From positions 92,318,001-92,382,000 of the forward strand of contig OZ024741.1 in NCBI GenBank assembly GCA_964016885.1: a stretch of 64,000 nt of DNA, read 5' to 3'. The stretch comes from Eledone cirrhosa (lineage: Eukaryota). The notes under the pieces were generated by a model. That model worked only from the letters and a program-made list of their open reading frames with translations. It was not told the origin of the DNA and ran no database searches. Positions 1 to 64,000 of this stretch are shown piece after piece. How positions within the stretch are numbered: the stretch's first letter is position 1; each line of letters begins with the position of its first letter. Both the position numbers and the translations under genes were made by a program.

Positions 1-281
1 TCTACATCAGACTATAGGTGAGGAAGATGAAAGACCAAGGGAGCATCCCTTCTCTGTGCTCCTGAGGAGAAGGGTTGCACACTTTTTTTCGGGGGTGTGT
101 GCGACCCCCCCAAGGCACCTCCTCTCTATTGAGGACTTTGTTATACATTTTATTTTTTGTTATATTTTATTTTATTTTTATATATTGTTATTGCCTCCTC
201 CTTATTGAGGACGCCTTGTTTTGTAAACTCCCCCCATTGTACTTGTCCCACTTTTGATGCCCTGGTGGCAAATAAAAGAAA
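1..281 (+). mobile_element. 3' end of L1/Tx1-clade LINE (ORF end plus 3' UTR) ending in (TA)n
   Basis: Reads YIRL* at 3-17, matching the LYISL* terminus of the Tx1 copy at 29602. The 3' UTR ('tgtacttgtccc...gccctggtggcaaataaaagaaa') resembles the minus strand of 29366-29560 and has AATAAA before (TA)n. Confidence 0.7.
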
Positions 282-325
282 CATATCTATATATATATAT
301 GTATGTGTGTGTATATGTATATATA

Positions 326-385
<60 letters not shown>

Positions 386-404
386 AATGTGTCTGTTGAC
401 ACCT

Positions 405-820
405 GGAATATAGCTTAAGAGAAATATTTCGTTTCATTTTTTCGTTTCATTTTTTCCGTTTATCGTTTTCGGTGCACCCGACCGATTAACCCACTCGATA
501 TGCAAATTGGGCTACTCAGCCGTTAATATGCATAAGGTAAGTATATACGTTCAACAATCTGGCAGGAAGGTATACGTTGCTGATGATAGCTAATAAGCTT
601 GAAACTAGTACAGCGTTCCTTTGTCAGTGTTGAACAAACGAGCAACGATGGTTGCTAGACACTACAGCTTAATACGGGATGTTTGTTTACAAACACACCG
701 AGCATTATAATAAATGTTCGGTCAATCCATACGTACATATATATATGTGTGCATGTATGTATACATATATATATACTACTGTACGTCTGTATACATATAT
801 GTATGTACGTGTACATACTT
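405..820 (+). mobile_element. HHR-bearing non-coding repeat monomer (retrozyme-like family R2)
   Basis: Homologous to 14052-14757 and more distantly to 55661-56318; contains the HHR at 575-615; flanked by microsatellite. Confidence 0.7.
575..615 (+). ncRNA. Type I hammerhead ribozyme
   Basis: cgttg-CTGATGA-tAGCTaataAGCTt-GAAA-CTAG-TA-cagcg. Stem I extends via ctggca/tgtcag and gttcaaca/tgttgaac. Confidence 0.85.
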
Positions 821-838
821 ATATATATATATATATAT

Positions 839-972
839 AACAAAGAATGTGTGGTAAGATACCAGGTGGACCATAACACACACCAAAGTGTTCGATACTT
901 AGGGTAGTAGAGTAGGTAATATGAAAAGAGTCAGGACCCCGACGGCTGAGCTCCGGTCGTTTCGACAGCTAG
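839..972 (-). mobile_element. 5'-truncated pLTR-like module A (3' half of an HHR only)
   Basis: Homologous to 25049-25180, 41474-41570 and 50055-50247. Confidence 0.65.
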
Positions 973-997
973 ATGTATATATGTGTATGTATATGTT

Positions 998-1051
<54 letters not shown>

Positions 1052-1163
1052 TATAGATATATATGTGTGTGTGTGTGTGTATGCATGTGTATATATATAT
1101 ATATATATACTTATCCTTATCGAGCCCTCTTTGGATTTTAGTCTTCAAATTTATTATTATTAC

Positions 1164-1201
<38 letters not shown>

Positions 1202-1220
1202 ATATATATATATGTATATA

Positions 1221-1285
<65 letters not shown>

Positions 1286-1369
1286 TATATACACATACAT
1301 ACACCCACATGTGTATATATACACACACACACACACATAAACACACACACACACGCGCGCACACACCAT

Positions 1370-1470
<101 letters not shown>

Positions 1471-1678
1471 CCTTTTCCTCCTGGCCTTTTGATTAATAAA
1501 AGGCCTCGGGTGCACCCGAACAACACCGATGTCCTGTAATTCAGCGCTGAACATCGGTTCGGGAAACATTTACAGCTGACGAAGGAAACTCCTTTCTTCC
1601 TTTCTCCTCTTGTTCCGTCCTAACCACCATCCTAAACCTTGTTTTTAGTAACCACACAGCTCCTTTCGTTTCATATAC

Positions 1679-1749
<71 letters not shown>

Positions 1750-1815
1750 GAAGCTCCAACCGTTATGGTTGTCTTTTTTCCGGGTATGTCAATATTTATT
1801 TATAAAACAAATCTA

Positions 1816-1880
1816 TATTTTATCTGATGAAAGCGCACCATAATTTGCCTGGTTGCCCTTGAAATATGTATAATAAAATA
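1816..1880 (+). ncRNA. Type I hammerhead ribozyme
   Basis: tattttat-CTGATGA-(AAG..GCACCA/TGGTTGC..CTT)-GAAA-TATGTA-TA-ataaaata; same family as 42650-42715. Confidence 0.7.
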
Positions 1881-1911
1881 AATATGGTTTTATAAATATA
1901 GTTTCCATTTA

Positions 1912-1970
<59 letters not shown>

Positions 1971-2092
1971 GTGTGTATAATGGTAGCTATAGGCGGTATG
2001 CCAAAATTAGCACTCAATATTCATACAGAGCAGAGTGAGGATAGTATTAAAAAAAAACCAAAATCAGTGATGCATCTGGACTCAGTTTATTG

Positions 2093-2183
2093 CGTGTTAC
2101 AATTGTTTCGCCGGCAGGTAGCTCGAGACATGATCACTTTATGGATCTGGCTGATTCTACGGCTGCAGGTTTCTTCGGACACG
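2093..2183 (-). ncRNA. Type I hammerhead ribozyme, CCGA (U4C) variant
   Basis: Minus strand: cgtgt-CCGAAGA-long stem II-GAAA-CAATTG-TA-acacg, followed by AATAAA. Confidence 0.7.
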
Positions 2184-2502
2184 GCAGTTCGTTCGGAGCA
2201 CATTTTCTCACTGGGGTGTTATCGTCAAAAAACATCTTCCATTCTTGTCATGCCATTGGCTGTTGTTATATTACGTCATCTTAAGTTCTGGTCACTATTT
2301 ACTGCTACACGGGTCATCAGCCATTTTCCATCCGACACACTTCAATGGAGCGTTGCTGGGTTCGGTATCTCACACGTCTGTTCACACTCCCGAGTATGTA
2401 CCCACATATATGCACACACACACACGCGCAGGCACACACACATGCATGCATACACATATGTACGCATACGCATACGCATACATATATATATATATATTTA
2501 TT

Positions 2503-2725
2503 TATTTATTAAAATAACAAATTAAAGTTTAAGCAAAGAATCGCTGCTTTCACCATTAACAGGATCTTCAGAAGATCCCGTTAAGGGTGAAAGCAGCGAT
2601 TCTTTGCTTAAACTTTAATCTGTTATTTTAATAAATATTTGCTCTACGGTTCTTATATATTTGATATATATTTATCCTTAACGAGCCTTCTTTGGATTTT
2701 AGTCTTCAAATTTATTATTATTACT
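2503..2725. mobile_element. Module B pLTR-like element with fold-back inverted repeat and CAGAAGA-core HHR
   Basis: Arms 2503-2568 and 2572-2637; HHR core at 2569-2614. Other copies at 1111-1163, 43079-43142, 44147-44208, 49097-49160 and 59841-60055. Confidence 0.7.
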
Positions 2726-2730
2726 ATATA

Positions 2731-2766
<36 letters not shown>

Positions 2767-3261
2767 TGTATGTATGTATGTATGTATGTATGTATGTATG
2801 TATGTATGTATGTATGTATGTATGTATGTGTGTGTGTGTGTATATCAGCACAACATACACAAAAGAATGACACTGTCGCACGTTACACTAACACCTGTTC
2901 TAGTGGATAGTATAAGTTAGTTAACCTAACGTCACCGATGGCGACAATACTATATAACGTCCATTGCTAGTCAGTTGCCTTTTGTTGGGGAAATCTCTCT
3001 CCTTCTCTTTCTCTCTCTACTGTTAAACTGTTAATTACAACCACATACAAAGAAACAGTCAATTAGACTTCTGTTTTGTCTGTCACTAGGTCTTAAATAA
3101 CGTTTATACTCTGTGTGTGAGTGTGTGTGTTTGCGTGCGCATGTATGTGTGTGTGTGCATGACTGTATCTAAGTGTACTTATCTTTGTGTAGCCGTTTGT
3201 GTGTGCGTGATTACGTGCGTGTGTGTGTTTGTTTGTGTAGTTGTTTGTATGTATGTGTGTC

Positions 3262-3680
3262 TAGGTGCGTATGTGTATGTTTCTGTATTTGTGTGTGTAG
3301 ATGTGTTTGTATGTATGTGTGTGTAGGTGCGTATGTGTATGTTTCTGTATTTGTGTGTGTAGATGTGTTTGTATATATGTGTGTGTAGGTGCGTATGTGT
3401 ATGTTTCTGTATTTGAGTGTGTAGATGTGTTTGTATATATGTGTGTGTAGGTGCGTATGTGTATGTTTCTGTATTTGAGTGTGTAGATGTGTTTGTATGT
3501 ATGTGTGTGTAGGTGCGTATGTGTATGTTTCTGTATTTGAGTGTGTAGATGTTTGTATGTATATGTGTGTAGTGTGTATGTGTTTGTATGTATGTGTGTG
3601 TAGGTGCGTATGTGTATGTTTCTGTATTTGAGTCTGTAGATGTGTTTGTATGTATGTGTGTGTTGGTGCGTATGTGTATG
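3262..3680. repeat. 62-bp GT-rich minisatellite, about 6 copies
   Basis: 'taggtgcgtatgtgtatgtttctgtatttg' recurs at 3262, 3324, 3386, 3448, 3510 and 3601. Confidence 0.9.
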
Positions 3681-3830
3681 TGCAGGAGTGTTTTTATAAT
3701 TGTTTGTCTGTGTATGTGCGTGTATGTTATTTCTTTCTTTTTAACAACAGGAGCTGTGTGGCCGCTCATTCCGCCAGACTGTGCGTCAGCTGGAATAGCT
3801 TCTTTACCTTTTGGTCTATTCACATTAGAA

Positions 3831-3934
<104 letters not shown>

Positions 3935-4231
3935 GGAACACTGCTTCAAAACACAACGGAGAGATAGATAGATATTCTTTTGTACATCTATTATTTAATT
4001 CTTTTATTGGTTTTAGTGGTTAGGCTGTGGCCAGGCTACAGAACTGCCTTAAGTAACAATATCCGTCCAGACATGGACTCTTAACTACTGACTAAGTTGT
4101 AGGGGTATCGTTTTCAACATTTAAACCTGAGAAGCAACCATCCCTTTTCATGTCTGAACAGAGCCGATGACTTCCAGGGAAAAGGTGAGACAGAAAAAAA
4201 CATGAGATCTAGCATGAATCGACCTCTGCAC

Positions 4232-4620
4232 TGGTACTTTATTTATCGACCTCACAGTAATGAAAGGCAAAGTTGACCTCAGCACGATTTGAACTCAGAG
4301 CACACAGATCCGGAACAAATACCACACTGCACTGCGACTTCAGTACGATTTGAACTCAGAGAGCCAGAACGAATATTGCAACACATTCTATCTAACAACT
4401 CTGCCCATTTACAGCTTTCAAGTAATAATTGTTTCTACTATTGGCACAAGGCCAGCAAATACCCAGTACATTACTGGTACTTTATTTTATCGACCCCATA
4501 AGGATGAAAGGCAAAGTTAACCTCGGCGGGATTTGAACTCAGAATGGCAAGGGCCGTAACTCTATGCGTCAAAGCATGGTGTCCGACCCTCTACCGATAC
4601 TGCCAATTCAAGTAATAATG
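4232..4620 (-). mobile_element. Tandem tRNA-derived SINE copies (Meta-domain-like)
   Basis: Reverse complement of the 9071-9462 SINE, including B box GTTCAAATC and 'gcctttcatcc..ggggtcgataaaata..tacca'. Confidence 0.75.
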
Positions 4621-5022
4621 TTCAAATCCGAAACGAAGCATCTTACAAGTTTGGAAAATTAAACCGTCTACATATCGACCCTAATGAGACTCGAACATCC
4701 AACCTTTGGCTCGGGAGGTCTTCACCTTATTTGTTAAGCCACATATATTTTTCGCACAAACTTTATGTAGCTAATTATTATATTTTATTTTATTTTCATT
4801 TTCATTTTCTGCATAAGGCTACTTTATAGAATTGTATTTTGTTTACTCCCACCGTCCCTCCTGAAATTTTGTATTTTCACAGTTGGCTTTTCTCCATGTT
4901 TCATAGACTATATATAGGATTCTACCAGTGTGTACCGAACTACAAAGAAAAAGAAAGGTCTTTCGAAACGCCATTATGAAAGGCTTTCTTATTTAAAACA
5001 CTTGACTGGATTTTTTGTTTGA

Positions 5023-5317
5023 AAAAAAAAGAAAAAAATATCAAGGTAAATCTTTTTATTTCTTTATATATTTTATCAGTAATTGTTAATGTCTTTTAAA
5101 ATTTGAAACGAAAAATACAAAAAAGAAAAAAATATCAAGGTAAATCTTTTTATTTCTTTATATATTTTATCAGTAATTGTTAATGTCTTTTAAAATTTGA
5201 AACGAAAAATACAAAAAAGAAAAAAATATCAAGGTAAATCTTTTTATTTCTTTATATATTTTATCAGTAATTGTTAATGTCTTTTAAAATTTGAAACGAA
5301 AAATACAAAAAAGAAAA
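5023..5317. repeat. 94-bp AT-rich tandem repeat x3
   Basis: 'tcaaggtaaatctttt' at 5041, 5135 and 5229. Confidence 0.95.
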
Positions 5318-5376
5318 TAATTTGATTTGTTTTGATAAGGAACTGTGTTAGTTTCTTGGGAGTATCATTAACAATA

Positions 5377-5571
5377 CAGACCTGTCAACTTACTCCGTCA
5401 GACGGGGAGATCACCCACCCACTTTGGGGTGAGTGAGAGGGGTTTTCTCTTGTGAAAATGGGTATAGCTTTCAGTATGTAAAACCTCCCCATTTTGCCTC
5501 ATTTCTCCCCGTTGTGGGACACTTTTTTTCATGGTACTTCCCGTTTGGGTTTTTAGAGGTTGGCAGGTCTG
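5377..5571. mobile_element. MITE with 14-bp TIR and 6-bp TSD
   Basis: TIR cagacctgtcaact / ggttggcaggtctg; ACAATA on both flanks (5371-5376 and 5572-5577). Confidence 0.75.
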
Positions 5572-5718
5572 ACAATAGATCTCAAAAGAGGAAAATGAAA
5601 ACATCTCGTTTGATTCATTAATTTCTCATATATTATTTAGGTAAAGGTTGGGTAGGTTTAGGGTTCGATAGGATTGGGGCTATGATTAAGGTCCCCCCAT
5701 TGGCTCTTGTATGTGCAT

Positions 5719-5949
5719 CAGCAGTTCCCAGCTTGGGGTCCATAAGCTAAGTTCGAAATTTCAAGAATTTTTTTAAAAAGATAATATACACATCTATGCT
5801 TCTCTAAGTATAAACATTTATCTCGTTCAATCAATTGTTATTCCCACCATTTAACAATCTGGAAGGAAGCTAATTATAGAAAAGGTTTTGTGGGGAAAAT
5901 TCATTTAAATAAAAGGAACCCCTGATAGTAAGAAGGTTGGAAACCACTG
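5719..5949. mobile_element. Old hAT-like MITE
   Basis: Imperfect TIR cagcagttcccagctt / aggttggaaaccactg, resembling the hAT-Charlie CAGTGGTTCCCAAC type; TSD is not clean. Confidence 0.5.
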
Positions 5950-6424
5950 GTATATATATATATCGAAGTCCACTTGGTTGTGGTGGGCTGATAACGTTGT
6001 TAGAACTCAATGTGTACTTGGATGGATGGTTGCAGCAAGATTTGCCAGTGTGACAGGTAGTTCTTGTGGTAGGTGATCACCGCCTACGGTATCCTCGAAG
6101 AAAATCTGTCCGGGTTACAGAGTCATTTACATATATGTGTTTGAACAATAAAAACAGAAGTCAGGTGTAGGAGAGTTAGTTCATTTTATTGTTCAAACAC
6201 ATATATATAAGAATAACATTAAGATGCTGTGATTAAATAAAGCGTTTATTCGTTATAATTAACTCCATGGTTACCCTTGTGCAATACAAGATACAGTATC
6301 TGCATTTGTTGTTGGTACGGAAGCGATTTCTTCAGATGAACATTCGTTTATGTGATATGCTGCATACAAAAACATGTTCTTCTTCTGTTCCCGGCAAGTA
6401 TATATATATATATATATATATATG

Positions 6425-6895
6425 ATTTTTTTTTTCGTCGTTTTGGAAGCCTCAACAATGCAGATGGGTAAATCTCCAGGTAACAGAATCCGGTGGTGAA
6501 GAGAGAGATGTAAGGGAATGTAGAATGAGATGTATAGTGTGTAAAGGAACGTAGGAAAGAGCGTAAAAAATAAAAATAATAACAGCGGACAGCAGAGGTC
6601 ACGTACCGTTCCTCTCCGATAGATAATCCCCCCCCCCCAGTTGATGGATGCGAATCCGAAATATAGGGACAATTAAATCTCTCCCAAGGTAACTCTTTCT
6701 CGTGTTATTATTTTTATTTTTTACGCTCTTTCCTACGTTCCTCTACACACTATACATCTCATTCTACATTCCCTTACATCTCTCTCTTCACCACCGGATT
6801 CTGTTACCCGGAGTTTACCCATCTTCATTGTTGAGGCTTCCAAAACGACAAAAAAAAATCTTATTATTCCACAATGCTTCAAGCAAACTTCAATA

Positions 6896-6900
<5 letters not shown>
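6425..6900. mobile_element. Module F: PLE 3' end/pLTR with inverted partial copy
   Basis: Inverted arms at about 6428-6583 and 6703-6860; homologous to 52140-52432, which is the 3' end of the GIY-YIG element at 51014. Confidence 0.75.
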
Positions 6901-6941
<41 letters not shown>

Positions 6942-7078
6942 CCCGCTTCTCATTGATCTGTAAAGATCACTCTTGCGAGTATATCATCAAACATTTTAAA
7001 CATCTCATGTGTATTTTATTTGAAGAAGGCATGCTCTGATTTAGGTTAAACATAAACTTTTGCATCTCAGAAATATAT

Positions 7079-7270
7079 ACAGGGTGGGGCAGAAAGGTTG
7101 CCCCGATTTCAAAGATTAATTAAAATACAATCACATGATGATAAGAGAAAAGATTTCGTATTTATAGTAAGTACATTACATGACATTGTGGTTTAAGTGG
7201 TTTTGAAAATGGAATCACTTAAGTGACGACCGCCCATGTCGATATAATGACATAGAAAGCGATGTTGTAA
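7079..7270 (-). mobile_element. Tc1/mariner relic (TIR plus transposase C-terminus)
   Basis: TA-CAGGGTG terminus; the minus strand reads ..MGGRHLSDSIFKTT*, typical of Tc1/mariner-family transposase ends. Confidence 0.6.
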
Positions 7271-7367
7271 AGTTTATTACTCCAGATAAATATTATTTGT
7301 CGAGTGGTTCGTATTTGTTATGAACATAACTCGATTGATTACATATCAACGAAATATTTAACTCATT

Positions 7368-7420
<53 letters not shown>

Positions 7421-7954
7421 CGGAACGTGCGAAATGAATCTAGTGATTCGGGCGAGATATTTTAATTTCCTTCATTCGAGATCTATTACCAATGATACCA
7501 ATTTCCTATCAATTGAACTGTCTCAAATATGCTACTGTTATTTGATATCTTGATTTATTTTGGTAGTATATGAAAACCGGAATCACGTGAACCAGAACTA
7601 AATTATAATGGCTCCTTCTGGCTAACACACTTCTATCCCAAACATGCCAGATATATTTTAAATTCTTTTAATTGACTGAGCGCTATTGTTTACACAAGAA
7701 CAGTGTAGTTGATTGTATCGAACAATGGCACTTTATCGACACAAGATTAGTAAAAACACAAATACGACGACAGCAGAATATGAACTCAGAATTTAGAAGG
7801 TAAAATAAAGGGACCTGAATTCCTGGTTGGAGTTATAGGGCATCGTCATTACACACGGCGTGTCTTGGTATTTTAAAACTGGTGAAGCCCATTCTTCTCC
7901 AGATCGGAACACGGCCGATTTCTTTCAAAAAGAGAAGGGGGAAGAATCGATCCC

Positions 7955-8090
7955 AGTACTGGTTTGGTACTTTACTTATTGACCTCGAAAGAGTGAAAGG
8001 CAAAGCTGACCGCGGCAGAATTTGAACTCAGAGCGCAGTGAACCAAAACAAATGCCGAGGCATTTTTAATTCAACTCTTTCAGTTCGCTA
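7955..8090 (-). mobile_element. tRNA-derived SINE copy
   Basis: Same family as 9071-9462. Confidence 0.7.
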
Positions 8091-8490
8091 CCCTAGAACT
8101 CAGAACGGAAATCCTCAAACCTTTTGACAATTGACCCCATCATGGAATCTTAGACCCCCTCCTCGTCTACTTAAGGCATGCACAACAATAAACTATCGTA
8201 GCTAGAATGCCTTTGATGAGTGGTTTGGTCAATCAGGAGTGGGTTGAAGTTAAGCAACAACAACAAAAAAAACCAGTAACATCTTATATATCCTAATGCG
8301 CGTATCCCTTGCCGTCCTCCGGGGAAACGCCTTCTCTATTCTGTCCCCCGGGGCTATGGGGAGACAAGCTGATTATATTACGAATTCTGTTGAATAGTCT
8401 TAAATACCTCAATATTTTGATTCTGTGTATAGGACAGGAATTTTTGTCGATCTATCTGTCTGTTTGTCTGTCTGTCTATCTATCTATGTG

Positions 8491-9052
8491 GGTCAAGGTG
8501 AACGGCTACCTCTCGGAGCCGTTCCATATCACGCGATCCATTCGACAGGGATGCCCTCTCTCCTCCCTTCTGTACGTACTGACTCTCGAGCCACTACTGC
8601 GGAAGTTGGAGCTATTGCAGGGCATCCCTCTGGAACCGGGACTGCGGAAAGCGGCGTCGACCTACGCCGACGACTTGACAGTAATGGTGTCGAGCGCCTC
8701 GCAAATCGAGGAAGTCGGCACCTTACTGAAGGAATACGAAAGTTTTACAGGAGCGAAGCTGAACCGGGACAAGTCCATCGGTTTGCAACTCGGATCGTGG
8801 AGAGGCAAACCGATGGCTTCCGATGGCTTCGTCGGACGCTGGACGGAAGGACCGGTAAAGCTGCTCGGGGTCTGGTTTGGTCCGGACCTCCAGGTGGAGA
8901 AGAACTGGAACGAAGTGACGGCCAAGGTGTTTGCACTCACCCAGAAGTGGGCCGAGTGCAAACTATCCTTGAAAGGTCGAGCGGAGGTGGCGAACACTTT
9001 TATAGCGTCCGCCATCTACTACCGCTTGACCGTCGTGCCTTGTCCAGCCAAA
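8491..9052 (+). pseudogene. L1/Tx1 reverse transcriptase fragment
   Basis: SIRQGCPLS and YADD motifs; near-identical to part of 27844-28405. Confidence 0.9.
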
Positions 9053-9070
9053 CATTATTTAGTTTCAATA

Positions 9071-9462
9071 AGGGCGGTGAATTGGCAGTATCGGTAGAGG
9101 GTCGAACATGCTTTCCAGCGTAGTTACGTCCCTTTACGATCTGAGTTCAAATCCCGCTGAGGTTAACTTTGCCTTTCATCCTTACGGGGTCGATAAAATA
9201 AAGTACCAGTAATTATACTGGGTAATTGCTGGCCTTGTGCCAAAAATAGAAACAATTATTTAGTTTCAATGGCTGTGGATTGGCAGTATCGGCAGAGGGT
9301 CGGACGCCATGATTTGCAGCATAGAGTTATGGCCCTTTATGTTCTGAGTTCAAATCCCACTGATGTTAACTTTGTCTTTCATCCTTACGGGGTCGATAAA
9401 ATAAAGTACCAGTAATACACTGGGATAATTTTTGGCCTTATGCCAAAAGTAGAAACAATTAT
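9071..9462 (+). mobile_element. Tandem dimer of tRNA-derived SINE (Meta-domain-like)
   Basis: A box TGGCAGTATCGG, B box GTTCAAATCC and core 'ctttcatccttacggggtcgataaaataaagtaccag'; two copies of about 200 bp. Confidence 0.8.
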
Positions 9463-10319
9463 TATTTCATCTCTCAGTCTAGAGTACAAATCTTGCCGGT
9501 ATCTAATTGATTTTTAAAATCTATTTCACAGGCCATTTCACAAATAACATCTATTTCACAGGCCATCTACGAGTCAAATATTTTCTGTTTTCTCTGTCCT
9601 CTGTTTGTATTTGCCGTAATTCATTTATTGATTAACTAATTATGCAATCCGAACCTGATGATGTCGCCTGGATCTTACATAACCAGGCTATTGGATATAT
9701 ATATAGTGTTTTTGCAACAATAATTCCTGCACCAGCCACAGGATTCAACATATATATATATAGATATATTCATTAGTTAAGCAAAACAAGACCACAAATT
9801 TCAATGGACGAAGAAACTCTTGTGATCTCTGTCTTACCGAAGCCAATTACATAACTCTATCACGAACTCTACCGATTAATGATAGAACGGAGGTAACTAT
9901 TAGCTGTCAACATCGAAGGGCAAATTCCTTCGCCAACAGAATATTTGACCCAACATAGTCATCTAATCCCACTTTTACTTATAGCTAACTTAGATAATTA
10001 TAAGTTACCTCCCGTACATTGTCTCTCACTTAAACACATTAGCACTTCTTAACTATAAATCACCTACAATTTCTAATTTCTCAAGAAACCAGCCTCTAAT
10101 TAGTAAAATAAATATGTCCTTTGGCGGCCATCTTGTTACCCATAGGCAGATCTCGCATAATGCAGCCTCGACAGAGGAATATTGCTCGCCTATGGCAGAC
10201 AATAGATAGACCCAGGACACCATAATGAAATACCAATATATGGAACATTACATTCATGTAACCATCTTTCTTTACCTTAATTTATATTCCTTATCAATAT
10301 TTTCATCATCTCTTTTGAA

Positions 10320-10420
10320 GTTCCGACGAACTGCTCCATTTTTACCTAAGTTAATTATCTTCATCTGAACCAGATCAATAATTATCTATAATCATTTGGA
10401 GTAGCGAAACAATTGTAAAC
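10320..10420 (+). ncRNA. Type I hammerhead ribozyme, CCGA variant with large loop II
   Basis: gtt-CCGACGA-aCTGCTCCA...TGGAGTAGc-GAAA-CAATTG-TA-aac. Confidence 0.65.
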
Positions 10421-10423
10421 GGA

Positions 10424-10482
<59 letters not shown>

Positions 10483-10520
10483 TTTACATTCCTTACATTA
10501 AACTACAACTATGTTGACAA

Positions 10521-13486
10521 GAAGAAACAGGTCCTAACCAAACAACAAGCAAATCTCGCTTAGTTAGCTGTAAAAAGCAAATAATAGTTAGCTCCTTGAA
10601 CACCAGAACCCTCCTTCCAACAGGTAGACTCCAGGAGCTGGCAGAGAATGCCAAACTTCAGAACATTGACATCCTTGCGGTCCAAGAACACCGCTTTTTC
10701 CACCCAAAGGATGATCTCAAGTATCACACTCTAGGATCCTACCAACTTGTCACCTCTTCAGCCACCAAGAACCCTGTCAATGCCTCCGTCGGAGGAGTCG
10801 GCTGCCTTCTCTCATCTAAAGCCAGCAATAATCTTCTGGGGATTTAAACAATCTCTCCCAGAATCTTGGTGCTTACACTAGAGGGCAATCCTAGAACCAC
10901 TGCGATATGTATATACAGTCCTGATAACGCCTCTCCTGAGGATGAGGTAAGAGAATTCTACACGACCCTTCGCACAGTTGCTGAGCAAGTACCCTTACAC
11001 AACTTTCTTATCATCGCTGGAGACCTCAACGCTCAACTTGGCCCGGATGAAGTAAAGTTCACATACAATAGGGTTACTAACCGAAACGGGGAATATCTCA
11101 AGGACTTCATGGAATAATTCAGTCTATTCAGCTCAAACAACAGCTTCATGAAGACCAGAGGCCAGCTTTGGACCTTCGAATACCCAAACCAAAAACGAGC
11201 TCAGATTGACTATTTGATATTTCGCAAGAAATGGAGAAACTCAATCAAAAATTCTAGATCTTATTCCTCCTTTAGCTCTGTTGGCTCAGATCATCGAGTC
11301 ATCTCGGCAACAATCAAACTTAGCCTCAGGATATCCAAGAGGGCCGAACCTCATCCCATGAAAAGAATAGACTGGAAAGCCGTTTCTTCCAACAAACAAC
11401 TATCCAATAGCTTCACGCTTCAAGTCTATAACAGATTTCAATCTCTCTCAACTTCTGACATCAATGACGATAATATTGAAGATGTGTATGACTGTCTTAA
11501 GCAATCAACAGAGGAAGTTGCACTTGCCACCCTACCTAAAAAGAAAAGCCGAAGCCAAATGAAACCTAGTGCCTCAGAGAAGGTAGTTGAGGAAAGGGCC
11601 CATCTTAGGTCAATATCCCAATCTCACCATCAATCACCATCTCAAGGGAAAAAGATACAGCTTATCATGGCCAAAAAATCACTAGACGACGCTTATCTTA
11701 ATGCTGAAGCCGACTATATCTCAGGTAGGATTGATCAGCTATCGCAACATCACATCAGCAAACACCATCATCTTGCTTGGAAGGTTGTCAAAGATCTTTC
11801 AGGCAAAAACTCAAACTCTGCAGTTAGAATCAAAGGAGGCTCTGCCAAAAAACGTCTTGAAAATTGGTCTGCTCATTTTAAAAACCTTCTAGGGAAAAAG
11901 GCCAGACTCCCTGATAACTATCAACTGCCATCTGTTCAGGTTTCAGAGCCTTTAGGAATCAACACCTCTCCTTTCACCATGCCTGAGCTCAAAGAAGCCA
12001 TCAAACAGCTCAAAGCCTCAAAAGCCTTTGGGCCGGATAATATACCTACCCTGATTTGGAAGGATGAGCATTTCCACATCCTTTTGCTCAACTTATGTAA
12101 CCATACTTTCGAGACCAATAAACCACCTAGCGTCTGGCATGCAGCTCAAATTATCCCCATGCCCCAAAAAGGAGATCTTTCTTTAGCCACCAACTATAGA
12201 GGAATTTCTCTCATGGCAATTGCTGCAAAAATATACAACAAGCTTCTTCTTAACCACTTAATCCCATTTCTTGAGCCAATCCTTCGTAACAACCAGAATG
12301 GATTTAGGAGAGGTAGATCAACACTTAGTCAGATTCTCTGCCTTCGCCGACTTATAGAGGAGTCCCAAAACCGCAATCTAGACCTTGCACTCATCTTTGT
12401 TGATTTTTCAAAAGCCTTCGACTCAGTTGACAGGTTGGGGATATTTGAAATTCTACAACTCTATGGGATTCCTGATAAAATCATCGCAGCCATACGTGTA
12501 ATGTATACAGATACCAAATCAACTGTCCTGACCCCAGATGGGGAAACCACCTTTCTCAATCCTCGCTGGAATTTTACAGGGCGATACCCTTGCTCCGTAT
12601 CTATTTATCATTGTTGTGGATTATGTTTTGCGCATGTCTGTGGATAGGATTCAGGATAGGGGATACCAACTACAGCCTAGGAGAAGCTCACGCTACCCAG
12701 CAAAATACTTGACCGACACCGACTTTGCTGACGACATCGCATTGACCAGGCGGTCACTGGAAAATGCTGAGAGTCTTTTGAGGTCATTAGAGCAAGCGTC
12801 CAACTGTGTTGGACTGTACCTCAACGAATCCAAGACTGAGTATGTGAACAGATGCGCAAACAGCCCAAACTACCCCATCAGAACCTTTAATGGTACCACC
12901 CTTAAGCAGGTGGAAGATTACAAGTATCTTGGCTCATATATCTCCTCCCCCAAAAAAGATTTTCTAACCAGGAAGGGTATGGCATGGTCATCATGCAATG
13001 ACATGCACGCCATATGGACATCTCAACTTACCAACAAGCTAAAACTGGAAATATTCCAAGCAACCATTAAGCCCATATTACTTTATGGATCCGAAACTTG
13101 GACACTAACATCACAACTTGAGAGGAGATTGGATGGCACATATACCCGCCTCTTAATGAGAGTGCAAACCTATCCTGGAAACGACATCCCACCTTGTCTA
13201 AAATCTATGGCAAACTCCCTCGAGCCTCTGCCCTTCTAAAATCCCGGAGAGCTCAATTTGCTGGCCACTGTCACCGTGCCAGCAATGAAATCATATCCGC
13301 TCTCTTGCTCTGGAACCCTGACTCCAGCCTGACTAGGAGTAGGAAGCTGTCATTCCCTGACGTTATCTCTAAGGATACGGGAATCAGTAGACAGGACCTG
13401 GGGGAAGCGATGGAGGCCAGGGAATTCTGGGGCATGAGAGTGAGATCCATCATCTCGACAGTAGTCGACGAGTGATGATGATGATG
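10521..13486 (+). mobile_element. RTE-clade LINE, AP endonuclease plus RT, disrupted by stops and frameshifts
   Basis: APE motifs (LAVQE, IAGDLNA, QIDY, SDH); RT motifs ([32 protein letters not shown]); (GAT)n tail; candidate TSD ATGTT(G/A)ACAA at 10511-10520 and 13484-13493. Confidence 0.92.
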
Positions 13487-13716
13487 TTAACAATCTTTAA
13501 ATAATGTCTTCCTTGTGAAATTTGTGGTCTTGTTTTGCTTAACTAATGAATATTTCCAGCTCTGTGCACCTAACCTCTGCATGAATCCAGCCATCTAACT
13601 GCCTTCCACTGCATATTGCACATTGAGCATATGCCTTTACGCTTTGGCTTCTAACTAATTCACTCTTCTCCTCTCCTATCTCCATCTCTCTCTTTAAGAT
13701 TGGTTTACTCTTGAAC

Positions 13717-13755
<39 letters not shown>

Positions 13756-14164
13756 AACATGGGAAGAAAGAGGAATACTGCGTGGTTGCACATGGGTTAC
13801 ATATTATAAAATTAGTCCCTCATCAGTGATTTGCCAACCATCATTGGTATTTCATCGCATTAAAAATCAGATACCTCAGGTTGGTGCGAGCAATAACTAA
13901 AATAAGCTATTGGGACAAGTGAATCGCGTAAAGCGAGTGAGACAAGTAAACAACAGAAGGAAAAGCAAACCGAAGGTAGGAAAACAGCAAGCAACATGAT
14001 GGTTATCCGGTCAGCATAAGCTGGGGGAATTTCATGAGCGGTCAGAAAACAGACGTTTATTATAACGCTCGCTTTGTCCATTTGTAAACAAACGGACAGC
14101 CTCATTTATGCCGCACGGTGTTAAGGCAATCACGTCACCTTTTTGTTCAACACTGACACAGGAA

Positions 14165-14205
14165 CGATGTACTAGTTTCAAGCTTCTTAGCTATCGTCAG
14201 CACCG
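14165..14205 (-). ncRNA. Type I hammerhead ribozyme
   Basis: Reverse complement of 14435-14475. Confidence 0.85.
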
Positions 14206-14434
14206 TATACCCTTCTGCCAGATGGTTGAACGTTCGAAAGTATATACTTTCCTTATGAAAATTAACGGCTGAGCAGCCTAATTTGCATATCGAGTGAGTT
14301 CAGTCGGCCAGGCGCACCGAAAACGATAAGTTAGAATAGAATGAAACGAAATTTCATTTCTCACTCTTAGTACGTTAATTTTCATAAGGAAAGTATATAC
14401 TTTCGGACGTTCAACCATCTGGCAGAAGGGTATA

Positions 14435-14475
14435 CGGTGCTGACGATAGCTAAGAAGCTTGAAACTAGTACATCG
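14435..14475 (+). ncRNA. Type I hammerhead ribozyme
   Basis: cggtg-CTGACGA-tAGCTaagaAGCTt-GAAA-CTAG-TA-catcg; stem I covaries with 575-615. Confidence 0.85.
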
Positions 14476-14611
14476 TTCCTGTGTCAGTGTTGAACAAAAA
14501 GGTGACGTGGTTGCCTTAACACCGTACGGCATAAATCAGGCTCTCCGTTTGTTTACAAATGGACAAAGCGAGCGTTATAATAAACGTCCGCTAAACTGAT
14601 ACGTACATATA

Positions 14612-14644
<33 letters not shown>

Positions 14645-14813
14645 GCTACTGTACGTCTATATACATATATGTATGTACGTATACATACATACTTACATTT
14701 AAGTAAGTGCCGTATAAGAGTGAGAAATGAAATTTCGTTTCATTCTATTCCAACTTATATATATATACATATTTATATATATATACATATATATATATAT
14801 ATGTATATATACA

Positions 14814-14900
<87 letters not shown>

Positions 14901-14901
14901 T

Positions 14902-14940
<39 letters not shown>

Positions 14941-15000
14941 TAGGTATATGATGTCTACCTGTTATTATTCATTCTTTATATATATATATATATACATATT

Positions 15001-15039
<39 letters not shown>

Positions 15040-15091
15040 TAGGTATATGATGTCTACCTGTTATTATTCATTCTTTATATATATATATACA

Positions 15092-15134
<43 letters not shown>

Positions 15135-15167
15135 TTATATATATATATATATATTTATATATATACA

Positions 15168-15213
<46 letters not shown>

Positions 15214-15233
15214 CATATATATATATATATATT

Positions 15234-15277
<44 letters not shown>

Positions 15278-15378
15278 CATATATATATATATATACATAT
15301 TTATATATATACATATATAAATATATATACATATTTATATATATACATAGTTATGTAATAAACAACATCAGGCAATTA

Positions 15379-15439
15379 TTTCATTTACCAGTGGTTTCTT
15401 AAAAGCCAAAAAATGTTGATTTCAATCATCAGAATGAAA
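15379..15439 (-). ncRNA. Type I hammerhead ribozyme
   Basis: Minus strand: tttcatt-CTGATGA-TTGAAA..TTTTAA-GAAA-CCAcTGG-TA-aatgaaa. Confidence 0.8.
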
Positions 15440-15538
15440 AAATTCTGGCGTATTTATTGACGTTGGATTTTAAAAACAAAAATGCAATCTACATATATAT
15501 ATATATATTTACATATATATATATATATATATATCTAC

Positions 15539-15574
<36 letters not shown>

Positions 15575-15583
15575 ATATATATT

Positions 15584-15641
<58 letters not shown>

Positions 15642-15730
15642 TATGTATATATACATACATATACATATATACATTTATATACATATATATGTATATATAC
15701 ATACATATACATATATACATTTATATACAT

Positions 15731-15764
<34 letters not shown>

Positions 15765-15914
15765 ATATATATATATGTATATATATGTATATATATAAAT
15801 ATGTATATATATAAATATGTATATATATATAAATATATATATATATTTATGTATATATATAAATATATATATGTATAATATATAAGATCAAAAGATGGTT
15901 AAATGAGTTCCATG

Positions 15915-15985
15915 TATTTTATTATGCGCATTTCAAAAACAAATATCATCATGCAATAAGATTTGTGTTTTCATCAGATAAAATA
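15915..15985 (-). ncRNA. Type I hammerhead ribozyme (module D, 15878-16044)
   Basis: Minus strand: tattttat-CTGATGA-long stem II-GAAA-TGCGCA-TA-ataaaata. Confidence 0.85.
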
Positions 15986-16044
15986 GGAGGACATGATATG
16001 AAGGTTAAAAACACTTGTGGATAGTGCAGTTTTAAATCAACATA

Positions 16045-16048
16045 TATG

Positions 16049-16102
<54 letters not shown>

Positions 16103-16128
16103 TGTATATGTATATATGTATATGTATG

Positions 16129-16160
<32 letters not shown>

Positions 16161-16206
16161 TATGTATATGTATATATGTATATATATATGTATATATATA
16201 TATATT

Positions 16207-16237
<31 letters not shown>

Positions 16238-16328
16238 GTATATATATATATGTATATATGTATGTATATATATATGTATATATATATATGTATATATATA
16301 TGTATATATATATATGTATATATATATG

Positions 16329-16359
<31 letters not shown>

Positions 16360-16384
16360 GTATATATATATGTATATATATATG

Positions 16385-16415
<31 letters not shown>

Positions 16416-16428
16416 GTATATATATATG

Positions 16429-16487
<59 letters not shown>

Positions 16488-16512
16488 GTATATATATATG
16501 TATATATATATG

Positions 16513-16543
<31 letters not shown>

Positions 16544-16624
16544 GTATATATATATGTATATACATATGTATATATATATATGTATATGTATATGTATATA
16601 TGTATGTATATGTATATATGTATG

Positions 16625-16673
<49 letters not shown>

Positions 16674-17096
16674 GCATATATATATATATATGTATATATA
16701 TATATGTATATGTATGTATGTATATATATATATGTATGTATATATATATATGTATGTATATATATATATATGTATGTATATATATATATATGTATGTATG
16801 TATATATATATATGTATATATGTATGTGTATATATATATATGTATGTGTATATATATATATGTATGTATATATATATGTATGTATGTATATATATATATG
16901 TATGTATATATATATGTATGTATGTATATATATATGTATGTATGTATATATATATATATGTATGTATGTATATATATATATGTATATATATATATGTATA
17001 TATATATATGCGTATGTATATATATATATATGTATGTATATATATGTATATATATGTATGTATATATATATATATATTTATGTATATATATATATG

Positions 17097-17128
<32 letters not shown>

Positions 17129-17132
17129 TATG

Positions 17133-17166
<34 letters not shown>

Positions 17167-17173
17167 TATGTAT
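16045..17173. repeat. Imperfect (TA)n array with ATGT interruptions
   Basis: Direct inspection. Confidence 0.95.
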
Positions 17174-18895
17174 ATTCAATTTGATATCAACTCTTACTAC
17201 ACCTCTATTTCCCCTATCATACTAAATAAGGCACTTATAATGGCCATGGACAATAGTGACTTGACTAGACCCCAGATTGATGTCATACTTGCGGCCCCTA
17301 AAACAATAATCACCTTTGAGGACCAATTATGGACCCGCAAGGATACGCAAAACAACTTCGACATTACTATGGGGTCTAGTGACTCGGCGCAGGTCACTGA
17401 TTTGGTTGGCCTATACTTACTTAACCTAATCCACAGGGAACTTCCGCACCTCAGCGGTGGCTTGTATCGCGACGATGCACTTCTACTTATAGACTATAAA
17501 AAATTCAGTATAGAAAGGACTAGAAAACTATTGCACAAAACATTCAAAAACTTTAACCTTAGTATTACCATGGACAAAAACACCAAAAACGTCAACTTCC
17601 TAGACGCCACACTCTACTTAGACTCAATGATATATGCACCTTTCCACAAACCTAATGAAAAACTCATCTACGTAGATACCAAGTCTAACCACCCTAAATC
17701 TATATTGAACTCTATCTCTAAGGGAGTATCTAATAGAATCTCTAATCTATCCTATGACATAAACACATTTAACAATAACTCGCAGTATTATAATCAGGCA
17801 TTAGCTAGATCAGGCCATAATACAGGGATAGAGTTCCTACCTACAAAAACACATAGCTACAACATCATTTCACACAACATGTCCATGGGAAAATTTAATA
17901 AATTTAATAATAGGAATAGCAACTGCACACACACTAATAGGGATTGTAACAACAAGAGTAACCCGCACCACAGAAATGACCATAGGAACATTAAAGGAAA
18001 CAAATCACCAGACATAAAAAACAGAAATAGAAGAAGTAATACATTTTTCAACCCTCCTTTCAATTTAAACGTCTCTACCAACCTTCCTAGGGCTTTCTTC
18101 TCACTACTAGATAAACACTTCCCATCCGGCCACAGGTACCACGGCCTTTTAAACAAAAACACTATTAAGATCTCATACTCTACTACGCCTAACTTAGCAT
18201 ACCACATAGCTAGTACAAATAAAAGAAAAATTAATTCTTACTTCCAACAAACTAAATCACAACGGTCGATAAACCTTCAAAATAACATTCAAAATAACAG
18301 TCAAAGTAACATTATAACAAATAACCGTAATATCAATGGAAATAATAGTATTAGCACTAGTGTAAACATTAACGCTGCGTACCACAACCCGCATAACCAT
18401 AACCCTATAGCTAACATCCAAACTTCTACACAGCATAGTAACCGGCAGACTAGCACCCAGAGTAATTGTAACTGTAGATCAAGTAGAACCTGCCCTTTAG
18501 ATAAAAAATGCTTAACCAAGGATATCATATACTCATGTACAGTCACAACTAACAGCTCTTCTGAAACCTACATAGGCTCCACTTCTAACTGCTTCAAAAC
18601 TAGATACAATTCGCACCTCCACTCTTTCAAAAAACACAGTCTAGCCAACTCCACTTCACTATCTAGCTACATACACTATCTAAAAACTAAAAATAAAATA
18701 TATACACTTAAATGGGAAGTGGTAGGTAGTGCAACATCGTACAAACCACCTGATAAATTTTGTAACCTCTGTCTACTAGAGACCCATACTATCATCTTCT
18801 CTAAACATAATCTCCTTAATAAAAAATCAGAAGTGTTCGCAAATTGCCAACACCGCTTCCGACACTCGTTCCAAAACTTTAAACCCTATATATAA
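17174..18895 (+). CDS. Penelope-like (Naiad-type) RT plus GIY-YIG endonuclease, 5'-truncated, frame open
   Basis: FDINSYY, MGS and GLYRDD RT motifs; CxCx5Cx5C ([15 protein letters not shown]); IIY..YIGST..FKTRY..H GIY-YIG; CNLC. Confidence 0.9.
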
Positions 18896-20432
18896 TAATG
18901 TCAGACTGGAACCGGCACCACCCCTAGCAATTAACATCAGTAGCACACCTTACACCTCACATCCACACCCATCTCTATACTCTAAAGATAATACTGACAG
19001 CATTTTAGTACCACCTACCCTGGGAATACCCCCTTGTACCTCTAATACTGATATCTCGACCGTGGACTACTTATTCTGCATTGCACAAATATAAGATTGG
19101 TATAAATTGGGGACACGGTACTGGTTGCGATAGCATAGTCCTGTGCATGGATTACCACCAAGAGATAGATTGATGATTAGATAGATAATCGTATTGTTAA
19201 GTGATTATATACTGTAAGCGATCAGTTCAATGAATTATGCACGTAATCATCTTGATGTGAACTCCTTTAGTACCTATTAATAGACTCCACTCTAGCTTGT
19301 AGATGTGATACATAATTGATTTATATTTGAGACGGGGGTTGTCTATTGCTTGATGGCCAGACTAGTGCATTTATATGAGAGATTGGATCTCCGGACCATA
19401 CCGAAGATTTACTGGAGATGCAGGCATGCAATGACCCAGAGCCTACCGGGTGGCATATATAATAGTGGGACCATACCAGGACCTACTGTTATATTACATT
19501 TGCATGGAGCAGTGACTTGAGAGTCTGACTCCTCTTATAGAACGTTCAGATATGACACCCCTTAATTTAATGGATGGTAATCATCCTAATATACACACCC
19601 TTGTACTTCTTATTGGACAACTCTCTAACCTATAAATGGGTAACATACTCTAGATATTAGTTATAACTTCACATGATAGGCACGTATTTGAATCACCATT
19701 AATGTAGTTTAGCATAGTAATGTAACTAAGATAACTAGCTAGTTACCTCCCCTTACGCATTAATTCTCCTTAGTCATTCAGGCACTTCCGGAATCTGGAC
19801 AGCATGATATATTATTTAAGAACCGACTGGATACGGTTTATAGCTTGACTATATGCTGAACCACCACGAAATATACGATAGACGCGTGTTCTCTATATAT
19901 ATATTGCGTCCCATGGATTATGTGAGTGGTGGTGTGAGCAAGGACAGTGGTACGGCCTTGCCTACGATACAATAAGGTTTACAGTATGTTGAAGGTTTTT
20001 GATATTTTGGTGTTTCCCCGCATCCGAGACTGTATATCATACAGATGTATGAGAAGAAATGACTTAATAATTCAGCCTACATAATAAGATCGACTGCCTG
20101 CTTCAGCTGCCTGACCCTGCAAATATCATTCTGACGCACTCTAATCATGTATAGATAAGACACGCGTGCATGCTGCACGGGAGATTGTTTCATACACTGA
20201 CTACTCTAAGCTTTCCTCTTTCTTTATCTTCATAGACTGCCAACGCTTCATGTTTATCTTTATTTTCACTCTTATTTTCACTCTTGTTCTTATGTTATTA
20301 TTATCCTGTAACCTTTATATGTAAATTGCCATGCTATATCATTTGACGAATGTCACCCCACTGTTGATCAATATGCGCATAGGTTTTATGTGTCTCTTGG
20401 GTTGAAAAGGAGGTCAAGAATGTTATAAATAG

Positions 20433-20481
20433 TTGTTCCGAAGAATCCAAACCTCGGTTTCGAGGAAACAATTGTAAGCAA
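20433..20481 (+). ncRNA. Type I hammerhead ribozyme, CCGA variant
   Basis: ttgtt-CCGAAGA-..AAACCtcGGTTT..-GAAA-CAATTG-TA-agcaa, then AATAAA. Confidence 0.7.
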
Positions 20482-20520
20482 ATAAATGACTTAAACTGAA
20501 CTTTGATTACTGTAATCTCT

Positions 20521-25048
<4,528 letters not shown>

Positions 25049-25949
25049 TAACGAAGGAAATGTGGTAAGAACCAGGTGGACCATAACGCACCAAAGTACT
25101 CAATACTTGGAGTTGTAGAGTGGGTAATAGGAACCAGTAAGACCCCGACGGCTGAGCTCAAGCCGTTTCGACGGCTAATTCTGGACTAAACGACCATTTA
25201 TCCTGGTATTTAAATAGCCGATCTTCTCAAGGGGTAAATCCATATATGGTCAAAGTGATTGTCAAAAATCAGTAGTAATTCTGTGATTGCAAATTAGTAG
25301 GGGAGATGGTGGCTAAACCTGCCAGTAGGAGAAAGAGGGGAGTGGTGGAGTAGACCCAATCAAGCGTTGGTAGTGCCAGCTACAGCTGGGCATGAGGTCA
25401 AAGAAGATACTGGGGAGGGGGGGGGGGAGGAAGTCCGAACGGTAGGTAGAACAATGGGGGGGTAAAAATATATATGAAAGAAAAATACTGAGAGTGAAGA
25501 AAAGCGGATAAGTGTAAAGAAAAAAGTAAAGCAAGTTCTACGACCTAGGTCTCTAGCTATTGTTAGGCTAGAATAATAAATAAAAAGAAAGAAAAAAAGA
25601 AATAAAGAAATAAATAAAGAAATAACGAAATAAGTAAATGAACTAGGTGGGACGGATTAGGCAAGGACCCTTTTAAGAGGTATAAGTACGTAAATGATAC
25701 GGTGACGGGTCAACAAATGGGGCCAAAATACTAAAGAGACTACCACGAAATAAATAATAAAGGTTTCTATCCCGGGCACAATGCCAGCAACCACCCAGTG
25801 CAGCGAAGTGAACTAGTACGAGATAATAATTCTGAGTCCCGACAAAATATATACTAATGCTAACTCTAAAAGATCTAAAACAAGCTACATGAAAGTTCGT
25901 ACGAAGTAAAGGTAGAATACGGAAAAATAAATTCAGAATCCACCCCGCC
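25049..25949 (-). mobile_element. PLE-like 3' region/pLTR (longest copy of module A)
   Basis: Pyrimidine-rich minus strand leading to the HHR and a fixed 3' end at (TA)n; cut by the gap. Confidence 0.6.
25142..25235 (-). ncRNA. Type I hammerhead ribozyme, U3-A8 variant
   Basis: Minus strand: acccc-TTGAGAA-GA(t)CGGCTA...TAGCCGTC-GAAA-CGGCTtgagctcAGCCG-TC-ggggt. Confidence 0.75.
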
Positions 25950-26149
25950 NNNNNNNNNNNNNNNNNNNNNNNNNNNNNNNNNNNNNNNNNNNNNNNNNNN
26001 NNNNNNNNNNNNNNNNNNNNNNNNNNNNNNNNNNNNNNNNNNNNNNNNNNNNNNNNNNNNNNNNNNNNNNNNNNNNNNNNNNNNNNNNNNNNNNNNNNNN
26101 NNNNNNNNNNNNNNNNNNNNNNNNNNNNNNNNNNNNNNNNNNNNNNNNN
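25950..26149. other. Assembly gap (200 N)
   Basis: Run of n. Confidence 1.
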
Positions 26150-26174
26150 CACACACACACACACACATACACAC

Positions 26175-26286
<112 letters not shown>

Positions 26287-26311
26287 GTATATATATATAT
26301 ATATGTATATA

Positions 26312-26391
<80 letters not shown>

Positions 26392-26392
26392 C

Positions 26393-26537
<145 letters not shown>

Positions 26538-26549
26538 CATATATATATT

Positions 26550-27173
<624 letters not shown>

Positions 27174-27240
27174 TTGTTATACTTGGGGAGGGTCATATTT
27201 GCGTAATATTGCCAGAATTAATAACAGAACACATCGCCGC

Positions 27241-27314
<74 letters not shown>

Positions 27315-27339
27315 TATATGTATATATATATATATATAT

Positions 27340-28851
<1,512 letters not shown>

Positions 28852-28981
28852 GTGACGTTTTTTTTACAAAATGAAAAATAACCGAGGTGTCCTACACGAG
28901 TGGAAGTATAAAGAAAAAGGGATGAAATCGAAAATGCAACTGAAGTCTTATTTTTTTTTAAACATATATATTTATTTGGTT

Positions 28982-29019
28982 CCTTTACCGGTTTCGCAGT
29001 TCTTCTGCTTTTCAAAAGG
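28982..29019 (-). ncRNA. Minimal type I hammerhead ribozyme, U3-A8 variant (module E, 28845-29052)
   Basis: Minus strand: cctt-TTGAAAA-GCAGaagaaCTGC-GAAA-CCGG-TA-aagg. Confidence 0.75.
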
Positions 29020-29053
29020 TGAGTTGAGATGGAGGGTCTGTGGTTTTTCTCAC

Positions 29054-29286
<233 letters not shown>

Positions 29287-29305
29287 CATATATATATATA
29301 TATCT

Positions 29306-29365
<60 letters not shown>

Positions 29366-29367
<2 letters not shown>

Positions 29368-31659
29368 CTTTATTAGCCACAGGGCACAAAATAAGGGGAC
29401 AAATACAAAGGGGGAAGTTTACATACAATAAAAACGTGTAAAATGTTATCACAAATGGAATTTAAAAAGTTAGTCGATTTTCCCCAATAGAGGGAGGCAG
29501 TTTATATGGGTAACACATACCCCTGAAAAAAATGTGCAACCCTCATCTCCAGGAGTACGAAGAGCTTGTACTCCCTTCCTCTCCTCCTCCTTTTCCTCAA
29601 CCTACAGGCTGATATAGAGAGAAGGCCCATTCACTCGGGCGATTCTCGCCACTTTCACCCACCTTTCATAAAACTTGCTGGGGTACAGCACCTCTCTCTC
29701 CATCCTGATTCTTCTTCCAAAGTGGTATTTGAAAAAAAGAATCAGTTGTTGGCCGGAGAGAAAGGTGTCTGACCTCAGCCCTTTCAACCTTGTCCACCAT
29801 ACAACCTCTTTCGCCATAGCTATCACACAAAGGAAAACCGCCTCTCCTTCGTTTTTGAAGGAGGGTGGCGGTTTGATCATGACAATGGACTCGGTGGTCA
29901 ACTGGATTGGTCCCACCCGCGACAATAGTCGTTCTACATAGCCCCACAGGTCGGTGACGCCTGGGCAGTGTATGAATGCGTGCGCGACGGTTTCTTCGTC
30001 TCGCACGCACCTCGGACCGATCTTTTTTGCAGGGTCCCTGCCCGGGCGCCCATGTCTGTAGAGCTTGTCTCGAACTGGTAGAGCTCCTCGGTAGCACTGC
30101 CAGGCCAGGGACTTTTGGAAGTTGTCCATCGGTCCCGGGCGGAAGGTTCTACCGAACAGACTGGCCAGTTCGTCTTCCTCTACGCCCAGAGTTTCACCGA
30201 GCGCGTCGTCGCACTTCCGGCGGACCAACCCTCTATAGAATGACGAAGTGGAGTCTCCACTGATCGCCGGGTCCGCCTGCCAGAGGGCTGTGAGCGCCTG
30301 AGCACATTCAATGTGCCAGTCGCCCATTTTCCTCGGTCTTTGCTTGACCCAGGACTGCAGCTCGGTCAGCGAGACGAGTCGTGGGAAGGCTCGCCTCACG
30401 AACGGGGCCCACACCGGTTATCCGGTGAGGAATACGTAGAGATGCCGCAGCCTGAGCGCGTGTTTGCGCATCGTCAACCACGGCATCCCCATCCCGCCGT
30501 TAGAAGGGTGTTGGCAGCAGATGGATCTTCTCACCAAAGGAGCCCGCCTCTTCCAAAGGAATCGGAAGAGCGCGCGCTCCATTTTGGCGAGCGTTTTGGC
30601 TGGACAAGGCACGACGGTCAAGCGGTAGTAGATGGCGGACGCTATAAAAGTGTTCGCCACCTCCGCTCGACCTTTCAAGGATAGTTTGCACTCGGCCCAC
30701 TTCTGGGTGAGTGCAAACACCTTGGCCGTCACTTCGTTCCAGTTCTTCTCCACCTGGAGGTCCGGACCAAACCAGACCCCGAGCAGCTTTACCGGTCCTT
30801 CCGTCCAGCGTCCGATGACGCCATCGGAAGGCATCGGTCTGCCTCTCCACGATCCGAGTTGCAAACCGATGGACTTGTCCCGGTTCAGCTTCGCTCCTGT
30901 GAGACTTTCGTATTCCTTCAGTAAGGTGTCGACATCCTCGATTTGCGAGGCGCTCGACACCATTACTGTCACGTCGTCGGCGTAGGCCGACGCCGCTTTC
31001 CGCAGTCCCGGTTCCAGAGGGATGCCCTGCAATAGCTCCAGCTTCCGCAGTAGTGGCTCGAGAGTCAGTACGTACAGAAGGGAGGAGAGAGGGAATCCCT
31101 GTCGAATGGATCGCGTAATATGGAACGGCTCCGAGAGGTAGCCGTTCACCTTGACCATTGAGCAGATGTTGCTGTTGTGCATTGCAGCAATCCAGCCCCT
31201 GAACACGGGCCGAAGCCTGCCGCCTCGAGCACCGCATCCAGGTAACGATGGTCAACCCTATCGAAAGCCTTAGACTGATCCAAGTTGATCAGAGCCCCAA
31301 CGAAGCCGGGTTTACACCCTACCCTCTCTATGATGTATCGCATGAGGTGGAGGTTGTCGTGTATGGACCTGGTCTGGATTGCGCATGTCTGCGCTTCTTC
31401 CACCAGGTTCTCGACGACAAGCGCCAGCCTCTTTGCCAACACCTTGGCCAAAATCTGTAACTCTGTGTTTAGCAGAGTTATGGGCCGGAAGTTGCCTATG
31501 TCATCCCCCTTATTCTCGTCCTTCCTGATTAGTGTGACCACGCCCCCGGTTACAGAACTGGGAATTCTCCCGTTCTGTTGCCAGTTGCAGTAGACCGCTT
31601 CCAGGAGACCGGAGAATAAGTTCGACATTGCTACGTAAAATTCGTAGGGTAGACCCTAC
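29366..31659 (-). mobile_element. 5'-truncated L1/Tx1 LINE (RT, C-terminal zinc-binding region, 3' UTR)
   Basis: Inverted near-copy of 27340-28712 plus LAWQCYRGALPV..C..ETVAHAFIHC; AATAAA then (TA)n; one frameshift and one stop. Confidence 0.92.
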
Positions 31660-31682
31660 ATATATATATATATATACATATA

Positions 31683-31730
<48 letters not shown>

Positions 31731-31797
31731 GCGGCGATGTGTTCTGTTATTAATTCTGGCAATATTACGCAAATATGACCCTCCCCAAGTATAACAA

Positions 31798-31979
<182 letters not shown>

Positions 31980-31984
31980 TATAT

Positions 31985-32087
<103 letters not shown>

Positions 32088-32140
32088 TATATGTATATAT
32101 ATATATACATATATATATATATACATATGTATATATATAC

Positions 32141-32209
<69 letters not shown>

Positions 32210-32290
32210 TATATACATATATATATATATACATATATATATGTATATATATATATACATATATATATATATACATATGTATATATATAC

Positions 32291-32395
<105 letters not shown>

Positions 32396-32401
32396 CATAT
32401 A

Positions 32402-32491
<90 letters not shown>

Positions 32492-32505
32492 CATATATAT
32501 ATGTA

Positions 32506-32539
<34 letters not shown>

Positions 32540-32540
32540 C

Positions 32541-32583
<43 letters not shown>

Positions 32584-32624
32584 CATATATATATGTATAT
32601 ATATATATATGTATATATATATAC

Positions 32625-32655
<31 letters not shown>

Positions 32656-32997
32656 CATATATATATGTATATATATAATGAAAACTTGTTCACGTGACAG
32701 CCAAATTTCATTTATAACCAACCCCAAAAAAGCCTTCGTGAGCCTCCTTGTTTCAAGTAAAAAGAAATTCAAACACTCATATATGAAAAAACAACCTGTG
32801 ACAACCCCCCCCCCCCCCCTCTTATTTGAAGAACTATTGTAACGCGAACTGGCGCGAAATTTATTATAATTATTGACAAACCAATCAAATTACTTCTCGA
32901 AAAACCTGGCTTTCGAGCCACTTTTTCCATATAAAACAAGTAACATTTAGACACCAACCAGATGTGAGAAAAACCACAGACCCTCCATCTCAACTCA

Positions 32998-33035
32998 CCT
33001 TTTGGAAAGCAGAAGAACTGCGAAACCGGTAAAGG
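32998..33035 (+). ncRNA. Hammerhead ribozyme (module E copy, A6G mutated)
   Basis: cctt-TTGGAAA-GCAGaagaaCTGC-GAAA-CCGG-TA-aagg, within island 32680-33173. Confidence 0.6.
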
Positions 33036-33166
33036 AACCAAATAAATATATATATTTTTTTTAAAAATAAGACTTCAGTTGCATTTTCGATTTCATCTCT
33101 TTTTCTTTATACTTCCACTCGTGTAGGACACCTCGGTTATTTTTCATTTTGTAAAAAAAACCTCAC

Positions 33167-33354
<188 letters not shown>

Positions 33355-33356
33355 GT

Positions 33357-33395
<39 letters not shown>

Positions 33396-33517
33396 TATAT
33401 GTATATATATATGTATATATATATACATATATATATATGTATATATATATATATGTATATATACATATATATATGTATATATATATATATATGTATATAT
33501 ATATACATATATATATG

Positions 33518-33549
<32 letters not shown>

Positions 33550-33567
33550 TATATACATATATATATG

Positions 33568-33649
<82 letters not shown>

Positions 33650-33687
33650 TATACGTATATATATATATATATATACATATATATATG

Positions 33688-33719
<32 letters not shown>

Positions 33720-33776
33720 TATACATATATATATGTATATATATATATGTATATATATTATATATATATACATATA

Positions 33777-33820
<44 letters not shown>

Positions 33821-33861
33821 TATACGTATATATATATATATATATATATACATATATATAC

Positions 33862-33910
<49 letters not shown>

Positions 33911-33946
33911 TATACGTATATATATATATATATGTATATGTATATG

Positions 33947-34084
<138 letters not shown>

Positions 34085-34085
34085 C

Positions 34086-34132
<47 letters not shown>

Positions 34133-34157
34133 TATATGTATATATGTATATATATAT

Positions 34158-34208
<51 letters not shown>

Positions 34209-34216
34209 TATATGTA

Positions 34217-34263
<47 letters not shown>

Positions 34264-34281
34264 ATATATATATATATATAA

Positions 34282-34313
<32 letters not shown>

Positions 34314-36474
34314 CGCTATTTCAGAGCATTTATTCCAATTTCTAATTTCTGCCGGACCGGCAACCGCTCTTTCAAACCAGTTCCTGTACACAGCTAAGTA
34401 TTCTATAAGTCTCTAGCTGTGTCATTCTCGATAAGAGCACTGGATATGTAGTCCTGATGATTTCTAACAAGAATGAAACGCGTAGATTACTTCCCTTGCT
34501 TTTATCGAGAATCTAATTGTAATACGTGACGTATTCTATTCTATAGCGATTAGGTCTTCAAAATGTTTATTATAAACATACAGAATATTTTCGAATATTC
34601 TATGTCTATATTCACATATATATCGCTATTTCAGAGCATTTATTCCAATTTCTAATTTCTGCCGGACCGGCAACCGCTCTTTCAAACCAGTTCCTGTACA
34701 CAGCTAAGTATTCTATAAGTCTCTAGCTGTGTCATTCTCGATAAGAGCACTGGATATGTAGTCCTGATGATTTCTAACAAGAATGAAACGCGTAGATTAC
34801 TTCCCTTGCTTTTATCGAGAATCTAATTGTAATACGTGACGTATTCTATTCTATAGCGATTAGGTCTTCAAAATGTTTATTATAAACATACAGAATATTT
34901 TCGAATATTCTATGTCTATATTCACATATATATCGCTATTTCAGAGCATTTATTCCAATTTCTAATTTCTGCCGGACCGGCAACCGCTCTTTCAAACCAG
35001 TTCCTGTACACAGCTAAGTATTCTATAAGTCTCTAGCTGTGTCATTCTCGATAAGAGCACTGGATATGTAGTCCTGATGATTTCTAACAAGAATGAAACG
35101 CGTAGATTACTTCCCTTGCTTTTATCGAGAATCTAATTGTAATACGTGACGTATTCTATTCTATAGCGATTAGGTCTTCAAAATGTTTATTATAAACATA
35201 CAGAATATTTTCGAATATTCTATGTCTATATTCACATATATATCGCTATTTCAGAGCATTTATTCCAATTTCTAATTTCTGCCGGACCGGCAACCGCTCT
35301 TTCAAACCAGTTCCTGTACACAGCTAAGTATTCTATAAGTCTCTAGCTGTGTCATTCTCGATAAGAGCACTGGATATGTAGTCCTGATGATTTCTAACAA
35401 GAATGAAACGCGTAGATTACTTCCCTTGCTTTTATCGAGAATCTAATTGTAATACGTGACGTATTCTATTCTATAGCGATTAGGTCTTCAAAATGTTTAT
35501 TATAAACATACAGAATATTTTCGAATATTCTATGTCTATATTCACATATATATCGCTATTTCAGAGCATTTATTCCAATTTCTAATTTCTGCCGGACCGG
35601 CAACCGCTCTTTCAAACCAGTTCCTGTACACAGCTAAGTATTCTATAAGTCTCTAGCTGTGTCATTCTCGATAAGAGCACTGGATATGTAGTCCTGATGA
35701 TTTCTAACAAGAATGAAACGCGTAGATTACTTCCCTTGCTTTTATCGAGAATCTAATTGTAATACGTGACGTATTCTATTCTATAGCGATTAGGTCTTCA
35801 AAATGTTTATTATAAACATACAGAATATTTTCGAATATTCTATGTCTATATTCACATATATATCGCTATTTCAGAGCATTTATTCCAATTTCTAATTTCT
35901 GCCGGACCGGCAACCGCTCTTTCAAACCAGTTCCTGTACACAGCTAAGTATTCTATAAGTCTCTAGCTGTGTCATTCTCGATAAGAGCACTGGATATGTA
36001 GTCCTGATGATTTCTAACAAGAATGAAACGCGTAGATTACTTCCCTTGCTTTTATCGAGAATCTAATTGTAATACGTGACGTATTCTATTCTATAGCGAT
36101 TAGGTCTTCAAAATGTTTATTATAAACATACAGAATATTTTCGAATATTCTATGTCTATATTCACATATATATCGCTATTTCAGAGCATTTATTCCAATT
36201 TCTAATTTCTGCCGGACCGGCAACCGCTCTTTCAAACCAGTTCCTGTACACAGCTAAGTATTCTATAAGTCTCTAGCTGTGTCATTCTCGATAACAGCAC
36301 TGGATATGTAGTCCTGATGATTTCTAACAAGAATGAAACGCGTAGATTACTTCCCTTGCTTTTATCGAGAATCTAATTGTAATACGTGACGTATTCTATT
36401 CTATAGCGATTAGGTCTTCAAAATGTTTATTATAAACATACAGAATATTTTCGAATATTCTATGTCTATATTCA
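34314..36474 (+). mobile_element. 7 x 310-bp tandem array with one HHR per unit (non-LTR retrozyme-like, family R1)
   Basis: Unit starts at 34314, 34624, 34934, 35244, 35554, 35864 and 36174; HHRs at 34448 + 310n; (TA)n on both sides. Confidence 0.9.
34448..34490 (+). ncRNA. Type I hammerhead ribozyme (first of 7 copies)
   Basis: gtagtc-CTGATGA-tTTCtaacaaGAAt-GAAA-CGCG-TA-gattac; 16-bp outer stem attctcgataagagca/tgcttttatcgagaat. Confidence 0.88.
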
Positions 36475-36502
36475 TATATATATATATATTTATATACATA
36501 TA

Positions 36503-36557
<55 letters not shown>

Positions 36558-36580
36558 GTATATATATACATATATGTATA

Positions 36581-36642
<62 letters not shown>

Positions 36643-36736
36643 TATACATATATATATATATATGTATATATATACATATATATATATATGTATATATATA
36701 CATATATGTATATATATGTATATATATATATATACA

Positions 36737-36788
<52 letters not shown>

Positions 36789-36806
36789 TATATACATATA
36801 TGTATA

Positions 36807-36886
<80 letters not shown>

Positions 36887-36917
36887 AATATAAATTAGCG
36901 AGAATCGTTTTCAGCTC

Positions 36918-37026
<109 letters not shown>

Positions 37027-37028
37027 TG

Positions 37029-37068
<40 letters not shown>

Positions 37069-37101
37069 CAAATATAAATTAGCGAGAATCGTTTTCAGCT
37101 C

Positions 37102-37346
<245 letters not shown>

Positions 37347-37368
37347 TATATGTATATATATGTATATA

Positions 37369-37410
<42 letters not shown>

Positions 37411-37426
37411 CATATATATATGTATA

Positions 37427-37540
<114 letters not shown>

Positions 37541-37556
37541 CATATATATATATTTG

Positions 37557-37594
<38 letters not shown>

Positions 37595-37614
37595 TATACA
37601 TATATATATGTATG

Positions 37615-37654
<40 letters not shown>

Positions 37655-37672
37655 TACATATATATATGTATG

Positions 37673-37703
<31 letters not shown>

Positions 37704-37717
37704 GTATATATATATAC

Positions 37718-38941
<1,224 letters not shown>

Positions 38942-39146
38942 TGTATATATTTACCAATCGATTAATTGGTGAAATATATTTCTTTAATGGAATATATAAA
39001 AGGAAGATTAATCAATTTATATGGTAGCTATTTTTGAAGTTCTAGTTAAACTTTATATATATATATATATATGTATATATAAAGTTTAACTGTTATTAAT
39101 TCTGGCAATATTACGCAAATATGACCCTCCCCAAGTATAACAATAT

Positions 39147-39186
<40 letters not shown>

Positions 39187-39188
39187 GT

Positions 39189-39223
<35 letters not shown>

Positions 39224-39243
39224 CATATATATATATATATATG

Positions 39244-39532
<289 letters not shown>

Positions 39533-39707
39533 GTATATCAACTAAAAATTGATTGACAGAAATATATCTAAAATAAACATGAAACAATCACAGGGAATAA
39601 TTTGTAAAAGTGTGTAAGCACACATAGCTATGTAGGTAACTAAATAAAGTTTAACTAGAACTTCAAAAATAGATACCTTATAAATTGATTAATCTTCCTT
39701 TTATATA

Positions 39708-41245
39708 ACTTTGAATAACTTTGAAATGTTTTGGCCAGTATTGGCCCAGGCCATGTCTAACTTAATAGCACCACCTGGCGAAGTCTTTCAATTCAGGATT
39801 TGGGCACCATGGCCCATTCGAGAAGAGAATTACTGTTTGCGGAGACATATCCGGGTGTGGGTGGTTTGTCCGGGATTACTTAGAGGAATTTGTCCAAAGA
39901 CTTCTTGAATTTTGTGTGGTCAGTTTCTGTTTTGACGTGTCCTGGTGTGATGTAGAAGAGAGCAGGGCCGATTGAGGTGAAATAATTGTGCCGTATTGTT
40001 GTTATGAGTTGCGATTTAGATTTTTGAATGGGACGGATAGCACGGGGCCCAAGCCTTGGGTGTATCTTGAAGGCGATGCCAACATCATTTGGGCAGTGAT
40101 GATGGAACATTTTCCACATCATGCAGATAATATAACGCTCACGGCGACGTTGGAGTGAGTAAAGTTTCAGGTTTTCCAATCGACCCCAGTAGTCAAGGTC
40201 TGACATGCCATCTATCTTTTTCGTGATTGCCCTTTGAGGAGCTTCAAGTTTCATGATACTTTGTTTCGCGTGGGGAGACCACAGTGGACAACAGTATTCA
40301 AGGTGTGGTCGGGCAAAAGTAGAGAAGAGAAGGATAATGGTGCGGGAATCTCTCGACTGGAAGGTTCTGAGGGTCCAGGAACACATTCTGCGGGCCATGT
40401 CAACTTTGCTGCTTATATGCGTGGTCCAGCTTATGTTGCTGTCCACGGTTACTCCCAAGTCTCTGATGTTGTTAGATGCCACGAGAGTTTCCCCGGAGGG
40501 AAGGGAGTACGGGAGTTTCAGAGCATCCTCTTTTCCAAAGTGGATCAGTTCGAATTTGTCTTCGTTCAGTAACATGTTGTTCTTTTCTGCCCATTGGGTA
40601 ACAGCCAGTAGGTCTGACTGAAGGCTTATCCGGTCATCCACGCCATTGATGACCTTTTGGAGCTTGGAATCATCAGCAAAAATTTTAATGTTGCTGTGTT
40701 TGATGATGTCAGTGATGTCATTAATATAGATGATGAAGAGAAGTGGGCCCAACACAGTGCCTTGTGGGACCCCACTACTGACTTTGGCTGGGCTTGATTT
40801 GACTCCCTCAACTACAACATGTTGGGTTCTGTTTGACAGGAAGCTCTTGATCCACTGCAGCAGCTTTCCAGTGACACCAATATTGGACAGCTTTCTCAGT
40901 AGAATGTTATGATCAACCCTGTCAAAGGCCTTGCTGAAATCAAGGTAGATAACATCAGTGTTGGAACCCTCTCCCAAGGCTCTCAAAATGTCATCAAAGT
41001 GATGCAGTAGCTGCGTCAGGCAATCCCTTCCATTACGGAATCCACGCTGGTTGGAGTTCAGCATATTGTTACTCTCAAGGAAGTGGGTCATTCGCGATCT
41101 CACCACTCTCTCAAATACCTTAATGATATGAGAGGTGAGTGAGATTGGACAGTAATTCACGGCAAGGGATTTGTTTCCCTTTTTGAAAACTGGGACAACA
41201 GACTGGGATAGAAGGTTTTCTGGCACATATCCAGCATCCAGTGAG
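39708..41245 (-). mobile_element. 5'-truncated CR1/Jockey-group LINE (RT)
   Basis: YLDFSKAFDRVDH, SGVPQGTVLGPLLF, FADD and LEYCCPLWSP; (TTCAAAGTTA)2 tail; TSD TTTATATA at 39700-39707 and 41246-41253. Confidence 0.9.
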
Positions 41246-41310
41246 TTTATATATTCCATTAAAGAAATATATTTCACCAATTAATCGATTGGTAAATATA
41301 TACATATATG

Positions 41311-41425
<115 letters not shown>

Positions 41426-41428
41426 ATA

Positions 41429-41476
<48 letters not shown>

Positions 41477-41568
41477 AACCTATATATCCTATTACCCACT
41501 CTACTACCCCAAGTATTGAGTACTTTGGTGCGTTATGGTCCACCTGGTTCCTTACCACATTTCCTTCG

Positions 41569-41687
<119 letters not shown>

Positions 41688-41908
41688 CATATATATATGT
41701 ATATATATATATATGTATATATATATACATATATATATATATATGTATATATATATACATATATATGTATATATATATACATATATATATACATATATAT
41801 ATATGTATATATATATACATATATATGTATATATATATACATATATATATACATATATATATACATACGATATTAAACAAATGGAAACTATATTTATAAA
41901 ACCATATT

Positions 41909-41974
41909 TATTTCGTTATATATATTTCTGGGATATCATATTAAAAATATGGTATGCCTTCCTCAGACAAAATA
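41909..41974 (-). ncRNA. Type I hammerhead ribozyme (inverted copy of 42650-42715)
   Basis: Lies in inverted arms at about 41867-42047 and 42577-42758. Confidence 0.65.
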
Positions 41975-42649
41975 CAATACATAAGCTGTTTTATAAATAA
42001 TTTTGACAAACCTTATAATAATGCAACTTCCATTTAAAAAGTTGATTTGGTAGTGAAACTGTTATGACAGTTATATAGAAAGAAAAACGAAGATGAAAAG
42101 AAGAAGATGAAGAGATGTATGTAAATAAAAAAAGAAGAAGATGAAGAGATGTATGTAAAGAAAAACAACAGAGCGAGATAGAGAGAGAAGGAGATATGGG
42201 AGAGAGAAATACATTGAGGAAGTGAAAAAATATAGTAGGCAGCTTTTGGACAGATGATCATCGTATATGTGAGAGGTTAAGGAGGGAAGGGATACAGTTA
42301 AACTAGCCGACGCATAAATCATGTCCAGTGTAGAGGAGAAAAAGAAAGAAAGATGATATATTTAAAATATATTAAAAATATATTATGTCTCATCCATTTG
42401 AATTATCAATTTTTATGAATTAGGTATTATAATGTAAATATCAGTATTCATGAATGAGACACATATCCATAATGTGTGAAAAAATGACCCCATGCTTAGT
42501 TTAAAAATTCTTAGGTCTATAAGCAAAATCTGAGATAAAACTTCAAACATAAGTATATATGCATTCTCATGAAAAGAATCAACTTTTTAAATGGAAGTTG
42601 CATTATTATAAGGTATGTCAAAATTATTTATAAAACAGCTTATGTATTG

Positions 42650-42715
42650 TATTTTGTCTGAGGAAGGCATACCATATTTTTAATATGATATCCCAGAAAT
42701 ATATATAACGAAATA
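42650..42715 (+). ncRNA. Type I hammerhead ribozyme
   Basis: tattttgt-CTGAGGA-imperfect stem II (CATATT/AATATG)-GAAA-TATATA-TA-acgaaata. Confidence 0.65.
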
Positions 42716-42938
42716 AATATGGTTTTATAAATATAGTTTCCATTTGTTTAATATCGTATGTATATATATATGTATATATATATGTATATATATATACATA
42801 TATATGTATATATATATACATATATATATATATGTATATATATATGTATATATATATACATATATATGTATATATATATACATATATATATATATATGTA
42901 TATATATATACATATATATATATATACATATATATATG

Positions 42939-42986
<48 letters not shown>

Positions 42987-42987
42987 C

Positions 42988-43074
<87 letters not shown>

Positions 43075-43162
43075 TATATTTATTAAAATAACAGATTAAA
43101 GTTTAAGCAAAGAATCGCTGCTTTCACCCTTATCGGGATCTTATGTATATATATATACACAC

Positions 43163-43213
<51 letters not shown>

Positions 43214-43217
43214 CATA

Positions 43218-43269
<52 letters not shown>

Positions 43270-43339
43270 TCTATATATATATCTATCTATATATATATAT
43301 ATATATATATACATATATCTATATATATATACATATATC

Positions 43340-43419
<80 letters not shown>

Positions 43420-43461
43420 TATATATAGATATATACATGTATATATATATATATCTATCTA

Positions 43462-43564
<103 letters not shown>

Positions 43565-43587
43565 GTATATATATATAAATATATATG

Positions 43588-43646
<59 letters not shown>

Positions 43647-43655
43647 GTATGTATA

Positions 43656-43781
<126 letters not shown>

Positions 43782-43823
43782 CATATATATATGTATATAT
43801 ATATACATATATATATATATATG

Positions 43824-43871
<48 letters not shown>

Positions 43872-43906
43872 CATATATATGTATATATATATACATATAT
43901 ATATAC

Positions 43907-44139
<233 letters not shown>

Positions 44140-44244
44140 TTTATTTCTTAAAATAACAGATTAAAGTTTAAGCAAAGAATCGGTGCTTTCACCCTTAACT
44201 GGATCTTATGTATATATATATATATATACACACATATATATATA

Positions 44245-44442
<198 letters not shown>

Positions 44443-44444
44443 TC

Positions 44445-44539
<95 letters not shown>

Positions 44540-44542
<3 letters not shown>

Positions 44543-44932
44543 AAAGAATAGAGGTGTAACACACAAGTTATTATATATTGGTAAACGGAATAGAAAATGC
44601 TGACAAATTGTTCACAGTTGAAAAATGGTTTAATTAGGAATAAAAGAGTATTAGTGATTCTATGGGTTAGTATTCAGTTGTGGTTTTAAGTTTTTAAGTT
44701 TTTACCGGTTGCGCATTTCTAAATGCTTTTCAAAAATAATTTTGAGATAGAGTGTCCGTGCTGTTTGCTCTGATCTGATTAGTTTTGGGAATTCTACCTG
44801 TTTTTATGTTAAAAAAGTGGCTCCAATTTGCAAAAATTCTTGTGGTCAAAACAATTTTGATTGGTCGGTAGAGGTCATGCGAATAAAAAATTGGTTTTGC
44901 GCCAAGATTGAGAAATGACTCTTTCACAACAA

Positions 44933-45010
<78 letters not shown>

Positions 45011-45497
45011 TAGTAGTAGTAGTAGTAGTAAGGTGTTCGATGTTGTGATAATGGTTAGCAGCGATGTGTGTCAAATGGCTATTAAGATAAGTGTCTGTGT
45101 GTGTGTGTGTGTGTGTGTGTAGCAGAGTAATTCGTGGTGGCAAGGATGGTCAGTAAGAATGTGTCTGAAAGCAATGGGGGGTATTTTAGCATGTCAAAAG
45201 ATATTTTCCAGCTTTTGTCTTATACGGAGAAGTGCGTGTGTGTGTGTGTGTGTGTGTATATAAGTCTCTTTGTATGTTGTTGTACGCGTGTGTATGTGTG
45301 TGTGTATGTGTGTGTGTATATATATGTGTGTGTGTGTGTGGGGGGGGGGGGGGGTGGACCAGTATTTTTCCCCCCTGGTAAAATGGTGTACATTATTAGA
45401 TTTTTTCAGTAAAATCGGTTCTCTTAATAGAACATCAAAAATCTTAACAATAAAAGGTGTGAAATGATATTCACTATATATATACACATACATATAT

Positions 45498-45537
<40 letters not shown>

Positions 45538-47246
45538 TACATATATATATGCACATATATCTTTTTGTGTTGCACCATAGAGCATGTGTGTTTACGTATG
45601 TCATTGTGTTTATATGTGAGTAGAGATGTGTGCTGATGTAGGTATGTATGTTGACGTGTGTATGTTGTGGGTTCGTCTTAGGGAGAAGTGTTTAGACGGG
45701 GTCCGTATTTGTTAATGAAGTAAGATTCCTTGCTGATGCGCTGGGTGTGGGTGGCATTATCTTTAAATTTGTAGAGGGGAAAGATTCTGAAGTTGGGATG
45801 ATTTTGGGCGGCACAGGTATCAATGTGTTCACTCAGTGGTATTTTCCTGTATTCCCGTATTTTAATTTGGGATCTATGGACAGTCATGAGTTGGCGGAGG
45901 CTGTTTTTGGTCTGGCCTATGTATTGTTCTCGACAACCTGAACAAGTTAATACATATATTAGATTTTCCGATGCACATGTGAAATTGTGTTTTACTATAA
46001 AACGTTGTCCATCTTTGAAATAGAATTCCGAACCCTCTATTAGGTTGATGCAAATGCCACAGTTGGGTCTATCGCATTTTTTTACTGTGGGTTTCGTTGT
46101 TGTGGTTGGCAGTACTTTGGCATGTGTTAAGATGTTTTTCATTGACTTGGATTGTCTTTTGCTCTTTATGATATCATGTGTTCGTAGATTTTGGTTCATT
46201 CTATGGTCCTTTTTCAATACAGGGATGTTCTGGAGGATGGTGTCAAAGGCCTCATTGTTGAGGGGGTTGTGTGTGGAGATGTATGGAAGAGCTTTTAGTT
46301 TTGGTTGATTTACTTTAGGGTGTCTAAGGTCCTGGGTACTGAGTTTTACGGCACGTTGGATTCCATTGTCAATTAGTGATGCAGGGTAGTCCCTGCCTAT
46401 GAGTGTGTCCTTTAGTTCTTGTAGCCATAAGTAGCAGATGTTTTTATTGGAGACTATAGTACAGATTCTCTTGGCTAAGTTGTAGGGAATATTAATGTTA
46501 ACGTGTCTAGGGTGGCAAGAGTTGAAGGGGAGATATTGCTTGGAGTCTGTGGGCTTGTAGTATATGTCTGTTTCTATTTTTTTGTTATGGATCTTAATGA
46601 GGATGTCGAGGAAGGGGAGTTGTTGATGGCTGTATTCCATTGTGAAGTTAATATTTGTGTTGAGCCCATTTATAAGGGTGTGAAATTCTTTAAGTTTTTC
46701 GATGTTTTCGTGCCAAAGGATGAAGCAGTCATCTAGATATCGCTTCCAGTTCCTTTCAATGTGTAAGTGGAGGGTGTTTCCAAATTTGTTTAGGACTTTA
46801 GTGTAGAGGGTGATTTCCAGGTATCCCATGACTAGGTTGGCATAAGTGGGTGCTGTTTTCGTTCCCATAGCGGAACCAGATTTCTGCCTGTAGGGTTTGT
46901 TATTGAAAACGAAGTAATTGTTCTCCAAGATAAATTTGAGTCCCTCTATCACGAATTCTTTTTTGATGCGTTGTGGGAGTTCATTGTGGAAATTGTCCAG
47001 CCAGAATTGGATAGCTTCTATTCCTAGGTTGTGGGGGATGTTGGAGTATAGGTTGACTACATCGAACGTCACTAGTAGGGTTTGTTCAGAAAGTGGCATA
47101 TTAGGGAGGTGATTGAGCATATCTAGGTCGTCCCTTATATAGCTTTTGATGTGCTTGAGGAAGGGTTTGAGAAGGGTATCAATGAAGTTGCTAAGACGGT
47201 GCGTTCCGCAAGCGGGGCCTGCTATTATAGGTCTTAATTTGAGATC
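44540..47246 (-). mobile_element. Neptune-type PLE, 5'-truncated, inserted in (TA)n
   Basis: ORF plus about 1.1 kb of 3' region with a degenerate HHR at 44700-44736. Confidence 0.8.
45678..47246 (-). CDS. Penelope-like RT plus GIY-YIG endonuclease (frame open, 5'-truncated)
   Basis: [26 protein letters not shown] and YYKPTD; CDRPNCGIC zinc finger; LIY..C..C..YIGQT. Confidence 0.92.
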
Positions 47247-47266
47247 ATATATATATATATATACAC

Positions 47267-47358
<92 letters not shown>

Positions 47359-47457
47359 TAGTCGATCGACTTTCGTCAAATCGGACCGAGGAAACTATGT
47401 TTCCGTTGGTCTTTCCAATTGCTAATACTATCTATCGGTCGCAACTCCAGGTAGAAG

Positions 47458-47577
47458 GAGCAACGTGAAATAAAGTGTCTTGCTCAAGGACATAACGCAT
47501 CTCCTGGTTCAGGAATCGAACTCACAACCTCACGATTGTGAATCCAATACTCTAACCACTCAGCCACACGCCTTCAC
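47458..47577 (-). mobile_element. tRNA-derived SINE head with CORE-like segment
   Basis: Minus strand: A box TGGCTGAGTGG, B box GTTCGATTCC, then gtccttgagcaagacactt. Confidence 0.8.
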
Positions 47578-47599
47578 ATATATATGTATATATATATAC

Positions 47600-47791
<192 letters not shown>

Positions 47792-47814
47792 GTATATATA
47801 TTATATATATATAC

Positions 47815-47928
<114 letters not shown>

Positions 47929-47942
47929 GTATATATATATAC

Positions 47943-47981
<39 letters not shown>

Positions 47982-47990
47982 CATATATAC

Positions 47991-48038
<48 letters not shown>

Positions 48039-48068
48039 GTATATATATATACATATATATATATATAT

Positions 48069-48677
48069 GACAGGTTTTGTTTTTAGTCCTGCAGGATGTC
48101 CAAAGTCACCCTCCTCACCAAGAAACCTTGGTGGGATTGCCAGTTTAGTCGCCAACGACCCGACCATGAGACAGGTTGTACTGGGATACATGTTACCAGT
48201 AGCACCAAGTGGTGACCTGACATCAAAGGGCAAAGGAGCTCTTAAGAGTCAATGGCCATCCAAAATCACTGGGAGAGATGACCCCTTAGCCTTTGTCAAG
48301 GCAGAATTCTAGGAGAAGGAAAACTCTGATATAACACCTGCAACCCTGATGGTATCCAATGATGTTGACTTGTTCTTCTTTTTGGTAAATATCATCTTGG
48401 TTAAGACAGTGGGACTGGCTTTGTGCAGTGCCTTTGCTCACTATAAAAGCTTCACGGCACAGGCATTGCTTTATATCTGGAGATCTCTCTGCACTTGTCG
48501 TCACATGGTACCAACTGCAAAGCACTATGTGTCAATAATTGTCACAAGTGTAGTGTTTGTACTAGAGTTTTCAAGTCGCTGGCTGGACTAAAAAGTCACA
48601 CTCGTTCAGCGCATCGGTAGGGGTTCTCCTACATGGATATAAAGTAGTGGCCGTACTCGAAAACGAGTTGGCAGCCA

Positions 48678-48680
<3 letters not shown>
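48069..48680. other. Unassigned GC-richer island, possibly a LINE 5' UTR fragment
   Basis: No convincing ORF or HHR; flanked by (TA)n; the assignment is a guess. Confidence 0.25.
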
Positions 48681-48734
<54 letters not shown>

Positions 48735-48747
48735 CATATATATATAC

Positions 48748-48876
<129 letters not shown>

Positions 48877-48879
48877 CAC

Positions 48880-48973
<94 letters not shown>

Positions 48974-48976
48974 CTC

Positions 48977-49092
<116 letters not shown>

Positions 49093-49186
49093 TATATTTA
49101 TTAAAATAACAGATTAAAGTTTAAGCAAAGAATCGCTGCTTTCACCCTTAACGGGATCTTATGTATATATATATATATATACACAC

Positions 49187-49331
<145 letters not shown>

Positions 49332-49351
49332 TCTATATATATACATATATC

Positions 49352-50296
<945 letters not shown>

Positions 50297-50299
<3 letters not shown>

Positions 50300-50977
50300 A
50301 ATACAAATAATTTATCGAGAATCGGAATTTCGGCCCACGAAATAACGAAACACCATCTTCGAAATGTGTGGCAAAGGGCTCAATAGTTTGGATAAACCAG
50401 AGCTATAACTATCGTTTAAGTATCAACACACAAAGACAATGCCTAAAACCACTCGCACAGCCGAAAAACGACCAAGAAAATTCGGGTCAGACAAATAATA
50501 AAATAAATGAATGAAAATCTTTACCCGGACCCGCTAGAATGATGGTAAATTCCAGCTTTTGGGTTTCTGCGGCTCCTAAATCAGTTATCGTCAGCTTATA
50601 TAAAAATATATATATATATATATTCGGCTTTTGGTAGAATGATGAACGAGGAAAACCACTTTCTCAACAGGCATTTCGTTCAAATATACAGAAGAACCCG
50701 TTACTAAATCCACGTGAGGTTTAGCAAGGGAGGGAACCCCTATATTAGGCGAATGAATTCGGCAGTGTATATATTTGTAAAAATACAAAATATCACATAT
50801 CGAATTAGAGTTCTCAACAGACGGGTTAAAATTAACATGAGCTATTCATCAGTCAATAAGATCAATTAAAAAATCAATAAAATTAACTGGTCAATAGCTA
50901 AAGACTGGAGATAAATACAAATAATTTATCGAGAATCGGAATTTCGGCCCACGAAATAACGAAACACCATCTTCGAA
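50297..50977. repeat. Module G, 1.1 units of a roughly 615-bp monomer
   Basis: About 65 bp at 50298 is repeated at 50913. Confidence 0.8.
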
Positions 50978-51013
50978 ATATATATTATCATCATCATCAT
51001 CATCATCATCATC

Positions 51014-52429
51014 GTTTCGGTAGGCAGCCTGCAGGGACCTGTTCGTCCACTACAAGTCCGCCCTCCCCAACAGTGCCAAAAGAGGATACATCACGAACGA
51101 GATCGCGCGAATAAAAAACAGAGGCAGCGATCCCGCGAGTGGTGTCGCTCATACCAAGCGATTCCTCGAGGTGCTGGAGACGATTGGGTACCCTACCTCG
51201 CTCACAGACATAGTAGGAGACACCAGACACAAGAGACAGAGAGGCACCCAAGGCAAGTGCTTCCTTAAAATGCCACACCTGGGCGAGAATACCACCAACG
51301 CTATCCGCAAAGCTATACGGAGGGAGGGCCTCGACATCCACCTGGCTCACTCGGGCTCCTCCCTGCGAAGATGCCTCTCCAGGAAACCCGGGAAAGCAGC
51401 TGACGCGTGATCCCCCAGAGACTGCTTGATGCGCCATGCGAACTGTTGCCTACGCACATACATCGTGTATAATATAGAATGTAACAAGTGCAACCAATAC
51501 TATATAGGTAGCACAATCCGGCCGTTGCATATCCGGATCAAGGAACACACTAAAATTAGGGTCTCGTCTTTCCGGAAACACATAGCCAAATGCGGAAACA
51601 AAGACGGAAGGCCCATTGTCACAATTCTAGCGACAGAAAGAAACGTCGGCACGTTACGTATCAAGGAAGCACTTTGGATCAAACGCCTAGGGCCACAATT
51701 AAACAACCGATCCGAGAGAAGCGAAATGAGGTGGTTGGTTTAAGTAAACAAACGATGCAGCAACACACGCACACACACACACAAGCAAGACAGCAACACA
51801 CGCACACACACACACAGTAGCATTCCACCAAAAGAACATACTACACTGCCAATACAGAGGAACAAGGCAACAACACACACACACACACACACGCACTCAA
51901 GCGAGACAACAACATACACACAGTAACATTCACCAAACAGGCAGAGAATGGACTGACAGCTAGCGCCACCCCACCCCCACAATTGAAAGAACTACTTCGG
52001 TCGCTGACTTCTGCCTGACCGACCCCATTTCACGCGCACGCGCGCTCTGCTGAATACCTCCGACATTCAGAACAACGAACAGCGGGGGACACGTTTCGCA
52101 CCTTTCCGACAGACAACCCCCCCCACCCCGGAAAATCCCCACTTGATGGATGTGAATGCGAAATATATAGGGACAATTAAATCCCTCCAAGGTAACTCTT
52201 TCTCGTGTTGTTATTTTTATTTTTATTCTTTACGCTCTTTGCTTCATTCCTCTACACGTGACAGTCTTATACACGCCACGCATATCAACGTACACCCACT
52301 TACATCTCTCTCTCCACCACCGGATCTTGTTACCCTGAGATTTACCCATCTGCATTATCGAGGCTTCCAAACGACTTTAAAAAATTTACCTTATTATTCC
52401 ACAATGCTTCAAGCAAACTTCAATACTCT

Positions 52430-52432
<3 letters not shown>
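51014..52432 (+). mobile_element. PLE 3' fragment (linker plus GIY-YIG, module F end)
   Basis: FLKMPHLG; IVYNIECNKCNQYYIGSTIRPLHIRIKEH..LRIKEALWI..PQLN at 51426-51743; internal stop. Confidence 0.85.
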
Positions 52433-52469
<37 letters not shown>

Positions 52470-52473
<4 letters not shown>

Positions 52474-53690
52474 AGTTAGTGTACTGTGTGCGTGTGCGTG
52501 TTTGGATGAGTGTGTGTGTGGTGAAGGGGTGTTAGTGGTGTTAGTATACTGGAGGTGGAGAAAGGTTGAATGTGAATGGAGGTTGAATGCGAGTGGAGGT
52601 CAGTGGTGGTAGGGTGTGTAGAGTGGGTGGTGTAAGATGGTGTGTGTGTTCATGTGCGTGGGGTTGGGGGGTATTAGTGATGTTAGTTGCGGGGTGGTGG
52701 GGTGGATGTGTGGGGTGCGGGTTAGTGGTAGTAGGGTGTGTGTTAGTGTGAGCGCGTGTATATATGTACCGGTGTGTATGCGTGTGATAAGGAGTGGGGG
52801 GAGAAGAAGGGAGAGAATGTTAGTATGTTAGTTGGGGAAGGATGGTCGGGTGTGGTGGAGGTGTTAGTATGTTGTTGTGGGGTGGCGGTGAAAAGGAGGG
52901 GTGTTAGTGGTGTTAGTGGGGGATATGTGGGGGGGAGGGGGGTGGTCGAAGGCTAAAGGAATAAGTGGGAGTTCATGCCGAAGAAGTGTGGGTCTGTAGG
53001 GTGAAGAGGTTCGTTGTTCGACTCTGAGGAGTGGTGGGTGTTCCATGGCATTGAGTAGGCCACAGACTGTGGGGTGGTGTGCGGAATGTCCAGGGCATCA
53101 AAGTGGCGGGCGATGGGGAACTACCACCGAGACGAATATCCCGGAGGCGTTCAGTAAATCTGTCCGCCAGGCGACGTCCAGTCTGTCCGACGTAAGTCGC
53201 AATACACTCAGTGCAGCGAAGTCCGTAGACTAGGTTGGAGGAGGGTGCAGCGGAAGGCATGCCGGACAGAGAGAGAGTGGCCGTTGGGACCCTGAAGTTG
53301 GTGTGTTGGTGATGTGGGGACAGGTGTTGCAGCGGAGCCTGGAGCAGGGAAAGGAACCGGGGGGGGAAGGAGAGCGTGGAATTGGGGGTAGGGAGCTGTG
53401 GACGAGGAGGGTGCGGAGATTGCGTGCGCGTTTGAAGGAGGGGAGTGGTGGGGCTGGGAAGATGTGGGAAGTGGAGGGGTCGACTGGAGGCGTCGGAAGA
53501 GGCGAGGATGGTGCGGTGGAGGGGTATGGTGGAGGGGTGGTAGGTGATGGTGGGTGTGCGGTGGCCTGGGGTAAGGGTGGTGGAGCGTTGGACAGCACAG
53601 GCGCGGGTGAGAGCGGTGTGGACGAGAGGGGGGGGGGGTAACCTCTGCGGATGAAATGGCTGACTAGGGAAAGGGCCTGGGACTCAAAGT

Positions 53691-53691
<1 letters not shown>
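52470..53691 (-). pseudogene. Degraded Neptune-type PLE (GIY-YIG region)
   Basis: [29 protein letters not shown] and [20 protein letters not shown]; frameshifted. Confidence 0.85.
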
Positions 53692-53724
<33 letters not shown>

Positions 53725-53807
53725 CAAACATAAATTATCGAGATTCGCATTTCGGCCCACGAAATAACGAAAAACAACCTCCGAGATGTGAGGCAAGTGC
53801 TCAATGG

Positions 53808-53878
<71 letters not shown>

Positions 53879-55414
53879 CATATATATATACTTTAGGTTT
53901 GTTGGTTCACCACTTGATAGATTGTATTGACTGAATTCTCTACTCTATACCACAGGACCTTTTTGTCACTCACACTGAATTCGGAGACCCGAACTTTACA
54001 CTAGGTACCACCTGTTACCATTCCATCTCTTCCATCCTCTATATCTATATGTACAACCTGTATTATCTTACTACAACTTGATCTATATTGTATTTCCCCT
54101 TTACTGGGATTCCTCCGATACGTTCTTATATACTTCCGTCTTACTACATCCCTAGTTATTTACTTTTATTAATTTATTAATGTATTTTTATCAATGTATT
54201 CTTTATCTTTGTATTTTATCTTTATCTTTGTATTTTATCTTTGTATCCTGCTTTTATTATTTTTTTTAACTTTCCTTACTCAGGTCATTATGCACATTTC
54301 ATAACCCCCTACCCACCAAAGAACCACACTACTTATAAGCCGGACTAACTGGGACTTTAAAATAATTATGGTCTATTTGCACTTTTCATTGGGTTGCTAC
54401 CTTTGACTTATGTGGTGGCTTTTCCCGGCTGCGCGCTTGTCACTCGGAAAGTTCAGCCTTCTTTGAGTGCTTGTAAAAATAAATTTCCCCTCTTTCGGTA
54501 AACGAAATTACTCGGAGCGGGTGGCTTTGACCCGGTGCCACCGCGCCGCCTGTTTTGGCCGCCATATTATTCTTATACCTATAAACTTCAGGCTTAGGCA
54601 TAACTGTTAGCTGTGTCATGCCTCTACTGGCACGTAAATAAACCCCTCATGTGTGAATTAATAATATACGTTAGGTATAGACGACGGCCTGTCGAAATTG
54701 TAGACTTCCCGCTAGCACCCCCGGGGCCTAAGGTAGCTACGTTCCTAGAGTACTCGGAAAAATTAATTTCCATTTCTTTCGCTGGACGATACCGCTCGTA
54801 ACTGGCTGACTAGTGGTTGGGGGTGCTGGCTGGGATTCACAATCGAAATCTTTACTCTATATCCCATCCTGGTATCTTAACGAGATTAACTTTTCCATAT
54901 AAGACTCTCCCTGTAAGTTCATTATATAAATCTCGCCAGCTTAACCTTTAATTTTCTAATAATTTATTTTTCAATTTATCATTTTGCAATTTAATATTTT
55001 TTAATTTAATTTCTGCCTTTAACTCGTAACATAAGTTTAACGTTCCAATTTTCGGTTCGCACATGAGATCATACAGACACACATTATATATGCCTTCGTT
55101 AAATATAGAATCTTTGGATTAGCATTTTTCGCGGCGTTTTCTAGCATGTCTGTAGTGTGACCCTAATGCTGACTTCTTTTCTTCCTCTTTCTTCATTCTT
55201 CATTTCTCTCTTTCTTCCCCTTTTTCTTTGACGGAGAGGTGGTAGTGCATTATAAGCCTTCACCCCCTCACCAGATGGTCATAAGTAGTTCGAGTTGCCA
55301 TCACTTTGAGGGCGACTGACCGAGGTGAAAGCAGCTAGTTGGTCAGTCGCCCTCTTTGTCTGACTCTGATTTTTCGGACCTAGGGTTTTTGACATATTCC
55401 TTTGCTATATTCCA

Positions 55415-55472
55415 GTACCTGATGATATCACCGAATTCATATGGAACCCGGTCATTGAAATGATCATAGTAT
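55415..55472 (+). ncRNA. Type I hammerhead ribozyme ending the non-coding island 53892-55522
   Basis: gtac-CTGATGA-tATcACCG..CGGTcATt-GAAA-TGATCA-TA-gtat, then AATAAA. Confidence 0.75.
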
Positions 55473-55546
55473 AATAAACCTTTCAAGGATTTACACCAGT
55501 CCAACCTCCTGTTATTTTATTTACATACACACACACACACACACAC

Positions 55547-55613
<67 letters not shown>

Positions 55614-55625
55614 CATATATATATG

Positions 55626-55660
<35 letters not shown>

Positions 55661-56313
55661 GGACACTCACAGTAAAGTGACCAGTGAAAACTCGGTACAT
55701 CTACATATGTACACGTGTGTGTATTCATATGCATACTAGTATTTCAGTATACATATGTGGATGTACATTTTTAACTTAATTGTTTAAGCGTCAGTCATAC
55801 AAAAGTGAGTTACAAACGAAACGAAATTTAATTTCGTTTCGTTATTTGTTTTTATCGTCTCCGTTGAACCGGTACGTACTCACGCTCTATGCAAATTGGT
55901 CTGCCCACTACTAATTTTCATAGAAAAAGCATATAACGATATGTGCTTTCACGATTCTCTAGAGAAGCCGGAAGATAGGTAAATATTGCTGATGAGATGT
56001 AACAACATCGAAACTAGTCCAATATTCCTTGTCTGGCTTTCTGGAGAATAGAGGAAAGGTGTTTCCTCAAAAACCAGTATGACTCTAAGAACCGGTTTGT
56101 CTGTGTGTCTACATACAGAATAGCTGGACACTCACAGTAAAGTGACCAGTGAAAACTCGGTACATCTACATATGTACACGTGTGTGTATTCATATGCATA
56201 CTAGTATTTCAGTATACATATGTGGATGTACATTTTTAACTTAATTGTTTAAGCGTCAGTCATACAAAAGTGAGTTACAAACGAAACGAAATTTAATTTC
56301 GTTTCGTTATTTG

Positions 56314-56318
<5 letters not shown>
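55661..56318 (+). mobile_element. 1.4 tandem units of a 465-bp HHR repeat (R2-related)
   Basis: 55661-55853 is repeated at 56126-56318. Confidence 0.85.
55982..56026 (+). ncRNA. Canonical type I hammerhead ribozyme
   Basis: aatattg-CTGATGA-GATGTaacaACATC-GAAA-CTAG-TC-caatatt; outer stem aagccgga/tctggctt. Confidence 0.93.
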
Positions 56319-56357
<39 letters not shown>

Positions 56358-56375
56358 CACACACATATATATATG

Positions 56376-56467
<92 letters not shown>

Positions 56468-56468
56468 A

Positions 56469-56499
<31 letters not shown>

Positions 56500-56619
56500 C
56501 ATATATATATATACATATATATATATACATATATATATATATACATATATATATACATATATATATATACATATACATATATATATATACATATATATAT
56601 ACATATATATATACATATT

Positions 56620-56667
<48 letters not shown>

Positions 56668-56714
56668 CATATATATATATATATGTATATATGTATATAT
56701 ATATGTATATATAG

Positions 56715-56932
<218 letters not shown>

Positions 56933-56936
56933 GTAC

Positions 56937-56975
<39 letters not shown>

Positions 56976-57059
56976 CACATATATATATTCATATATATAT
57001 ATATAGATATAGATATAAATATATATATACATACATATATCTATATATATATACATATA

Positions 57060-57106
<47 letters not shown>

Positions 57107-57159
57107 ATATACATATATATATATACATATATATATATAAACATATATATTTACATATT

Positions 57160-57223
<64 letters not shown>

Positions 57224-57259
57224 CATATATATATATACATATATATATATATGTATATA

Positions 57260-57313
<54 letters not shown>

Positions 57314-57356
57314 CATATAAATATATATATACATATATATATGTATATATAATTAT

Positions 57357-57387
<31 letters not shown>

Positions 57388-57404
57388 GATATATACATAT
57401 ATAC

Positions 57405-57441
<37 letters not shown>

Positions 57442-57456
57442 CACATATATATATTC

Positions 57457-57552
<96 letters not shown>

Positions 57553-57557
57553 ATATA

Positions 57558-57620
<63 letters not shown>

Positions 57621-57622
57621 GT

Positions 57623-57688
<66 letters not shown>

Positions 57689-57690
57689 GT

Positions 57691-57774
<84 letters not shown>

Positions 57775-58048
57775 TGTCATGATGATATTTGTTTTTGAAA
57801 TGCGCATAATAAAATACTTGGAACTCTTTTAACCATCTTTTGATCTTATATTATTTATACTCCTGTCCTACAAACTGTAGAGTGCTACTTATCCGATATT
57901 TCCATTGCTTTATTGTGCTACTATAACACTCACCTCATACATATGTATATATATATATATGTATATATATATACATATATATATATATATACATATATAT
58001 ACATATATATACATATATATACATATATATACATATATATACATATAC

Positions 58049-58169
<121 letters not shown>

Positions 58170-58183
58170 CACACATATATATG

Positions 58184-58311
<128 letters not shown>

Positions 58312-58329
58312 AATATATATATATATACT

Positions 58330-58361
<32 letters not shown>

Positions 58362-58427
58362 CATATATATATATACATATATATATATATACATATATAT
58401 ATACATATATATATATACATATACATA

Positions 58428-58459
<32 letters not shown>

Positions 58460-58562
58460 CATATATATATACATATTTCTATATATATACATATATATAT
58501 ATACATATATATATATACATATATATATATACATATATATATATACATATATATATATATAC

Positions 58563-58633
<71 letters not shown>

Positions 58634-58664
58634 CATATATATATACATATTTCTATATATATAC

Positions 58665-58695
<31 letters not shown>

Positions 58696-58767
58696 CAAAT
58701 ATATATATACATATATATATATACATATATATATATATGTATATATATATGTATATATATATGTATA

Positions 58768-58907
<140 letters not shown>

Positions 58908-58969
58908 CATATATATATATATAGTATATATATATTTATATGTATATATATATATGTATATATATATAC

Positions 58970-59040
<71 letters not shown>

Positions 59041-59100
59041 TATATATATATATACATATATATACATATATATATATATACATATAAATATATATATACA

Positions 59101-59189
<89 letters not shown>

Positions 59190-59243
59190 CGGCGATGAAT
59201 TAGTTTTGCGACGTTTTTTATATGAAATCGTGTGTCGAAACAG

Positions 59244-59619
59244 ATATTGTTATACTTGGGGAGGGTCATATTTGCCTAATATTGCCAGAATTAATAACAG
59301 AAAACACTCAAAAAAATGGCGTAGACATACAACACAACAGGAGGAACAATGAATATAACACCACTGACGATGTTGCAGATGTGCAACGAAAGATTTATGT
59401 AAATTATGTAAACTATATATATGTGTTTGTGTCTATATTGTATCTGTATTATTTTTATTTTTGACCGCCGGTCAGTCAATGGCAACATTGAGGACCGAGT
59501 AAGTTAGATCGCAGATATAAAAGACAGCGAGAAGCGAAAACCAACCAAACAGTGAGTGTGTTTTGTTATTAATTCTGGCAACATTACGCAAATATGACCC
59601 TCCCCAAGTATAACAATAT
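59244..59619. mobile_element. Module C element with about 67-bp inverted repeats (second copy 63282-63661)
   Basis: Arms 59244-59310 and 59553-59619; solo arms at 27172, 31740 and 39090. Confidence 0.7.
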
Positions 59620-59627
59620 ATATATAT

Positions 59628-59756
<129 letters not shown>

Positions 59757-59951
59757 TATATTCATATATATATATATAGATATAGATATAAATATATATA
59801 TACATACATATATCTATATATATATATATAAATATATATATAGTAATAATAATAAAATTGAAGACTAAAATCCAGAGAGGGCTCGATAAGGAAAATATAT
59901 ATCAAATATATAAGAACCGAAGAGCAAATATTTATTAAAATAACAGATTAA

Positions 59952-60002
59952 AGTTTAAGCAAAGAATCGCTGCTTTCACCCTTAACGGGATCTTCTGAAA
60001 CT
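59952..60002 (-). ncRNA. Type I hammerhead ribozyme, CAGA (U4A) variant (module B)
   Basis: Minus strand: agttt-CAGAAGA-tCCCgttaaGGGt-GAAA-GCAG..TTGC-TT-aaact. Confidence 0.65.
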
Positions 60003-60063
60003 AACAAAGTCAATCTGTAAACTTTGCTTAAACTTTAATCTGTTATTTTAATAAATATATATA

Positions 60064-60143
<80 letters not shown>

Positions 60144-60144
60144 C

Positions 60145-60189
<45 letters not shown>

Positions 60190-60234
60190 CATACATATAT
60201 ATATATATATATATACATATTTATATATATATAC

Positions 60235-60287
<53 letters not shown>

Positions 60288-60338
60288 CATATATATATAA
60301 CATATATATATATATACATATATATATATATGTATATA

Positions 60339-60386
<48 letters not shown>

Positions 60387-60479
60387 CATATAAATATATA
60401 TATACATATATATATGTATATATAATTATATATATATATATATATAGATATATAGACATATATATATATACATATATAC

Positions 60480-60521
<42 letters not shown>

Positions 60522-60530
60522 ATATATTCA

Positions 60531-60562
<32 letters not shown>

Positions 60563-60616
60563 CATATATATATATATGTATATATATATGTATATATATA
60601 TGTATATATGTATATA

Positions 60617-60676
<60 letters not shown>

Positions 60677-60689
60677 CATATATATATAC

Positions 60690-60998
<309 letters not shown>

Positions 60999-61031
60999 CA
61001 TATATATACATATATATATATATACATATAA

Positions 61032-61089
<58 letters not shown>

Positions 61090-61174
61090 ATATATTCATA
61101 TATATATATATAGATATAGATATAAATATATATATACATACATATATCTATATATATATATATATACATATATC

Positions 61175-61227
<53 letters not shown>

Positions 61228-61307
61228 ATATACATATATATATATACATATATATATATATACATATATATATACATATTTATATATATATACATATATA
61301 TATATAC

Positions 61308-61354
<47 letters not shown>

Positions 61355-61384
61355 CATATATATATATATACATATATATATATG

Positions 61385-61444
<60 letters not shown>

Positions 61445-61489
61445 CATATAAATATATATATACATATATATATGTATATATAATTATAT

Positions 61490-61576
<87 letters not shown>

Positions 61577-61583
61577 TATATTC

Positions 61584-61616
<33 letters not shown>

Positions 61617-61619
61617 TAT

Positions 61620-61686
<67 letters not shown>

Positions 61687-61694
61687 TATATTCA

Positions 61695-61758
<64 letters not shown>

Positions 61759-61774
61759 CACATATATATATTCA

Positions 61775-61919
<145 letters not shown>

Positions 61920-62108
61920 CATGTCATGATGATATTTGTTTTTGAAATGCGCATAATAAAATACTTGGAACTCTTTTAACCATCTTTTGATCTTATATTA
62001 TTTATACTCCTGTCCTACAAACTGTAGAGTGCTACTTATCCGATATTTGCATTGCTTTATTGTGCTATTATAACACTCACCTCATACATATGTATATATA
62101 TATATATG

Positions 62109-62192
<84 letters not shown>

Positions 62193-62239
62193 CATATATA
62201 TACATATATATACATATATATACATATATATACATATAC

Positions 62240-62358
<119 letters not shown>

Positions 62359-62413
62359 CACACATATATATATGTATATATACATATACATATATATATA
62401 TATATATACATAC

Positions 62414-62448
<35 letters not shown>

Positions 62449-62449
62449 A

Positions 62450-62564
<115 letters not shown>

Positions 62565-62565
62565 A

Positions 62566-62618
<53 letters not shown>

Positions 62619-62659
62619 CATATATATATATACATATATATATATACATATATATATAC

Positions 62660-62714
<55 letters not shown>

Positions 62715-62732
62715 CATATATATATACATATT

Positions 62733-62778
<46 letters not shown>

Positions 62779-62848
62779 CATATATATATATACATATATA
62801 TATATACATATATATATATATGTATATATATATTTATATATATATGTA

Positions 62849-62999
<151 letters not shown>

Positions 63000-63047
63000 G
63001 TATATATATATTTATATGTATATATATCTATATGTATATATATATAC

Positions 63048-63128
<81 letters not shown>

Positions 63129-63186
63129 TATATATATATACATATATATACATATATATATGTATACATATAAATATATATATACA

Positions 63187-63227
<41 letters not shown>

Positions 63228-63653
63228 CGGCGATGAATTAGTTTTGCGAGGTTTTTTATATGAAATCGTGTGTCGAAACAGATATTGTTATACTTGGGGA
63301 GGGTCATATTTGCCTAATATTGCCAGAATTAATAACAGAACACACTCAAAAAAATGGCGTAGACATACAACACAACAGGAGCAACAATGAATATAACACC
63401 ACTGACGATGTTGCAGATGTGCAACGAAAGATTTATGTAAATTATGTAAACTATATATATGTGTTTGTGTCTATATTGTATCTGTATTATTTTTATTTTT
63501 GACCGCCGGTCAGTCAATGGATGGCAACATTGAGGACCGAGTAAGTTAGATCGCAGATATAAAAGACAGCGAGAAGCGAAAACCAACCAAACAGTGAGTG
63601 TGTTCTGTTATTAATTCTGGCAATATTACGCAAATATGACCCTCCCCAAGTAT

Positions 63654-63792
<139 letters not shown>

Positions 63793-64000
63793 TATATTCA
63801 TATATATATATATATAGATATAGATATAATTATATATATACATACATATATCTATATATATATATATATATAAATATATCTTGTACGTTATTCCGGGTTG
63901 AATCGGAGGTAACCACAGTAAGTAAGGTACTCAATACATAGCAGAGTATAACAGTTTTAATATAGATGAGATTCTACAGGACTAGAACTGTTTCATTCAT

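Follow-up and report, generated by a model that had tools for sequence, protein, structure and literature searches.

How did seven head-to-tail 310-bp units, each carrying a hammerhead ribozyme motif, come to lie within a (TA)n tract of the Eledone cirrhosa genome, and from what template were they copied? Non-LTR retrozymes and their proposed link to PLEs are already known; that they are copied from a circular template and mobilised by a PLE helper has been hypothesised on the basis of co-occurrence and pLTR phylogeny, and a 2026 preprint favours local satellite-like amplification of the tandems (10.64898/2026.07.22.740005; here and below, papers are cited for the accessible parts of their texts). 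We analysed a window of 64,000 nucleotides of contig OZ024741.1 together with further loci of the same genome. The family to which the array belongs is young and abundant enough for single insertion events to be read, and its value lies in this readable insertion record rather than in one array.

TRF on the window yields a period of 310 with 7.1 copies and 99% matches, and comparison of the units agrees with the array of seven copies and one substitution described in the initial annotation: counting from 34314, units 1–6 are identical and unit 7 is the sole variant unit (G36295C), the apparent change C36475T being the array running into the (TA)n. All seven hammerhead cores are intact (CTGATGA at 34454+310n, GAAAC-GC-GTA ending at 34484+310n), the 6-bp stem I and the 16-bp outer stem were both recovered in the unit, and TA tracts were found on both sides. 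The unit has a GC content of 0.35 and, as annotated, no ORF, none of the frames of the tandem unit staying free of stops for more than 59 codons; no tRNA gene was found in the window. The retrozyme identity proposed in that annotation agrees with every feature testable from sequence, and we regard the window array as a genuine and young insertion of a non-LTR retrozyme. Its 3′ end coincides with what we call the no-tail site of the family (unit ~301), and its 5′ end merges with the target at the internal (AT)4 of the unit. No inverted family fragment of at least 12 nt is present in the left TA tract of the array, and no target duplication is readable for it. The one-armed window array represents a minority form, as the family usually has two inverted arms. 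Coordinates are collected in Table 1.

Table 1. Features of the window. Positions are those of the window; in unit numbering, position 1 corresponds to window position 34314.
Feature	Position	Strand	Basis
One-armed family 1 insertion, 7.0 head-to-tail 310-bp units	34306..36474	+	Family sequence match
(TA)n tract, left target flank	31797..34313	.	TRF
(TA)n tract, right target flank	36474..37768	.	TRF
Type I hammerhead, unit 1, recurring every 310 bp	34448..34490	+	Motif and covariation
Hammerhead stem I, unit 1	34448-34453/34485-34490 (unit 135-140/172-177)	+	Pairing
CUGAUGA, unit 1	34454-34460 (unit 141-147)	+	Motif
Palindromic minimal stem III ACGCGT, unit 1	34478-34483	+	Motif
Predicted cleavage point, unit 1	after A34484 (unit 171)	+	Motif
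16-bp outer stem around the ribozyme	34424..34512 (34424-34439 with 34497-34512)	+	Fold and covariation
35-nt tail segment between the two 3′-end sites (unit ~301, ~26)	34615..34649	+	Junction mapping; once per unit junction
Single-unit substitution G>C, unit 7, outer stem	36295..36295	+	Unit comparison
Sister-family monomer, 316-bp unit, ~64% identical, separate insertion	37770..38071	+	Sequence comparison
5′-truncated autonomous-type PLE, RT and C-terminal GIY-YIG, CX4CxxC linker, Neptune-like	44539..47246	-	Domain and linker comparison

The ribozyme combines a 6-bp stem I (GTAGTC/GATTAC, including one G.U pair), a stem II that opens with a U.U mismatch, and a stem III of 2 bp and a 2-nt loop (palindrome ACGCGT), whose closure within one copy is impossible; for the palindromic stem III, an intermolecular duplex of -8.1 kcal/mol is predicted. 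The Infernal scan suggested in the initial annotation returned no Rfam family at gathering score, the best match being HH9 with 19.2 bits versus 52 (E = 0.054), a score depressed by the minimal stem III; an Rfam match is not a defining feature in the retrozyme papers (PMC7229834; 10.64898/2026.07.22.740005). Judged by the U.U mismatch in stem II, the 2-nt loop III and the sub-cut-off score, the hammerhead is weak on paper. Both weak features have cleaving precedents in axolotl, where helix III of HHR_Amex1 is a weak palindrome and helix II of HHR_Amex2 has U.U at its base; each of the two ribozymes cleaves better as a dimer (PMC7229834). A palindromic helix III implies activity as a dimer (PMC4209133), and the ribozyme is probably of the dimer-dependent type. 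Among Xenopus retrozyme dimers, eight out of nine did not cleave in vitro (10.64898/2026.07.22.740005).

In an alignment of 20 relatives, 92% of cells pair and 24 out of 30 pairs have changed on both sides; at the 3-8 core pair, eight relatives have C-G and 12 have U-A. The covariation of helices I-III and the 3-8 pair was matched in none of 500 shuffles, a control inflated by the relatedness of the 20 relatives, and slid controls were far lower. These two-sided changes suggest that the ribozyme has been maintained under selection. A full stem III is present in older subfamilies, while families 1 and 2 are reduced to the palindrome, and the common family-1 variants fall at tolerated positions, namely, N7, loop 2, wobble pairs, and U148A, the last of which closes stem II. 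The outer stem covaries across subfamilies as well and contains several recurrent A>G sites, e.g., the G at 34435 in the window, where A is commonest in the family. Folded as a circle, the unit has a predicted energy of -67.9 kcal/mol versus -48.3 +/- 3.9 for 60 dinucleotide shuffles (z = -5.0). Apart from the ribozyme, blocks conserved across subfamilies occur at unit ~45-100 (window 34358-34413), including the TATA-like TTCTATAAG, and represent a possible internal promoter.

The exact 31-nt core has 4,587 matches in the genome versus none for the reversed control, and hence is not a chance motif. With its common variants, the core has 17,228 matches in the 3.0-Gb genome, and the motif common to the sister families has 22,141. 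Extrapolation from the 17 core-bearing insertions in the first 31 Mb of C1 and from ~9.5 units per insertion gives ~1,500-1,800 family insertions; the copies are 97-100% identical to the window unit, and the family is young, dispersed, and non-coding. The insertion set (n = 98) comprised the window array, six loci ranked by their likeness to the window, and 91 loci from C1 chosen by core or end patterns, with two matches shorter than 60 bp dropped and the two parts of L107 merged. An LTR-internal-LTR layout is absent from these 98 insertions.

The unit was also found in four public sequencing runs of unstated kind, one of which (X2) may be the assembly's own sample; none of the runs recorded as containing the unit is an RNA run, which is uninformative about its expression. 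Run X2 contained 415 pieces at very high depth, and runs X1, X3, and X6 yielded one 340-nt contig each, looping on the unit; these contigs were rejected as evidence of a circle, since a tandem array yields an identical loop. It is true that perfect units within a long (TA)n are hard to assemble and that the copy number at the locus is taken from the assembly. Nevertheless, an assembly artefact is exceedingly improbable, given the 17,228 dispersed cores, the locus-specific haplotypes and the stereotyped junctions described below, and the presence of the unit in the public runs.

The sister-family monomer next to the right TA tract has a U3-A8 hammerhead core at 37865 and ends at the sister family's own tail site. 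Elsewhere in the genome, this sister family forms two-armed arrays too, with ends ~30 nt apart, and at L256 (C2:207695500-207705400) it forms a higher-order array of 316-, 304- and ~500-bp units, a pattern that shows later satellite-like amplification.

The anatomy of the insertions is highly regular. In 88 out of 98, a minus-strand and a plus-strand array are joined head to head; the two-armed total is 90/98, including two incompletely covered cases, all of them divergent, and one arm was seen in the remaining eight (one only partly covered, one not readable further). One outer 3′ end lies at unit 25-33 (at 26 in 71/92) and the other at 297-310, and each of the 88 fully seen two-armed insertions combines one tail and one no-tail end, two ends of one type never being found together. 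A coordinate-only check gave 42 divergent end pairs, 40 of them mixed, and no convergent pair; the two exceptions proved to be mixed on inspection. As many loci were selected by both ends, the less biased figures come from the one-end and core-only picks: among 41 insertions picked by one end, 34 have the opposite end type, four are one-armed, and three are incompletely covered; among 17 picked by the core alone (first 31 Mb of C1), 12 are two-armed, one has a short inverted piece, three are one-armed, and one is unclassified. Across the genome, exact tail junctions number 1,041, and the no-tail end has 1,216 matches. From these ends we infer that unit ~301 and unit ~26 are two reverse-transcription start sites.

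The targets are (TA)n or AT-rich DNA. Candidate target duplications were seen in 21/88 insertions, of which ~7 are convincing by eye (~10-15 bp), most being masked by (TA)n; the duplication at L040 lies in non-repeat AT-rich DNA. In non-LTR retrozymes, such duplications, where they occur, exceed 4 bp. Inner junctions (n = 87, raw counts) overlap by at least 1 nt in 56 cases, are blunt in 10, and contain inserts in 21. Foreign inserts of 272 nt at L043 (2899-3170; GC-rich) and of 54 nt at the inner junction of L150 separate the arms, which suggests template jumps to other RNAs. Each arm spans 0.2-27 unit rounds, and the tail arm is longer in 48/87 insertions, which is not a clear difference (p = 0.056). 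Classical L1-type twin priming, where the first cDNA is expected to stop at the start of the second, was rejected as the rule, since 17/174 inner ends lie near the no-tail site versus 14.6 expected (9/87 in the tail arm, 8/87 in the no-tail arm).

A 30-40-nt tail at one end only and an inverted 5′-truncated copy are hallmarks of PLEs (PMC8557442, PMC3846280). In vitro, purified Poseidon protein acts on both strands of AT-rich DNA, cutting and extending them, and Poseidon PAc uses two internal RNA start sites, with the gap between them forming the tail (PMC11167929). PLE mobilisation was a guess in the initial annotation; the 35-nt tail, the inverted 5′-truncated arms, the (TA)n targets, and the candidate ~10-15-bp target duplications make it very likely.

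The PLE at 44539-47246 indicates what kind of element the helper could be. Its CX4CxxC linker fits the Neptune/Nematis type (PMC8557442). The family of this young PLE has a 784-codon open frame with RT and GIY-YIG domains and copies that are 98-99% identical; a (TA)n target, two ends 38 nt apart, and mixed ends in two-armed copies were seen, and the distances from the hammerhead-like motif to the ends are 126 and 164 nt, compared to 130 and 165 nt in the 310-bp unit. The terminal repeat of the young PLE lacks homology to the unit, and a search for a homologous autonomous partner in 30 PLE and 30 GIY-YIG loci (1.5-kb flanks) and 17 diverged relatives (4-kb flanks), a small part of the 46,282 and 10,595 first-look candidates, yielded none. 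Thus, the helper is identified by kind only, the young PLE being the candidate type. The single match, at L258, is a separate retrozyme in a TA tract beside a PLE, and the PLE fragment adjoining one array belongs to another, GC-rich family, with no tie found to the array. In the young PLE (44539-47246, minus strand; L208-L236), the hammerhead-like motif has GCAA instead of GAAA, and the element seems to spread with a damaged ribozyme; related PLE subfamilies retain GAAA with U3-A8.

Other elements were observed in the window and among the examined loci. A minimal-hammerhead element forms a head-to-head pair in (TA)n at 13900-14750 (cores at 14200, minus strand, and 14440, plus strand), and another element of this kind lies at 450-900 (core 580); its stem III palindrome is ACTAGT, many copies are present in the examined loci, and it looks like a further PLE-derived family. 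At 55650-56320 (core 55989), a hammerhead unit forms a direct partial, pLTR-like tandem between TA tracts. U3-A8 hammerhead-like motifs with stem III palindrome ACCGGT, at 29015 (minus strand) and ~33000-33030 (plus strand), match the 3′ ends of local PLE subfamilies in L271 and L278. A separate hammerhead family (L167 5039-5064, L172 3529-3554, also L210, L215, and L247) combines the same basal U.U in stem II with a full stem III. The window also contains LINE-type RT fragments (Pfam RVT_1) at 8297-9097, 11118-13239, 27344-28582, 30418-31251, and 39880-41280; a dimer of a 203-bp unit at 9050-9463, which resembles a tRNA-derived octopus SINE and in which ARAGORN found no tRNA; and a short fragment repeated between TA tracts at 36885-36925, 37068-37105, and 38262-38300, with another element starting at 38262.

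What RNA was copied is recorded in the variation within and between arrays. The 94 insertions with at least three units contain 34 fixed haplotypes, and 109 out of 126 fixed-variant events are present in both arms, the rest being cases where the other arm is absent or the site is not covered. With single-unit variation at 0.50 per kb, sampling of one donor unit per insertion would lead to 13.1 new fixed substitutions among the 89 C1 insertions, compared to 15 private ones seen, private being relative to a sample of ~6% of loci; single-unit variants common to different loci number 11 versus 10.6 by chance. In-register mirrored variants amount to three events in 69 kb of overlap versus ~35 for in-register linear copying, the latter being our estimate from donors as mixed as today's arrays, while actual donors were younger; both expectations fall insofar as part of the single-unit variation is assembly error or post-insertion mutation. 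Unmirrored columns number 105 (~70 events). In the three mirrored cases (L115, L162, L178), the outermost, first-copied units of both arms share a variant missing from inner units, and at L111 the haplotype switches within one arm; these four loci are compatible with a mixed linear multimer or with switching of the template, in a minority of insertions. Inner 5′ ends are no more frequent at the cleavage site than expected (4/174 versus 5.05), and thus the template was continuous across it. Both this continuity and the monomer bottleneck are expected of a circle; copying of a monomer circle is our best model and a reasonably probable one, with a putative RNA circle and predicted self-cleavage. 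Hence the rolling-circle copying proposed in the initial annotation is favoured by the insertion record, except for the three out of 87 insertions that resemble copies of linear multimers.

The same two-primer PLE insertion could have used a long uncleaved linear transcript of a homogeneous donor, with the hammerhead being a passenger or serving another step, and no circle. The variants mirrored in outermost units (L115, L162, L178) and the haplotype switch at L111 agree with such a template, and its read-through would also account for the absence of ends at the cleavage site. Moreover, hammerhead cleavage is dispensable for PLE insertion in vitro, where hammerhead mutants insert normally (PMC11167929), and the core of the local PLE is damaged (GCAA). 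However, mirroring occurs in only 3/87 insertions, the 34 fully homogeneous haplotypes among 94 insertions would each require a monomer-to-multimer step, arms of up to 27 units leave no trace of shortening lineages, and the hammerhead helices covary, so we consider the linear transcript rather unlikely.

A cleaved linear monomer, with the RT jumping repeatedly from the 5′ end of the monomer back to a 3′ end, could likewise yield tandems and would require no covalent circle. It would account for the monomer bottleneck and for occasional haplotype switches (L111, L115), and the inserts of 272 and 54 nt (L043, L150) show that template jumps occur. It is improbable, though, as 5′ ends do not accumulate at the cleavage site (4/174), the 171/172 junctions are exact in nearly all of the ~935 unit equivalents, and jumps between molecules would mix haplotypes far more than observed.

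The fixed variants also have a distinct spectrum. Among distinct fixed substitutions, read on the ribozyme strand, 14/31 are A>G, compared to 14/124 of the single-unit ones (p = 6e-5); in C1 only, the figures are 9/26 and 14/119, respectively (p = 0.007). The fixed changes are strand-biased, with 14 A>G versus three T>C (p = 0.002). At predicted A-U pairs, 10 A>G changes are found (45 available), and at C-G pairs no C>T (29 available), so tolerance of wobble pairs alone is insufficient as an explanation. Sites 120, 137, and 191 have changed about three times each on the haplotype spanning tree, and L033, a locus selected for its likeness to the window, differs by A>G at seven sites, in each or almost each of its 15-16 units and in both arms. 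Among the private variants of C1, with window-like loci left out, only 4/15 are A>G, and at A>G sites the 5′-neighbour preference of ADAR is indistinguishable from background. RNA editing is heavy in cephalopods. With moderate confidence, the bias may be read as ADAR editing of single RNA molecules. The pattern at L033 is a further argument against the linear transcript, as editing of a multimer would vary from unit to unit.

The strand bias bears on local amplification as well, i.e., on the possibility that an inserted monomer was amplified in place as a minisatellite, by unequal exchange or DNA rolling circle, with the ribozyme uninvolved in array building. Such amplification has been proposed for retrozyme arrays (10.64898/2026.07.22.740005), and it would be in line with the later internal duplications seen in some arrays (L043, L124, L164) and with the higher-order sister array at L256. 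As the origin of the arrays it is highly improbable: the inverted arms are both multimeric, share fixed variants and have precise, differing outer ends, while dispersed loci are 98-100% identical and their fixed changes are strand-biased.

We therefore return to the copying of a monomer circle. The window array was likely written into (TA)n by a PLE RT/endonuclease that acted in trans and repeatedly copied a single 310-nt RNA, which was probably circular. Upon transcription of an array, neighbouring hammerheads would pair via the palindromic stem III and cut after each GUA, freeing 310-nt monomers, which a host ligase would close; a lone circle, having no partner, would resist re-cutting. Individual RNAs may be edited by ADAR at some A's of their long stems. 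The insertion anatomy is consistent with a PLE protein that would nick the two strands of a TA-rich target at points ~10-15 bp from each other, with both target 3′ ends priming cDNA on the same-sense RNA, one starting at the internal (AT)4 (~301-310) and the other ~35 nt downstream. Each cDNA would then cross the cleavage site for 0.2-27 rounds, and microhomology or short inserts would link the two cDNAs head to head into the usual two-armed insertion; in the window, the no-tail arm alone would have been sealed to the target by (AT)4 microhomology. More tentatively, a dimeric PLE may copy one circle from both cut strands, with each subunit using its own start site and with ADAR edits of the single molecule becoming fixed throughout the units of a new locus.

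Thus, PLE end signatures are found on a retrozyme, the rule of one tail and one no-tail end constrains the PLE mechanism (two starts, one per strand), and a monomer bottleneck with an editing-like bias is visible in the insertion record. If the tentative model of a dimeric PLE and an edited circle is true, RNA editing drives heritable evolution of the family, and the record provides direct genomic evidence for the so-far hypothetical retrozyme life cycle. A purifiable PLE system and a 310-nt template with mapped starts make the model directly testable, and such a small RNA, able to place multi-kb tandem DNA in TA repeats, is relevant to genome writing as well.

Many features of the family conform to those of known non-LTR retrozymes (Cervera and de la Pena 2020, PMC7229834; Li, Clavereau and Pollet preprint, 10.64898/2026.07.22.740005), which, as here, consist of tandem 150-450-bp low-GC non-coding units, have a type I hammerhead per unit and a strongly paired predicted circle, and co-occur with PLEs. 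The window unit combines the palindromic helix III of axolotl HHR_Amex1 with the U.U of HHR_Amex2 (PMC7229834). The accessible parts of these papers describe no two-armed insertions, PLE tail, (TA)n targeting, locus-fixed haplotypes, or editing footprint; the words "inverted" and "microsatellite" are not mentioned in those of PMC7229834, nor "tail" and "head-to-head" in those of 10.64898/2026.07.22.740005. The known retrozyme circles were demonstrated by northern blot, whereas the present one is putative. In the literature covered, i.e., openly accessible main texts, we found no cephalopod retrozyme, two-armed tailed retrozyme insertion, or retrozyme editing footprint, and the accessible text of an octopus repeat annotation does not mention "ribozyme" (PMC13282606).

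Similarly, the insertions share with EN+ PLEs (Poseidon PAc, PMC11167929; Neptune and Naiad, PMC8557442; Adineta Penelope, PMC3846280) a 30-40-nt tail at one end, an inverted 5′-truncated head-to-head copy, AT-rich or (TA)n targets, candidate ~10-bp duplications, and a hammerhead 125-165 nt upstream of the ends. They differ in having no ORF and arms of up to 27 complete units, compared to the partial tandem of PLEs. The no-tail start lies at an internal (AT)4 matching the target, whereas PAc starts without homology, and the two arms always use different start sites, whereas PAc showed no strand difference in vitro (PMC11167929). Chlamys non-autonomous elements, e.g., MRC1 (PMC8557442), are also multicopy head-to-tail PLE derivatives, but they belong to green algae, mostly have no hammerheads, and have 3′ sequences in common with autonomous partners, a sharing not found here. 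Finally, newt satellite 2 (PMC7229834, PMC4209133), a ~330-bp tandem repeat with a dimer-dependent hammerhead, resembles the unit; it forms long amphibian satellite arrays, while the present family consists of ~1,500-1,800 short, very young dispersed insertions.
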